From the IMG/VR virus record IMGVR_UViG_3300008625_000009: a stretch of DNA of 64,000 nt. One strand, written 5' to 3'. A model generated the notes under the pieces. It was not told the origin of the DNA, searched no databases, and saw only the letters and a program-made list of their open reading frames with translations. The position numbers were made by a program, and so were the translations under genes. This DNA is from an uncultured virus (IMG/VR IMGVR_UViG_3300008625_000009). Lineage: Duplodnaviria; Heunggongvirae; Uroviricota; Caudoviricetes. The stretch's first letter is position 1. Each line of letters starts with the position of its first letter. Positions 1 through 64,000 of the stretch are shown here, one piece after another.

Positions 1-25
1 GAGAATATATAGTTATATATATACT

Positions 26-33
26 TATTTATA
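26..33 (-). promoter_or_regulatory. T4-type late promoter TATAAATA for a gene beyond the left edge
   Basis: Exact TATAAATA on the minus strand just past the stop of 45..1586; a gp55-type sigma factor is encoded in the window. Confidence 0.6.
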
Positions 34-44
34 TCGTTTGTAAC

Positions 45-1586
45 TTAGACTGCTCGAACAATACAAAGAACTAACTTTTCATCTTCATCAGAATTGCTTT
101 CAAGGGCCCTTCCAATAACGTTAAATGCAGTCATTTCTTTTCTTGTTGCCTTTCTAGCAGTTCCGTTGCCAGCGGCCACAATCCTGTCACCTTTTGCAAT
201 AGAACCAGTAATTTTAACTGCAACTCTGCCTGCTAATGCTATTTGAACACCATCTTCTTGATCACTATTCATCAAGTACGCCGGATATGAACTTACAACG
301 CCCAATACATCTTCAGATGCGCTTGTTTCACACATTGTAACTTCACATTCGCCACCAATTTGAACAACAGTACCTGCATCGTAGTCATAGTCTGCTACAA
401 ACTTTTCTGCCAAGTCAGCGTATTGTGCTGATGTTGCTAGACCGGTTAAGGTTCCACAATGAATATTGGCATAACTATCAATTGTTACATCACCTGATGT
501 ACTACCTGTTTCTGCTGTAACGACAGCCGCCCATTCAGTACCTGATCGATCCCAAATAAATCCAACATTTGAAGTAGATCCTCTTTCTACTATTAAGCCT
601 GCGTCCGGATGCGGGCCCGCGCCTGTTACGTTCTTAGAAAGAACAATTAACGGATCTTCTACCAACAAGTTGTTAGTATTAATTGTTGTAGTAGTTCCAC
701 CAACTGATAAATCGCCCGCGATTGTTACAGCGGTTGTTGAACCATCAACAGTAATAGCGTTTGTTGGAGTACCGCCTTGATTAACATTAATGTATACATT
801 ACCATTACTTGTATTGTTCTTAAGTGATACATCATCACCTGCTACTGTTGCGCTAAAATCAGAATCAACACCAACTACTATACCATTGTCATTTAAAATA
901 CTAATTGATCCTGATGTAGATTCATTAGTATCTGAACGCATGTAGCTAGCGGCCGCAACACTTCCTAATTTATCTGAGTTTGTTGCGGTTCCGTGCCATT
1001 TAGCACCTGCTACTGTTGTACTTAAATTGTATCCTGGTTCAACTGTTGCAAAACCAGAAATAGCAACGTTTGGTGTAAAGGACGTATCTTTAGATATAAT
1101 AGAAACTCTTGAATTTCCTACATACATTGTAATTACAGTATGATCAACTGCCAATGTATCAGTAATTGTTTCTATAACGGGTCCCGTTTTAACACCACCT
1201 GCATACAATGGACCAACAAGAATCCATGAACCACCGTCGTATGCAAATAGTTGATCATTTACTGTATCAAACCACAATTCACCTTCTGAAGGACCGGATG
1301 GTGCTGATGCCCTAATTGTTATTCCACCTGCACCTTTCCAATTTGATCCAGTGTAAACATTCAATAACGTATTGGCAGTGTCCCACCAAAGTTGACCCGC
1401 CACCGGTGAACTTGGTGCTGAAGTATTTGCAAAATTTTCTAGCATAAAGACAAAATTTTCATTTTGAATCTCGCCATATCCAGCATAATTCTTACCAATA
1501 AGCGTCAGGTCGGTTGTTGTATCCAGCGTTGAGTCTGCAACCGTAGTTAAGACTGAACCGTCTGTTTTATTAACTGTATATGCCAC
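45..1586 (-). CDS. Tail/baseplate fibre protein with C-terminal peptidase-G2-like autocleaving chaperone domain
   Basis: T/G/S-rich beta-strand content; APSxPxxG-LWxD repeats; C-terminal SAQYADLAE..GTVV..GG..EVT module also found in 51874..56832; GTG start with GGAG RBS. Confidence 0.7.
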   Translation of the reverse strand: MAYTVNKTDGSVLTTVADSTLDTTTDLTLIGKNYAGYGEIQNENFVFMLENFANTSAPSSPVAGQLWWDTANTLLNVYTGSNWKGAGGITIRASAPSGPSEGELWFDTVNDQLFAYDGGSWILVGPLYAGGVKTGPVIETITDTLAVDHTVITMYVGNSRVSIISKDTSFTPNVAISGFATVEPGYNLSTTVAGAKWHGTATNSDKLGSVAAASYMRSDTNESTSGSISILNDNGIVVGVDSDFSATVAGDDVSLKNNTSNGNVYINVNQGGTPTNAITVDGSTTAVTIAGDLSVGGTTTTINTNNLLVEDPLIVLSKNVTGAGPHPDAGLIVERGSTSNVGFIWDRSGTEWAAVVTAETGSTSGDVTIDSYANIHCGTLTGLATSAQYADLAEKFVADYDYDAGTVVQIGGECEVTMCETSASEDVLGVVSSYPAYLMNSDQEDGVQIALAGRVAVKITGSIAKGDRIVAAGNGTARKATRKEMTAFNVIGRALESNSDEDEKLVLCIVRAV

Positions 1587-1662
1587 TTTTATTTCTCCAT
1601 GTATAATCGATTATGTGTTTGCCGCGGCTATTATTGCCGTAATTGATTTGGCATTACATATA

Positions 1663-1678
1663 TAATATGCTACTATTA
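1663..1678. promoter_or_regulatory. 16-bp quasi-palindromic motif TAATATGCTACTATTA
   Basis: Identical 16-mer at 21048..21063; related copies at 26729, 34497 and 51607. Confidence 0.6.
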
Positions 1679-1695
1679 TTTATATTCTATTTATA
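1677..1695 (-). promoter_or_regulatory. Two tandem late promoters TATAAATA
   Basis: TATAAATA on the minus strand at 1677..1684 and 1688..1695, upstream of the fibre gene. Confidence 0.65.
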
Positions 1696-1739
1696 GTAAT
1701 GTGGAATAATAGAGCAGAAAAAGTAGTTTTTTAGGGCCC

Positions 1740-2405
1740 TTATGTAGCAGAACTTAGGTTTGTAAGCGTTTGAATACGTATTGTGTAGTCAATTTGAATC
1801 AAACGGTTTAATGACTTCTGTACAGGGTGGAAAACTACGTGTGTAAGCAAATTGCCTTCACCAATTGTGCCTTCCCAACTCTTTAAGCCTAGTTCGTCAA
1901 ATACATATGTACCGTCTAGTGAAGCGGAGTTATCAAATGCTTCTTGACCTGCAGGTTCACCGTAATCTAACAAACATGTAACTAGGATATCAGAATAAAC
2001 TGTGCCAGCAGTATGGCCCACTGTCATTTTGTTACGAATTGGATCTGGATTAGAACTACTTGTATCATCAATAACTTTGTAGTAGGTTTTGTTATATAAA
2101 TCTGCAGAACTACCTGAGTTATTTGCAGGCAAGTAAGTGATAATACCAGTAGTTGATACTGAAGTACCGCCGTTGCCAAAATGCATTTCGTGAATAAATC
2201 CTGTTGTTTTATTAGCAACACTTTTCGCTAATGCCAAAGAAAAGTTTTCATAATGAATAGCGTTACGCTTATCTACAAAAACTTCATCTGTTTCAGGATC
2301 AAAGATTTTAATGTGGCCTTCGATATGCACATTAGGAATTTCATTAGGTTGTTTCACTTCCATATCTTTTTGTTCTTCACTGTTGTTGATTTGTTCGTTT
2401 TCCAT
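1740..2405 (-). CDS. Virion structural (baseplate-associated) protein
   Basis: 221-aa ORF within the baseplate operon; FDELGL..LLTHVVFHPVQKS motif resembles phage baseplate/fibre-attachment proteins. Confidence 0.5.
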   Translation of the reverse strand: MENEQINNSEEQKDMEVKQPNEIPNVHIEGHIKIFDPETDEVFVDKRNAIHYENFSLALAKSVANKTTGFIHEMHFGNGGTSVSTTGIITYLPANNSGSSADLYNKTYYKVIDDTSSSNPDPIRNKMTVGHTAGTVYSDILVTCLLDYGEPAGQEAFDNSASLDGTYVFDELGLKSWEGTIGEGNLLTHVVFHPVQKSLNRLIQIDYTIRIQTLTNLSSAT

Positions 2406-2422
2406 CTTGTATATTTATCCTA

Positions 2423-5400
2423 TTAATATGCCTTTGGAATAGTTAACGGCCCTTCTTTTAAGAATTTTACTTGTTGTGTGGTTGCCATTCCCAACCCTAA
2501 TCCATTTGTTGCTGTGCTTGTTCCTTGGTCATACCATACCTTTGTATGTGAGTCTGACCCGCCCGGAACAATTTGTTGCTTACTGCTATCTACTACTTCT
2601 GTACCTGACGCATGTGTAGTAACAACACCTGTGCCCCATGTACCTCTGCGAATTCTTTTTAGTTTGTTGCTATCAATTTCCCAATACTCAATACGTTCAC
2701 CACCAATGAATATAACACCTGGTATGCCATCACTTGGATTAGGCGTTAATAATTTAGAAGCGTCTGTTACATGAATTTCTAAATCAGTATATTCAAGTGT
2801 ATCAGCAAGCGTAGTAATATTGTCTGTTGCAATTCTATAATAAGCAATTTGGTCGAACATATCTTTCCAAATTCTAAATCCAATGCTTTGTTCTTGTTCT
2901 GCTTCAGCACCGCGCATAGTCGATACTGTAATTTTATCTGTCGCTAGAATTACTCCAGTGCGAGGAGTCATAACTAAATAACCATCATCTGTAATATAAT
3001 AATCATGGTTAGCAATCTGATAAACGCCATTTAACCATACCCAAGCATAGTTGGTATTATATTCTTCTTGTAATAATCTAATATCATAAACCGGCGTAGC
3101 AATGCTAACACTTACATCGCCTGCGTATCCGGAAGTATCATAAATTATAGCGTCAAATCTTTCTAATGAAGTAGATGTTGCTATTGACGAACCTTCAATA
3201 GTTATGGTTTTCCCTTGGCTATACGTTTGGTTAGCAAATGATTGTACAAACACCTTGTCTCCATTAACTGCACCGGCATCCGTTGACAATCCACTACCAT
3301 TTTCTAATATAACCTGTTGATTGTTTGCAATCCAATATTTTCCGTTTCTAACTGTAATGGCAACTTCTGCACCATCTGCAGGAGCCGTTACGAATGTTAC
3401 TTCTGCGCGAGAAGGGGTTCCTGTAAACGTATAATCTGATGTGAGTGTTTTTAATTCACCAGCAACATGCACTTGTATATCTGCATCTGTGGCTGAAGCA
3501 TAATTAACCGTTGGATTAGTTGGACTTGCATATACTGTTGTTGTGCCATCACCGGTGTAGTATTCTGTATCGGGCGGAATTAAACGTGTGCCATTTAGAT
3601 AAACAAATGCTTTGGCCATATCTGGGCCCTGTTCCTCAAATAAACTCGGATAAGTAATAGTATAATCACTTGGCCATGATGGTGAGCCTGGCAATGAAAG
3701 TGTAAATTCCTCCGAGTCAATTCTAATATATGGAGATGGTACAGCAATTTTATCATCATATACTTGCGCGGTTGCTGTTGCTGTGACTCCTGAAGCAGGA
3801 GGAGCAATAGTAACTGTTGGTGCTGTCGTATATCCTGTTCCTAAGTTTGTAATAATAAAGCCTTCTACTTCGCCATTATCATTAACTATAGCATCGGCGG
3901 CCGCGTTTGATCCTACTCCCGTAATAGTCACAGTTGGTGGACTTGCTTTACTATATCCTGATCCTGGGTTAACCAATGTTAATCCAGACATATTAAACGT
4001 ATGCACTCTTATTCTACTATTAGCGCCGGGCGCGGATGAAAATGTAACTTTTGTCTTTTTGTAATAACTAGATGCTGTATATGTAGCATCCCCACCGTTG
4101 ACTGTTACATACAAATTTTGTGCATATTGATAAGGAATATTAACAATAAATTGAGTTGTTGACCCGTCACCTGTAAAGTCTTGTTTAAAGGCGCTAATAT
4201 TTTCGCCACCTGTTTCAACAAGAACAACGTGTACTAATTGCCCCGGGTTTGCAGGAGTGTTCAAGTTAACTGTGTTTATCTCATAATTTAATGTAAAATC
4301 AGTACCACGTATTTTTAAAACATTATCAATATACACTTCTGCACCATAGTCTGTTGTAGGCAATCCACCTACACTACTGAAATCATAACTAGTAGTTGAA
4401 CCGTTACCATAGTAAGTATATTTTTTAACCGTTACTCCCGAATTCCTAGGTGAAGGCATTTCATATACTTTCATATCTAATGTATCAAACATTCTGCCAG
4501 GAATCTGTTCTTCCGGAGCGTGTGATGTATATACGGTTACAAAGCCATCGCCATCTACTACAACATTAGCAGGATCAATACCTCCTGATGTACTAAAATC
4601 ACCACCACTTAAATCAGTGTCGACACTTGCTATAACTCTAATACCTTCTTCTGTTACAGCATAATCATCAAAAGCGTTTTTAGCATACGCCGCTCTGTCA
4701 TAACCGGGTTCTAAACTAAATTCTGCACCTAACACTTTATTTGCTTTGTATTCTAAACCAGATTCTGAAATAATTGATTCATAATTGGGCAAATCTATTA
4801 ATTCATTTTTCCAATTCTTATTACTATTTGTGCCTGTTTGCCCGCCTGCATAATAAAGAGTTAATCTATCACTATGTTTTTTACTTGTTAATTCATGATC
4901 AGGCTCTAATCTATTATAAGATGAATACGTAACTGTTGCTGTTGCTGTAGCACTACTACCACCTCCTCCACTAATAACAACGGTAGGAGCCGTTTGATAT
5001 CCTTTACCCTGCTCAGTTACTGTAATACTTGTTACTGCTCCCCCTGAGATGGATGCTATAGCCTGTGCTCCGTTACCCCCCAATCCTGTGTTTATTGCTG
5101 ATGCATGTGCCTTTTTTGTTGGATTAGGATCTGCAGGACTATTTTTAATAAATTGTACAAATGGTTTATTAATATATCCACTGCCTTGTTCTGTTATAGT
5201 AACAGAAGCAATTGAACCATCTACATCTAGTGTTAATGATGCGGTTGCTTGTGTACCATTTAACTCATCTGGCGCAGAAATAAGCACTTTTGGCGCTACT
5301 GTATATCCTAAACCTTTTTCAGTTATCGTGATAGTATCAACGACGCCGGCCAATGATATATTTGGTATAGAAGTATACCCGGAACCACCGTCAGTTACTG

Positions 5401-8400
5401 CAACTGTTTCTACATGTCGAGGGCCATCAACACGGTCAAACTTAATTGTTTCTAAAATATCTCTCACTTTAAAGTTTTCTAGATTAGCATATGCTATAGC
5501 GCCAGTACCTGCACCACCTTCTATTATTACTTTTGGTGTAGTTACATATCCTGTACCACCGTTGGTAACTGTAATAGACGCTACTGAATCTAAACCAGGT
5601 GTGGTCATTACAGGAACAGCGGTTGCGCCTGAACCATCTCTATGTGTTCCATCTTCTAGTGCAGAGAATCTAAAGACCCCTCTTGTGGCGTTACTTGCAT
5701 CTGTTTGTGTAAAGGTATATGTTGAACCTCTATACAATATTAAATTAGGACGCTCTACACCATCAATATAAAAATCTGGATTGCCTTCGCCATCAACTAC
5801 TACAGTAACAGCAAATGTTTTTGATTCTGGAGTATTTAATGCTGGTTTTATTCTCACTTTCCAACCCATGTCTTTTATGTCACTACTATAATACCATAGC
5901 GTATCTGGACTATGTTCTGGAACCACAAGAACTGCTTGTGCGCCTGCTTCGCCTGGGTCGGTGTCGCTAGTATAACTATAGCCAAGTTCCCATTGTGCTC
6001 CGCTTTCAATAAAGACAACCGGAGGCGTTGTTGATACGGCTGCCCCATCATATTTTGTGGTATCATATGCAGATTCTGCATATTCATCAATATCACTATT
6101 ACCATAACCACTGCCACCTTCAGTAACTGTAATAGATTCTACGTGTTTTGTATAATGGTTAAACCAGTTAACCCATGGCCCTGTTTGCATACGCTGATCA
6201 TCATCTGCCTCGTATACATTTGGTGAGCGGAATATCTGTTGTGTCTCGTCCCAATAACCTGGTAAATCAAAATCTGTTACTGCATTGTGAGATATTTCAA
6301 GATATGGATATCTATAGATATATTCTCTTAAATTTGTTCTATATGGCTTTGCTTCTTCAATGTAACTTTCTATACTATCCTGAACATCATAACTATAATT
6401 AACAATTTCAGAAAGTTCTCTTACTGTTTGATTTACTCCTACGAAACTAGTTTTAAACGCCCAATCGACCTGTAAATTTTGATCAACTAATGCATATTGG
6501 ACCAATTGAAACCAGATTTTATTAAAATGTTCTTCTAATGAATTAATAAACAAATCATCTTTTAATGCATCAATAATATATCTTATTTCTTCTAATGGCC
6601 CAGGTAAAGTATATAATTCTGTTTTTAAAGATATACTTGCGTTTTCTTCACCTATTAATTCGTAAGGGTTTGTTTTTTCATAAAGTTCCCAACGACCTTG
6701 CCCATTGTCAAGAACTTTGACAATATCACCCGTGCTGGTAGTTAATTTATCTAAATCATTTCTAGTGGCAACAGTATAATTAATAACAGTGTTAACACTA
6801 TATCCGGTCTTATACCAATCACTATAATCCCAATATTTAGATGTATCATATTTTTGTTTTTTATCAAAAGCCCAAAGTTGTGTAGCTGTTGACCAAGAGT
6901 ATTGTGTCCAATAATTACCTCTTGTTTCATCTTTTTTAACTACCACTGTATATCCATTAGAAATTGTTGCGGTGTTTATATAAGTTAATTCAGCATATGT
7001 TTCTACAACTTCATCAAAGCCATCTATTGGCAATGCTTCTGCAGTCTGTAGTTTACTTAAACTATATTCTATTGCCATTCTGTTTTCAACAAATACTGAA
7101 TTACTATAATTAACTAAGACTTTAATAGCATCGTTTTTGTTGACAAACATTGTTTGCCTTGGATAGTTTAAAATACCATATTTTGATCCTGGTTGTAATG
7201 TAGGATCCGGTACGGATCGATTTTTAGAATCAAGACCCACTAAACTATCTGCTAGTTTAGTTACTAGGTATTGGTTTGGTTTTGATAATTTATTATTCTT
7301 TTGCACCAATTGCCATTCAGTATGCAATGGTATATTATTTTTCTTAGTATCATAATTAATACTAAGTACAATGTTATCGTTAACCAAATTTTTATTTAGA
7401 TTATATCCAACAATAGCATTTTGATCTACTAATCCAATATATTTTAACCCATAACCTGCAGGATCTTTAATAATATTTGCTACTGTGTCAGCCGGAAGTT
7501 TTCTTGTTGCGGCCGGAATAAAACTATTCAACTCAATTTCTTTACCTCGCGATGTAAATCTAATTTGGCCAGCTGCATTCAAATATGTTCTAGGTATAGG
7601 CGGCACAGTAGTTTTATTAGCAACCCAATAATAGTATACTGGTTCTAATAGTCCAGTTGCTTCATCTTTTCTAACATATTCAACATATGCACTATCATCA
7701 ACAAATTTAGGATTCCCATCACCTAACAATGATACATAATTTGATGGTAACGTATCACTCTCAACCCATTCATAAATATTGATTTGTGTTCCTGGAAATA
7801 GCTTACCCCAATTATTTTTTCTATATTCCAGATCACCCTGCTCATAATCAACATATTTTGTATTTGTTAAATCCCACCACAATGTGCCAACTTCGTTTGG
7901 CCCCCAATGGTGTTTAGAATTAGTTGTCACTAGTAGGTTTGAAGCAGTATTATAAACAGCAGGATCATAAAACGTTTTGAAACTAATTTCTTGATCTGCT
8001 ATTCCTGGTATCTTTCCTTTAACAGGATCTAAAACTTCCACATACTCTATAAACTTATTATTTTTATGATCATATGTAAACACTTGGTTAATGTTATCAA
8101 TATCAATTTTATTAGTTTCTTGTCGTTTAATAGTCCAAGCGTCCTTGTCTCCCGTGTTTATTGCTTCTATAACTGACCCTGTATTAGATGTATACTTGTA
8201 AATTTTAATGGTGTATGCAACTGGAGCAGTATCAAATGTAATAGTACTGTTAGGTGAAGCGTTGTCACTAGTAAAGCCTGTTAGAATTTTTTTATTATTA
8301 ATAAAAATTTCAATTTTATCTGTACTATATTGACCGGTAATTGCAAACGCTGTAGTTACTCCATCGCCGGTCTTTTCTTCAATTTCAAAATAATCATCGC

Positions 8401-11400
8401 CAGGAGCACCTATAAAAGCTGTATTATTTGTTAGACCAATACCTGTGCCATATTTGTCATATTGTCTACGTTCTTTCCAATCTAATCGTTGCAATAGTGA
8501 ATACGACATATCACTATTAATATCATATATTAACGCAGATCCTGATTCTAATTGTTCATCACTTATAAGTGTATTTCCTTGGTCAAACGTTGTTAAAGAA
8601 TTGTCCATATTAAGATCAACAATTGAATTTGATACAGGACTACTAATTAAAATATTAGAGGCGTCTTCATTAAATTTAATTCGCTCACCATAAAATGCAT
8701 TCTGAAAACCATCAGGATGAACTAACGATGCTTTAAATTCATAAGGTGTAATTCCTAGTGCTGTAAACACTGCTACACCATTTGTATTACCTACTGTAAC
8801 AGCAAGTTTATTATTTGTAGTGGTGCTGGTGCTAGTAATTTTTAATTTATTATCTGATGTGCTTTCCGCAGTAACAAAATACATACCAGCATCATTAATA
8901 TCTTGCACTACATCGGCCAACGCAGTGCCTGTAAATGTAACTTGTGTTCCATTTATAACAATTTGATCGCCTATACTAACCGTTGGATTAGCCACAGTGC
9001 CGGTAAGTGTGCCGGACACTCTAGCATAATCAATAAAGTAATCTACTTCACCTGTGTTAACAGCAAGTTTAGCTGTTTCATTTATATATGCATAATCAGC
9101 GCCGGTAGCACCAACAGCAACAATATGCCCGAATGCGCCTGCTTCTACTTGTTTTCCAAAAAATTCAAGTTCAGATGTTACGCCACTGGTCAATTCTTGG
9201 ACTTCATTAAATGAATCATTCGGTGACTTTCCGTATACCTTAGTAGAACCTACTTGCAAGTTTCCGCTTTTCTCTATATTTGGTTGGCCAACAAATACGT
9301 ATGCGCCATCATCAGTTATAGCAACACTTCTACCAAAGTCTGTTCCGCTAACACCCGATAATGTTTGTATCAAATTATAGTAATTTCCCTTACGCATTTC
9401 TACATTGTTAGAACCAATTGGCGGGAATCCACTTATAAAAGTAATACTGCCAGGTGCTAATGTGTAATCCAAACCTTGAATTTTAATATGGCCATCCACA
9501 TAAACAGTGATTTCTTTATCGTCACCATATGATATTGTTGTAGCAAATGTAGGTGTGGCGCCTGTACCGTTAAAGAACTCACTAGAAGAAGTTATTCCTG
9601 TTACTAATTTGTAAACATAGGATTTTAATTCTCCCGGCGCACCAACTACTAGATATCCATTATTACTAATAGAAACATCATATCCAAAAAAGCCGCTAGT
9701 TGTAGGCGACGGTGATCGCAATACGTCAAACGCTTCATATGTTTTATCATCTTTTTGTTTTAAGATAATCGCATAGCCTTCTTTAGAATTACTACCTGGT
9801 GCAGAAGTAACTAAGTAATCATGTTCTTTCGTGTTGTCAAACTGCCACCCCAACAAACCACTGTTATAAAGTTTAGTGCCATCTACTATATTACTATCAA
9901 AAGTAAAGTTGGTAGGTGCAATATTAATTGTTTGTGTGTTACTTCCTCCTGGATCACTAGGCACTGTGTCTGTTTCTAAAACAGGTTGTTCTTTAAATGT
10001 AGGTCCTACGATATAAGGATATACAGGAGTTCCGTCTACTTTTATAGTTAAAAAGTATGCATAGGTGCCATCAGGATAATCAGGGGTTACACAATAACGA
10101 CCATTGTGTTTGTCTAAAGTTCCGACACCATCTAAATAATAATGATCTTCTATAAATGAACCAACAGGATAAACTGTATAATTGTATCCTCTTTCACTTA
10201 ACGGTGATGAGTGTGTACGATAAGAAGATGTCATACGTACAGGTGTTGTTGTAGAATTTCCAGGAGTTTGGTAACCGAATGGTCCATAAATTGGATAACC
10301 GTCGTATGCGTAGCCTATAATCTTAGAGTGTCCATCTGCATGTCTCCAATGGTCTCCGCTGTAATTCGTGTTATTATAATAATTATTTTCTGTATAGACT
10401 CCGCTATTCCATTGGCTTAAAAACTTACCACTATGGTAATGATACTCACCATCTTCTTGTGGGTGGCCGTCACTCGCGTCTAATCCCAAATTTGTTCTGT
10501 TTACTATCGCGTTCCATTTCCAATTGCCTGGTGCTACGCCTTTTGCTGGCCCTGTGTCGTTTGTCAAATTCCCGTCAATAATTGGACTTACAAAAGTTAC
10601 ACCATTGGCTGCAATGCCAATGCCGCCTAGACCAATTTCTTTTGGGGAGCTTGTAGTAGTATTTGTACCAACACGTATATTAAACGTATGTTCAAAAGTT
10701 TTACTATTAATTCTATTAGGATTAGCATCACTAGGAAATACACCAAATGGTGCAGGCTTAGGTAAACCATCTGTATTAATTGTTAATAAAAATCCTGATT
10801 CACTTAAATGTCCTGATGTTAGTGAGCCATCTCCACTTACAAAAATACTTGTTACATCAAAGACTGTTTTAATAGTTCTTGTCCATTGTTCAATATTACC
10901 GGCTGACGTGCCGTCATGTACAGATCCAACCAACAGCGTAGATGTATCCTTGTTGGTTGAGATAGCCTGACCAAATCCAGTATTAGCCGGCTTGCCGGTA
11001 GGATAAAGTTGTTCTCTCAACGTAAATGGATTCTTCTTTTCAAGTACTGCCCATTTTCCTGTATCGTTATAGTCATCAATCCAAGCCAAATCCCCATCTA
11101 ACCATCCATATCTAGGTCCGGCATCGCTATATAAATCACTAGAACTAGCATAACGAGAATTTGTTAATAATAAAATTTCACCGCGAGTCGGAGTCGGTGC
11201 TAAAGAATCTCCCAACCCGTTTAACGGTCCCACAGACGTGTTTGCGTGTAATTTTAAAGTATATGTTCTAGAAGAAAGTAAATTTTCTTTAACTTTATAA
11301 ACACCACTGAAGTCAATTGACTGGTCTGCTGTGTTATAAAATTTTCTTAGAATAATATAATCACCTTCAAGAATTTTTCCAATTGGGTATGTAAATGTGA

Positions 11401-14400
11401 CAGTTAATTCATTATTATTATCTTTAGCCACTGCTATAGGTGAATTATTTGCATTAGTAATCCTATACATTGCCCAATCTTTTGAATCTTCTTCAAATTG
11501 TGGCGGGTAACTATCAGCATTTGCTACCCAAATTTTGTCACCAATTTTTAAAGAATTTAAAAATTCTGTTTTTTCGGTAAGTTGTATTGATTCGCCTACA
11601 CCGGATACTACAAAATTCTTACCTTTATAACTAGACGGCGTAATCTGTGAACTACTAAAGAATACTACGGAACCATTATATAATTGTACAGAATCATTAG
11701 TTGTATAGCTTTTTCTTCCGAGTAGTTCTGTTTGTATATCGATAGATTCTGTTATTGTTATTATGTTAGATGAAACCCAATCAGAAAGTGTTAATACAGA
11801 GTGCTCGGAGTCATCAGTTCTTACATGGCCCGCTGTAGGCAATGTTAGTCTGTTACTAATATTATCTGTTTTATGTTTAAATATATTTTTGCTATAATAT
11901 AAAGGTTCTTGTGGTCGTTGATGCAAATCTTCAGGACGAACAGTGATGTGAATATCTTTATATTGCTCATCTGAGTTAATGAGTTCAATTAAATCAGGAC
12001 TTTCTTTAAATTTATTTTCTTCTAAATATAGATCAATTGTCTGTGTACTGTCTACTGAACCATATTCACCAATTCTAAATGCCCATTCTTCATATAAGTC
12101 AATTGTTGTATCTAAAGCAGGAACTTTTGCTCTTAATAGTTTATTAACTACAGAACTTGTACCTTTTTCTTTAAGAAAACCTTGGTAAAATTTCTTTTGC
12201 GCCGTGTCGTCAATTTGTAAGTTTTCTAAATATCTTCTACTTTGATATCCTATTAGATTAGTGGATAACTTGTCTAGACTAGACATTCTAGCATCTTCTT
12301 CAACTTCATAAAAGCTTCTAAATTGGTCTGCTTTAGTATCTAAGTTAGGCAGTAGTCCTGTTTCTACTTTATCTAAAAGTTTCCATTTGCTAAAATCAAA
12401 CTTACCCAATTCTGTTAGATCTGTAGGAGAATGACTTACGTTAGTGGCGTAAAATTTATTTTTAAATTTTATAATATCTCCTATCTGATAAGAATAATTA
12501 ACATTCCAAACTTCTACGCTATCGTCTAGTAATATATAACCCGGTAATTGCTGTGTACCATCCCACAATCTTGTTTTATATCCAACTAACTTAATTCTGT
12601 TCTGTCTACTGCCTGTTGTTAAATTCCAAATAACATCCTTGAATACTGTTTCATTTTCAAGAATTAATAAATGTTCTGTTTGTATTGGATTTAAAGTACA
12701 AGCAAATATGCCATCCACTTCTTCACTTGAACTTAGTTGGAACATGTTATCTTCTCTATAATAGAAAAGATCTTGTATTGCTATTCTTTGTTTATTTTGG
12801 TTAATGACAGAAGAAGGTAAAATATTACTTACTAAATTGCTAACTTGTGTTTGGTTTAAGTTAAATTTGAAAGTATTACTACCAGCACTCATTGTTATTA
12901 ATGACCCTGGACCAAAGTTGGCCTGAGTCCAGAATAAGAATTCCCTTGCTGAATTGTCCCAGTCTTCAATTTGGCCAAAATCATCGCTAACATTATCAAA
13001 TACTAGGCCAACAGATTCTAAATATCTTCCATAACTTATAATGAAATCATATACATCTTGTATAGTGTTATATTCTGTTTTATAAGGTACTTTTGTAGTG
13101 GTGCTTTGAAAATCATCATGATGAAGTACAGTGATTCCTCCTTGTGTAGGAACTGTTGGTGTACTAGTTAAATATTGTCTATCATCATCAAAATTATTTG
13201 TTGCTGTAAACTCAGCGTTAACAATATAGAAAGTATTTTGACCTACTTCCACAACTTGACCAATAGCATATTCTTTACCTAGTTCATATGGAATTGAATC
13301 AAGTTGTATTCCTCCAACAGATACCTGTCTTGTATTACCAGATGTAGTAATACTTTTTAATATATTAAAATAAGGAGTATCAACTGAATAACCGTCAATA
13401 ATGTATCCGGTGTGTGTTCTTTCAATTAACAAGCCTGAATAATTTATTTTTGCTAAGGGTTTGCCTTCAAGCAAGTATAAAGAATAATCTTCTTGTGGCA
13501 CAAAAATGTCATTAGAAGATCTAGTAGGTGAAATTTGTTCTAATATAATTTTTAATTTTTCTTTATCTGTGAATCCGGCTATCTTATAAGCCAAATTAAG
13601 ACTTAAAGTATTTAAATTTGTGTTAAGTTTTACAGTATCACTACTTAAATATTTTGCATGATCAACTAACCAGTTGCCATAACCAAGAGTATAATCAATT
13701 GATTTATCTGTATTAACAAACCCGTTTGTCTTTACGGAATTGGGAACAAGGAATAACCCTGTATCTTTGTCTACATAGTGCCCAACTAAATTTTTTGTTA
13801 CGTTAGATACATCATACATCAATTCAAAATATTTTGCAGGTTTAGTTAATGCAAATAGTTTTTGCACTGCAAAGGGATAACTACTAGATCTCTTCCACGC
13901 AGTTTCAGCCGGGCCATCGTCCCCCGCTTTCCAATCACTAGTGGTATCTGTATCAATTACACCTGTAAGGCCTATCTCACGTGGATTTAATAGCGCGCCT
14001 GATGAATCTACTGGAATATAATTTGCAACCATTCCGGTGCGTTTATATTTGTCATAAGTGCCGGCATCAGGACCACTTACAATTTTACCATCTTCTAAAT
14101 CTTGCCACAATATTAGGTTGTCTTTTGTATACGGTGCTGGCCCATACTCTTTCTCCCACCAACTCGGTTTCTCAAAAAAACCAAGCATTTCCCACGGATG
14201 AGAATGTGGGCGATCTGTATCATAAAAGTATTTGTAAATACCTCTCCAAGAACCTGGCAAAAATTCAGACGAGTTAAGTTTATTTTTTACTAAACTGTAA
14301 TTCCACGTATAAGGATTTGATGAGTCATAATGTGTATTATCAGTATAGTTAACATTATTGCGGTATGCCCACTGTGACAAAAACGCAGATGTAATAATAT

Positions 14401-17233
14401 TAATATCGTCTAATGTGAATGGCAGTTTTCTTATATGACCTGGTATGATTTCAAATTTACTAAGTAAATCTTTATTATATGTAGCCTTAATATTATTATA
14501 AATTTTCTTTTCTAATTCTAATAAAACGTCATCTTTGTAGTCCCCATACGCTGGAATAATAGAGCCATCGTGTCCTTGAATTGCCGATATCGATGTTACA
14601 TAGGAATTATCTGTGTATTTTTTAGGAGTATATTTTGGATATAATCCTAACTTAGTTGGCGTTGGTGGTATGAAATTGCCAAGTGTCGTATTATATTCTA
14701 CTAATTTAATCTTATCATTCGCTACCAAAGTAACAGAATCTGTCAATGTTACAAATGGTGTTGTTGTAGAAAAAGTGTAATCTTGATCTTTAATTAATAG
14801 TACATCATTGTGATAAATTAAAACAGCTGTTTGGCCTGGTGTAGTGTCGTTATATGTTCTTTTAAGTTCAAACTTTTTATTATCAATATCAAAAACAACA
14901 TAAGTTGTTTCTGTATTATCTGTTGAAAATGGTACCATATCACTATCGTAATAAGGCATTGTACTATTTTTACCAGCAAACATTGTAATTAAGATTAAAT
15001 CAACAAATGTTGCTGGATTGTCATTATATTGCAATTTGTCAGCTGTTTGAAGGAATAAATTCTTAAATTTATTATATTCTATTTCTGCGTGATCTATAGA
15101 AGCAAAGAAGTCATATTCGTTATTTGTTAAGATATAACCCGCCTTGGCCAAACTAGCAGAGTTTTGAATAATTTTTACTCCTAACGTATTAATATCACCG
15201 ATGTCACGCAAATTATTATAACCAAAAAACACTCCGTCAAAATCCAAACTATTTTCAACACATGTTCCTACATGGTCTCTAATCTGGCCAAGCGTAAATG
15301 TAGTTGTTGTATCTAAATTATTAAGTGGGTTATTGTTTAGGTTAATCGGAATAGTATATGTTTCTCCGTCTACTAAAGTTTCAATTAAATCATCTGTATA
15401 AGATTTTATTACGACAATGTCTTCTTTAACTAGATCTCTAGTAAAGTTTATAAACTGTACGCCATCATTTACTACAATATAAAAATCTTTTGTAGTTTCA
15501 GAGTTATCACCTTTTACTTGTAATTTTCCATTAACCGTTACTATTAAATTTTTTGCAATTGTTTCTGCTTTTGGTGTTGTTGTAACTTTAAACTGCTTCA
15601 ATTCAGTTCCGACAGAAATTGTTTGTTGGACAAATTGTCTACTTTCAAAAGGCGCCTTTGTCCAATTGTTAAGCACGTTATATTGTGTAATACTGGTTGA
15701 CTTATGCAAGAATCCCTTTGCCAATCTTATATTAGCAGAAATATTATTCAAAACATCTGATGTATACACAAAACTATCTTTAATAATGTTATCGTGGAAA
15801 ACAATATCTCCGATGTTATTAAAATTTCTATATGTTAACCCAAACCCTAACTCTGTATCCGCAACACCTGCCGAATTTATAGCGTAACTAAAAACAGTTG
15901 TTCCAGCAAATTTACTATTAGTATATGTAGAAAAACTATTACCAGCATTATCAAACATATCAAACAATGGGGCTTGGTTTAATTTTGACTTTATTTGTCC
16001 TTTTATCCATGCGTTGTTTTTATAATACCATTGGCTCCCGGCATTATTGCCCAATTTAGCAATTAACGTATTCCCTTCAACAGGGTCAGCCACTGTGGTA
16101 ATTTTCTCTAAATGAATAGTTTCAACGCCGCCGATAGTTACGATTTGTATTTCATATATAAAACCATTAACAAATGAATCTTCATCTTTTGTGAAAACAA
16201 TTTTTTGGCCTGCTTCAACAGCAACGCCATCAATAAAGGTGCCTGCTTTAGCCGAACCTTCTAAATTAGAAAACGCATCTGTAAAAAGAGTGTCAACAAG
16301 ATCAACATTTGTTAACTTAGATACACCAAAATTATATAATTTTAGATCTTTATCAAATTCTATAATAGGGCGTTTTGCTCTTAAGGCTGAATTATACACT
16401 GGAACCGTTTTGTTATATTCCGCTGTTTTGGCAATGATATCTTCATGGAACCAGCGATTATTGTTACTCCACTGGTTTCCGTCAATTGATCCAGGTTTAA
16501 TTGTGATATAATCCTTGCCTAAAGAATAGACATTACTTTCTGGTGTAATTAAACTATTCCATTCAATGAGTTCAATACTTTTACCTACATTTGCAACTAT
16601 ATATTCTTTATTATAATAAGTTGTGGGCTGGGTGTCTGCATGAGTAAATTTAACTTTCAACCCGTTAGTAAATTTTATATTTCCAGTGGTAGTAGTAAAG
16701 TTCTTTTTACCTAACACTTCTGAATCAATATTTAATTTATCTGTAATTTCAACAACATCAGGGCCGTCCTGTAACCAAAAATATCTTGCGTAACTAGTAA
16801 TTTTATCTAAGTCAATTGGAGGGGTCCAGACATAATATTCACTAGAAAATATTTTATCATGATCAAAACTATTGCCGCCTCTTGATTTTACTGCATTGAT
16901 TAAATCAATATATGTTGCGGCGTAGTCATATGCAGATTGTCCAAGAACGTGACTAGTTCCGGAGTGCAATCGGTCCGTAAATCGAAGATTAGCTGCATCC
17001 TTTTTAATGGTAAATGCAGGTTCTAACTGATAATTTGTTCTATCAGCAGTTGATTCTAATAAGTAACTGTCAGTAGTTTTAAAATTATCAACATCACGTC
17101 TACCAACGAATCCATTAACGATATCCAATGTTCCCGGAGACAGTAATTGATCCAAGGTTGAATTTAAAAATTTCTTATTAACTTCAGTTTGAAACTGATT
17201 TGGTAATAGATTAACAGTTTTTCTTATTGCCAT
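2423..17233 (-). CDS. Giant (4936 aa) baseplate wedge / adhesin protein, gp7-like position, with YHYH domain, FG-GAP-like repeats and GSGY repeats
   Basis: Follows gp6 directly; GHPQEDGEYHYH and GYAYDGYPIYGP (YHYH domain); FG.xV.IS..VGAP repeats; GSGYxxxPxV repeats; GDGxTTxF modules. Confidence 0.7.
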   Translation of the reverse strand: MAIRKTVNLLPNQFQTEVNKKFLNSTLDQLLSPGTLDIVNGFVGRRDVDNFKTTDSYLLESTADRTNYQLEPAFTIKKDAANLRFTDRLHSGTSHVLGQSAYDYAATYIDLINAVKSRGGNSFDHDKIFSSEYYVWTPPIDLDKITSYARYFWLQDGPDVVEITDKLNIDSEVLGKKNFTTTTGNIKFTNGLKVKFTHADTQPTTYYNKEYIVANVGKSIELIEWNSLITPESNVYSLGKDYITIKPGSIDGNQWSNNNRWFHEDIIAKTAEYNKTVPVYNSALRAKRPIIEFDKDLKLYNFGVSKLTNVDLVDTLFTDAFSNLEGSAKAGTFIDGVAVEAGQKIVFTKDEDSFVNGFIYEIQIVTIGGVETIHLEKITTVADPVEGNTLIAKLGNNAGSQWYYKNNAWIKGQIKSKLNQAPLFDMFDNAGNSFSTYTNSKFAGTTVFSYAINSAGVADTELGFGLTYRNFNNIGDIVFHDNIIKDSFVYTSDVLNNISANIRLAKGFLHKSTSITQYNVLNNWTKAPFESRQFVQQTISVGTELKQFKVTTTPKAETIAKNLIVTVNGKLQVKGDNSETTKDFYIVVNDGVQFINFTRDLVKEDIVVIKSYTDDLIETLVDGETYTIPINLNNNPLNNLDTTTTFTLGQIRDHVGTCVENSLDFDGVFFGYNNLRDIGDINTLGVKIIQNSASLAKAGYILTNNEYDFFASIDHAEIEYNKFKNLFLQTADKLQYNDNPATFVDLILITMFAGKNSTMPYYDSDMVPFSTDNTETTYVVFDIDNKKFELKRTYNDTTPGQTAVLIYHNDVLLIKDQDYTFSTTTPFVTLTDSVTLVANDKIKLVEYNTTLGNFIPPTPTKLGLYPKYTPKKYTDNSYVTSISAIQGHDGSIIPAYGDYKDDVLLELEKKIYNNIKATYNKDLLSKFEIIPGHIRKLPFTLDDINIITSAFLSQWAYRNNVNYTDNTHYDSSNPYTWNYSLVKNKLNSSEFLPGSWRGIYKYFYDTDRPHSHPWEMLGFFEKPSWWEKEYGPAPYTKDNLILWQDLEDGKIVSGPDAGTYDKYKRTGMVANYIPVDSSGALLNPREIGLTGVIDTDTTSDWKAGDDGPAETAWKRSSSYPFAVQKLFALTKPAKYFELMYDVSNVTKNLVGHYVDKDTGLFLVPNSVKTNGFVNTDKSIDYTLGYGNWLVDHAKYLSSDTVKLNTNLNTLSLNLAYKIAGFTDKEKLKIILEQISPTRSSNDIFVPQEDYSLYLLEGKPLAKINYSGLLIERTHTGYIIDGYSVDTPYFNILKSITTSGNTRQVSVGGIQLDSIPYELGKEYAIGQVVEVGQNTFYIVNAEFTATNNFDDDRQYLTSTPTVPTQGGITVLHHDDFQSTTTKVPYKTEYNTIQDVYDFIISYGRYLESVGLVFDNVSDDFGQIEDWDNSAREFLFWTQANFGPGSLITMSAGSNTFKFNLNQTQVSNLVSNILPSSVINQNKQRIAIQDLFYYREDNMFQLSSSEEVDGIFACTLNPIQTEHLLILENETVFKDVIWNLTTGSRQNRIKLVGYKTRLWDGTQQLPGYILLDDSVEVWNVNYSYQIGDIIKFKNKFYATNVSHSPTDLTELGKFDFSKWKLLDKVETGLLPNLDTKADQFRSFYEVEEDARMSSLDKLSTNLIGYQSRRYLENLQIDDTAQKKFYQGFLKEKGTSSVVNKLLRAKVPALDTTIDLYEEWAFRIGEYGSVDSTQTIDLYLEENKFKESPDLIELINSDEQYKDIHITVRPEDLHQRPQEPLYYSKNIFKHKTDNISNRLTLPTAGHVRTDDSEHSVLTLSDWVSSNIITITESIDIQTELLGRKSYTTNDSVQLYNGSVVFFSSSQITPSSYKGKNFVVSGVGESIQLTEKTEFLNSLKIGDKIWVANADSYPPQFEEDSKDWAMYRITNANNSPIAVAKDNNNELTVTFTYPIGKILEGDYIILRKFYNTADQSIDFSGVYKVKENLLSSRTYTLKLHANTSVGPLNGLGDSLAPTPTRGEILLLTNSRYASSSDLYSDAGPRYGWLDGDLAWIDDYNDTGKWAVLEKKNPFTLREQLYPTGKPANTGFGQAISTNKDTSTLLVGSVHDGTSAGNIEQWTRTIKTVFDVTSIFVSGDGSLTSGHLSESGFLLTINTDGLPKPAPFGVFPSDANPNRINSKTFEHTFNIRVGTNTTTSSPKEIGLGGIGIAANGVTFVSPIIDGNLTNDTGPAKGVAPGNWKWNAIVNRTNLGLDASDGHPQEDGEYHYHSGKFLSQWNSGVYTENNYYNNTNYSGDHWRHADGHSKIIGYAYDGYPIYGPFGYQTPGNSTTTPVRMTSSYRTHSSPLSERGYNYTVYPVGSFIEDHYYLDGVGTLDKHNGRYCVTPDYPDGTYAYFLTIKVDGTPVYPYIVGPTFKEQPVLETDTVPSDPGGSNTQTINIAPTNFTFDSNIVDGTKLYNSGLLGWQFDNTKEHDYLVTSAPGSNSKEGYAIILKQKDDKTYEAFDVLRSPSPTTSGFFGYDVSISNNGYLVVGAPGELKSYVYKLVTGITSSSEFFNGTGATPTFATTISYGDDKEITVYVDGHIKIQGLDYTLAPGSITFISGFPPIGSNNVEMRKGNYYNLIQTLSGVSGTDFGRSVAITDDGAYVFVGQPNIEKSGNLQVGSTKVYGKSPNDSFNEVQELTSGVTSELEFFGKQVEAGAFGHIVAVGATGADYAYINETAKLAVNTGEVDYFIDYARVSGTLTGTVANPTVSIGDQIVINGTQVTFTGTALADVVQDINDAGMYFVTAESTSDNKLKITSTSTTTNNKLAVTVGNTNGVAVFTALGITPYEFKASLVHPDGFQNAFYGERIKFNEDASNILISSPVSNSIVDLNMDNSLTTFDQGNTLISDEQLESGSALIYDINSDMSYSLLQRLDWKERRQYDKYGTGIGLTNNTAFIGAPGDDYFEIEEKTGDGVTTAFAITGQYSTDKIEIFINNKKILTGFTSDNASPNSTITFDTAPVAYTIKIYKYTSNTGSVIEAINTGDKDAWTIKRQETNKIDIDNINQVFTYDHKNNKFIEYVEVLDPVKGKIPGIADQEISFKTFYDPAVYNTASNLLVTTNSKHHWGPNEVGTLWWDLTNTKYVDYEQGDLEYRKNNWGKLFPGTQINIYEWVESDTLPSNYVSLLGDGNPKFVDDSAYVEYVRKDEATGLLEPVYYYWVANKTTVPPIPRTYLNAAGQIRFTSRGKEIELNSFIPAATRKLPADTVANIIKDPAGYGLKYIGLVDQNAIVGYNLNKNLVNDNIVLSINYDTKKNNIPLHTEWQLVQKNNKLSKPNQYLVTKLADSLVGLDSKNRSVPDPTLQPGSKYGILNYPRQTMFVNKNDAIKVLVNYSNSVFVENRMAIEYSLSKLQTAEALPIDGFDEVVETYAELTYINTATISNGYTVVVKKDETRGNYWTQYSWSTATQLWAFDKKQKYDTSKYWDYSDWYKTGYSVNTVINYTVATRNDLDKLTTSTGDIVKVLDNGQGRWELYEKTNPYELIGEENASISLKTELYTLPGPLEEIRYIIDALKDDLFINSLEEHFNKIWFQLVQYALVDQNLQVDWAFKTSFVGVNQTVRELSEIVNYSYDVQDSIESYIEEAKPYRTNLREYIYRYPYLEISHNAVTDFDLPGYWDETQQIFRSPNVYEADDDQRMQTGPWVNWFNHYTKHVESITVTEGGSGYGNSDIDEYAESAYDTTKYDGAAVSTTPPVVFIESGAQWELGYSYTSDTDPGEAGAQAVLVVPEHSPDTLWYYSSDIKDMGWKVRIKPALNTPESKTFAVTVVVDGEGNPDFYIDGVERPNLILYRGSTYTFTQTDASNATRGVFRFSALEDGTHRDGSGATAVPVMTTPGLDSVASITVTNGGTGYVTTPKVIIEGGAGTGAIAYANLENFKVRDILETIKFDRVDGPRHVETVAVTDGGSGYTSIPNISLAGVVDTITITEKGLGYTVAPKVLISAPDELNGTQATASLTLDVDGSIASVTITEQGSGYINKPFVQFIKNSPADPNPTKKAHASAINTGLGGNGAQAIASISGGAVTSITVTEQGKGYQTAPTVVISGGGGSSATATATVTYSSYNRLEPDHELTSKKHSDRLTLYYAGGQTGTNSNKNWKNELIDLPNYESIISESGLEYKANKVLGAEFSLEPGYDRAAYAKNAFDDYAVTEEGIRVIASVDTDLSGGDFSTSGGIDPANVVVDGDGFVTVYTSHAPEEQIPGRMFDTLDMKVYEMPSPRNSGVTVKKYTYYGNGSTTSYDFSSVGGLPTTDYGAEVYIDNVLKIRGTDFTLNYEINTVNLNTPANPGQLVHVVLVETGGENISAFKQDFTGDGSTTQFIVNIPYQYAQNLYVTVNGGDATYTASSYYKKTKVTFSSAPGANSRIRVHTFNMSGLTLVNPGSGYSKASPPTVTITGVGSNAAADAIVNDNGEVEGFIITNLGTGYTTAPTVTIAPPASGVTATATAQVYDDKIAVPSPYIRIDSEEFTLSLPGSPSWPSDYTITYPSLFEEQGPDMAKAFVYLNGTRLIPPDTEYYTGDGTTTVYASPTNPTVNYASATDADIQVHVAGELKTLTSDYTFTGTPSRAEVTFVTAPADGAEVAITVRNGKYWIANNQQVILENGSGLSTDAGAVNGDKVFVQSFANQTYSQGKTITIEGSSIATSTSLERFDAIIYDTSGYAGDVSVSIATPVYDIRLLQEEYNTNYAWVWLNGVYQIANHDYYITDDGYLVMTPRTGVILATDKITVSTMRGAEAEQEQSIGFRIWKDMFDQIAYYRIATDNITTLADTLEYTDLEIHVTDASKLLTPNPSDGIPGVIFIGGERIEYWEIDSNKLKRIRRGTWGTGVVTTHASGTEVVDSSKQQIVPGGSDSHTKVWYDQGTSTATNGLGLGMATTQQVKFLKEGPLTIPKAY

Positions 17234-17241
17234 GGTATTTC

Positions 17242-20200
17242 CTATGCACTTGTTACAATTGTGCCACTTGCTCTAATCTTAGATGCAGTGACAGCATCTA
17301 TAATCTCAATATTATCTACTTTTACATCACTTATAAAAATTTCATCACTAGCACATTCAACTTCAAATAAACTACCAAAATTTTGGTTTGTGCCAGTAGG
17401 TACAATTAAAATGGTCGCTACGTGCGGCGCTAATTCATGATGAACAAACGCTGATAATTCTGTAAAATAAAAAGTATCTCCAAAATCCCAATTTTCGTCT
17501 TCAAAATAATCAATGAATGCGTCTACAGTTCTTGTTTTTAATTCAGAATCAGTAATTGGAGAATTTGGATTTTTTACTATTTTAAATTGTGCTTGTAAAT
17601 TAGCATCTGCTTTACTACCAAATAATACCTTATATTTTACCGGATGAAAAATAATTTCATCACTCAACATTTTATATTCTAATAAACTACCAAATTGTGT
17701 TGCCAATTCTGTTGTAGTACTTGTTTCTGGTTTAGTAACAACACCTGTATTATCTTGAATATACCGCACAAACTGATCATTATATGATTGTGTTAAAATG
17801 TATAAATCAATAATATTACTCAGTCCTGGATTAATTCTTCTATCACTTGGTGAGTTGTGTTTATAATTAAAGTATAAGTCTTTTCTACCTACATATGTTA
17901 GATAATCTGTACTGTCTAAAAGAGTACTATCAGATGAATTATTAACTTTAAACTTCTTATCTAACGTCAAATATATAACTTCACCATCTTTAAAAATTGA
18001 TGTGTCGGATGGTAAATTTGTTTCTAAATCATAATCTAAATTAATTGTTTTTTTAGTTAATCTATATTGTTGGCCACCGTCTGCTTCTGTAAATTTTTCA
18101 AAAAATACTAGTTTGTTATTTGGATTAACACTAGGATCAACAATAGATGTAAACTGATCAGGATTATCAGGTATACCGTCGTCGTCACTATCTAAGAAAG
18201 TAACTAGAACTCTGCGTGTATTAGTATTGCCTGTAAATTCTGTATCCAGCCCATAAATTTGCCAGATGTAATCTTCTTCTAATGCGTCATTTGCATCAGG
18301 CTTACTGTTCATTTTAAATACATTAACATAATCTATTACTGTTTGTCCTGTACGAGAATCATAAATTTTAAGTGAGTCATCAAAATAAAATCTTGTTTCT
18401 AAATCACTTTCAAAACTATAGTTTAATCCTCTATAAGTTGCTGTATACATCACGCCAGTACTTTTAAAACGAATCATCCAACTTGCGTCCTTACGCAATC
18501 CCGACGTGTCACCGGCATATCCAAATCCAAAGTTATCAGAAACGTTTAAATTTTCTGCTAATACAATATACCATTCTCTGTCGTTAAGATCAAAACGTAA
18601 ACCAAATTCTTCGTGATTAAAGATTTTGTTTAACATTGCTGTTTCAATTGATGAAGACAAATCAGTGTCAAACTGTGGAATAATCTCTGCGACTTCTGCA
18701 CCATCACCAATTTTCTCTGTTAACGTTACCGGGCCACTGCCATTTGACAAATTACCTACGCCACCATTCATACCGTCGCCTACAACATTTTTAATCATTG
18801 CCCATATAGAGCTAAATGTTCCTGGCGCGTCAACTGAGCCTGTATGCAAACTACCATCTGCTTTAAAGTATTTTCCAGATGGTGCATTAAACTTAACTAG
18901 TGAGTTATTTGTTAACCATTTTCTTGCATCAGGTGCTGATGACCCCAATGGCACAGGTGATCCAATATTATTTTTAAAATAACCTGTACTTAAATTGGTG
19001 CCGGTTGTTGATTGCTCCCACGTCGTGGTTGCAACTGTTATTCTAGAATATTTTTTATAATAGTATTGTTTACTACCAACGTCACGTAAGATGGGTTCTA
19101 TTCTATCACGAATAATTCGCAATATGTCCATCTCGTTTACAAACTCAAAATCAAAGTTATTAGTAAATATTTCTTCAAATAATATTCCATCTTCACAAAA
19201 TACATTTGTAGATGAATATTTTGCAGACGGATCTACAACATCCAAATAACGTGATATACCGCTGGATGTTCTGTTAACCGCTTTTGCTTTTATGATTTCA
19301 TTTGTTGCCGTGACTGGGAATATATTATAATCTTCACCATTTACCATACGATTTTGTGTGTAATAGGCCTGCGGTGCATTTGTTCTAATATCTTCAATTG
19401 TTTCTCTTTCTGCCGCATTGTAAATCTGCTGTTGTAAATCAAATACCATGGTTAAGGTATGTGTTATATTATACTTGTTTAAATAAGTGACACTTAACGT
19501 AACACCTTGCATATCATCTGTATTAATATCATATGTTAATCCGTTACTTTGTCTAAAATAAGATCTAAAACCTCCCCGAGGCATATCTGAGAAGATACCA
19601 TCTCCAAATATATATGAAATTTGATCCGCTTCGCGTGACGTTACACTGTATAATGTTCTTATATCTTTGGCCAAACTATTATATATTACATTATTGCCGA
19701 CCACACTAGGAACTTGTGTCCATAATCTATACAAATCATTATTGGAATCTAATTCATATAGCCATACATCATTATTATTAACGTTACTGGTATTAATTAA
19801 AACTTGTCTATTAGGAATTGCTTGGTCAATATTGAAATCAGATGATCGTAGCGTACCTTGTTTGAAGTACGCAAAAAATCCCGTATTGTCACTGCCATTG
19901 CCCTTGCCATCACTCCTATATAGAAAACCAAAAGGCGCAACATTGCTAGGTGCTTTTTCATATATAAAATCTGCATTTTGAAAAGTGGCACTAACTATTT
20001 CAAAATCTATGTTTACTCCATCAATATTAGTTGTGAATGGAAACACAGGGATAGTTCCAGATGGTATATTAATTTCATATTCTTCTGTTAATATGCCGTT
20101 CAATGTTTTAGAACTGTTAGGGTTTCCTATTCTCTGAGAATTTACCATTGCGGCATTAAGTATTAAATTAATTTGTTCAGTATAATCTACATTGTTGGGG

Positions 20201-20637
20201 TCATTCCATTCAATTCTACTATTTGCTAGATTTTCACCATTGGAATCATAAACATCTTCTGTTGTAGAAATGCTTGATAATTTTAATAATCCACTAGCAT
20301 TTATACTACGCTTTGCGTTATAACTTACTAGTCTAGCAAGTCTTAAAATACTTTCTCTGCGACTTGCAGTTGCTAGGAAATTTTCTCTAGCATTTAAATC
20401 TACTCTGTAACTAATGTTTTGTGTTACATACGCAAGTAAGTCAATTAATGCTATAAATTCTGAACTTTCAATATAATCATTAAAATCTTCAGGATGATAT
20501 GTTTTGATATAATCAATCATTGACTTACGCAATGTTTGGAAATCATAACTTTCAAAATCAGCATTAATAAAAGATTGGTATAACACTTGCCAATCTTCTG
20601 CGCTATATATATTATTTTGTCGTGTTGTTAGTGCCAT
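17242..20637 (-). CDS. gp6: Baseplate wedge subunit
   Basis: DFQTLRKSMIDY..DFNDY.ESS..LIDLLAY..NARENFLATA.RRESI N-terminus; ETIEDIRTNAP..QNRMV..EDY motif; adjacent to gp25. Confidence 0.85.
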   Translation of the reverse strand: MALTTRQNNIYSAEDWQVLYQSFINADFESYDFQTLRKSMIDYIKTYHPEDFNDYIESSEFIALIDLLAYVTQNISYRVDLNARENFLATASRRESILRLARLVSYNAKRSINASGLLKLSSISTTEDVYDSNGENLANSRIEWNDPNNVDYTEQINLILNAAMVNSQRIGNPNSSKTLNGILTEEYEINIPSGTIPVFPFTTNIDGVNIDFEIVSATFQNADFIYEKAPSNVAPFGFLYRSDGKGNGSDNTGFFAYFKQGTLRSSDFNIDQAIPNRQVLINTSNVNNNDVWLYELDSNNDLYRLWTQVPSVVGNNVIYNSLAKDIRTLYSVTSREADQISYIFGDGIFSDMPRGGFRSYFRQSNGLTYDINTDDMQGVTLSVTYLNKYNITHTLTMVFDLQQQIYNAAERETIEDIRTNAPQAYYTQNRMVNGEDYNIFPVTATNEIIKAKAVNRTSSGISRYLDVVDPSAKYSSTNVFCEDGILFEEIFTNNFDFEFVNEMDILRIIRDRIEPILRDVGSKQYYYKKYSRITVATTTWEQSTTGTNLSTGYFKNNIGSPVPLGSSAPDARKWLTNNSLVKFNAPSGKYFKADGSLHTGSVDAPGTFSSIWAMIKNVVGDGMNGGVGNLSNGSGPVTLTEKIGDGAEVAEIIPQFDTDLSSSIETAMLNKIFNHEEFGLRFDLNDREWYIVLAENLNVSDNFGFGYAGDTSGLRKDASWMIRFKSTGVMYTATYRGLNYSFESDLETRFYFDDSLKIYDSRTGQTVIDYVNVFKMNSKPDANDALEEDYIWQIYGLDTEFTGNTNTRRVLVTFLDSDDDGIPDNPDQFTSIVDPSVNPNNKLVFFEKFTEADGGQQYRLTKKTINLDYDLETNLPSDTSIFKDGEVIYLTLDKKFKVNNSSDSTLLDSTDYLTYVGRKDLYFNYKHNSPSDRRINPGLSNIIDLYILTQSYNDQFVRYIQDNTGVVTKPETSTTTELATQFGSLLEYKMLSDEIIFHPVKYKVLFGSKADANLQAQFKIVKNPNSPITDSELKTRTVDAFIDYFEDENWDFGDTFYFTELSAFVHHELAPHVATILIVPTGTNQNFGSLFEVECASDEIFISDVKVDNIEIIDAVTASKIRASGTIVTSA

Positions 20638-21026
20638 TATACTGTACTCAATGTAGCTCGGGTTGTTTCTGTATCAAACTCTATTAACAAATGTTCTATT
20701 ATTTGGTCCGGAATAAATGTCAAATTTAATTCTATTATTAAACCCTGTTCAACTTGTCTGACTACAATATCATTTCCTTCTATTCTTGGATCATATGCCA
20801 GAATCGTTTGTATATCCTGTCTAATTGTTTCAATTGTAGTCTCATTCAAAGGCTCATAAATCATATCCCAAACTATAGAGCCGAAATCAGGTAACTGTAA
20901 TTTCTCTCCCTTTCTTATATTAAAATGGTTTGTAAGATCCTGTTTAGCAATATCAAACCCGGTTAATGTGAAAGAATTAGAGAACTTTTTACCTTGTGTA
21001 TTGAAGCCTTTGTATGTAATCGCCAT
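20637..21026 (-). CDS. gp25: Baseplate wedge subunit, GPW/gp25 family
   Basis: 129 aa; NHFNIRKGEK..PDFGS..MIYEP..YDPRI motif. Confidence 0.85.
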   Translation of the reverse strand: MAITYKGFNTQGKKFSNSFTLTGFDIAKQDLTNHFNIRKGEKLQLPDFGSIVWDMIYEPLNETTIETIRQDIQTILAYDPRIEGNDIVVRQVEQGLIIELNLTFIPDQIIEHLLIEFDTETTRATLSTV

Positions 21027-21047
21027 GCTAATATTTAGTGTTTTTAA

Positions 21048-21063
21048 TAATATGCTACTATTA
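21048..21063. promoter_or_regulatory. 16-bp motif 10 bp upstream of minus-strand TAAATA (21032..21037)
   Basis: TAATATGCTACTATTA; same 10-bp spacing as the copies at 26729 and 34497. Confidence 0.65.
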
Positions 21064-21074
21064 ACCTAGGTAGA

Positions 21075-22625
21075 TTAATTACTACTATCAGCAATATGTG
21101 AGGTGGTTCCTGCTTTAGGTTCCTTTTTCTTTGATTGGTTAATTCTTGGATCTGGCTCGTGCATCGGAACACGTTGCATTGCGGTATAATAAGAGTAACT
21201 ACCATCAACAGCATAGCGTTTACCGCCGTGTGTGTTGGATTCTCCCTTGTTTACCCAGTTATTTTCATATACAGGTACCTTGGTTGGTTCTTCAGCAACG
21301 TTGCCTGCTTCTGTGTTGAGTTTTATAGGGTACTTAGCACCGCCGCCACTTTTAACATAGATACATGCTGTACTTGTAACACTGATTGCTTCTTTGCATG
21401 TAATGTTAAACCAACCTGTCGACGACATGTTAAATGTGCCGGCCGCATATGTTTTCATGTTACCATTGACATATATATGTGCGTGGCCCTTGCCTTCAAC
21501 CCCGGCCGGATTTGTTTCAATTTTAAAATTATGGCCTGCTAAAATATTAACATCTTCACCTGCTTGTATATTAACATCAACATCTGCTAACATATTAACA
21601 TTTCCTTCTGCGTGAACGCTAATATCTCTAGCACTAAACACATCTACTGAGCCATCATTTCTTAATTCTGCCCAAGCACTGCCACTTGCAGTTCCTAAGT
21701 AAATTGTTCCACCGTCATCACTTAGTAAAACTTGGTGTCCTGTTCCTGTGCGTAGTCTAATAAGTTGGCTAAGGCCTTGTTGATCACCGTCGTCCATAAC
21801 AAATGTATGTCCAGACTTTCTATTATAAGGCCAATCATATCCTGTACTATTTTCAGTAATTAAACCTTGTTTAATGGATCCATAATCATAGTCCAATGGT
21901 CCAGGTGTTGAAATACCAAATACGTTAGAAGGACTTTCACGCTGGGCACTTGACGTACTAATGCCTCTGACATAATCTGCCTCCAATCCTTGTGCAAGCA
22001 ATGTATCAAAAAGAGGATGCACCGGCTTTTCAACATTCTTCCAAGCAGTGGATTTATCAAAACTTTTTACTTGTAACTTATTATACTCTGCAACAGGTAC
22101 TTCAAAATTTGGTGATGTGATGCCTGCGTTCGTTGTAGACTTAGACTTTGCAAATGCCGGGGAGGCTGCTATACCTGGCACCATATGTAACATCAATGCA
22201 TCAGGTATATAAGAAATAATATATCCATTTTCAAGTATTCCTTCTGCAAAGACCACCATAACTTGTGTATCAATATCAGGAGTAGGCAACCACATACCAT
22301 AAGATTTAGTGGTTGTTTCATATTGGCCTGCAGATCCTACATCTAAATTATTTGTTCTTCCGTAAAACGGCAAGGCTAATGAACATAATATTACATTACT
22401 TTCTTGTTCTGTTTTATCGTATTTAGAGTGGGGATTTGACGTCCGTTGTTCGGCCAATGCTGGAATATAAACACCAATACGATTCATACCACTGTCGTCG
22501 CCATAGCCTTTTACTATTCCTATATAAGGACCTGGATCTACTTTTGCAGAATAATCACGAGAACTCGTTGGAAGGCCGGGTGTTGGCTTTTTTGGTTTAT
22601 TATTATAATCTGATTGACCAGGCAT
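21075..22625 (-). CDS. gp5: Baseplate hub/spike protein, gp5-like (OB-fold N-terminus, beta-helix C-terminus, no evident lysozyme domain)
   Basis: GPYIGIV..D..MNRIGVYIP; SYGMW..PD..TQVMVVF; RKSGHTFVMDD; RLRTGTGHQ; beta-helix repeats. Confidence 0.7.
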   Translation of the reverse strand: MPGQSDYNNKPKKPTPGLPTSSRDYSAKVDPGPYIGIVKGYGDDSGMNRIGVYIPALAEQRTSNPHSKYDKTEQESNVILCSLALPFYGRTNNLDVGSAGQYETTTKSYGMWLPTPDIDTQVMVVFAEGILENGYIISYIPDALMLHMVPGIAASPAFAKSKSTTNAGITSPNFEVPVAEYNKLQVKSFDKSTAWKNVEKPVHPLFDTLLAQGLEADYVRGISTSSAQRESPSNVFGISTPGPLDYDYGSIKQGLITENSTGYDWPYNRKSGHTFVMDDGDQQGLSQLIRLRTGTGHQVLLSDDGGTIYLGTASGSAWAELRNDGSVDVFSARDISVHAEGNVNMLADVDVNIQAGEDVNILAGHNFKIETNPAGVEGKGHAHIYVNGNMKTYAAGTFNMSSTGWFNITCKEAISVTSTACIYVKSGGGAKYPIKLNTEAGNVAEEPTKVPVYENNWVNKGESNTHGGKRYAVDGSYSYYTAMQRVPMHEPDPRINQSKKKEPKAGTTSHIADSSN

Positions 22626-22640
22626 TGTGTTTTCCTGTTA

Positions 22641-25600
22641 TTAGAATCCGCCACCACCGCCGGTAGTCGTAGATTCTTTTTCTGAAATAATATCTAATAA
22701 GTAGCCAGTTTTTTTCCAACTTGGTACATTATTTCCATATTTATTGTGTATAACCTCATTTTTTTCACTTGCTGAGTTTCCGCGTTCCCAGGCGTGTGCC
22801 AATTGTGTGCCGCTTAGTACGGCGGCTGCGGCCGCAACACCTGCTCTAATAATTCTACCAGCCGGATGTAACGATGCAACGGCAAGAACCCCTGCTCCGG
22901 CGGCAAGGCCTGCATTAATGATTGTTTGTCTTTCTACACCCATTATTGTATCATTGTTTGCTACAGTAGTTTGATCCGATGTTTCATATGTACTAATATT
23001 AGGATGTCTATCTAATGCCACTGTTCCTACGGGATTTCCTTGAGGAGTCGGTAATACCGTGCCACCAGTGGTGGTCACAAAGGACGGCGATGATCTATAT
23101 TGTTCAACCGGTCCGCCAGCACTAAAGGATGGCGATGATCTATATGGTTCAGCAGGTGAACTATTACTAAATGTGACAGGGCCAGAGGCATCTGCGGGAT
23201 TAGGTCTAATTGGTGTTAATTCACTACCAGTAGTAGACAATTCTGATGCAAGTGTTCCTGATGATTGTGCTATGCTGGGAGATCCAAATCTACTTGCTTC
23301 AGATGCTCTAAATTCTGCCGCGGTTTGCGGCCTATTTTGTAACGCCGCTGTATTAAAATCTGCGTGGGGATTTACAAAGTTTTTGCTAGAACTTGTTTCT
23401 GTAACTGGAAATGGGCCTTCAATTCCCGCAAATTCATTGTTTACTTCTATTGCTTCTGCAGTTAATTGCCTATTCTTCATTTCTTCTTTTACTGTCAATG
23501 GAGTTCCTGCAAACTCATCTGCATCCATTGGTGTCGGTGCTACTCCAGTGCCGCCAAATGCATCTAAGCCTACGGCGGCTTCATTAGCAACTTCTGCAGA
23601 ACCAGGTGTTATTAACTGATTAGCAGCTGCTTTAGCATCTTCAAAATCATAATTGTTTGCTTCATCATTAGACATTAATTCTGTATTCTTTTCAGGATTA
23701 TCAATATTTTCACGCCATTGATTATAAATTCTTGTTGCTTCAATAGTTTGTGTAAATTCTCCACCTTGGAAAACACTGTTAACCTCCCATACTCTATAAT
23801 AACCAGATAACGTACTACCGCCGGCACTGCTACTAAAGTCTGCTAATCCGGTCGCTTCATCATAATCTCTAGGTGTTTTGAATAACAAATAAAAATGTGC
23901 ATCATCTAAGTCACATAATATTGCACCATTCTTTGGATCATGGCCGTTTGTACCGCCTCCTGCTCCAGTTTTATTAGGAGTTGCCATTGACAATACACCA
24001 TCCTGTTGAATATATCCCGGATCCCCTACTATTTCCATAGTTACCGACATCATGTCCGATCCTGGTGTTCTATATAAGTTTTCCATTAAGGTTGCGCCGG
24101 TTCTTTGTTTACTTGTTGCGTGTGGATCTTGAATAAACTTTTTAGACTTCGGTTTAATGTTTTGGCCACCTGCTACTTTTGATTGTTGGTCTTGCCTATT
24201 CCCCGCATCTGGTGCAACATTCGACTCCTCCTCTGGTATTATAGCCTGATCAGCGGATGCATTGCCTGTTGCAACCCCTGCCATAGCTAATATAAAAGAA
24301 TTATTAAAGGTTAAATCTAAATTTCTAATATCTAAATTTTGGCCACTGTAAATATAATCATAACTTCTTGCAACATTGCGTACTCCATTTTGTCCTGGCT
24401 TAGCCTTGCCTCCGGTGACTTCTGGATCTACTACCTTATAGGGATCAATTTGTATAAGGGTGTGTCTAGCATATTTGTTACGTATGTTATCGAATTCTTT
24501 TAATATTTTAACATATGTAATCTTAAACCAATCTAATCCTTTGTTGGGATCCTTTAAAACTTCTTTTGCTTCAGATACTTTTCCTAATGGTTTATTATCT
24601 GCAAGTTGGTCGGTAATATATGTACTATCACGTATTACTTTTTCTACTAATGATAGCATAGATTGTCCTGGGGCAGATATTTCTATTTTATAATCCGATC
24701 TTTCACCATAATATCGTAACGCAGAATCGTTCTTAAATTTTTCTTTTGGAGGCGTTTGCCTTCCCCTCTCGCCACGTGCGACTGTTTCATGACCGCTTGG
24801 AACCACTTTAAGTAACGTCTGCTTTGCTACATTAGGAGATATTTTTGCAGATTTTAATCTGTTAGCGGCCGGGCCGCCTCCTGTTCCTATTCTAAATTCT
24901 ATACTGTCAGCAAACTCCTGTGTTTTAGGAGCCCAAGTTCCTGCTTCATTTGGTTTTATTCCTGCGGTAAAACTGCCGGTAGTTCTATCTGTTTGTTCTC
25001 TATTAAACTCTTTTTCTAGATGTTTAAAAATATCTTGAATTTGTTTTCCTTTTATTGTTTTTAAATTAAGACTTTGTGTTATCGGATTATTATCTGCTTC
25101 CAAAACCGCCATCATAATAAATTCAAGTGAATAATTTGTGCCTTCTGCAGTAATATTAAAATCTAAATTTGCTATTCTAACAGGAATCCAACGTGTAGCA
25201 GGTTTTATACGTACATTTTTGCCTTCCTCATCATAACCTAAAAAATCAATCTGAACTAACAACGGCTTTTCTGTCCAATTCCCTCCATCTTCAGTTAACA
25301 CTTCATGAAATCTATCTAACAGTGTGGTTCCGGTTGGTTCAACTACAGCCATACTTAGATCCATAAGGTTAGTTGCTCTAGAATTAGAGTTCATACCCAT
25401 TAATCCAGAAGTTGTCATTGATTCAATGTAAAAATCTAATTCAAACTTAGGATGCCTTGCCGGCAGAATTTCTGAACCATCATTAAGTATACCACCTGAG
25501 GAAAATAATGTATAGCATATTTTAGGTATATTTGCATGTGCCCAGTCCCAACTGCCTTTCTCTGCTAAATCATTATAATTCTGCACAGTTTTGAAACTTA

Positions 25601-25706
25601 ATAAACTTATTTTATAAGTGTAGTTTGTAAACTGGTGTAAAATATTGTCAGGTGCTGGTACAGGTTTATCTGCTACAACTTGTAGATTAGGATCACCATT
25701 TGTCAT
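22641..25706 (-). CDS. Baseplate hub protein (gp27-like) with long low-complexity C-terminal extension
   Basis: Lies between gp53-like and gp5; MEIVGDPGYI and SGYYRV..V.S.F.GG.FTQ motifs typical of hub proteins. Confidence 0.5.
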   Translation of the reverse strand: MTNGDPNLQVVADKPVPAPDNILHQFTNYTYKISLLSFKTVQNYNDLAEKGSWDWAHANIPKICYTLFSSGGILNDGSEILPARHPKFELDFYIESMTTSGLMGMNSNSRATNLMDLSMAVVEPTGTTLLDRFHEVLTEDGGNWTEKPLLVQIDFLGYDEEGKNVRIKPATRWIPVRIANLDFNITAEGTNYSLEFIMMAVLEADNNPITQSLNLKTIKGKQIQDIFKHLEKEFNREQTDRTTGSFTAGIKPNEAGTWAPKTQEFADSIEFRIGTGGGPAANRLKSAKISPNVAKQTLLKVVPSGHETVARGERGRQTPPKEKFKNDSALRYYGERSDYKIEISAPGQSMLSLVEKVIRDSTYITDQLADNKPLGKVSEAKEVLKDPNKGLDWFKITYVKILKEFDNIRNKYARHTLIQIDPYKVVDPEVTGGKAKPGQNGVRNVARSYDYIYSGQNLDIRNLDLTFNNSFILAMAGVATGNASADQAIIPEEESNVAPDAGNRQDQQSKVAGGQNIKPKSKKFIQDPHATSKQRTGATLMENLYRTPGSDMMSVTMEIVGDPGYIQQDGVLSMATPNKTGAGGGTNGHDPKNGAILCDLDDAHFYLLFKTPRDYDEATGLADFSSSAGGSTLSGYYRVWEVNSVFQGGEFTQTIEATRIYNQWRENIDNPEKNTELMSNDEANNYDFEDAKAAANQLITPGSAEVANEAAVGLDAFGGTGVAPTPMDADEFAGTPLTVKEEMKNRQLTAEAIEVNNEFAGIEGPFPVTETSSSKNFVNPHADFNTAALQNRPQTAAEFRASEASRFGSPSIAQSSGTLASELSTTGSELTPIRPNPADASGPVTFSNSSPAEPYRSSPSFSAGGPVEQYRSSPSFVTTTGGTVLPTPQGNPVGTVALDRHPNISTYETSDQTTVANNDTIMGVERQTIINAGLAAGAGVLAVASLHPAGRIIRAGVAAAAAVLSGTQLAHAWERGNSASEKNEVIHNKYGNNVPSWKKTGYLLDIISEKESTTTGGGGGF
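23079..23151. repeat. 28-bp near-identical direct repeat (period 45 bp) encoding YRSSPSF twice
   Basis: 23079..23106 vs 23124..23151, two mismatches. Confidence 0.8.
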
Positions 25707-25710
25707 GGTA

Positions 25711-26016
25711 TTATAACTCCAATGATCTTCGCAACGTGGTTATTTTTGGAACAATAATAGTTACCCCTGCAATAAAATCAAAAACTGGGTCAATTAGTGT
25801 ATCTGGATTTCTTACTGCAAATACCCACCATAAGTTGGCATTATTATAAATTTCATGCGCCAACAAATCGGGTCTATTAGCATACTTCTCTTCAATTCTA
25901 TATTCTAAATCATCATCTTCAAAAGGAAAAGATCGCTTTCTCATTATTCCTAATTTATTATTAAATGATGTTGTTAGATAGTAAGGACTTTCTGACAAAT
26001 AATTAACTTTTGGCAT
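25711..26016 (-). CDS. gp53: Baseplate wedge protein, gp53/LysM-like
   Basis: RPDLLAHEIY.NANLWWVFA.RNP motif. Confidence 0.75.
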   Translation of the reverse strand: MPKVNYLSESPYYLTTSFNNKLGIMRKRSFPFEDDDLEYRIEEKYANRPDLLAHEIYNNANLWWVFAVRNPDTLIDPVFDFIAGVTIIVPKITTLRRSLEL

Positions 26017-26687
26017 TATATAAATCCTCCTTCACTATCACTTCCAAGTAGATCGCCGTTGGCAAAGCTCTTCAATCCGAAACGTCGAGAAGTAGCTTTT
26101 CTTGTATATGTGGGTTTGGCTGTAATTGTTACAGTAGTACTAGCAGGCATCATTGTTTTACCATCTGTTGTTCTAATATAATCAATTGTACCAGGTAGTT
26201 CCATTGTAAATGTCTCTATTACCACAGGAACGTTTGAAAATGCATAATCCCCAAATCCATTTAATTTCACAACTGGCGGTGGTGTGCCCGCAATTGGATC
26301 TTTATCTTGGCCAAAAAACATTTTAGTAACGGTTCTTAAAAAATGTAACACAGCTCTAAGATAGTCAGCTTCTGCTGAACTATTAGCTGTAAATTGTCCT
26401 GTAATTTGGATAGATCCAACTTGGTGGCTATCAAACGTAGGATGATCATAATTAGAATGTGTTAGTCCGGCCGCACCGTACGAAGCATTATGCTGAACAA
26501 ATACCGTAGGTGTATATGGAAATATTATTCCTTTAGACGATTGTAGGGGACCCAAAACTGGTCCGCCTAATAACTCAATACCAATAGTTATTTTTGTTCT
26601 CCAATCTTCTTTAGGGGAACTGTCGAAACCTACCTTAGGAAGAGTTGAACTACCAAATAACACGCCACCAAATGGAATTGTTGCCAT
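26016..26687 (-). CDS. Tail tube initiator-like baseplate protein (gp48/gp54-like)
   Basis: FPYTP, HSNY, PPPVVKLNGFG..F.NVPVVI..F..ELP motifs; directly upstream of gp53-like gene. Confidence 0.55.
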   Translation of the reverse strand: MATIPFGGVLFGSSTLPKVGFDSSPKEDWRTKITIGIELLGGPVLGPLQSSKGIIFPYTPTVFVQHNASYGAAGLTHSNYDHPTFDSHQVGSIQITGQFTANSSAEADYLRAVLHFLRTVTKMFFGQDKDPIAGTPPPVVKLNGFGDYAFSNVPVVIETFTMELPGTIDYIRTTDGKTMMPASTTVTITAKPTYTRKATSRRFGLKSFANGDLLGSDSEGGFI

Positions 26688-26719
26688 AAAAATATTTCCT
26701 ATTATATCTTTCTATTTAT

Positions 26720-26748
26720 TTGACTTTTTAATATGCGTGTATTATAAT
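26720..26748 (+). promoter_or_regulatory. Sigma70-type promoter for gp55, overlapped by the 16-bp motif (26729..26744)
   Basis: TTGACT-N17-TATAAT. Confidence 0.8.
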
Positions 26749-26768
26749 AAATATATTATGGAGCATTT

Positions 26769-27569
26769 ATGACAAATACTAGAAACGTATACCTAAGAAA
26801 CAAAGATATTTTAGAAGAAATACACAAATCAAAAAATAGTTATAGTAGTTACGTAACACCTGAAGATGCAGATTACGATATTATCGTACTAGATATTAAA
26901 AAAATAAACATACGATCAGCCGCACAAGCAAAACGTAATAAAGCATCTAAAATTGCAAAAGAAAACCATGCAAAAGCAGTAGAAGAAAACACTACTCGTA
27001 AAAAACCTCGATTAATCGACTTTACTGTCAACTGGAAAAAGATTGCTAAGGAAGATCTCGTATTTAGAGTCATGACCTTTGATCATATTCCTTTACAACA
27101 TGGTAGAGTTAAAACACCCAAAACGGTAGCAGACCATTATGAAAAACTTACATTCCCTCCATATCAACACTTTCGTTATGATGAAACAGGCGAACTTGTC
27201 TGTGTGGGCAAAAGTCACTGGATTGGTGATCTAGAGAATGGTAAGTTTAGTAAGGACCATGGGCAAATGACTGATAATCTTGGCCGCATGTTTATAAAAC
27301 TTTGTGATCGCTATGGCACAAGATCTAACTGGCGAGGATACACATATAATGATGAAATGCGTGGCGCGGCTGTTTTACAACTAATTCAAGTTGGATTACA
27401 GTTTGACGAGTGCAAAAGTCAAAATCCATTTGCATATTATACTGCGGTTATAACAAATTCATTTACTAAAATTCTCAATATGGAAAAGCGTAATCAAAAC
27501 ATACGTGATGATATTTTAGAGATGAATGATATGAATCCAAGTTATACAAGACAGAACGCAAGATCTTGA
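26769..27569 (+). CDS. gp55: Late-transcription sigma factor
   Basis: NWRGYTYNDEM..QFDECKSQNPFAYYT..NSF..L..EK signature of T4 gp55. Confidence 0.85.
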   Translation: MTNTRNVYLRNKDILEEIHKSKNSYSSYVTPEDADYDIIVLDIKKINIRSAAQAKRNKASKIAKENHAKAVEENTTRKKPRLIDFTVNWKKIAKEDLVFRVMTFDHIPLQHGRVKTPKTVADHYEKLTFPPYQHFRYDETGELVCVGKSHWIGDLENGKFSKDHGQMTDNLGRMFIKLCDRYGTRSNWRGYTYNDEMRGAAVLQLIQVGLQFDECKSQNPFAYYTAVITNSFTKILNMEKRNQNIRDDILEMNDMNPSYTRQNARS

Positions 27570-27594
27570 CAAATTACTTTAAGTTTAGTATACT
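27566..27594 (+). promoter_or_regulatory. Sigma70-type promoter for gp47/gp46
   Basis: TTGACA-N17-TATACT. Confidence 0.8.
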
Positions 27595-27605
27595 AATAAG
27601 AATGT

Positions 27606-28631
27606 ATGAGTAACGAAAATCTATTTAAAAAAGTAGCAGTTTGTACAGATATACACTTCGGAAATAAAAGCAATTCAACTATACACAATCAAGATTGTGA
27701 GGATTTTGTTGACTGGTTTATAGACACGGCGCATAAGAACGACTGCGAGACTTGCCTATTCTTAGGCGATTGGCATCATCAACGAGCAAGTATTAACGTC
27801 CATACGTTAAACTATAGCCTACGTAGTTTGGAAAAGTTAGGCAAGTCTTTTGAGAAGTTTTATTTTATTACAGGCAATCATGATCTGTACTACAGAGATC
27901 GTCGTGATCTAAACAGTGTTGAATTTGCTAGTAGATTTCCTGGAATTTCCATCGTAAATCAAACAATTAACGAGGGCAATGTTGCTATTGTTCCGTGGTT
28001 AGTGGGCGATGACTTTAAGAAAATTAAAAAACTTAAAGCAAAATATATCTTTGGACACTTTGAACTGCCACACTTTTATATGAACGCTATGGTACAAATG
28101 CCAGACCATGGCGAACTTTATGCTGACGACATGTCGCAAGCAGAGTATGTGTTTAGTGGACACTTCCATAAGAGGCAACAACAAAAGAACGTAATTTACA
28201 TTGGTAACTGCTTTCCACACAACTATGCTGATGCTTGGGACGATGAGCGTGGTATGATGATGTTAGAATGGAATGGTGAACCAGAGTTTGTAAGTTGGCC
28301 CAATGCTCCTTCATATAAAACATTAAAACTATCGCAACTGTTGGAAAATCCCACACAGTATTTAGACAATAAAACATACGCAAGAGTAACAATGGACATT
28401 GATATTAGTTATGAAGAGGCAAACTTTATTAAAGAAACATTTACTAGAGATCACAATGTTCGTGAGTTAAGTTTATTGCCAAACAAAGAGAAGCAGGACC
28501 TTGATATTATTGACGAGGATATTGAACTTAACTTTGATAGTATTGACTCTATTGTTATTGATCAATTATCAAACATTGAAAGCGAATATTATAATCCACA
28601 AACGTTGTTAGAAATTTATAGGAACATTTAG
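27606..28631 (+). CDS. gp47: Recombination endonuclease, Mre11/SbcD-like
   Basis: Metallophosphoesterase motifs DIHFG, GDWHH, GNHD, GHFE, SGHFH. Confidence 0.92.
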   Translation: MSNENLFKKVAVCTDIHFGNKSNSTIHNQDCEDFVDWFIDTAHKNDCETCLFLGDWHHQRASINVHTLNYSLRSLEKLGKSFEKFYFITGNHDLYYRDRRDLNSVEFASRFPGISIVNQTINEGNVAIVPWLVGDDFKKIKKLKAKYIFGHFELPHFYMNAMVQMPDHGELYADDMSQAEYVFSGHFHKRQQQKNVIYIGNCFPHNYADAWDDERGMMMLEWNGEPEFVSWPNAPSYKTLKLSQLLENPTQYLDNKTYARVTMDIDISYEEANFIKETFTRDHNVRELSLLPNKEKQDLDIIDEDIELNFDSIDSIVIDQLSNIESEYYNPQTLLEIYRNI

Positions 28632-28632
28632 T

Positions 28633-30393
28633 GTGTTAAAACTGACTTCCCTAACAGTAAAGAATTTTATGAGTGTGGGTAACCAAACTCAAGCGGTTGC
28701 TTTGGACAGACAAGACCTCACACTTGTTTTGGGTGAAAACTTAGACTTGGGTGGTGATGACGCAGGTGCTCGTAATGGCACGGGTAAAACTACTATTGTA
28801 AATGCTTTGAGTTATGTGCTGTATGGGCAAGCACTAACTAATATTCGCAAAGATAATTTGATAAACAAAACAAATGCCAAAGGTATGTTAGTCACTATTG
28901 AGTTTGAAAAAGATGGTATGCGTCATCGTATTGAGCGTGGTAGAAAGCCAGGCGTGTTAAAATATTATACGAATGATGACGACGACAACTTAGCACAAGG
29001 CGAGAATAAAGAAACGCAAGAAGCAATAGAGAAAGCAATTGGTATGTCGCATACAATGTTTAAGCACGTTGTGGCACTTAACACATATACTGAACCGTTT
29101 CTTGCTATGCGTGTTTCGGATCAGCGTGAAGTTATTGAGCAGTTACTTGGTATTACATTACTATCCGAAAAAGCAGAAAGACTTAAAGAGATCGTAAAGC
29201 AGACTAAAGATTTTATTACTGAAGAAGAATACGCAATTAAGGGTAAACAGCAAGCAAACGAGAATATTGAAAATACTATTAAAAGTTTGCGTATGAAACA
29301 AAAAGCGTGGGTAAAATCTCGCAACAAAGATGTTGAAAAACTAGACAACGCTGTTAAGGAACTTGAATCAGTTAATATCGAAGAGGAAATAGCACTACAC
29401 ACTAAAAAATCAAATGTAGAGCAGTTAGAGTCTAAATTACGTGGCTACAATAGAGAAAAATCCACCTCTGAAAACTTATTATCCAAATATAACAAAGAGT
29501 TAGCACGTTTTGAAAGTAATATATCCAAGACAGAAGATAAAAAATGCCATACTTGCGGGCAGGCGTTGCATGATGAAATACATCAAAAAATGCTTGCAGA
29601 TTTGGAAGAACAAATAAATGAACATAAAGAATCTATCAAAAGCGAAGAAGGTAACTTAGCAACTATAAACAAAAAGATAGAAGACATTGGCGATATTGAT
29701 ACTATCGCTGATACTTTCTACGAGGATATTGCTAGTGCTTATAAGCATGATAGTAGTTTAGAACATTTGCGTAATACTTTAGTAGAGAAAGCAGACGAGG
29801 ATGATCCTTACGAATCCCAAATTGAGGATTTACAAAATTCTGTTTTGCAAGAGATTAATTATGATAAATTAAATGATCTAGTGTCTCTTAAAGAACACCA
29901 AGAGTTTTTAACAAGATTGCTTGTTAATAAGGATTCATTTATACGCAAAAGAATTATAGATCAAAACTTAGCCTTCTTAAATAAGAGACTGAGTTACTAT
30001 CTAGATAAAATTGGATTGCCTCATACTGTAATGTTTTTAAACGATTTAAGCGTCGAAATTACAGAGTATGGGCGTGATCTAGACTTTGATAATCTCAGCA
30101 GAGGCGAACGAAATAGACTTATTTTAAGTCTATCTTGGGCGTTCAGGGATGTCTGGGAACACTTATATGATAACATAAGCCTACTAGTTATTGACGAATT
30201 AGTAGATAGTGGCATGGATGCACTAGGTTTAGAAGGTAGTATAAGTATACTCAAGAAGTTTTGTAGAGATAGAGGCAAAAGTGTGTTTCTTATCTCTCAT
30301 AAGGACGAACTGGTCGGGCGTGTACATAGCGTCCTCACAGTTACAAAGGAAAATGGTTTCACAAATTATAGTGACGATATAGAAATCATGTAA
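28633..30393 (+). CDS. gp46: Recombination ATPase, Rad50/SbcC-like
   Basis: Walker A NGTGKTT, zinc hook CHTCG, signature LSRGE, Walker B LLVIDE, H-loop ISH. Confidence 0.92.
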   Translation: MLKLTSLTVKNFMSVGNQTQAVALDRQDLTLVLGENLDLGGDDAGARNGTGKTTIVNALSYVLYGQALTNIRKDNLINKTNAKGMLVTIEFEKDGMRHRIERGRKPGVLKYYTNDDDDNLAQGENKETQEAIEKAIGMSHTMFKHVVALNTYTEPFLAMRVSDQREVIEQLLGITLLSEKAERLKEIVKQTKDFITEEEYAIKGKQQANENIENTIKSLRMKQKAWVKSRNKDVEKLDNAVKELESVNIEEEIALHTKKSNVEQLESKLRGYNREKSTSENLLSKYNKELARFESNISKTEDKKCHTCGQALHDEIHQKMLADLEEQINEHKESIKSEEGNLATINKKIEDIGDIDTIADTFYEDIASAYKHDSSLEHLRNTLVEKADEDDPYESQIEDLQNSVLQEINYDKLNDLVSLKEHQEFLTRLLVNKDSFIRKRIIDQNLAFLNKRLSYYLDKIGLPHTVMFLNDLSVEITEYGRDLDFDNLSRGERNRLILSLSWAFRDVWEHLYDNISLLVIDELVDSGMDALGLEGSISILKKFCRDRGKSVFLISHKDELVGRVHSVLTVTKENGFTNYSDDIEIM

Positions 30394-30422
30394 ATATATT
30401 TACATATTAAGGAGTAATAAAA

Positions 30423-30602
30423 ATGTCAACAATTCATGAGCAAATCTTAGAGCGAGTCGAAACATATGTCAGCGAATCTTCAAAGTTCGAAGATAAAGGC
30501 GTAAAAGCGGCGGCCGCTCGCGCTCGTAAAGCGTTAGGCGAAATTGGCAAATTAGCCAAATCACGCAGGGCAGAGATTCAAGACAAAAAGAACGCAATGT
30601 AA
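30423..30602 (+). CDS. Histone H1-like (Hc1 family-like) small basic protein, 59 aa, absent from the ORF track
   Basis: MSTIHEQILERVETYVSESSKFEDKGVKAAAARARKALGEIGKLAKSRRAEIQDKKNAM; KGxKAAxxRARK motif; AAGGAG RBS. Confidence 0.7.
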   Translation: MSTIHEQILERVETYVSESSKFEDKGVKAAAARARKALGEIGKLAKSRRAEIQDKKNAM

Positions 30603-30605
30603 TTA

Positions 30606-31139
30606 ATGCCTAGCAAGCAGAAAATAAAAGGCTCCACGTGGGAGCGCGATGTTGCTAAACATTTAACCGAAATATACGGCGAAACGTTTATTCGTGTTCC
30701 GCACAGTGGTTCCTATATTGGGGGGTCTAATAAAGCGAGAAAGGAATATCTTCATGAAGGACAAATAAGATCTTTCAAGGGAGATATAGTACCAGGTCCA
30801 AGTTTCCCTTTACTTAATATTGAGTGTAAGGCATACGGCGACTTTCCATTCCATCATTTATTTTCACAGGATGTGAATAAGTTAGATCAATGGATAGAGC
30901 AATTATTAGAACCTGCAGACGAAAACGACTTTAACATACTAATAATAAAAATCAATAGAAAAGGCAAATACGTAGCAATTGAAAACAAATACCCACCATT
31001 TAAATTTGACAGGCACATTAATTACAAAGGTTGGATTTTTTGCGACTATGATATGTTTTGGAGCAAAAATGCTGACCGTGTTAAAACATTCTCAAGTAAC
31101 CCAACCACATATAAATCAAGACTATCATCTAAAAATTAA
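30606..31139 (+). CDS. Holliday junction resolvase-like PD-(D/E)xK nuclease
   Basis: KGSTWER..A..L, GDI and IECK catalytic motifs. Confidence 0.7.
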   Translation: MPSKQKIKGSTWERDVAKHLTEIYGETFIRVPHSGSYIGGSNKARKEYLHEGQIRSFKGDIVPGPSFPLLNIECKAYGDFPFHHLFSQDVNKLDQWIEQLLEPADENDFNILIIKINRKGKYVAIENKYPPFKFDRHINYKGWIFCDYDMFWSKNADRVKTFSSNPTTYKSRLSSKN

Positions 31140-31159
31140 AGGCAACACACAGGCACACA

Positions 31160-31575
31160 TAATATCCACAATGCGGCTAAGACCCGCTCTCCTTGACGGT
31201 GTAGCAAAGGCACATTGAGATTCCGGAGATGATACAAACCACTATAGCATGGGCTAAAAAGACGAGGGTAAGAACCTCGCGTCTATTATTTGTTGAAACT
31301 GTAGCATTTAGTAGATACCGTTTGTTGGCGTGATAGCCAGGAGACTGTGGTAGGGAGTACAGGACAACCGCTTCCACGTCGTTAGATAATCCACAACAGT
31401 TTATAGGACAAGACCGAAGGAAAAAGTCAAATCCACACTTCACCCAGTCGGGTGGAGTGTGAGCAAAACTTCAGGAAAAAATTAAATAAAAATAACAATG
31501 TTAAATATAAAAAAGACTTTTCAAATTATACCTAGTTCGAGCGAAAGCGAAGAACTAGATGAACGTAGTTCATCT
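31160..31575 (+). ncRNA. Putative large structured non-coding element (ncRNA and/or replication origin)
   Basis: Gap of ~430 nt with no credible ORF; many stems (31173-31187, 31261-31283, 31296-31302/31396-31402, 31343-31380, 31434-31461, 31532-31575). Confidence 0.6.
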
Positions 31576-31579
31576 CATA

Positions 31580-32266
31580 ATGCAAATAAAAATATCAACT
31601 TACTTCGGTAAACAAGAAACTCGTGATGTAATAATAAACAATATATTCCTTGATAATGTCGAGCTATGGGAGGAGAGTCAGGCGTTACAAGACGGATTTT
31701 CTCTTTATATTGAAAATGGAAAAGAGCATTGGTTCATGTCACGTAATACTCGAATCTGTCTAGAAAAAACCAATTATAATTCGATAGATTTAGAATGGAA
31801 AATTGTCGATAAAAAACCGAAAGTAATTAAAAAAATTCTAAACGCATATCTGCAAAGAAATAATTATAAAGATTTATATTCTATAGACGAGGACTGTGAT
31901 CGATTCAAATATATTCTTTATAAAGATAACGGAAAAATAGTTGCTATTACAAAGTTACTCAATTACAGTAATGATGTAGAAACACATTTCTTTATTTGGA
32001 ATTACCATAATCCTGATTTACATTTAGGTACTATTAGTTTAGAGCATGAAATATGGTGGGCAAAACATAACGGATACAAGTATCTATACACTGGCCCGGG
32101 ATATGAACAGAGCAGTATTTACAAATCCCAATTTCCTGGATTCGAATGGTGGACTGGTATGGAATGGAGCGACGATGTTGAAATGTATATTAAGTTATGT
32201 AAACGCGACAGTAAAATAAGAAGTTTTAAGGCGTTAACTTCTTTAGATCCTCAGGAACTTCCTTAA
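31580..32266 (+). CDS. Aminoacyl-tRNA-protein transferase-like protein (ATE1/Bpt family)
   Basis: SRNTRI N-region and C-terminal LGTISLEHEIWWAK..GYKYLYTG..Y....YK..F pattern of the ATE/Bpt C-domain; ATG 31580 preferred because ATG 31559 lies inside hairpins. Confidence 0.6.
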   Translation: MQIKISTYFGKQETRDVIINNIFLDNVELWEESQALQDGFSLYIENGKEHWFMSRNTRICLEKTNYNSIDLEWKIVDKKPKVIKKILNAYLQRNNYKDLYSIDEDCDRFKYILYKDNGKIVAITKLLNYSNDVETHFFIWNYHNPDLHLGTISLEHEIWWAKHNGYKYLYTGPGYEQSSIYKSQFPGFEWWTGMEWSDDVEMYIKLCKRDSKIRSFKALTSLDPQELP

Positions 32267-32359
32267 AACGCCAAAGCGTAACCCACTCTAAGTAATCTGC
32301 GAATGCTTGTCAGAGAGCGCAATTTTATTACTCGGAATAAGTGTATAAAATGGGTTCAT
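32226..32359 (-). pseudogene. Internally deleted paralogue of the DUF1415-like gene
   Basis: ATG 32359 ORF MNPFYTLIPSNKIALSDKHS.. runs out of frame into DYLEWVTLWRFKEVPEDLKKLTP*, which matches the C-terminus EYLEWVTLWRFDEVPEEFKK of 32492..33061 (46/60 nt identical, most changes at third positions). Confidence 0.7.
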
Positions 32360-32376
32360 AGTTTTATATCTGCCTC

Positions 32377-32416
32377 ATAAATAGTTAAAACTATTTATAA
32401 TGATATAAATAGTTTT
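32377..32416. promoter_or_regulatory. Divergent late promoters within overlapping inverted repeats
   Basis: TATAAATA on minus (32392..32399) and plus (32404..32411); ATAAATAGTT/AACTATTTAT and AAAACTATTTATA/TATAAATAGTTTT dyads. Confidence 0.65.
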
Positions 32417-32491
32417 ATATAACCTTTTCGGACGGCAGGTTATTTCAAAAGAAAGTCCAAATTTCGTTTAACAAATGAAAGGAGGATTATT

Positions 32492-33061
32492 ATGAACGAA
32501 ACCGATTGGACCCCGGCAGAAGCCGTAGAAAAAATAGAAGAACTAAAACATTGGATTAGAACTTTTATTGTCAAAGAATTTCCCGAGTTAGATAACTTAC
32601 CAGTATGTCCATATGCACCCCCTGCATTGGAAAATGACACAGTACGAATAAAAGTAGTCAATGACAATCTTTTAGAAAAATTAAAAGAATATGTTGACAA
32701 CTGGACAGATCGTGATGACCGTGGTAATGTTGAAGTATTAGCGGTTATAACACCCACTGACAGGTATACGGTTGAAGAATATCAAGACATTTCAGAAAAA
32801 ATTAATGAATATGCAAATCCATTAAATTTAGCGATACTTGATGACCATCCGGGACATATAGAACAAATTGGTGATTTAATGTTTAATTTTGGCAAATCTG
32901 CATTAGTGTTAATGGCACGATTAGATGTATTAAATAACGCATCAGTGCAATTGGCAAAAAATACAAACTATTATAAAAATTGGCCTAAAGAATATTTAGA
33001 ATGGGTTACACTTTGGCGATTTGATGAAGTTCCAGAAGAATTTAAAAAATATGTCGAGTAA
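32492..33061 (+). CDS. DUF1415-like protein
   Basis: W..TFIV....L.NLPVCPYA and DHP motifs resemble DUF1415 (CPFA, FHP); strong GGAGG RBS. Confidence 0.5.
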   Translation: MNETDWTPAEAVEKIEELKHWIRTFIVKEFPELDNLPVCPYAPPALENDTVRIKVVNDNLLEKLKEYVDNWTDRDDRGNVEVLAVITPTDRYTVEEYQDISEKINEYANPLNLAILDDHPGHIEQIGDLMFNFGKSALVLMARLDVLNNASVQLAKNTNYYKNWPKEYLEWVTLWRFDEVPEEFKKYVE

Positions 33062-33093
33062 CCAAGCAAGAAATAATTCACAAGGAGAATAAA

Positions 33094-33207
33094 ATGAGCT
33101 CATTTTTAATCTGGCATATACTAGCCATTTGTACAGTGATAGCAATATCATTTGGAATAGGTTACAACGTAGGCAAAAAAACTAAAATGCATATAAAAGT
33201 CATTTAG
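33094..33207 (+). CDS. 37-aa single-TM membrane protein
   Basis: MSSFLIWHILAICTVIAISFGIGYNVGKKTKMHIKVI; AAGGAG RBS. Confidence 0.6.
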   Translation: MSSFLIWHILAICTVIAISFGIGYNVGKKTKMHIKVI

Positions 33208-33220
33208 TTTTTAATCCGAC

Positions 33221-33237
33221 ACCAGGCGACGCCTGGT
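33221..33237. terminator. GC-rich hairpin between convergent genes (possible bidirectional terminator)
   Basis: ACCAGGC-GAC-GCCTGGT; lacks a long U tract. Confidence 0.4.
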
Positions 33238-33261
33238 ATATTAATACTTACGTTAAATTAT

Positions 33262-33378
33262 TTAAATGCAGGGCCATTTACCAGCTTTCTTGCCTGCTTT
33301 GTAGCCGATGAATAGACTGAATATTGCCCCAAGTAATCCTAAGCCTTCATTCTGCTTTTTTTCGTTCTCTTGTTCCAT
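33262..33378 (-). CDS. 38-aa single-TM membrane protein
   Basis: MEQENEKKQNEGLGLLGAIFSLFIGYKAGKKAGKWPCI; its ATG overlaps the upstream stop (TAATG coupling). Confidence 0.55.
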   Translation of the reverse strand: MEQENEKKQNEGLGLLGAIFSLFIGYKAGKKAGKWPCI

Positions 33379-33608
33379 TAGAAATATGGTAAACCTGATT
33401 GTTTTGTTGTTTTCATATGTTCTTCAATAATGTCAGAAAGTACTTTTCTTTCCTTTGCGGAAGTGTTGAACATCTCATTGATAGTAAATCCACCTCGCAT
33501 ATGCCATGCAAAACTGTATATTTCTTTTTTTATGGCTTCTACCTGATTTTCGTAATTAGTAATTAACTCTAATATTTCTTCGTATTTTAATGATAGAAGC
33601 CTTAGGCG
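33378..33608 (-). CDS. gp51-like baseplate/tail assembly chaperone segment, probably translated as a -1 frameshift extension of gp26
   Basis: 76 open codons RLRLLSLKYEE..AWHMRGG..ER..II..H..SGLPYF; no ATG/GTG/TTG until codon 37; begins at the T TTT TTC heptamer. Confidence 0.65.
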   Translation of the reverse strand, partial: RLRLLSLKYEEILELITNYENQVEAIKKEIYSFAWHMRGGFTINEMFNTSAKERKVLSDIIEEHMKTTKQSGLPYF

Positions 33609-34441
33609 AAAAAATTTGCGTAATCAAAAATTATAGGACTAGTAAACTCATGGGAACATTCAGGGCATTTTACATCAATAGGGTCTAATACTGTTTTGTC
33701 TTTAATTTCTTGAATAGCGCCTGTAATTTTTTTGAATAATCTTACACTAGAATTATTAACAAAATTAATAATTTCTTCTTGATCATCAACCATAGTGCCA
33801 TCTGGAAGTTCAATTGCTTTAACACCTGAAGAAATAGCGTTGATGTTTATATCGGTCATTGTATTTAGTATTTCATTATACATTTCTTGCTTTTCTTCTT
33901 CTGTTTTTTCCTCCATTGAACCCACTGCCTCAATTGCACGTTGTTCTTCGAATGTGCGTCTTTGAATTAACGACAAATCCAAATAATTTAATGGTTTAAT
34001 ATGTATTTTAACTTGGCCATAAGGAATTAAGATTTGTTCAGGTTCAAAGGATATATCACCTAGTTTATTAATATAATATTCTAAACCTATTTGATAATCA
34101 AATTTTTCTTCACATTTAGGACATGAAAAATTCAATTCCATGTCATTACCATAAGACGCAATTCGAATTGCTACTAAAATGAAATCAATATCAGTAGCAG
34201 GTACTTGCCATGGATCTTTAATAGCAGGAACACAACTTTTTATAACTTGTGCAATTGCTTCACCTGATATCAAAGCATCAGGCGTTTTAAGTACAATGTC
34301 ATCCTTGGCTGTCATAGCAAAAACAGGAATCTCGCCGGATTCGGAAATTTCTATAGATCCTGCAGGATAAAATTTACCTTCGTTAGGTAATGAGATATAA
34401 ATCTCAGGTTGGCGATAATATTGTTCTAATAAACTACTCAT
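33602..34441 (-). CDS. gp26: Baseplate hub assembly chaperone
   Basis: YYRQPEIYISLP..G.FYP, MTAKDDI.LKTPDAL, D.DFILVAIRIASYG, CPKC and CPEC zinc motifs, ends NFFA. Confidence 0.7.
   Translation of the reverse strand: MSSLLEQYYRQPEIYISLPNEGKFYPAGSIEISESGEIPVFAMTAKDDIVLKTPDALISGEAIAQVIKSCVPAIKDPWQVPATDIDFILVAIRIASYGNDMELNFSCPKCEEKFDYQIGLEYYINKLGDISFEPEQILIPYGQVKIHIKPLNYLDLSLIQRRTFEEQRAIEAVGSMEEKTEEEKQEMYNEILNTMTDININAISSGVKAIELPDGTMVDDQEEIINFVNNSSVRLFKKITGAIQEIKDKTVLDPIDVKCPECSHEFTSPIIFDYANFFA
33608..33614 (-). other. Slippery heptamer T TTT TTC (candidate -1 programmed ribosomal frameshift)
   Basis: In-frame X XXY YYZ one sense codon before the gp26 stop; the -1 frame stays open for 76 codons. 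Confidence 0.65.
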
Positions 34442-34463
34442 TTGAAATCCTCAAAATTTGATG

Positions 34464-34512
34464 TATAAATAATATAGCGATATTTACCTTATTTTATAAT
34501 ATACGCATATTA
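34464..34512. promoter_or_regulatory. Convergently oriented, overlapping late promoters for the divergent gp26 and tape-measure genes (plus TATAAATA 34464..34471; minus TAAATA 34481..34486), with 16-bp motif at 34497..34512
   Basis: Direct sequence match; motif TAATATACGCATATTA is 10 bp upstream of the minus-strand TAAATA. Confidence 0.65.
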
Positions 34513-34514
34513 TT

Positions 34515-36827
34515 ATGGCAGACGACGACGCAATTTTACGAGAAACCAAACGATCTATAGATGCGCTATTTAGAAGTGTCTCTGACTCTGCGGATCGTGC
34601 GTCTACAGAGTTAAATTACATTTCGCGAGTTGCGAGGGTTTCTGGAAAACAAATATCCTATGCTGGTGATAGTGCAGAGGCATTTGGAGAAGCATTAAAC
34701 GGATTGACCAAATCTCTCGGCGGTGCCGCTGTAGAAATAACCAAGGCCGGCATGACCTTTTCCGCAAGCGCCGGAGCAATGGTCATTGCGATGGGCAATA
34801 TAGATAAAATTGTTAAAGATGGAAAACTAACTAAGCCAGATTCAGATGGAGATGACAAAGATAAGGATGACGATCAAGGTGGTATTATGTCTGCGATCGC
34901 GGGAGTCTTTAAGTCGATTCTTGCCAAGGTTCCTTTTATGGCCGCCGGCGCTGGGTTGGGCGGTACCGCGGGAGCTAGATTCGGCAGCGCCGGTGCGATG
35001 GTAGGTTCTGTTGTGGGCGGCGCCGGCGGCGCGGCGCTCGGAATTGCTGAAGAAGTGTACGGCGGATATTTAGATGGACTAAACGAGATAACCACAGCAG
35101 GTATACCTTTTGGTAGAAGTCTAGAAACGTATGCGAAGGCCATCACAACAACAACTTTGACACAAACAGAATTTAATGCTTTAATGAAAAGAAATTCTGA
35201 AACATTGTCTATGTTTGGAGGAACAGCACAACTAGGTGCTGAAAGATTAGTTACTTTAGGTGGCGTACTTTCAGACGTTGGCCGACGTCATACAACATCC
35301 GGAATGTCGTTTAGACGCACAATAGAATTGATGGGTATGGATGTAGAAGATGCATTAGAGTTATCGGCAACCATGCTGAATAATGCTTCTCTGGCTGATA
35401 GCACTCGTTCGTTATCTGCTCAAGAGCAAGCAGATATGACCGGTGATTATATATACCAATTATCACAGTTAGAAGTACTCACTGGTAAGAGTAAAGATCG
35501 GCTAGCGAAAGAACAACAAAAATTGGCATCTGACGCGCAATTCCAGGCGGCTATTATGAACATGGGCCCAGAACAACAGGCTGCAATGACAGACGGGCTC
35601 AAGAAGGCAATGGAAACAGGCGGCCCGGCGGCCGCTGAGATCTTTAAAGCCAGAGTTGCAGGTGTTGTTCCGAAAGGTAAAGAGGCTAGAATGATGATGG
35701 CTACTCCGATGGGACAAATGTATAACGATCTAGCCTCAGATATGTTATCTGCTGGTGATGGCGCCGGCGAGATTTTTAACGCAAGTCTAGGCAAATTAGA
35801 AGACGCCATAGAAAAAACAAGAGATACTTTTGCTCCTTTAGCCGCGGCTGGCCAACCGATCGGGTTAGCATTGTTCGAAGCTGCACAGGCAACCACTACA
35901 AAATTTAATGCAATTCAAGACGCATATGCCAAACATGCCGGGATAGTTGATACAGAATCAGTAAACTTTTCGACAGCATTTGAACATTTTTATGATCAAG
36001 CAATGGGTATTGACGCAGAAATTGTCGACGGGAAACTCGTAGGAACGATTGGTGATGCAGCTACCCAACTAACAACTGATATCAGAGTTCTGAAAGACGA
36101 GATAGCAGTTGGCGCCAGGGAATTGTTTTTGGATACTATCTTTAACGCTGATGATGGACTGATCAATTGGGTCCAGGGACAATTAAAAACCTATAAAGAA
36201 AAAACGGGGTTTGATGAAGAACTTTCAGCTGAGATAATAAAACTACAAGACGAAGGACTTGTATCTTACAGAACTATTCCAAGAATGGCAGGTACATTAG
36301 GTGACAAAATTACAGGTTTTATGAAAACATCTATAGATCTAATTCAAGAACAGTATGACACAATGCATGAAATGTTTGGCGGGACTGGAGATCGCGTCGA
36401 CATAAGGAAGGATGTGCTGGGTGGTACTTCGGAAGCAAAACCTACAGCAGTAGTAAAACCAAATACTCCACCACCTGGTACACCAGTAGCAAAACCAAAA
36501 GTAGCAACATCAAGTGCAGATGCGCGCCATGCAGGACTTTCCACAAAGATATCAGCCTTGGCCGAGGCAGGCATAGCACAAACAGGTGAATCTGCTACTG
36601 GGGCAACTGAAGCATCTAAAAGCTTGTCAGATACCGCTAATGAAAACTTACAAGAAGTGAAAAAGCAAACTCAACAATTGGATAAACTCGTTGATCTTAC
36701 TGAAAAACAATTGCAAGCACAGAAAAATAATCAGGTTAATGTTAATATTGATAATGGAAACAAGAACGCAAGATCTCCGCACGGATTAGCAAATGAAGCA
36801 GGGCAAGATGGGACGACATACGGGTAG
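34515..36827 (+). CDS. Tape-measure-like protein
   Basis: 770 aa, helical, A/G/M-rich, glycine-zipper hydrophobic segment; next to the gp26 chaperone. Confidence 0.55.
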   Translation: MADDDAILRETKRSIDALFRSVSDSADRASTELNYISRVARVSGKQISYAGDSAEAFGEALNGLTKSLGGAAVEITKAGMTFSASAGAMVIAMGNIDKIVKDGKLTKPDSDGDDKDKDDDQGGIMSAIAGVFKSILAKVPFMAAGAGLGGTAGARFGSAGAMVGSVVGGAGGAALGIAEEVYGGYLDGLNEITTAGIPFGRSLETYAKAITTTTLTQTEFNALMKRNSETLSMFGGTAQLGAERLVTLGGVLSDVGRRHTTSGMSFRRTIELMGMDVEDALELSATMLNNASLADSTRSLSAQEQADMTGDYIYQLSQLEVLTGKSKDRLAKEQQKLASDAQFQAAIMNMGPEQQAAMTDGLKKAMETGGPAAAEIFKARVAGVVPKGKEARMMMATPMGQMYNDLASDMLSAGDGAGEIFNASLGKLEDAIEKTRDTFAPLAAAGQPIGLALFEAAQATTTKFNAIQDAYAKHAGIVDTESVNFSTAFEHFYDQAMGIDAEIVDGKLVGTIGDAATQLTTDIRVLKDEIAVGARELFLDTIFNADDGLINWVQGQLKTYKEKTGFDEELSAEIIKLQDEGLVSYRTIPRMAGTLGDKITGFMKTSIDLIQEQYDTMHEMFGGTGDRVDIRKDVLGGTSEAKPTAVVKPNTPPPGTPVAKPKVATSSADARHAGLSTKISALAEAGIAQTGESATGATEASKSLSDTANENLQEVKKQTQQLDKLVDLTEKQLQAQKNNQVNVNIDNGNKNARSPHGLANEAGQDGTTYG

Positions 36828-36903
36828 TGCAGTTCCCTAGTCACAATACAACAAATATATTATAAAATAGGGTAAATAGTAGTATAAAACAAAGATTATA
36901 ATT

Positions 36904-38574
36904 ATGACTTGGAAAAAATATTTCACACAACCAAACAATGTAGTTCCAATGAGAAATGGAACTCCTGACGTTGGCTTTAAAAATTATAGTTCAGTATTGC
37001 CTGAAGTTTACTCTGGGCATCCTAATCGTATTGAGCGTTATATTCAATACGATGCAATGGACCAAGACAGTGAAGTAAATTCAGCACTTGATATTTTAGC
37101 AGAATTCTGTACACAACAAAATACAGAATCAGGCATTGCATTCCAAGTTCATTACCATGATGACGCGACAGCAACAGAAATGGAAATTTTAAATACACAA
37201 TTAAAACACTGGTATAATCTACAAAGTTTTGATCGTAAAATTTTTAAACTTTTCCGCAACACACTAAAATACGGTGACCAACTTTTTATTCGTGATCCAG
37301 AAACACAAAAGTGGCACTTTGTTGATTGTGCCAAAGTTGAAAAGATTGTTGTTGATGAAAGTGCCGGTAAAGAAATTGAACAATATATTGTTCGTGATTT
37401 AGCAATTAATTTTGATACTCTACAAACAACAGAAAAGGAGACAGGTGGTACAACTATTCCTAATCTAATGAGTAGAACAGGATCACAAACACAAGAGAAT
37501 ATGGCAAATGCTTCCAAATACACATATGGTAAAAAAGCCGTTGCTATTGATGCTAATTATATTGTTCATATTAGTTTAACAGAAGAGATGGATGGCACCT
37601 GGCCATTTGGTAATAGTATTTTAGAGAATATCTTTAAAACATATAAACAAAAAGAATTATTAGAAGATGCTATTATTATCTACCGCGTACAACGTGCTCC
37701 GGAACGCCGTGTATTTTACATTGACGTAGGTAATATGCCATCACACATGGCTATGGGTTTTGTTGAGCGTGTTAAGAATGAAATTCACCAACGTAGAATT
37801 CCAACTACAACAGGTGGTGGATCCAAAATGATGGATTCAACATATAATCCACTATCTATTATGGAAGATTATTTCTTTCCACAAACGGGCGAAGGAAGAG
37901 GCAGTAAAGTCGAAACATTACCAGGAGGTGAAAATCTAGGACAAATTGACGATTTAAGATATTTTACAAATAAATTATATCGTGCATTGCGTATTCCGGC
38001 AAGTTATTTGCCAACCGGACCTGATGAAGGTGTCGCCGCTTATAATGATGGTAGAGTAGGCACAGCATTAATTCAAGAATTTAGATTCAACGAATACTGC
38101 AAACGTTTACAAACAATTATTTCTGGTACAGTTGATACAGAATTTAAACTATTTTTAAAGACACGTGGTGTTAATATTGACAATAGTATTTTTGAAATTA
38201 AGTTTAATGAGCCGCAGAACTTTGCATCATATAGACAAGCAGAGTTGGATAACACAAAGATTTCTGCATTTACGCAGTTAGAACAATTGCCATATATGAG
38301 TAAACGCTTCTTGCTAACACGTTACTTAGGTCTAACAGAGCAAGAACTAATTGAAAACACAGAAAAGTGGGAAGAGGAAACAGGCAACAATCAAGCATCC
38401 CAAGTATATGGTTCAGATATGCGTAATGTTGGTATTACACCAGGTGGATTAGACTCTGATATGTCTATGGCAGAGGAACCTGAACTTCCGGAAGGTGATG
38501 AAGCGCCTATAGAGGGTGAAGCACCTATAGAAGGTGGCGAAGCACCTGAGTTAGAACCAGCACCAACAACATAA
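36904..38574 (+). CDS. gp20: Portal protein
   Basis: LLEDAIIIYRVQRAPERRVFYIDVGNMP, EDYFFP..GRGSKVETLPGG.NLG.IDD. Confidence 0.95.
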   Translation: MTWKKYFTQPNNVVPMRNGTPDVGFKNYSSVLPEVYSGHPNRIERYIQYDAMDQDSEVNSALDILAEFCTQQNTESGIAFQVHYHDDATATEMEILNTQLKHWYNLQSFDRKIFKLFRNTLKYGDQLFIRDPETQKWHFVDCAKVEKIVVDESAGKEIEQYIVRDLAINFDTLQTTEKETGGTTIPNLMSRTGSQTQENMANASKYTYGKKAVAIDANYIVHISLTEEMDGTWPFGNSILENIFKTYKQKELLEDAIIIYRVQRAPERRVFYIDVGNMPSHMAMGFVERVKNEIHQRRIPTTTGGGSKMMDSTYNPLSIMEDYFFPQTGEGRGSKVETLPGGENLGQIDDLRYFTNKLYRALRIPASYLPTGPDEGVAAYNDGRVGTALIQEFRFNEYCKRLQTIISGTVDTEFKLFLKTRGVNIDNSIFEIKFNEPQNFASYRQAELDNTKISAFTQLEQLPYMSKRFLLTRYLGLTEQELIENTEKWEEETGNNQASQVYGSDMRNVGITPGGLDSDMSMAEEPELPEGDEAPIEGEAPIEGGEAPELEPAPTT

Positions 38575-38582
38575 ATAGTATT

Positions 38583-38822
38583 ATGATTTTACTAGAACTT
38601 TTTGGACAATTGGAAGAAAAAGAGGATAACGGTCGCTATGATTCGGACTCTGATCAGACTATTGTTAAAAAAGAGAATACTCGTAAAACAAGACTAACAC
38701 TAGAACAAATTAATAAGCTTAGAAAGGTTTCAGAACTAAGAACTGCAGAAAAAATTAAAGACGCAGAGAAATATAAGTTACAATACGGCGCGGCGCCAGC
38801 TGGCGCAGACGTCCCAATGTAA
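38583..38822 (+). CDS. Small head-operon protein
   Basis: 79 aa between portal and prohead core genes; TRKTRLTLEQINKLRK. Confidence 0.55.
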   Translation: MILLELFGQLEEKEDNGRYDSDSDQTIVKKENTRKTRLTLEQINKLRKVSELRTAEKIKDAEKYKLQYGAAPAGADVPM

Positions 38823-38941
38823 TTTTGCCCTTTTCTGCCGTTTTCATACCATTTTGGTACTATTTGAGTGCCTTTATATCCCCTTTAACTTAAATATATT
38901 TGATATTTTGTAACTTTTTATATAAAAGGAGTGATTTCGCT

Positions 38942-39670
38942 ATGAGTGATAAATTTAATCAGTTGCTTGACTATATTATCAATGAAGAGCAAGATAAAGC
39001 TCGTGAACTTTTCCATGAAATTGTTGTTGAAAAGTCACGTGACATTTATGAAGGCTTGATTGACGAACAAGATCTTGATGCAATCGAAGAAGAGATTGAA
39101 GAAGTTGAAGAAGCAATCTCAGATGAAGAGGTTGAAGATTTTGTTAATGATATTGAAGGCGACGAAGAAGGTATGTCCCTAGAGGATGCAAGTGAAGAAC
39201 TTGAAGATGCTATGGATGCCGAAGAAGAAGAAGGTGACGACGAAGGCGAAGAAGCCGACGAAGAAGCCGATGAAAGAATTAGTGATCTAGAAGCTGCATT
39301 TGACGAACTTCAAGCAGAATTCGACAAGTTAATGGCTGAAGTTGGCGACGACGAAGGCGAAGAAGCCGACGAAGAAGGCGACTACATGGAGCCAGAAATG
39401 GAAGAATCCGTTGAAGAGTCAGCTGAAGAAGCAGAAGAAGATCTAGAAGAGTCAGAAGAAGATGTAGTTGCCGAAGGCGCTGAACTAAAGGCAGTTCCTG
39501 CACCTAAGGGTGGCGCTGGCGAAGGTTCATCACCTGTTGCCAAAGGTGGTAAGCCACAAGGTGACGCAAACGAACCAGGTGCAATGTCATCAGGAGAAGG
39601 TTCAAGTTCAGCAGACCCATCATCATCAGATATGGGCATGTCAACTGAACCAGACATGAAGAAAGTATAA
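38942..39670 (+). CDS. Highly acidic prohead core protein
   Basis: E/D-rich; AAGGAG RBS supports ATG 38942; located before the protease; internal 31-bp duplication (39236..39266 / 39347..39377). Confidence 0.6.
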   Translation: MSDKFNQLLDYIINEEQDKARELFHEIVVEKSRDIYEGLIDEQDLDAIEEEIEEVEEAISDEEVEDFVNDIEGDEEGMSLEDASEELEDAMDAEEEEGDDEGEEADEEADERISDLEAAFDELQAEFDKLMAEVGDDEGEEADEEGDYMEPEMEESVEESAEEAEEDLEESEEDVVAEGAELKAVPAPKGGAGEGSSPVAKGGKPQGDANEPGAMSSGEGSSSADPSSSDMGMSTEPDMKKV

Positions 39671-39682
39671 CGGATAAAAAAC

Positions 39683-40306
39683 ATGACTTATCTAAGAGAA
39701 CACTTGACATTTGACCAAGCTCGCATGGTAACTGAGACTGATTCAGAAGGCAAGAATCTATACATGAAGGGTATTTGCATTCAAGGTGGTGTAAAGAATG
39801 CAAATCAGCGTGTATATCCTGTCTCTGAAATTCAAACCGCAGTATCAACATTAAATGAGCAAATCAATCAAGGAAACTCAGTACTAGGCGAAGTTGATCA
39901 TCCAGACGATCTTAAGATTAACTTAGATCGTGTATCCCACATGGTTACAGAAATGTGGATGGATGGACCCAACGGTTATGGTAAGATGAAAGTACTACCA
40001 ACACCAATGGGTAACTTAGTCAAAACTATGCTTGAGTCAGGTGTTAAATTAGGAGTTTCATCCAGAGGTAGCGGCAATGTCCGTGAATCTTCTGGCGATG
40101 TTTCAGAATTTGAAATTGTCACTATTGACGTAGTGGCGCAACCAAGTGCTCCAGAAGCATATCCAACAGCAATTTATGAAGGCCTTTTAAACATGAGAGG
40201 CGGTCATAGAGTGCTTGAGATGGCGGCTGAAGTACGTGAGAATCAAAAGGCGCAAAAATATCTCAAAGAGAGTATTTTGCGTCTCATAAAGGACCTAAAA
40301 ATTTAG
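39683..40306 (+). CDS. gp21: Prohead core protease
   Basis: NANQRVYP, GEVDHP, GVSSRGSG, DVVAQPSAP. Confidence 0.93.
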   Translation: MTYLREHLTFDQARMVTETDSEGKNLYMKGICIQGGVKNANQRVYPVSEIQTAVSTLNEQINQGNSVLGEVDHPDDLKINLDRVSHMVTEMWMDGPNGYGKMKVLPTPMGNLVKTMLESGVKLGVSSRGSGNVRESSGDVSEFEIVTIDVVAQPSAPEAYPTAIYEGLLNMRGGHRVLEMAAEVRENQKAQKYLKESILRLIKDLKI

Positions 40307-40315
40307 GAGAGCATT

Positions 40316-41416
40316 ATGTTAGACGTATTCAAACCACTTATCGAAAACAATATTATCTCCGAGGAAGTTCAAGTTGAACTCCAGGAAGCTTGGGATGCAA
40401 AGTTGGTAGAAGCCACTGAGCAAAACAAGGCCGAGTTACGCGAAGAATTTGCAAAGAGATATGAGCACGATAAGGAGGCGATTGTCGAAGCCCTAGATAC
40501 AATGGTTACAGATTCTCTAAAACAAGAAATCAACGAGTTTGTAGAAGACAAGCAAGCACTACTAGCTGAGCGAGTAGCATACAAGACAGCAGTAACAGAG
40601 CATGCCGATCTTCTAAGCAAGTTCGTAACAGAAAATCTAGCAACTGAAATGAATGAGTTCCGTGCTGATAGAGGCACACAGGCTCAAACAATGCAGAAAC
40701 TAGAAGATTTCGTAATCAAAGCATTAAGCGAAGAGATTGTTGAATTCAACGAAGACAAGAAAGACGTAGTTGAAACAAAAGTTAAGTTAGTTGCTGAAGC
40801 AAAAACAAAACTAGCCGAACTTAAGAAAACATTTATCGAGCGTAGTGCTAAGATGGTTGAAGAGACTGTCACTAAAACTATTAAGGGTGAGATGTCACAA
40901 CTTAAAGAAGATATTCAAAGTGCTCGTGAGAATAACTTTGGACGTCAATTATTTGAAGCTTTTGCCGCAGAGTATGCACATTCATATTTGAATGAGAATA
41001 CTGAAGTTGCAAAACTCAACAAGCAACTTTCAGAAATGGAAGGTGTATTGGCAGAAGCCAATAAAACAATTGAAGAAAAGGATGCACTCGTAGAGACAAA
41101 AATGAGTGAAATCAACGTTATTAATGACCAAGCAAACCGTAAAGAAACACTCTCTCAACTTCTTTCACCATTGGCGAAAGAGAAGAAAGAGGTTATGGAA
41201 AGTTTACTTGAGTCAGTACAAACTGATAAACTTAAAGCATCTTTTGACAAATACCTGCCAGCAGTTATTAATGGCGATGGCACTGGTATTAAACGCAAAC
41301 TTACTGAGTCAGTAAAGAAAGAAGTAACTGGTGATCGCCAACCTGTTGAAAAGCAAGTTGAAGAAACACCAAACACTTCCAACATTGTTGATATCAAGAA
41401 GTTAGCAGGATTATAA
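40316..41416 (+). CDS. gp22: Prohead scaffold protein
   Basis: Coiled-coil, E/K-rich ORF between protease and capsid genes. Confidence 0.8.
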   Translation: MLDVFKPLIENNIISEEVQVELQEAWDAKLVEATEQNKAELREEFAKRYEHDKEAIVEALDTMVTDSLKQEINEFVEDKQALLAERVAYKTAVTEHADLLSKFVTENLATEMNEFRADRGTQAQTMQKLEDFVIKALSEEIVEFNEDKKDVVETKVKLVAEAKTKLAELKKTFIERSAKMVEETVTKTIKGEMSQLKEDIQSARENNFGRQLFEAFAAEYAHSYLNENTEVAKLNKQLSEMEGVLAEANKTIEEKDALVETKMSEINVINDQANRKETLSQLLSPLAKEKKEVMESLLESVQTDKLKASFDKYLPAVINGDGTGIKRKLTESVKKEVTGDRQPVEKQVEETPNTSNIVDIKKLAGL

Positions 41417-41447
41417 ATTTATAATTAAGGAGTTTAGGAGACTAAAA

Positions 41448-42620
41448 ATGTCAGAACTATTAAATGAAAACTGGAGTGAAACTAAAGACGCACTATTAGA
41501 AGGTCTTTCAGGTTCAACTCGTAGTACAATGGCAGTAACTCTAGAGAATACAAAAGGCTATTTGACAGAGGCTGCTACAGCCGGCGCATCAACATCAGGT
41601 AATGTTGCTACACTTAACCGCGTAATTTTACCAGTAATCCGCCGCGTAATGCCATCAGTAATTGCTAACGAAATCGTTGGTGTTCAACCAATGGCAGGTC
41701 CAGTAGGACAAATTCACACATTGAGAGTACGTTACGCTGATGCATTCACAGGTAACGCAGGTGGTAACACAACAGCAGGCGAAGAAGCATTAAGCCCATT
41801 CAAAGTTGCTGAAGGTTACTCAGGTAACGTTGCATCTGCTGATACAGCAGGTTCAACATCTGCTAACGAAGGCACAGGCGGTAACCGTCTAAGCATCCAA
41901 ATCTTGAAGCAACCAGTTGAAGCAAAGACACGTAAGCTATCAGCACGTTGGACTTTCGAAGCTGCTCAAGATGCTAACTCAATGCACGGTATTGACATGG
42001 AAGCAGAAATCATGTCAGCACTAGCACAAGAAATTACTGCAGAAATTGATCAAGAGATCCTACGTTCACTACGTAGTATCGCAACAGCAGGTGATCCATA
42101 TGATCAAAACGCAGTATCAGGTACAGCAACATACGTTGGTGACGAGCACGCCGCTCTAGCAGTTCTAATGAACCGCGCAGCCAACACAATTGCACAACGC
42201 ACACGTCGTGGTGCAGGTAACTGGGCAGTCGTTTCACCACAAGCACTAACAGTTATCCAATCCGCTTCAACAAGTGCATTTGCACGTACAACAGAAGGTT
42301 CATTCGAAGCACCAGTTAACCAAAAGATGGTTGGCACACTAAATGGTACAATGAAGATCTATGTTGATACATACGCAGCTGATGATACAGCAGTACTAGT
42401 AGGCTACAAGGGTTCAAGCGAAGCAGACGCAGCTGCTTTCTACTGCCCATACATTCCTCTAATGTCATCTGGTACAGTACTAGATCCAGATACATTCGAG
42501 CCAGTCGTAGGCTTCATGACACGTTATGGTTATGTTGCACTAACAAACACAGCATCATCACTAGGTAATGCTGGCGACTACCTACAAACAATTGCAGTAT
42601 CAAACCTATCATTTGCATAA
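41448..42620 (+). CDS. gp23: Major capsid protein
   Basis: RRVMP..IANEIVGVQPM.GPVGQI, AKTRKLSARWTFEAAQD, EI.AEIDQEI, FYCPYIPL, TRYG. Confidence 0.96.
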   Translation: MSELLNENWSETKDALLEGLSGSTRSTMAVTLENTKGYLTEAATAGASTSGNVATLNRVILPVIRRVMPSVIANEIVGVQPMAGPVGQIHTLRVRYADAFTGNAGGNTTAGEEALSPFKVAEGYSGNVASADTAGSTSANEGTGGNRLSIQILKQPVEAKTRKLSARWTFEAAQDANSMHGIDMEAEIMSALAQEITAEIDQEILRSLRSIATAGDPYDQNAVSGTATYVGDEHAALAVLMNRAANTIAQRTRRGAGNWAVVSPQALTVIQSASTSAFARTTEGSFEAPVNQKMVGTLNGTMKIYVDTYAADDTAVLVGYKGSSEADAAAFYCPYIPLMSSGTVLDPDTFEPVVGFMTRYGYVALTNTASSLGNAGDYLQTIAVSNLSFA

Positions 42621-42643
42621 GGTTTAGAATTTTTTGTAAAGAT

Positions 42644-42669
42644 AACCCCCCATTATTTGGGGGGTTTTT
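42644..42669 (+). terminator. Rho-independent terminator after the capsid gene
   Basis: AACCCCCCA-TTATT-TGGGGGGTT followed by TTT. Confidence 0.85.
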
Positions 42670-42675
42670 CTTGAC

Positions 42676-42772
42676 TAAATAGTAATGCTTACTAATGGGT
42701 AGTAAGTTTATGGGGATTAACCTTCCTCGTAGCGGTTAAAACCCGCAACGGACTTCTAAAAGGAGAAATAAA
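42676..42772 (+). promoter_or_regulatory. Late promoter (TAAATA) and three-hairpin 5' leader
   Basis: Stems at 42687-42707, 42709-42731 and 42732-42746 before the AAGGAG RBS. Confidence 0.5.
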
Positions 42773-43234
42773 ATGGGTAGACCACTTAATAAAAGATACT
42801 TCGGTGTCGCGGGCGTAGGCCCAACAGCCGGCGGTAACGAAATCAAAGTTAACTTTAACAGCGGCGGCGGTGTTAAAGAAGGTTATATTGTTAAACAAAA
42901 AGCAAGTAAACGTTTTGTTGTTGAAGAAATCGAAACAGCAGGATTACATACTTGTACTTTAACTTGGGATGATTTACCAGCAAACCTAGCATCAGGTGAG
43001 ATGTCAATTTCATTTAAAATGGATGATGGTGAAACATACCTAGCAAGTAAAATTTCTGGCCGTACAGCAACATTAGCAGCTCCGACTGCTACAGGTTCAA
43101 ACGCATATGATGGCAGTAAAGTTCCATGGAACTTCACAGTAGATCTAACAGACGGTGCGGCACAAGTCGAGGAAGCAGGCGACGACAATACACTAGTCGG
43201 TGTAGACGACGACGATTGGACAGAAGACGCTTAA
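42773..43234 (+). CDS. Putative virion (head decoration) protein
   Basis: 153 aa directly after the capsid gene, with its own late promoter and terminator. Confidence 0.45.
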   Translation: MGRPLNKRYFGVAGVGPTAGGNEIKVNFNSGGGVKEGYIVKQKASKRFVVEEIETAGLHTCTLTWDDLPANLASGEMSISFKMDDGETYLASKISGRTATLAAPTATGSNAYDGSKVPWNFTVDLTDGAAQVEEAGDDNTLVGVDDDDWTEDA

Positions 43235-43259
43235 TTGATATTCTTACGATCAATACAGG

Positions 43260-43281
43260 AAAGGGGCCATCGGCCCCTTTT
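43260..43281 (+). terminator. Rho-independent terminator
   Basis: AAAGGGGCC-ATC-GGCCCCTTTT. Confidence 0.8.
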
Positions 43282-43296
43282 CTATTCTAAAATTTG

Positions 43297-43304
43297 TATA
43301 AATA
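43297..43304 (+). promoter_or_regulatory. Late promoter TATAAATA
   Basis: Exact T4 late consensus 24 bp upstream of ATG 43329. Confidence 0.7.
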
Positions 43305-43328
43305 ATATAACATTGGAAATCACGAAAT

Positions 43329-44210
43329 ATGGCAAAGGAATTAAGAGTTAACAGCGATTATAATATCAACGTTGGTTCAAATGATGTTAATATTACAGCA
43401 GATGCATTTCAAGTAACAGGCAATTTAGTTGTTACTGGAACTACTACCACGGTTAATACAACAGATTTAGACATTCAAGATAATACAATTGTATTAAACA
43501 AGAATGAATCAGGAGCAGGTGTTACGCTTGGAACAGCAGGTGTTGTAATTGAAAGAGGCACTTCTGACGATACATCATTGATTTGGAATGAAACTACAGA
43601 CAAATGGAGTTTTAAACTCGGCTCGGGATTAGCAGACTTAGAAGCACTTTCTGTTACAACAACAGGTGATTTAACTGTTAATGGTGTTACTATTAGCGAC
43701 ATATTAGATGAAGATAATATGGCAAGTGATAGTGCTACTGCTTTAGCAACACAACAATCTATCAAAGCATATGTAGATACTGCGGCAGGGTCACCAACCC
43801 CAGGTGGTGCTAATACTAATATTCAATATAATAATAGTGGAACTCTTGCTGGTAGTTCAAACATTGTATTTGATAATGGAACAAATGCTGTTACTATAAC
43901 AGGTGAACTTAGTGTAGATAATATTAATATTAATGCAAATGATATTATTTCATCTAACACAAATGGTAATATTACTCTTACGCCAAATGGAACGGGTAAT
44001 ATTGTATTATCCAAAGCGGCCAGCGTTTCAGTACAGTTAGATTTTACTGATCAAGGCGGTGATCCAGGTGCTACAGTATCTGTTAATAAAATTTATTCCA
44101 AAACACCAAGCGGTGGTGGCACAGGACTATATTTCGTAAATAACACAACAAGTGGAGAAATGATAAGTAAGAGTAAAGCAATTGCTTATGCTTTAGTATT
44201 TGGTGGATAA
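43329..44210 (+). CDS. Virion fibre-like structural protein
   Basis: GNLVVTGTTTTVN and ILDEDxMxSDSATALATQQSIKAYVD modules shared with 51874..56832. Confidence 0.6.
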   Translation: MAKELRVNSDYNINVGSNDVNITADAFQVTGNLVVTGTTTTVNTTDLDIQDNTIVLNKNESGAGVTLGTAGVVIERGTSDDTSLIWNETTDKWSFKLGSGLADLEALSVTTTGDLTVNGVTISDILDEDNMASDSATALATQQSIKAYVDTAAGSPTPGGANTNIQYNNSGTLAGSSNIVFDNGTNAVTITGELSVDNININANDIISSNTNGNITLTPNGTGNIVLSKAASVSVQLDFTDQGGDPGATVSVNKIYSKTPSGGGTGLYFVNNTTSGEMISKSKAIAYALVFGG

Positions 44211-44213
44211 TTT

Positions 44214-44612
44214 ATGGCAGTCACAATAACAAATGTAACAAACAATTCTTCAACAGCAATTTTTACTGCATCAGGCAATGTTGCTGTTACAGATATAATT
44301 ATTTTTAATACGGATAGTCACGCCGACTCATTTTTTAATTGGGCATTGAATTTAGTTCCCAGCGGTGACTCTGTAACAGTTAATAATTTATTATATGATT
44401 CATCCAAAGCGGGAGGTTTTGCAGTTCCTATCTCTACTGGATCAAATTTACATGTAAACACTATAACAGGATTTACTGCCAATAAGTGGCTATTAACAAA
44501 TGGTGATAAATTTTATATTGATTTAGATGATGCAAGTAACTCATCTACCAATTGGTCTGGTTCGCCGGCGACAGTACCTGTAAATGTTTTTGTTAACTAT
44601 ATGAGTTTATAA
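44214..44612 (+). CDS. Putative virion structural protein
   Basis: 132-aa beta-rich ORF in the late fibre operon. Confidence 0.45.
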   Translation: MAVTITNVTNNSSTAIFTASGNVAVTDIIIFNTDSHADSFFNWALNLVPSGDSVTVNNLLYDSSKAGGFAVPISTGSNLHVNTITGFTANKWLLTNGDKFYIDLDDASNSSTNWSGSPATVPVNVFVNYMSL

Positions 44613-44616
44613 TATT

Positions 44617-45048
44617 ATGCCATTTGATCGTACAAATCCAGAATACTTTACTCAGGAATTATTCAATCTTGGTGGAACAAATGCCATACGAATTCCTATA
44701 GGAACTACGAATCAACGACCAGGATCTGCTATAGCAGACTCTGGGATGGTTAGATTTAATGTCACAACAGGTGGATTAGAAACATATCATTTAGGCACTT
44801 GGAATCAAATAAGAATTAACGGCACTACGACTATTACTAAAGATACAGACACTGGCGATGGCTCAACAACGGCATTTAATATGTTATCCTCTGCGCCTGC
44901 TGACGAAAACAATATTCTTATTTTTATTAATAACATTTTCCAAGAACCAGATTCTGCTTACACAGTATCAGGAACAACTATTACATTTACATCTGCCCCG
45001 CCTAACAGTCATGTTATTGTAGCATTAAGCGGATTCGACACAGTTTAA
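44617..45048 (+). CDS. Virion structural protein
   Basis: P.GTT.QRP..G.VRFN and GDGSTTAF..Q.P..AY.VSGTTITF modules. Confidence 0.55.
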   Translation: MPFDRTNPEYFTQELFNLGGTNAIRIPIGTTNQRPGSAIADSGMVRFNVTTGGLETYHLGTWNQIRINGTTTITKDTDTGDGSTTAFNMLSSAPADENNILIFINNIFQEPDSAYTVSGTTITFTSAPPNSHVIVALSGFDTV

Positions 45049-45061
45049 TAATTAAACTCTA

Positions 45062-45069
45062 TATAAATA
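45062..45069 (+). promoter_or_regulatory. Late promoter TATAAATA
   Basis: Exact consensus upstream of 45101. Confidence 0.7.
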
Positions 45070-45100
45070 CGGTATAAAGTATTTTTAAACGGAGAATAAT

Positions 45101-48100
45101 ATGGCTATAGGTCGCGTCTCGGGACCAATGTTACAACCAAATCTAGTCAGACAAGGCACTGACTTGGCATTTGAAACAGACTTATTATATCTAGATGTAA
45201 CTAACTCACGTATTGGTATTAACGAAGCTGCCCCGGGGTACTCGTTGGATATTGCCGGCGATCTACAAGTTGGTAACATTGAAATTGATACCAATACAAT
45301 CACTACAACAAATACAAATGGTAATTTAATACTAAATGCTAACGGCACGGGTATTATTTCTGTTTCTAGTAAAGTAGTTGAAGATGTAGCAACTCCGGTA
45401 GCAGGTACAGATGCGGCAAACAAAGCATATGTAGATACTCAAATAGCAGGCCTAGGCGGTGGCACACTTACATTAGGTACACCAACAGATGGCAGCTTAA
45501 CAACGTGCAGTGCGTATTTAGATTGGACATCGTCTACATTAGTTGTAGATGCTATTGATGATTTAAACGAAGTTGTTGAAAACATTCGTAATAGTACTTT
45601 TGTTAAGGAAGTAGACTTTACTGCTGACCAAACAGTAGGTGGTGCAGGACTTGTTGTAACACTAACTATTACTGCCACAGGAAACGCAAATAGATACACT
45701 ATTGATTGGGGCGATGGTAACACAACAACAGGAACAACAGACAGTACTCCAACACATACATATAGTTCTAACGTAGGATCACCATTTGATGTAGAGGTCA
45801 CTGCATATAACAATAGTGGCTGTGGAACAGGAAGCACCGCAACTAAATTAAGAGCGGGATATATTATTATCTATACTGCTAACCCGGTTGTTAGTTTTGC
45901 CGCATATGCCGCTTCATCAGGCGGTAGTCCAATTACATATTGGGATGACGGTGACCAAGTTTACTTTGATAATAATACAACAAACATTGGCGGTGCTACA
46001 ATTCAATACACTTGGGATTGGGACGATGGTAGTAGCGACAATGTTATTTCAAGTGATAGTGCCGCAGGTGGTTCTGCCGGCGCAAGACTTGACCATACGT
46101 TTACGGAAATTTCAGAACAAGAAATAACAAGAACAGTTATACTAACACTAGACAGTCATAATACTGCTGATCCATCAGTAATACCAACTAGTGACAATGT
46201 CGCATATAAAATTTATGACACACATACTCCTGAAGTATCATTAAGTGCGACAACAGGTATTAACGAAGAAAGTACTAGTGGATTACCGATTACCTTTACT
46301 AATAATACTGAAGCAACAATTGGCAGTTATGCAACATATGGTATTCAATATGAATACCAATGGGGCGATGGAACTTCAGATACAACAGTAAATGTTGGTA
46401 CAGGCGGAAGTGGTGACACTGGTAACACTATTAGTCACACGTTTGCGTTGAGTCCAAGCGACCAAGCATCAGGAACAGCAAGAAATTATACTGGTAACTT
46501 GAGAGTTATTAGTAATCATACAAGTAGTCCATTTATTAGTTCTAACTTTACAGTTCACGTTGAACCAGATGTTAGAGCAAACATTGCGGCCACAGCAGTA
46601 ACAACAAGTGATAGATCTGGTGACAATCAATATGACATTTATGATTACACAGACTACAATGGAAATAATAGAGCATTAGTAAGAGCAACAAACACATCAC
46701 AAAACGCAGATGATTATGTATATAATTGGGGTGATGGTAGTACAAACGACACTCCTACTGAAGATGGTGTAAGTGCTGGTTCTATAGGCGCAACATTAGA
46801 TCATGATTATGCAGGTGAATCAGCAGGCAATTACACATTAGCCTTTACAGCAAACGGAACTCCTGATTTAACATTACAGTCAGATTCAGATTCAAGTATT
46901 GTGTTCCAAATGAATGCAACGCCATCTGCACCAGCGAATTTGAGTACTAAATCGCTAACGTTGAGTGATTCATACCAAGGCTCAAGTCCAAAACTTTGTG
47001 CTGGATTTGCAGATAACAGTACGAGTAATCCATTGGTTGCGGGCGCGGCGTTGACTACAACTACAGCAAGACGATATACAAGTGGCACAATTGACACAAA
47101 TGTTATTGCTAATGCTTACAATGGTTTGAGTGGAACACTAACTGCAACTGTTAACGGCGTTGATAAAGGTAATAAAACATTTACAACAGCATTGAACGAG
47201 AATGGAACATTTACCTCGCTTGTTGTAAGTGACCAACGTGATGCTAACGACACAATTAGTTCAGCAACTTATCCAACAGGATTTTATCAAACGTTTGATG
47301 CCAAAATTACGCAAGCACTTGCAAGTTATACAGTAGGTGTAAATGACGAAAGATTAGAACACAGTGCAACAGGTAATACAAACTATGTTTCTGTTGTATA
47401 TGATGATATAACAGCAACGCCTACTATAGATGATTCTGGCACATTGTCTGAAGGAACTGGCGGCACAAAAAGATATGTTTCTGGTATACCATATTATAAC
47501 ACAGGAAGTCCAACACTTACTTTAACTGGTGTACAGGTTAGTGATTTAACAGGACAAGCCTACCGAGATACGTCATCAGTCGTTGAAGTAGATAACGGAA
47601 CAAACCAAGAAAGTACAAGTAGCGCGGCAACTACTAATTCAAACTATACTTACGCACAAATTGATGGTGCAAGTTCAATGCTAACAGGCGGTATACCAAA
47701 TGCTGATACTGGCGTTGCGTCTGCATACACGATAGGATCTCTTTCAGTACCTATTACAACAAGTAGCGTAAGAACAGTTGACAGAGTAAAAGTAAGAGCA
47801 TCCAACTGTAACGGAACAAGTAGTTATGTTGAAAACACAACTAATATTCAAGTACACAGATCATCACAGAGTGGTATTGTTGAACAGACCATTGCTGTAG
47901 CAGATAGTTTAGGCAACGGCACGTATACAGATGATGGCAAACGTGTATTTGATTTTAATGCCGACACAACAAACACACCTAGTTTTAACGGTGCAACAAA
48001 TTTTTATACTAACGATTTATATTCTGAAAATAGTGATCCAGGTGTTAGTGGAACAAAAGAAGCAACAATTAGACTTGGTGTTTTAAAATACGATGTAACA

Positions 48101-48547
48101 GATTATAGTTCAGGCTTCCTACCAGTAGGACCTGATCGTAGTGCTGATACGGGAACACAATACTTTACATTTGCTTTCCGTAGACAAGTTGTTGCTAACT
48201 TTGATATTAACATTACATCAAGTTCAGGCATAAGTGGATTATGGATTGCCGCACCAGGCACTGCAATTGATAGTGCTAGTGGACTAAATGGATGGATAGA
48301 TTCAAGTACAACATATGGTGGTAGTGGTGTTCCGGGCAGTGATACAGGCAATGGCGGTAACGGCAGTAATGGCTGTGCGTTTACATCAGGTGACAGAATT
48401 GCAACAGGCACATCACTAAGTGGTGGCTATACAATGACACTTGGCTCAGAGAATATGTCCAATGCTACAGGCAATGTCGTATTGGTAAGAATAGCACTAG
48501 CAAGCGGTGAATCAGTGACTGCGATAAGCATAGGGGAGGCTTCATAA
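45101..48547 (+). CDS. PKD-repeat virion adhesin/fibre protein
   Basis: Four YxWxWGDG-type PKD motifs, each followed by a HTY/HTF/HDY strand; T/S/G-rich. Confidence 0.65.
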   Translation: MAIGRVSGPMLQPNLVRQGTDLAFETDLLYLDVTNSRIGINEAAPGYSLDIAGDLQVGNIEIDTNTITTTNTNGNLILNANGTGIISVSSKVVEDVATPVAGTDAANKAYVDTQIAGLGGGTLTLGTPTDGSLTTCSAYLDWTSSTLVVDAIDDLNEVVENIRNSTFVKEVDFTADQTVGGAGLVVTLTITATGNANRYTIDWGDGNTTTGTTDSTPTHTYSSNVGSPFDVEVTAYNNSGCGTGSTATKLRAGYIIIYTANPVVSFAAYAASSGGSPITYWDDGDQVYFDNNTTNIGGATIQYTWDWDDGSSDNVISSDSAAGGSAGARLDHTFTEISEQEITRTVILTLDSHNTADPSVIPTSDNVAYKIYDTHTPEVSLSATTGINEESTSGLPITFTNNTEATIGSYATYGIQYEYQWGDGTSDTTVNVGTGGSGDTGNTISHTFALSPSDQASGTARNYTGNLRVISNHTSSPFISSNFTVHVEPDVRANIAATAVTTSDRSGDNQYDIYDYTDYNGNNRALVRATNTSQNADDYVYNWGDGSTNDTPTEDGVSAGSIGATLDHDYAGESAGNYTLAFTANGTPDLTLQSDSDSSIVFQMNATPSAPANLSTKSLTLSDSYQGSSPKLCAGFADNSTSNPLVAGAALTTTTARRYTSGTIDTNVIANAYNGLSGTLTATVNGVDKGNKTFTTALNENGTFTSLVVSDQRDANDTISSATYPTGFYQTFDAKITQALASYTVGVNDERLEHSATGNTNYVSVVYDDITATPTIDDSGTLSEGTGGTKRYVSGIPYYNTGSPTLTLTGVQVSDLTGQAYRDTSSVVEVDNGTNQESTSSAATTNSNYTYAQIDGASSMLTGGIPNADTGVASAYTIGSLSVPITTSSVRTVDRVKVRASNCNGTSSYVENTTNIQVHRSSQSGIVEQTIAVADSLGNGTYTDDGKRVFDFNADTTNTPSFNGATNFYTNDLYSENSDPGVSGTKEATIRLGVLKYDVTDYSSGFLPVGPDRSADTGTQYFTFAFRRQVVANFDINITSSSGISGLWIAAPGTAIDSASGLNGWIDSSTTYGGSGVPGSDTGNGGNGSNGCAFTSGDRIATGTSLSGGYTMTLGSENMSNATGNVVLVRIALASGESVTAISIGEAS

Positions 48548-49824
48548 TGGCCATTTCAGATAGCCAAAAAATTGACTACCTATGGAAAAAACTAGGTTAC
48601 GGTGCTACCAAAACAGATACAAACGCACTTAAAAAGGCGCCTAACGAAGCGATTTCAAGTTCGTTGTTGCTACGTGGCGACAAAGTTTGGAAGGAGGCTT
48701 CAAGTATTCCTAGCACAATACCAGGATCAAGCTCCGAGGTTGTAACTGTATACACGACAAGTGCCCCACAAGAATGCACAGAAGATATTACATCAACAGC
48801 GAATAGAACTTGGAAAACAGGACTAACAGATTGGATATCACCTGAAATTGGTTCAACATACCAAGTAAAAGCTTATATACACACTAGCAGTAGTGCTGGA
48901 TCTGCCGCGTCTGGAGGCACACAGGTATTTGCTACAGGTTCTGGTAATAACGACGAATGGTTTTTTGATTATCAAAGTGGCGTATTACACTTTATTAGTA
49001 CAAACTTGCCTAATGGCGTAAGTTTTACAGGCAAGAGTGTTTATATTAGTGGTGCGAGATACACAGGTGACTTTGGCGTAGGCGGTGACTTGGGAGATTT
49101 TACATTCTCAACAAATGTAATGTCAACAAGCACAACAAACGGTAATATACAAATTGATCCAGATGGAACAGGACAATTACAAATTGTAGGCACAAATTCT
49201 ATAGCAATGCCAAATGGCACCACAGCACAACGACCAGGATCACCATCAGCGGGCGATTTTCGTTATAACAGCACTAGTAATAAAATGGAATACTATAATG
49301 GTACTTCTTGGGTTGATTTAGAAGCAAGTAATTATGCATTAGTATCAAGTGACTCATTTACTGGCGACGGTACAACAACTGCATTTACACTGAGTTCGTC
49401 AGCAACAACAAACGGTACTATCGTTAATATTAACGGTGCTTTACAACAACCTACATCAGCATATAGTGTAAGTGGCACAACGCTTACAATGGTAGAAGCA
49501 CCACACACTGATGACATTGTAGAAGTAAGAATTTTTAGTACTTCATTAATTAGTACACAAAATTTAATTGCGGATGCTGATAATGATACAAGAATAAGAG
49601 TAGAAGCAAGTACTGACGAAGATACAATTCGTTTTGCGACAGCCGGTACCGAAGTTGCTACGATGACTACTGGTGCAACAGTTTTTGCTAATGCGGTACA
49701 ATTAGCAAGCATGACAACAACACAAAGAAACTCATTATCGGCTGCCAACGGTATGATTATTTACAATACTACAGATAACAAATTCCAAGGCTATGAAAAT
49801 GGATCTTGGGCAGACTTAATATAA
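48547..49824 (+). CDS. Virion structural/fibre protein
   Basis: Shares GTTAQRP, GDGTTTAF and DAD.DT..VE.S.DED.IRF modules with 51874..56832. Confidence 0.6.
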   Translation: MAISDSQKIDYLWKKLGYGATKTDTNALKKAPNEAISSSLLLRGDKVWKEASSIPSTIPGSSSEVVTVYTTSAPQECTEDITSTANRTWKTGLTDWISPEIGSTYQVKAYIHTSSSAGSAASGGTQVFATGSGNNDEWFFDYQSGVLHFISTNLPNGVSFTGKSVYISGARYTGDFGVGGDLGDFTFSTNVMSTSTTNGNIQIDPDGTGQLQIVGTNSIAMPNGTTAQRPGSPSAGDFRYNSTSNKMEYYNGTSWVDLEASNYALVSSDSFTGDGTTTAFTLSSSATTNGTIVNINGALQQPTSAYSVSGTTLTMVEAPHTDDIVEVRIFSTSLISTQNLIADADNDTRIRVEASTDEDTIRFATAGTEVATMTTGATVFANAVQLASMTTTQRNSLSAANGMIIYNTTDNKFQGYENGSWADLI

Positions 49825-49849
49825 GTTAATAAAAATATTTAAATGTTCT

Positions 49850-50533
49850 ATGATAAAAGAATTCTACTTACAAAATAAAGACAAAGTATGGAATTACGAA
49901 CCGATTCCAAGTGACAAAGATCCTGTCAATTGGGTTAATTGGGAATGTAAATATCCATGGTTAAAACTACAAATAGATGCCCCGTTTAAAGAAATGCTTG
50001 AAGAAGCAAAGAACATAAAACATATGTTTGTAGAACATCGCGATGATCAGTCACAAGGCTGGAAAAGTATTTGTTTACACGGAATTGATGATCACATAAC
50101 TGGACCACCGCAAGATCATGGCTATAGCAACGACACTCTTAGAGTGTGGACAAACGCATCTAATCATTGTCCTATAACAACAAATTATTTTAAAAATACA
50201 TTTCCTTTTAGTGCATATGATAGATTAAGAATTATGTTACTTGAGCCCGGCGGATATGTTGATGTGCATTATGACGGACTTAGAGAAGATAATCCTAGTA
50301 GAGCAGTTAACTTCAGCCTTAATCACCCAAAAGACTGTCATCTAATTACAGAAAATGGAATAGTTCCATTTGAAAACACAGGCAGTATAATTCATTTTAA
50401 CATTGCATATGACCATTGTGTTATAAACAATAGTAGTGAAGATAGATATCATATTATTGTACATGGTGCAGAAACAGATCAATTTAATAATATTGTTTTA
50501 ACCAGTTATGAAAGTCAAATTAATATTGCTTAG
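49850..50533 (+). CDS. Aspartyl/asparaginyl beta-hydroxylase-like 2OG-Fe(II) oxygenase
   Basis: RLRIMLLEPGG....HYD (HxD) and distal H..V.N.S.EDR.H motif. Confidence 0.75.
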   Translation: MIKEFYLQNKDKVWNYEPIPSDKDPVNWVNWECKYPWLKLQIDAPFKEMLEEAKNIKHMFVEHRDDQSQGWKSICLHGIDDHITGPPQDHGYSNDTLRVWTNASNHCPITTNYFKNTFPFSAYDRLRIMLLEPGGYVDVHYDGLREDNPSRAVNFSLNHPKDCHLITENGIVPFENTGSIIHFNIAYDHCVINNSSEDRYHIIVHGAETDQFNNIVLTSYESQINIA

Positions 50534-51575
50534 AATTACAGATAAAAATTGTAAAAATATAGCAGACAGATTATGTGATTTTACAGAATTTTGTGTTCAG
50601 CAGAGATATCCTATACACTTGCAAAATGATACAGACCCTATTGTTAAAGCAGATGAAGATTATATTTTTGTTATAAAAGCAGGGCATGTGTTTTGGGATA
50701 GATCAATTTTTGACCAATGCATTGACGAATCAAACGAAGCAGTAATAGGAAATGAAAATTGGTTTTTAATTAATTGTAAACTACTCGAAACTGATAAAGA
50801 AGCGTATATACCAACAAAAACATTTTCTAATAAAATAGAAATATTAAAAGCATATTGCTACCCAGAAAACTACTACAGTGATATAAAAAGGTTAATGGAA
50901 AATTTAGATAATCCAATGCCTCAAGAAGTAGAACCATTCGCATTTGAATTACGTGAAGCTGTGAGAAATTTAACAGATGGATACTACATTATAAACACAG
51001 AAGAAGTTAATATATCACATAAGTTTGCATATAAGTTTGACAATTATATAGGCGTATGTGGTGGATTAAAAACTTATATTTTGTTAGGACAGGATTATTT
51101 TACAGACAACACAAATGTTTTAATGTTTGATATTAGTCCTGCCGCAATAAAGTGGCAACAATATCTAAAAAATAACTGGGATGGTGAAATAGAATCCTTT
51201 AAACTTTTAACAAATAAATTCGTAAAGGCAAATCCAAATTTAGTAGGAATTCAAGACGGCGATCGCACAATTGAAAAATATATTAGTGAAAACAATATTA
51301 CATCATTAGAACTAAAACAATACTGGAATAAGTTTTTAAAGTTAAATGTAGTATATAAACAATTAGATCTTTTTAATAATGAACACATTGAGGAACTTTT
51401 GGAACATACAAAAAACAAACATAATACATATTTTTGGCTTAGTAATTGTTTTCAAATGGAACGGTTAATATTTCAATACGGTTCACATATTAATTTACAA
51501 TCTGAGTTTATAAAGAGTTTTAGAAATCGTTCTAGTTCAACATGCGCCTTCGATATATCATCTGATTTATATTAA
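50508..51575 (+). CDS. Hypothetical protein with possible SAM-dependent methyltransferase-like C-terminal fold
   Basis: IGVCGG, LMFDIS, QLDL, FWLSN spaced like Rossmann MTase strands; overlaps the hydroxylase gene. Confidence 0.35.
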   Translation: MKVKLILLRITDKNCKNIADRLCDFTEFCVQQRYPIHLQNDTDPIVKADEDYIFVIKAGHVFWDRSIFDQCIDESNEAVIGNENWFLINCKLLETDKEAYIPTKTFSNKIEILKAYCYPENYYSDIKRLMENLDNPMPQEVEPFAFELREAVRNLTDGYYIINTEEVNISHKFAYKFDNYIGVCGGLKTYILLGQDYFTDNTNVLMFDISPAAIKWQQYLKNNWDGEIESFKLLTNKFVKANPNLVGIQDGDRTIEKYISENNITSLELKQYWNKFLKLNVVYKQLDLFNNEHIEELLEHTKNKHNTYFWLSNCFQMERLIFQYGSHINLQSEFIKSFRNRSSSTCAFDISSDLY

Positions 51576-51606
51576 AATAACTCTAGTCTTGCACGTAAAA
51601 TGAAAA

Positions 51607-51638
51607 TAATATGCTACTATAATAGTTATATGCTACTA
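51607..51638. promoter_or_regulatory. Two tandem partial copies of the TAATATGCTACTA motif
   Basis: TAATATGCTACTAT at 51607..51620 and ATATGCTACTA at 51628..51638. Confidence 0.55.
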
Positions 51639-51685
51639 AAATCGTTAATTTAAACGCCTTAGTTAGTATATATGTGCTAACACTA

Positions 51686-51873
51686 TTTCTCCATAAATCC
51701 ATTTAAATATAGGCATACTGTATATGCTCGAGCATATAGATGACCTTTATATCTCTCAATAACGTTAGATTTAAAGGATCTGTCTGCAATTGCAGACAGA
51801 ATCATTCCATAATATGTATATATGGTATATTAAGTCTTATATAAGACTTTTTTATAGGAATGGAGAAAAATAA
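51686..51873 (+). promoter_or_regulatory. Palindrome-rich leader of the long fibre gene, with upstream anti-RBS
   Basis: Perfect palindromes at 51721..51738, 51779..51800, 51832..51849; TTTCTCCAT (51686..51694) is complementary to ATGGAGAAA (51860..51868). Confidence 0.55.
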
Positions 51874-54800
51874 ATGGCTTTAACTAGAATAGATACAGAT
51901 CAGATTACGGATGGTGCCGTTAGTAATGCCAAAATCGCAGCTTCTGCCGCTATCGCTGGTAGTAAGTTAGAAGATGACATGACTTACGGATCAAACCTAA
52001 CTGTTTCTGGCAACCTTGTTGTTAATGGTACAACAACAACTGTTGACACTACAAATATGTCTATTGAAGATCCTCTATTAGTATTCAGTGCAAACGCTTC
52101 TGGCTCAGGCGCAGTTGACTCAGGTTTTGTTGTAGAACGTGGTGACGATACCAACGTAGGTTTAATTTGGGACGAATCCGCAGATAAATTTAACTTTATC
52201 ACAACAACAGAAACTGGTAGTACCGCAGGTAACATATCCGTTGCAGGTCAAGCAAACATTATTGCTGGCAATATTGAAGGTACTATTACAACAGCGGCTC
52301 AAAATACTATTTCATCTGCTACATCACTAGCATCTGTAGGTACAATTACCACAGGTGTTTGGTCAGCAACTGACGTTGCTGTGGCAGCTGGTGGTACAGG
52401 CGCATCAACAGCTTCTGACGCACGTACAAACCTAGGCCTAGCAATTGGCTCAGATGTACAAGCCTATGACGCACAATTAGCAGATGTCGCAGGTCTTGCT
52501 GTAACAGACGGTGGCATTATTGTTGGCGACGGTTCTAATTTCGTATTAGAAACGGGTGCAACAGCAAGAGCATCATTAGGTTTAACAATTGGTACACATG
52601 TACAGGCATATGACGCACAATTAGCAGATGTCGCAGGTCTTGCAGTAACAGATGGCGGCATTATCGTTGGTGATGGTTCTAACTTCACATTAGAAACAGG
52701 TGCAACAGCACGAACATCACTAGGCCTAGCAATTGGTACAGACGTACAGGCATACGATGTAGAACTAGCAGCTCTTGCTGGTTTAGCATCAGCGGCCGAC
52801 AAGGGTATCCAATTTACAGGCTCAGGTACAGCCGCTACTTACGACTTAACAGCCGCAGGTAAGGCGCTACTTGATGATGCTAACGCAGCCGCTCAATTAG
52901 TAACACTTGGCTTAACAGCAACCGCAGCTGAACTTAATACTTTAGATGATATCACATCAACAACCGCAGAGTTGAATATCGTAGACGGCGACACAGCCGC
53001 AACAGCAACAACACTTGAATTGTTTGATCGTGTAGTTGTTAACGATGACGGTACTATGGTACAAGTTGCCCTAACAGATTTCGAAACATATTTCGAAAGC
53101 GCACTAGATACATTAAATAATGTAACTTCCGCTTCATCACTAGCCACAGTTGGTACAATTGGTACAGGCGTATGGAACGGCACAGCAATTGCTGATGCAT
53201 ACGTTGACAATGACCTAACTATTAGTGGTGGAACAGTAAATGACTCAGTAATTGGTGGATCAACACCAGCAGCTGGTACGTTTACAACACTAACAGCCAA
53301 CGATCAGTTGGTAGTAGCCGCCGGTGCAACAATCACTGGTGATACAACAGACGAGATTACACTAGCAGTTAAAGGTGTAGGCTCACAAACAGCAAACCTA
53401 ATAACTGTTGAAATTTCCGACGGTACAGATAAATTTACTATCGCTTCCGACGGTTCAGTAGTAATTAGCGAAGACTTAACACTTGCTTCAGGTGCTACAG
53501 TGTCATCAATCTTAGATGAGGACGCAATGGGTAGTGACAGTGCAACAGCACTTGCTACACAACAATCAATTAAAGCATATGTTGATTCACAAGTTGGTTC
53601 AGCCACATTAACAGTTGCCGCTGATTCAGGTTCAGATGATAGTGTAACAGTTGGTACAGATACACTAACCTTTACTGGTGGTAATAACATTACTACAACA
53701 GTATCTGATAATGATATTAGTGTCGCATTAGACGCAACAGTATCAGGCCTAACAGCACTAAGTTCAGGTCAGTTGAATGCTGATAACATCCGTATTGATG
53801 GAAACGTTATTAGTTCAACAGACACAAATGGTAACATTACACTTACACCAGATGGTACAGGTGACGTTGTTATTTCCGGTGACTTAACAGTTAACGGTAC
53901 AACAACAACTGTAAACTCCACAGTTACAACACTAGATGATCCAATTATGACATTAGGTGGTGATACTGCTCCTGGTTCAGATGATGACAAGGACCGTGGT
54001 ATTGAGTTTAGATGGCACAATGGTTCAACCGCTAAAGTTGGTTTCTTCGGTTACGACGATTCCGTAAGCAAGTTTACATTTATCCCTGACGCAACAATCT
54101 CAGGCGAGGTTGCTTCTGGTACAGTAGGTAATGTAATCTTTGGTAACGTCGAAGGTACAATTACAACAGCCGCACAAAACAGTATTACATCTGCAACAAG
54201 TCTAGCATCCGTTGGTACAATTGGTACAGGTACATGGGAAGGCACAGACGTAGGTGTAGCACACGGTGGTACAGGTGCTTCAACAGCATCCGACGCACGT
54301 ACAAACCTAGGTGTTGCTATTGGTTCTGATGTACAGGCATATGATGCAGAACTAGCTGCTATTGCTGGTTTAACATCAGCCGCTGATAAAGGTATTCAGT
54401 TCACAGGTAGTGGTACAGCCGCAGTATATGACTTGACTTCCGCAGGTAAAGCGTTGTTGGATGACGCTGACGCCGCGGCTCAACGTACAACATTGGGTCT
54501 AGTAATTGGTACAGATGTACAAGCATATGACGCTGAATTGGCGGCCATTGCTGGTTTAACATCTGCAGCCGATAAAGGTATCCAATTTACTGGTTCAGGC
54601 ACTGCTTCAACATATGACCTAACATCAGCTGGTAAAGCATTGTTAGACGATGCTGATGCCGCCGCCCAACGTACAACCATGGGCGTAGCAATTGGTTCAG
54701 ATGTACAAGCATATGACGCAGGTCTTGCAGACATTGCTGGCTTGGCTGTAACAGACGGTAACATCATCGTAGGTGATGGCTCCAATTGGACAGCAGAAAC

Positions 54801-56832
54801 AGGCGCAACTGCTCGTGCTTCACTAGGCTTAACAATTGGTACACATGTACAGGCATATGACGCACAACTAGCAGATGTCGCAGGTCTTGCAGTAACAGAT
54901 GGCGGTATTATTGTTGGTGATGGTTCTAATTTCGTATTAGAAACAGGCTCAACTGCTCGTGCTTCACTAGGTTTAACAATTGGTACACATGTACAGGCAT
55001 ATGACGCAGAACTAGCCGCAATCGCAGGTCTAACTTCCGCAGCTGATAAAGGTATCCAGTTTACTGGTTCCGGCACAGCCGCAGTATATGACCTAACAGC
55101 AGCTGGTAAAGCATTGTTGGATGACGCCAATGCAGCCGCACAATTAGTAACATTAGGTGTAACACCTACAGCCGCTGAACTTACAGCGGCCGCTGATGGT
55201 GACACAGCTGCAACTTCTACAACATTAGCAGACGCAGACCGTGTAGTTGTCAATGACGGTGGCACAATGGTTCAAGTAGCACTAACAGATTTCGAGACAT
55301 ACTTCGAAACAGCACTTGACACATTGAACAACGTTACATCAGCAAGTTCACTAGCAACTGTTGGTACAATTACTTCAGGTACATGGGAAGGTACTACTGT
55401 AGCAGTAGACCAAGGTGGTACAGGCGCAACATCCTTAACCGCTAACAGCCTACTAACAGGTAATGGTACTTCAGCAGTACAAGCAGAAGCAAACATTACT
55501 TATGATGGCACAACATTTGGTGTTGACGATGCCGCTGTCTTTAACGAGAGTGGTGGTGACAACGACTTCCGTATTGAATCATCAGGCAATGCTAACATGT
55601 TCTATCTTGACGCTGGTAACGACGCAATTGGCTTGTTAACAGCAACACCTAACGCAGGTTCAGTACTTGATATGAGTTCTTCAACAGAATCAATGGTACT
55701 ACCTTCAGGTACAACTGCACAGCGTCCAGGCTCACCAGCCGCTGGTATGTTCCGTTATAATTCAACAAACAGTAATTTTGAATATTATAATGGTTCTTCA
55801 TGGAAAGGTGCTACAACTGAATTTACAGTCGTAAGAAGTGAAACCAAAACTGGTGACGGCACAACAACAGATTTTACAGGTCTAAACTCAGATCTTACAA
55901 CTGCTGGTTGTATTGTTACTGTTAATGGTGTTGTACAATTACCAACAACAGCTTATGGTATTAGCGGAACAACAATTACATTTACAGAAGCACCTGCTAA
56001 TGGTGATGCAATTGAAATTCGTGAAATCACTACAACAACATCTGTTAACGCATTAGAAGATGCTGACGGTGATACTAAGGTCCAAGTAGAAGAGTCTTCA
56101 GACGAAGATATCATCCGCTTTGACGTAGGTGGCACAGAGATCATGACTTTAACAAGTTCTGCTCTACTACCTAGTGTTGACTCTAATGGAACAACAGGGT
56201 TTGACCTAGGTGGCTCAAGCGACAAGTGGCGTGACCTTTATCTTTCGGGAGATTCAATATACTTTGGTGACTTAGTACTTAAAGATAGCGGTTCAAACAC
56301 TCTACAAGTTTTCCAGAGTGATGGGACAACACCAGCTGCTAATGAGATTAAAAGTATTACTAAGAGTGGTACAAACGGTGTAGGTGATGTCGGTCAGTCT
56401 GATAATAAGTTTGCAACAGTTTATGCAACAACCTTCAACGGTATTTCAACATCAGCACAATACGCTGACTTGGCAGAACGTTACACAAGTGACGTAATCT
56501 ACGAGCCAGGTACTGTTGTTTCCTTCGGCGGCGACGCAGAAGTAACAATGACATCTGATTCAATGGATTCACGTATTGCTGGTGTAGTAAGTACAAACCC
56601 AGGCTTCCTAATGAACGAAGGTTTGGAAGGCACAAACGTAGCAGTAGCACTAACAGGTCGTGTACCTGTTAAGGTAACAGGCACAATCCGTAAGGGTGAC
56701 ATGCTAGTTTCCGCAGGCGAAGGCTATGCTAAAGCTGAAGCAAACCCACGTTTAGGTTCAGTCATTGGTAAGGCACTAGAAGACTTCAACGGTACTTCAG
56801 GTATCATCGAAGTTGTTGTAGGCAGACTATAA
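51874..56832 (+). CDS. Long tail fibre protein (1652 aa) with internal repeats and C-terminal peptidase-G2-like chaperone domain
   Basis: ARTNLG..IG.DVQAYDA repeats; C-terminal SAQYADLAERY..GTVV..GG..EVT..VALTGRVPVKV.G.I.KGD. Confidence 0.75.
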   Translation: MALTRIDTDQITDGAVSNAKIAASAAIAGSKLEDDMTYGSNLTVSGNLVVNGTTTTVDTTNMSIEDPLLVFSANASGSGAVDSGFVVERGDDTNVGLIWDESADKFNFITTTETGSTAGNISVAGQANIIAGNIEGTITTAAQNTISSATSLASVGTITTGVWSATDVAVAAGGTGASTASDARTNLGLAIGSDVQAYDAQLADVAGLAVTDGGIIVGDGSNFVLETGATARASLGLTIGTHVQAYDAQLADVAGLAVTDGGIIVGDGSNFTLETGATARTSLGLAIGTDVQAYDVELAALAGLASAADKGIQFTGSGTAATYDLTAAGKALLDDANAAAQLVTLGLTATAAELNTLDDITSTTAELNIVDGDTAATATTLELFDRVVVNDDGTMVQVALTDFETYFESALDTLNNVTSASSLATVGTIGTGVWNGTAIADAYVDNDLTISGGTVNDSVIGGSTPAAGTFTTLTANDQLVVAAGATITGDTTDEITLAVKGVGSQTANLITVEISDGTDKFTIASDGSVVISEDLTLASGATVSSILDEDAMGSDSATALATQQSIKAYVDSQVGSATLTVAADSGSDDSVTVGTDTLTFTGGNNITTTVSDNDISVALDATVSGLTALSSGQLNADNIRIDGNVISSTDTNGNITLTPDGTGDVVISGDLTVNGTTTTVNSTVTTLDDPIMTLGGDTAPGSDDDKDRGIEFRWHNGSTAKVGFFGYDDSVSKFTFIPDATISGEVASGTVGNVIFGNVEGTITTAAQNSITSATSLASVGTIGTGTWEGTDVGVAHGGTGASTASDARTNLGVAIGSDVQAYDAELAAIAGLTSAADKGIQFTGSGTAAVYDLTSAGKALLDDADAAAQRTTLGLVIGTDVQAYDAELAAIAGLTSAADKGIQFTGSGTASTYDLTSAGKALLDDADAAAQRTTMGVAIGSDVQAYDAGLADIAGLAVTDGNIIVGDGSNWTAETGATARASLGLTIGTHVQAYDAQLADVAGLAVTDGGIIVGDGSNFVLETGSTARASLGLTIGTHVQAYDAELAAIAGLTSAADKGIQFTGSGTAAVYDLTAAGKALLDDANAAAQLVTLGVTPTAAELTAAADGDTAATSTTLADADRVVVNDGGTMVQVALTDFETYFETALDTLNNVTSASSLATVGTITSGTWEGTTVAVDQGGTGATSLTANSLLTGNGTSAVQAEANITYDGTTFGVDDAAVFNESGGDNDFRIESSGNANMFYLDAGNDAIGLLTATPNAGSVLDMSSSTESMVLPSGTTAQRPGSPAAGMFRYNSTNSNFEYYNGSSWKGATTEFTVVRSETKTGDGTTTDFTGLNSDLTTAGCIVTVNGVVQLPTTAYGISGTTITFTEAPANGDAIEIREITTTTSVNALEDADGDTKVQVEESSDEDIIRFDVGGTEIMTLTSSALLPSVDSNGTTGFDLGGSSDKWRDLYLSGDSIYFGDLVLKDSGSNTLQVFQSDGTTPAANEIKSITKSGTNGVGDVGQSDNKFATVYATTFNGISTSAQYADLAERYTSDVIYEPGTVVSFGGDAEVTMTSDSMDSRIAGVVSTNPGFLMNEGLEGTNVAVALTGRVPVKVTGTIRKGDMLVSAGEGYAKAEANPRLGSVIGKALEDFNGTSGIIEVVVGRL
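52432..55152 (+). repeat. Coding tandem repeats: 144-bp unit A and 186-bp unit B, arranged AAB and BBAAB
   Basis: A starts at 52432, 52576, 54679, 54823; B starts at 52720, 54307, 54493, 54967. Confidence 0.9.
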
Positions 56833-56872
56833 GTTACATTATTAGTTTTAACTTACATTTTTAAGTTGTATG

Positions 56873-56903
56873 GTAAGGGGGGCGAAAGTCCCCCTTACTT
56901 TTT
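56873..56903 (+). terminator. Rho-independent terminator after the fibre gene
   Basis: GTAAGGGGGGC-GAAA-GTCCCCCTTAC followed by TTTTT. Confidence 0.88.
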
Positions 56904-56936
56904 GTAAAATAAATAATATAATATAGGAGATTTAGC

Positions 56937-57683
56937 ATGTCGGTTGCTCGTTACATTGATGATTATGATGGTGAATATATTGTTTCTGGTGTTACAGTTA
57001 AAAATGGCAGAAAACACCAAGATAGATTTTGGATTCCTAATACAATTCCTAATAGTGATCACAATAGTGTTGCTTATGTTGTAGGCAATGGAAAATCAAG
57101 AACATCAATGTCAACATTTAAGTTAAGCTATCTTTCAACAGCGGGCGGTGGACATTTGGGTAAAAATAAAGGGCAATGCTATGGTTGTAATAAAATATAT
57201 CAAGATTGGTCTCCAGATTTTTTAGTAGCAACAAATTCTGATATCATTAATGACATAATTGATGAAGGCTATGCAGAAAACAATGTAGTGTTTGGCAGAG
57301 CATCCTGTTTGTTAAGACATCCTGAACATGTTTCTCTTATTCCACATGATCCTCGTATGAATTGTGGTGCAACCGCAGTATATCTTGCTTGTTTTCATGG
57401 CCACAAAAAAATATATATGTTAGGATTTGATAATCAATCTACGGATGCTACAATCAATAATAATGTATATGCTGGCACTCAGCATTATGGACCAACAGAT
57501 GAAAATCCTGGCGATGCGGTTTGGATTAATAATATGTCTAGAGTTTTTAATACGTATACAGACGTAGATTTTATTAGAGTAACTGTTGCGGGTATGGAAG
57601 AAGTAATGCCAGATGAATGGAAATGGCATCGAAATCTTAGACAAATACATTTAAAGCAATTTATTATCGAGGCTGATATCTAA
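56937..57683 (+). CDS. Maf/sialyltransferase-like (DUF115/MptE-like fold) glycosyltransferase
   Basis: AYVVGNGKSR, YGCN, PDFLV, G..AVYLA...GHKKIYMLGFD motifs. Confidence 0.55.
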   Translation: MSVARYIDDYDGEYIVSGVTVKNGRKHQDRFWIPNTIPNSDHNSVAYVVGNGKSRTSMSTFKLSYLSTAGGGHLGKNKGQCYGCNKIYQDWSPDFLVATNSDIINDIIDEGYAENNVVFGRASCLLRHPEHVSLIPHDPRMNCGATAVYLACFHGHKKIYMLGFDNQSTDATINNNVYAGTQHYGPTDENPGDAVWINNMSRVFNTYTDVDFIRVTVAGMEEVMPDEWKWHRNLRQIHLKQFIIEADI

Positions 57684-58102
57684 ATAGTTTCTACTATAAC
57701 TTTAATTTTGTCTTTAATAGAGTCTAATTTTAATGTAGAGAAAACACCCGGATGCAATGGTGCTGGCCATCCTTCCATAGTTACCCAAGCATACCCACAG
57801 TGTTCATTATTTAAATTCGGTATAAACTCGGTTTCAACAATTAGTATAAAAGTATGGTAGAAAAAGTGTCCGTCATCCGAAGTAAAAAATTCTATGGGAA
57901 TAATTTTTTCTATAGCAGGTACTATTCCTATTTCTTCAGTAAGTTCTCTTTGTAATCCATCAATGGTGCTCTCCCCTGCTTCTATTTTGCCACCTGGAAA
58001 TCCCCATTTGTGTTTATATTTTGTGTCGTTTCGTAATAGAAATAAAAATTGTTTTGTATCGCGACAATAGAAAATACCGCCGGCCCCGGTAACTTGCTTC
58101 AT
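57680..58102 (-). CDS. NUDIX hydrolase
   Basis: Nudix box GGKIEAGESTIDGLQRELTEEIG. Confidence 0.9.
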   Translation of the reverse strand: MKQVTGAGGIFYCRDTKQFLFLLRNDTKYKHKWGFPGGKIEAGESTIDGLQRELTEEIGIVPAIEKIIPIEFFTSDDGHFFYHTFILIVETEFIPNLNNEHCGYAWVTMEGWPAPLHPGVFSTLKLDSIKDKIKVIVETI

Positions 58103-58124
58103 AATAATAATTATTAGTTATATA

Positions 58125-59543
58125 TTATGGTAACAGTAAAATAGACCACAATCCTGCGGTGTATTCACCTTCGTATGATTTAATCCATTCACCTGTATTT
58201 GTAGGAATATCCTCGTCAATAGCACCTGTCCACTTATACTGAATGCCTGTTTTAGTATTTGTTACATAGTGTATGCCTTTATTAGCACTAGCATCAAAAC
58301 TTACAACCCAGTTTGTGCCATCATATTGAATAATATCAAACTTACTTGCTACTAAATCGGCTGCGCCCTTCCAACCATCAGCACCGTCCGTATTAGCAGA
58401 GTCACCAATATCTTCTAATATTAGATAACGCTGACCTGTAGTTGCGGCAGGTAAACCACCACCAGGAACATTTTTAAGAGGATTAATAATTGCATTAATA
58501 GCAGTTTGTGTATTTGTTGGAATAGTATCTGTGTCTACAGTAAATTTTAATATATAGTCATCATCTGAATCGTATTCTACAGTACCAACAATTTCTGAGA
58601 AATCATCAACTCCTCCGGTTGTGTTTTGAAAATTAGTTAATAATTTAACTTGGCTAATACCGTCTTTAAGATCACCAAATTGCGATATAACTTGTTTCCA
58701 TGGAATATCGTCACCGTATTTTATTGGAATATGATCAAACGTTACATCTTCTTTTGTGTCTCCGCTTATTGGTTCGCCAACACTTAATACTTTAAGTTCG
58801 CCGTTTAATAATAATACACCATAATTGAGTGGTGTAAAATATTGTCTGCTACCCATTAGTTTTGTTTCATCAAGTACACTATCTGCTAAGTTTCCGCTAC
58901 CATCAAATATACCCATAACAACCTTAGAAATAACACCAAGGCGTTTAATAATAGCCGGAGGATTAACCCATACAGGAATTTCAAATGTTAGTGTAGCAAT
59001 ATCAATTTGATCTTCAGTACCTACAGGAACAGTTCTATTACTAAAACTAATATCAGTAAGTTCAACATATGATATAGAAGTCCAGTCTACATAATTGTCT
59101 GTCGTTTGTATTTCTAGATTTGGATTAAACATGTAAAATAATTGCTCTGTAAGTTGCAGTTTTTGTTCCATGTTGCTTGTCCATATGTCAGCATTAACTG
59201 TTAATTTATATGGACTTGGCATACTACGTTCAATACTATAACTATCTCCAGGCCCAGCTGCATATTTGCCTGTGTCTTTGTTATAAAATCGTTCTTTAAT
59301 GTGAATTTTATCTACATGAGAAGGAGCCATTATTCTATCACGATCATACTGTATACCAGTGATATAACAAGAAACACGCGGAACAGTATTAAGTGCGTTT
59401 TCACTATTTTTGCGAATAATGCTTGCTACCTGTCTTGAGATATCACCGTATGTAACAGGAACTCTTATTAACGCAGAGTTACCATCTGAGTCTTTTCCGG
59501 TTTCAACATAAAAGTGAGATAAGAGACGAATGAATTGGGCCAT
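58125..59543 (-). CDS. gp15: Tail sheath stabiliser / tail terminator (start ambiguous, see findings)
   Basis: RVPVTYG, P.PY.L....IW..N..QKLQL.EQ....FNP motifs; next to gp14. Confidence 0.7.
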   Translation of the reverse strand: MAQFIRLLSHFYVETGKDSDGNSALIRVPVTYGDISRQVASIIRKNSENALNTVPRVSCYITGIQYDRDRIMAPSHVDKIHIKERFYNKDTGKYAAGPGDSYSIERSMPSPYKLTVNADIWTSNMEQKLQLTEQLFYMFNPNLEIQTTDNYVDWTSISYVELTDISFSNRTVPVGTEDQIDIATLTFEIPVWVNPPAIIKRLGVISKVVMGIFDGSGNLADSVLDETKLMGSRQYFTPLNYGVLLLNGELKVLSVGEPISGDTKEDVTFDHIPIKYGDDIPWKQVISQFGDLKDGISQVKLLTNFQNTTGGVDDFSEIVGTVEYDSDDDYILKFTVDTDTIPTNTQTAINAIINPLKNVPGGGLPAATTGQRYLILEDIGDSANTDGADGWKGAADLVASKFDIIQYDGTNWVVSFDASANKGIHYVTNTKTGIQYKWTGAIDEDIPTNTGEWIKSYEGEYTAGLWSILLLP

Positions 59544-59622
59544 GTATCGTCTTATTTGCCCATCGTAAAAAAATCCAACTACTTATCCTCCTTTTTAAAC
59601 CATACTCTTTTATAGATATGCA

Positions 59623-60825
59623 TTATTCTTCATCCTCTCTTGCACGTAGTACATTAGATAAACTTTGGCGTGCTTTTACTTCGCTGCCGTCTGCTAAAGT
59701 AATAGAAGTCTTATCATTAAACGTTTTAGTTCTATATGTATAACGATCTGTGTAGTTAGTAATTTGCATACGAACATTATCTTCAACGAATGCCCATTTT
59801 TTGCCATTAAAAATATACAATCTATTAGGCATATAATCTACACGTAATACGTATTCTCCCTTAACAGGAGTAGCAGGGAAACTTGTTAAAAGTGTCGCCG
59901 GCGCTCCATTTGGTGGCACCCCGTCGCCTGCCAAGTAATGACTAATTTTTTCTTCAGACATTCCATAAAATACGTCAGCACTTTCTTTCTCAGCATCAGA
60001 AGTAAGTGAACCATCATCTGCAGAAACTAATAATATAGATCCGTCGTCTTTCGATGGCGCAATCCAAAAACGTGTTGTGTCGTAACCACTTCTACCGTCT
60101 ACTACATCTTGTACATATGGAGCCATTGCTTCTGCTTGCTTAACTACGGCATCATTAATTTCTAAGTTCTTACTATAATCACTTAAAATACTTTTTAGTG
60201 TATCATCCTCTCCATCGACGCCTGAAGTAATATCGCCAATAATATCTCTGTATTCTTGTGCATCAACAAGTGGTGTACATTTAACTCGCCATAAATGAGG
60301 ATACCAAGTTTGGCTAAACCCTTCTGCGGCTCGGTTTCCATCTTGAACTACGTAGTATCGTTTTAAACTTTCGTATACTTTGTCAACTTCTTCATCTTCT
60401 AAGGCATGATCATCTTGAAGATGCGGAAGTTCAATAACATCGCCACTAATTAACTTTCTGCCTAAAATATCAACCATATCATTAAGATGGAACGTAATGA
60501 ATATAGTATCGTTTTGCAAAAACAAGCCAAATTGAGATAAATCAAAATCTATATCTTGTACGTTATAGAGTCCCTTCATAAAATTAACGTCTTTTTCATA
60601 TTTTCGATCTCTGTTTTCCATAAACAATAGATCTTGTATGTTAGATACGGATTGGTTTTCGTATAATGGTTGATCAGCCTTCTTTGTGTTGCCTTGGTTA
60701 ACTGGACCTAGGTATTTGTGAACATTAACTCCAGTGCCACCAATGATAAATTGCTCACGGATGCGATTATCCATGAACTTAAAATCGTTACCTTTGGTCG
60801 GTTTCCATAGCGATAATCTTGGCAT
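59623..60825 (-). CDS. gp14: Neck protein
   Basis: DLLF.E, FDLSQFGLFL..D, GDVIELP, YYVV motifs; neck cluster with gp13 and gp15. Confidence 0.65.
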   Translation of the reverse strand: MPRLSLWKPTKGNDFKFMDNRIREQFIIGGTGVNVHKYLGPVNQGNTKKADQPLYENQSVSNIQDLLFMENRDRKYEKDVNFMKGLYNVQDIDFDLSQFGLFLQNDTIFITFHLNDMVDILGRKLISGDVIELPHLQDDHALEDEEVDKVYESLKRYYVVQDGNRAAEGFSQTWYPHLWRVKCTPLVDAQEYRDIIGDITSGVDGEDDTLKSILSDYSKNLEINDAVVKQAEAMAPYVQDVVDGRSGYDTTRFWIAPSKDDGSILLVSADDGSLTSDAEKESADVFYGMSEEKISHYLAGDGVPPNGAPATLLTSFPATPVKGEYVLRVDYMPNRLYIFNGKKWAFVEDNVRMQITNYTDRYTYRTKTFNDKTSITLADGSEVKARQSLSNVLRAREDEE

Positions 60826-60869
60826 TATAAAAAACTCTTATTAATTAAACACTTATATAGTGTATTTTA

Positions 60870-60898
60870 TTGACTTTTTTCGGATTTGTCTATATAAT
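60870..60898 (+). promoter_or_regulatory. Sigma70-type promoter
   Basis: TTGACT-N17-TATAAT upstream of 60938. Confidence 0.8.
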
Positions 60899-60937
60899 AC
60901 TATTTAGCACTATATATTCATATTATGGAGTAAAATT

Positions 60938-62170
60938 ATGGCCGCTAAAAAGAAAAAAGCAAAGAAACGAGTATCTAAAAAAGTTGACGGAGCATTTGCA
61001 GAGCCTACGTGGGATGATGTAAGTTTTACGTCTGAAGAAATACTAGATTTGGACGACGAAATAAAAACTGAAATTAACCTGCGTATTACGCAAGGCCTCA
61101 ATTTTTATAATTATCACCACACGTTCAAGGACAGTAAGCAACCGCTTATTGAATGGATGAAATCGCAAAAGGTTGTTGATAAAGTGGCAATTGCGGCAAT
61201 AAAGGATGCGCCAGATTACCAAATTGGTATTACTGCCGGCTCCGTTGCTCGTATGCTACTCAAAGGCGCTCCGCCAATGGATAATCTTCTCGCTGGACTT
61301 AAAAAGAGAATTCGCATAATTGTCGAGTCTATTGAAAATCCACAAGGCTGGGGAGAGGATACCGCAAAGCCAAAAGAGAAACCAAAAGCGGCTCAAGTTA
61401 TCTCTATTCAGGATCGCATGATAGAGAAAATAAACAATTTTGTTGGCGAGTACATTGAAGGTGCTGTTGACGACATGATTGCCAATGGCTTTAAGTCAGA
61501 TTTCAAATTGTCCACTTTGCTACAAACACATAACATATCTGGCAAAGCGGCCGGACTTATTCCTAGGATGTTTGAGAATGAGATTGCGGATCTTACACTA
61601 TTAATTAATGGTGTAGATAAAGAAGATGAGATGGAAGCACAATTATTAGAAGGCTATCCATATAAAAAGTCAGAGTTAAAGAAGTTACTTGCTTTTTACT
61701 CTGCTATTGTTGCAGACGCTGAGCATCATGCTAATCTACAAAAAGCAACTCGCAAGGTGCGTAAGAAGAAAGCACTAAGCAAAGAGAAGTTGATTGGCAA
61801 GATTAAGTATAAAATACAGGACGAAAAACTAAAACTTGTCTCGATAGATCCAAAAGACATAATTGGTGCTAACGAACTTTGGGTTTACAACACAAAGAAT
61901 CGCAAGATTGGCAAGTATGTTGCCTCTAACATTGATCCAAAGGGTATGGCTAGGGATGGCACAGGGTTAAGCATTAAAGGCACTACTATTATAGGTTTTG
62001 ACGAGAAGTTAAGCAGACAAAAAACATTGCGTAAGCCAGAAGACTCGCTAAAAGAGTTTAAGAGTGCGGGCAAGGTTGCTTTACGCAAGTTCTTAGATGA
62101 ATTGACCACCACAGACACGAAACTTAACGGGAGGGTAAACTCTGATACTATATTACTTAAGGTAATCTAA
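60938..62170 (+). CDS. Hypothetical phage protein (basic C-terminus), probably early-expressed
   Basis: 410-aa ORF with GGAG RBS and consensus sigma70 promoter; function not recognised. Confidence 0.6.
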   Translation: MAAKKKKAKKRVSKKVDGAFAEPTWDDVSFTSEEILDLDDEIKTEINLRITQGLNFYNYHHTFKDSKQPLIEWMKSQKVVDKVAIAAIKDAPDYQIGITAGSVARMLLKGAPPMDNLLAGLKKRIRIIVESIENPQGWGEDTAKPKEKPKAAQVISIQDRMIEKINNFVGEYIEGAVDDMIANGFKSDFKLSTLLQTHNISGKAAGLIPRMFENEIADLTLLINGVDKEDEMEAQLLEGYPYKKSELKKLLAFYSAIVADAEHHANLQKATRKVRKKKALSKEKLIGKIKYKIQDEKLKLVSIDPKDIIGANELWVYNTKNRKIGKYVASNIDPKGMARDGTGLSIKGTTIIGFDEKLSRQKTLRKPEDSLKEFKSAGKVALRKFLDELTTTDTKLNGRVNSDTILLKVI

Positions 62171-62181
62171 TAAATATATGT

Positions 62182-62943
62182 ATGGCAACAAAAGAATTAA
62201 CCAAACTTAAAAATGCGTTATTCACAAATGTTAGATTACGTTTAGGTGAGAGAATCATTGATATTGAACTAGACAACGAGCATTTGGAAGTAGCATTAAA
62301 CAATGCTGTTAACAGATATCGTCAAATGAGTGCTAACAGTGTTGAAGAGTCTTATGGCTTTTTAACATTAGAGAAAAATAAACAAGAGTATTTTTTAGAC
62401 GATAATATTTTAGAAGTTAGACAAATATTTAGAAGAACTATTGGTAGCACAAGTGGTGAAGGTGCTTCAAACTTTGAGCCATTCGAAGCAGGTTACATGA
62501 ATATGTATATGCTACAGGCAGGTAGAGTAGGTGGTTTAGCAACATATGAATTATTTGCTGGATATCAAGAAACAGCATCAAGAATGTTTGGTGGATTTAT
62601 TAATTATACATGGGATTCAGTAACTAAAAAACTTACAATCGTTCGTAAAGTTGACGGTGACACTGAAAGCGTATTACTTTGGTTATATAACCAAAAACCA
62701 CTTGAAAATATAATTCAACACCATATGACAAAGAAATGGATAGAAGATTATACACTCGCAATGTGCAAGCAAATACTCGGCGAAGCACGTTCCAAATTTG
62801 CTACAATCGCTGGACCACAAGGTGGTACAACGATGAATGGTAGTGAATTAAAAGCAGAAGGCCAACAAGAGATGGTTGATCTAGCATTACAATTACAAAA
62901 CTTTGAAGATGGTGGCACACCGATGTCATTCGTCATTGGATAA
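62182..62943 (+). CDS. gp13: Neck protein
   Basis: LRLG...IDIELD..H; WIEDYTLA.CK..LG..RSKF..I.GP.GG.T.NG motifs. Confidence 0.8.
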   Translation: MATKELTKLKNALFTNVRLRLGERIIDIELDNEHLEVALNNAVNRYRQMSANSVEESYGFLTLEKNKQEYFLDDNILEVRQIFRRTIGSTSGEGASNFEPFEAGYMNMYMLQAGRVGGLATYELFAGYQETASRMFGGFINYTWDSVTKKLTIVRKVDGDTESVLLWLYNQKPLENIIQHHMTKKWIEDYTLAMCKQILGEARSKFATIAGPQGGTTMNGSELKAEGQQEMVDLALQLQNFEDGGTPMSFVIG

Positions 62944-62970
62944 TATTACACACACACAGGAGAACCACAG

Positions 62971-63048
62971 ATGGGAACCGTGATTTTTATCATGGTAGTA
63001 GTCGCACTCGTAGCGGCAACACTCTACATTCACAATAAAACACAATAA
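62971..63048 (+). CDS. 25-aa single-TM micro-protein
   Basis: MGTVIFIMVVVALVAATLYIHNKTQ; AGGAG RBS 8 nt upstream. Confidence 0.5.
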   Translation: MGTVIFIMVVVALVAATLYIHNKTQ

Positions 63049-63059
63049 CATTTAAACAT

Positions 63060-63704
63060 ATGATTATAGGACTAGTAGGATTCAAAGGCTGTGGTAAAGA
63101 CACTGTCGCAAATTATCTTATCGATAATAGTAGAGAAACATGGATTAGAGGAAGTTTTGCTGACTCATTAAAAGATTCACTTGCCTCTGTATTCCAATGG
63201 GATCGTGCCATGCTAGAAGGCGACACGAAAGAAAGCAGAGAATGGCGCGAAACAGTAGACGAATGGTGGGCAAATAAACTAGACATGCCTGACTTTACTC
63301 CACGACTTGCTCTACAAGTATGCGGCACAGATTTATGGCGTAATAAGTTTCACGACGATATATGGTTGTTAAGTTTAGAAAAGAAACTAACTACTGCTGA
63401 ACACAACGTTATTATTACTGATACACGCTTTCCCAATGAGATTGATCTAATAAAAAGACTAGATGGAAAGATAATACGTGTAAAACGCGGTACAGAGCCC
63501 GAATGGTGGAGTACAGCAGTTGCAGATAATGCAGAGCGTGATGAACCTATGCATGAGTTAATGATGCCATTAGTGTATCCAAAAGTACATGCATCAGAAT
63601 ATTCTTGGGTTGGGTGTGATTTGGATTATACTATTAAAAACAATAGCACTCTGCAATCGCTTGAAGAATCAGTTAAAGCATTGTGTTTAGAAATCAGGAA
63701 TTAA
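63060..63704 (+). CDS. gp1: Deoxynucleoside monophosphate kinase
   Basis: IIGLVGFKGCGKDT P-loop, FADSLK, TPR.ALQ..GT, DTRFPNE, HASE. Confidence 0.9.
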   Translation: MIIGLVGFKGCGKDTVANYLIDNSRETWIRGSFADSLKDSLASVFQWDRAMLEGDTKESREWRETVDEWWANKLDMPDFTPRLALQVCGTDLWRNKFHDDIWLLSLEKKLTTAEHNVIITDTRFPNEIDLIKRLDGKIIRVKRGTEPEWWSTAVADNAERDEPMHELMMPLVYPKVHASEYSWVGCDLDYTIKNNSTLQSLEESVKALCLEIRN

Positions 63705-64000
63705 ATCACCCTGCTTCCATCCCTTACCAGTAGCGTATAATAATCTATGACAGTTAGCGCAAACTGTTTTTAAATTCTTCCAATTATTATTTTTCCTATC
63801 TCCGTCTTGGTGATAAACATCTAGTTGTACTGTGTGGTCTGCTTTAAAGCCACACTTTTCACAGTAGTTTTTTTTATTATATCCACTAGACTTCCAATTT
63901 GTCTTGGGTGTGGTTCGAAGTTTTTTTGCTTTTCGAGCGCACTTATCACACCTTGATCTGTAATGCGGGTTGCCTTTTTTATAATAATTTATTGCTACTG
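63687..64000 (-). CDS. HNH endonuclease-like zinc-finger protein (5' end outside the window)
   Basis: Manual translation: ..RCDKC..CEKCGF..QLDVYHQDGDRKNN..NLKTVCANCH..GDLIPDF*. Confidence 0.75.
   Translation of the reverse strand, partial: VAINYYKKGNPHYRSRCDKCARKAKKLRTTPKTNWKSSGYNKKNYCEKCGFKADHTVQLDVYHQDGDRKNNNWKNLKTVCANCHRLLYATGKGWKQGDLIPDF

Follow-up and report, generated by a model that had tools for sequence, protein, structure and literature searches.

An uncultivated phage encodes a large structured non-coding RNA in a gene present in a single copy. The gene lies in the region 31140–31480 of the window (the whole 64,000-nucleotide stretch of phage DNA analysed here), between a PDDEXK_15 gene and an ATE_C-like gene. 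The RNA is about 310 nt long up to the second of two twin-loop hairpins, or about 410 nt if both hairpins lying further downstream are included. Its core is an almost invariant three-way junction locked by two pseudoknots. Judging from comparisons between contigs, the RNA is conserved in uncultivated aquatic giant phages. Of this RNA, earlier catalogues contain no more than a short part of a sister form.

The locus and its coding capacity

The source record (124,451 bases, completeness estimated at 35%) contains the element once, and its length at this completeness implies the genome of a giant phage. The phage is T4-related. Its nearest cultured relatives by portal and PDDEXK proteins are PA5oct, Phosso, Atu_ph07 and SCTP-2 (~50–55% amino acid identity). 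The window also contains a second catalogued orphan motif, the Rfam freshwater-2 RNA (RF02980, 42688–42775 on the + strand, 66.7 bits for a gathering score of 49.9), and two long structural-looking ORFs with Gly/Ala/Thr-rich low-complexity stretches (22641–25706 on the − strand, 1021 aa; 34515–36827 on the + strand, 770 aa).

A reading of the sequence alone, made before this analysis (hereafter the sequence-only reading), had described the element as less AT-rich than the adjacent tract, and the GC content is indeed 0.43–0.49 over 31100–31474 versus ~0.27–0.37 in both flanks. It had also found no credible ORF there. The minus strand of the RNA region holds a 97-codon open stretch in the window, and the only sizeable open frames at the RNA are one of 88 aa on the minus strand and one of 79 aa that overlaps the end of the upstream gene. 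These local ORFs matched no Pfam family and their frames are not retained in relatives: no ORF over the RNA is conserved in five relatives, where the longest have 53–81 codons in shifting frames. For the + strand, the folding energy is −95.9 kcal/mol (z −2.37 against shuffles), whereas the − strand folds no better than shuffled sequence (z −0.12). The region that had been proposed, 31160..31475, was the right one, but the element extends further: its second twin-loop hairpin ends at 31483, and two more conserved hairpins occupy 31532–31575 (Table 1).

In many lineages, AGGCA boxes (2–4 copies) and then a CATAG/TATAG-like element precede the RNA, as read from alignments. The box pair was rejected as a general promoter motif of the window (3 matches versus 1.06 expected). 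In locus L017, a CGCAAC-containing direct repeat (3535–3580) lies upstream of the RNA in place of the AGGCA boxes. Such lineage-specific short direct repeats just upstream of the RNA may be dedicated promoter or regulator sites.

Table 1. Features of the RNA gene and its surroundings in the window
Feature	Position	Strand	Support or remark
Hc1 (histone H1-like) protein gene, 59 aa	30423-30602	+	Pfam E 1.5e-11
PDDEXK_15 endonuclease/resolvase-like gene (context, not part of the RNA)	30606..31139	+	Pfam E 1.1e-27
RNA-library contig X16	30727-31402		bridges PDDEXK gene and RNA
RNA-library contig X18	31166-31402		
RNA-library contig X17	31178-31402		
RNA-library contig X9	31250-31403		
Two AGGCA boxes, candidate promoter/regulator sites	31140..31155	+	inferred from alignments
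5' domain, four or five hairpins, lineage-variable form	31166..31283	+	
h1, GCGG/CCGC	31173-76/31184-87	+	covariation
h3, UCUCC/GGAGA, encloses h4	31188-92/31225-29	+	covariation by eye
h4, CGGUGU/ACAUUG, loop AGCAAAGGC	31197-202/31212-17	+	covariation
Variable hairpin, CCA/UGG	31239-41/31250-52	+	
h6, GAGG/CCUC, outer GAC/GUC	31264-67/31275-78	+	covariation by eye
Hairpin Pd, strands ~31284-94 and ~31303-13, loop GAAACUGU 31295-302	31284..31315	+	covariation
Pseudoknot 2, Pd loop AAACUGU 31296-302 with ACAGUUU 31396-402	31296..31402	+	covariation by script
Pseudoknot 1, G/U-rich strand in 31320-28 with (G)ACAAC 31363-68 in H1 loop	31320..31368	+	covariation
Clade-specific inserted hairpin, UGGC/GCCA	31326-29/31336-39	+	covariation
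Three-way junction: Pb, H1, H2	31346..31395	+	covariation
Pb, UGUGG/CCACA, closes the three-way junction	31346-50/31391-95	+	covariation
H1, GGGAG/CUUCC (family GGGRG/CYUCC)	31353-57/31371-75	+	covariation
H2, short, variable	31378-80/31385-87	+	
Twin-loop hairpin W1, GAC/GUC, loop CGAAGGAAAAA, word AGGAAAAA 31418-25	31412..31428	+	
H3, 12 bp in window (one U-G), loop AGUC, then UGAG (UGAC in most lineages)	31434..31461	+	covariation
Twin-loop hairpin W2, AACUU/AAAUU, loop CAGGAAA, word AGGAAAAA 31473-80	31467..31483	+	
HpA, CUAGUUC/GAACUAG around GAGCGAAAGCGAA	31532-58	+	conserved
HpB, AGAUGAA/UUCAUCU around CGUAG, directly after HpA	31557-75	+	conserved
ATE_C-like ORF, as listed	31559-32266	+	listed start inside hairpin HpB

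Homologues in uncultivated phages

Relatives were first reached through the two flanking proteins in viral contigs. The element is 85% identical in nucleotides to that of loci L005/L008, against 74% and 50% for the flanking proteins there, and shows ~69% DNA identity in a further clade. Searching with an exact pattern of 18–20 bases from the best-conserved core block brought in 21 loci from viral contigs and 63 from metagenomes. The core was modelled as R1 (a covariance model with 124 positions, 23 base pairs and 22 seed sequences), which gave 84 matches among 98 sources (viral and metagenome contigs), with 53 distinct core sequences. Of these matches, 80 come from the 84 loci selected by the pattern; the others are the window and L017, L018 and L019, three loci that had been fetched via a neighbouring protein only. 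The match of the window (31279–31414, 80.1 bits, E 1.3e-16) arises by construction, since the window is among the seed sequences; non-seed members score 27.6–119 bits. The invariance of the core motif is also partly by construction because homologues were gathered with an exact core pattern, and variation within the pattern motif is visible only in L017–L019, which were found independently of it.

Four loci from the metagenome pattern scan (L067, L072, L108 and L109) have no R1 match and were taken as chance rather than as family members, as were two pattern matches in 596 Gb of prokaryote genomes (best R1 11.7 bits, E 2.1). In cultured PA5oct, SCTP-2 and Phosso, no R1 match was found near the PDDEXK_15 homologue, and blastn of the element against 50,697 phage records gave no match. 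Five PDDEXK loci (L014–L016, L020 and L021) score below 14 bits with R1, filters off, and may carry a still more divergent form of the RNA. No description of the larger RNA was found in the literature searched, and the core motif has no occurrence in those supplementary files of a 2023 survey of viral structured RNAs (PMC10690425) that were searched.

Covariation and the coding strand of the RNA

Covariation in relatives, which the sequence-only reading had named as one way to check its RNA candidate, is strong. In the model-based alignment, 83.9% of cells are paired versus 64.2% after shuffling (none of 500 shuffles reaches the observed value, in a control that ignores sequence kinship) and 41–50% when the strands are slid. 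Both sides have changed in 30 of the 36 pairs and the covariation score is 0.496 versus 0.166; a plain MAFFT alignment gives the same picture. The conserved U-G pairs of Pd and H3 identify + as the RNA strand.

A core locked by two pseudoknots

Hairpin Pd, which opens the core, is 82.4% paired and all its ten pairs change on both sides. It includes a near-invariant U-G pair (48 of 53 sequences) that is possible on the + strand only. The loop of Pd forms pseudoknot 2 with a strand ~95 nt downstream. A run of 6 or more contiguous pairs is present in 44 of 52 distinct sequences compared with 21% of cross-lineage pairings, and no fewer than 15 different pairs of complementary sequences occur. Most failures are sequences whose alignment is truncated by long H2 insertions. 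The AAACUGU/ACAGUUU helix had been noticed before as a long-range stem; its pairing is supported, but it is a pseudoknot with the loop of a 10–13-bp hairpin and not plain nesting.

The register of pseudoknot 1 is ambiguous in the window; across the family, its G/U-rich strand pairs with NNCAAC within the H1 loop. It is 88.8–92.6% paired. The two positions left free in the search pattern show covariation (AU, GC, UA, UG, CG), and L017 has a double compensatory change. A hairpin previously read as AGG-ACAA-CC has to be abandoned, as its ACAAC pairs upstream instead to form this pseudoknot. The UGGC/GCCA hairpin (31326–39) is retained as UGAC/GUCA in relatives.

Within the three-way junction, the joining bases GUA, UACAG, CG and AAU are invariant. 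All four pairs of Pb change on both sides (94.7% paired). H1, already recognized from the window alone, is 99.6% paired, and its fourth pair alternates between GC and AU (31 versus 22). Covariation supports most of the stems in the earlier picture of nested stems, but with two pseudoknots the fold is not simply nested.

The 5' domain and Polynucleobacter-1

In the window clade, 94.2% of the cells of h1 and h4 are paired versus 79.5% after shuffling and 12–54% when slid, and 5 of the 10 pairs have changed on both sides. Covariation of h3 and h6 was read by eye (the MAFFT alignments are mis-registered there): in the L033 lineage, h3 becomes UCGCC/GGCGA and h6 becomes GUGG/CCAC. Two of the helices first proposed for this domain are kept by compensatory changes in relatives, namely GCGG/CCGC (GCAG/CUGC and GUAG/CUAC) and GAGG/CCUC within GACGAGG...CCUCGCGUC (GUGG/CCAC). 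Two others, CAAUG/CAUUG and CCUU/AAGG, are not kept, and UCUCC/GGAGA and CGGUGU/ACAUUG are found instead.

The region 31000–31700 of the window has no match to the 141-nt Rfam motif Polynucleobacter-1 (RF01718), either at E up to 10 or at the gathering score (37 bits). Sister lineages do carry it. In L018, RF01718 (93.5 bits, 2149–2288) is followed 45 nt later by the R1 core (2333–2450, divergent, E 0.0016) and then by W1, H3, W2, HpA and HpB. It scores 38.5 bits in L112 and 38.4 bits in L098, in which R1 gives 61.9 and 65.9 bits, respectively, and 32.8 bits, below gathering, in L088. The motif occupies the slot of the 5' domain, at the same place after the PDDEXK_15 gene (Pfam in L098 and L112; a PDDEXK homologue found by tblastn in L018). 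The window RNA is a homologue of these RF01718-bearing RNAs, with which it shares the core, the twin-loop tail, HpA/HpB and the gene neighbourhood. Because RF01718 is followed by core and tail in the sister lineages, it is a fragment of a larger RNA and the 5' domain of a sister form of the window RNA.

There are also differences. The 5' domains of the window and of most lineages have no RF01718 match; the motif spans about a quarter of the RNA, of which core and tail belong to no Rfam 15 family; and the window-family RNA sits in phage contigs, with more RNA beyond the motif. Weinberg et al. 2010 (PMC2864571) list Polynucleobacter-1 in a table only, for Burkholderiales and for fresh water/estuary, with the rating probably cis-regulatory. 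Three viral loci retrieved with a pattern from the RF01718 region carry neither RF01718 nor R1. The novelty claimed at first has to be qualified: the window is without an Rfam match, but in sister lineages the 5' domain is RF01718.

A tail with twin loops

W1 and W2 display the same 7–10-nt word in each lineage and the words differ between lineages: AGGAAAAA in the window, and AGAUGAU, AAUCAAG, ACAGAAA, GUCGAAAG, GUGGAAU and others elsewhere. In 45 of 51 own W1/W2 pairs, the two loops share a string of 7 nt or more, versus 12% of cross-lineage pairs and 14% of shuffles. In the close pair L073/L093, an identical GAU to GCU change has occurred in both loops. The stem of W2 has one C-A mismatch in the window and is perfect in L063 and L032. 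Among 30 lineages, no complement to the twin words lies at a consistent place within −330 to +420 nt, and neither the words nor their complements are enriched in the phage records searched; TCTAGATGA occurs once in the record of L040, as W2 itself, and AGGAAAAAG is not enriched in G000.

H3, the sequence-conserved hairpin between W1 and W2, was counted by script because the MAFFT alignments of the tail are mis-registered. Among 32 sequences its 8-bp stem takes 20 distinct forms, none with fewer than 7 of the 8 pairs, and there are central compensatory changes and U-G pairs possible on the + strand only; the 12-bp stem proposed at 31434-45/31450-61 is hence supported by covariation. Between W2 and HpA/HpB lie 20–130 variable bases. 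The HpA loop motif, GAGCGAWAGCGAA, occurs once in the 64-kb window, and its pattern was matched by script in 38 of 49 tails; the stems differ by lineage yet are complementary where read (most). HpA/HpB possibly mark the end of the transcription unit.

Gene neighbourhood

Further upstream of the RNA lie gp47-like and gp46-like recombination nuclease genes and the small Hc1-like gene. The latter is found in some lineages only (54 loci, mostly of the window and L033 clades). Its product is 96.6% identical to that of L032, where the PDDEXK and ATE-like proteins are 74% and 50% identical, respectively.

According to Pfam, the slot just upstream of the RNA is occupied by PDDEXK_15 in 13 of 30 family loci, by a SegE-type GIY-YIG endonuclease in 8 (for example L044 1806–2258, L054 212–646 and L082 1766–2191) and by other genes in 9; the unrelated upstream genes include radical SAM, methyltransferase and glycosyltransferase genes. 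The alternation of two endonuclease families beside a conserved RNA gene would be that of mobile endonuclease genes homing near a conserved target. Of 35 loci, 29 have an upstream ORF in the same direction as the RNA, ending within tens of bases of it, and four (L036, L069, L080 and L102) have a divergent one. The next downstream ORF is convergent in 21 of 35, and same-strand downstream ORFs belong to varied families. In three relatives (L069, L080 and L102), both neighbours lie on the strand opposite to the RNA, which is therefore a gene of its own.

Pfam ATE_C occurs near the RNA in 3 of 30 family loci (L032, L033 and L112, on the opposite strand in L112). Comparison with L033 and L035 suggests that the true start of the ATE_C-like ORF of the window is the in-frame ATG at 31580, directly after HpB.

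RNA-library contigs

Four metatranscriptome runs from four studies provide assembled contigs that map to the element and together cover 31166–31403; these are low-depth assemblies that may include DNA. Since X16 runs on from the PDDEXK gene into the RNA, co-transcription with the upstream gene is possible. The Hc1-like gene has the top contig depth of the region in one RNA run (X16, 15–22). No contig of the four RNA runs lies on 31415–32600, an absence from which no conclusion is drawn. All four contigs end at ~31403–31414, before the twin loops. The tail could be a separate unit or could be removed by cleavage; a stable species made of 5' domain and core is hinted at only weakly, because the contig ends coincide with a strain-variable stretch. 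The proposal of a phage ncRNA, first made from the letters of the window, is upheld by conservation, covariation, + strand G-U pairs, the opposite-strand neighbours in three relatives and these contigs.

Comparison with known RNA classes

The sequence-only reading had asked what Infernal and Rfam would make of the element: no Rfam 15 family matches that of the window at gathering score or at E up to 10, and Rfam searches at gathering and permissive thresholds over the window and 41 loci yielded no family for this element. Matches to mir-460 and a snoRNA (E 1.4 and 5) are noise. The element had been said to be neither a tRNA nor a recognisable intron. Accordingly, ARAGORN found no tRNA or tmRNA gene in the 64-kb window and there is no match to Rfam Intron_gpI. 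A group I intron is rejected on the lack of an Rfam match in the window and the 41 loci and on flanking genes that vary and often lie on the opposite strand. A riboswitch or 5' leader is rejected on the convergent downstream ORFs and the varied same-strand families. GOLLD, ROOL, HEARO, OLE, raiA, RNase P and 6S have no Rfam match at gathering score in the window, and none at E up to 1–10 around the element in the window or relatives.

Large RNAs with intricate conserved tertiary architecture are rare, and those that have been solved are usually ribozymes or ribonucleoprotein cores. The window-family RNA resembles tmRNA, RNase P RNA and group I introns in size class and multiple pseudoknots, but has no ARAGORN or Rfam match, no flanking exons and varying neighbours; unlike group I introns, its pseudoknot topology has no P8-like hairpin inside H1. 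Lambdoid nut (boxA-boxB) sites, found in two operons, exert their effect in cis on RNA polymerase, and the loops of phi29-type packaging RNA are complementary to each other. Both systems would be analogous to the window RNA in having two lineage-specific hairpin loops that change in concert beside a conserved element, whereas the two loops of the window RNA are identical and not complementary as in packaging RNA. Like ROOL and GOLLD, as these are presented in a preprint (bioRxiv 10.1101/2024.12.08.627333), the RNA is large, complex-folded, phage-linked and found by comparative genomics, but it has no sequence or structure match to them in Rfam and is smaller.

Possible functions

An invariant pseudoknotted core combined with twin loops that are identical yet free to change suggests that the RNA is an adaptor or scaffold. 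The best explanation overall, held with middling confidence, is a structured ncRNA gene whose product would act in trans in this way. The role itself, with the parts assigned below to core and twin loops, is possible rather than probable. The invariant core would bind a partner common to the phages or their hosts, or would carry a catalytic or ligand pocket, and would also shield the 3' side. Each twin loop would recognise one copy of a lineage-specific partner; given how freely the words change, this partner is likelier to be a nucleic acid than a protein. The RNA would have its own promoter at the AGGCA boxes and would terminate at HpA/HpB. A narrower version, which we consider improbable, is a programmable phage RNA in which the core would be an effector (catalytic or docking) and the two 7–10-nt loops would guide it to a two-copy lineage-specific nucleic-acid target.

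The same core might instead be the catalytic centre of a ribozyme, for example one processing itself at the two similar units (RUGAC, then a hairpin with the same word) that flank H3, which would free the H3 segment and leave a 3' end near 31403–31414. Size, nested pseudoknots and invariant unpaired bases recall large catalytic RNAs, and the RNA-library contigs of four runs end just before the first unit, a weak hint. On the other hand, no Rfam 15 ribozyme family matched, no product of cleavage was seen, and the contigs end at a strain-variable stretch, where assemblies break anyway. A ribozyme is thus unlikely.

Two hairpins with identical lineage-specific loops, each after a conserved linear element, could also bind two copies or a dimer of a phage-specific protein, so that the RNA would serve as a decoy, as a scaffold for assembly or as an antitermination-type element. 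In lambdoid phages, the paired nut boxB hairpins, which match their own N proteins, would be the analogy. No nucleic-acid complement to the twin words was found, and a very conserved small basic Hc1-like gene lies two genes upstream in several lineages. However, words that differ so radically by lineage are easier to reconcile with base pairing than with protein recognition, the Hc1-like gene is restricted to some lineages and no candidate protein covaries. We do not expect this protein-binding role to be the right one, but give it some weight.

The co-directional upstream ORF that ends so close to the RNA, and contig X16, would suit a 3' untranslated element of the endonuclease mRNA, either a stabiliser or regulator or the homing target of the endonuclease; the alternation of PDDEXK_15 and SegE GIY-YIG genes in the upstream slot is as expected for homing beside a target. 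This is quite doubtful, as the RNA persists with unrelated upstream genes or with opposite-strand ones (L036, L069, L080 and L102) and shows stronger conservation than the endonuclease gene.

The ATE_C-like ORF directly follows the RNA in the window clade, with its probable start after HpB, and Polynucleobacter-1 was rated probably cis-regulatory in the 2010 table. A cis-regulatory leader or riboswitch of this gene, or an RNA substrate or partner of its enzyme, is nevertheless very unlikely. The gene contexts largely refute it: ATE_C is near the RNA in so few loci, the downstream gene is so often convergent, and RF01718 in L018, L098 and L112 precedes the rest of the RNA and not a gene. The RNA partner of an aminoacyl-tRNA-protein transferase-like gene that the sequence-only reading had imagined is unlikely for the same counts.

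The position after recombination genes, the short direct repeats 52–59 bp apart in most lineages and the repeated boxes upstream might indicate an element acting as DNA (a replication origin, iteron-like sites bound by a protein, or a recombination or packaging signal), but this has hardly any probability left, given compensatory changes that keep pairing, including the pseudoknots, G-U pairs whose opposite-strand equivalents would be A-C, and the strand specificity of the fold. A replication-primer role has no support, its sole pointer being the position after the gp47/gp46-like genes.

Significance for giant phages

A 141-nt orphan Rfam motif, rated as probably cis-regulatory in the table of 2010, becomes the 5' end of an RNA of ~500–550 nt in L018, and being part of a larger RNA changes the way in which the motif should be studied. 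If the programmable reading were true, a programmable RNA would be found among the few large complex-folded classes since ROOL and GOLLD, and Polynucleobacter-1 would be explained. The twin loops, with their concerted lineage-specific words, offer a concrete experimental handle on function. Finally, a core that is near-unchanged across giant-phage lineages whose proteins are only ~50% identical implies that these phages depend on the RNA.
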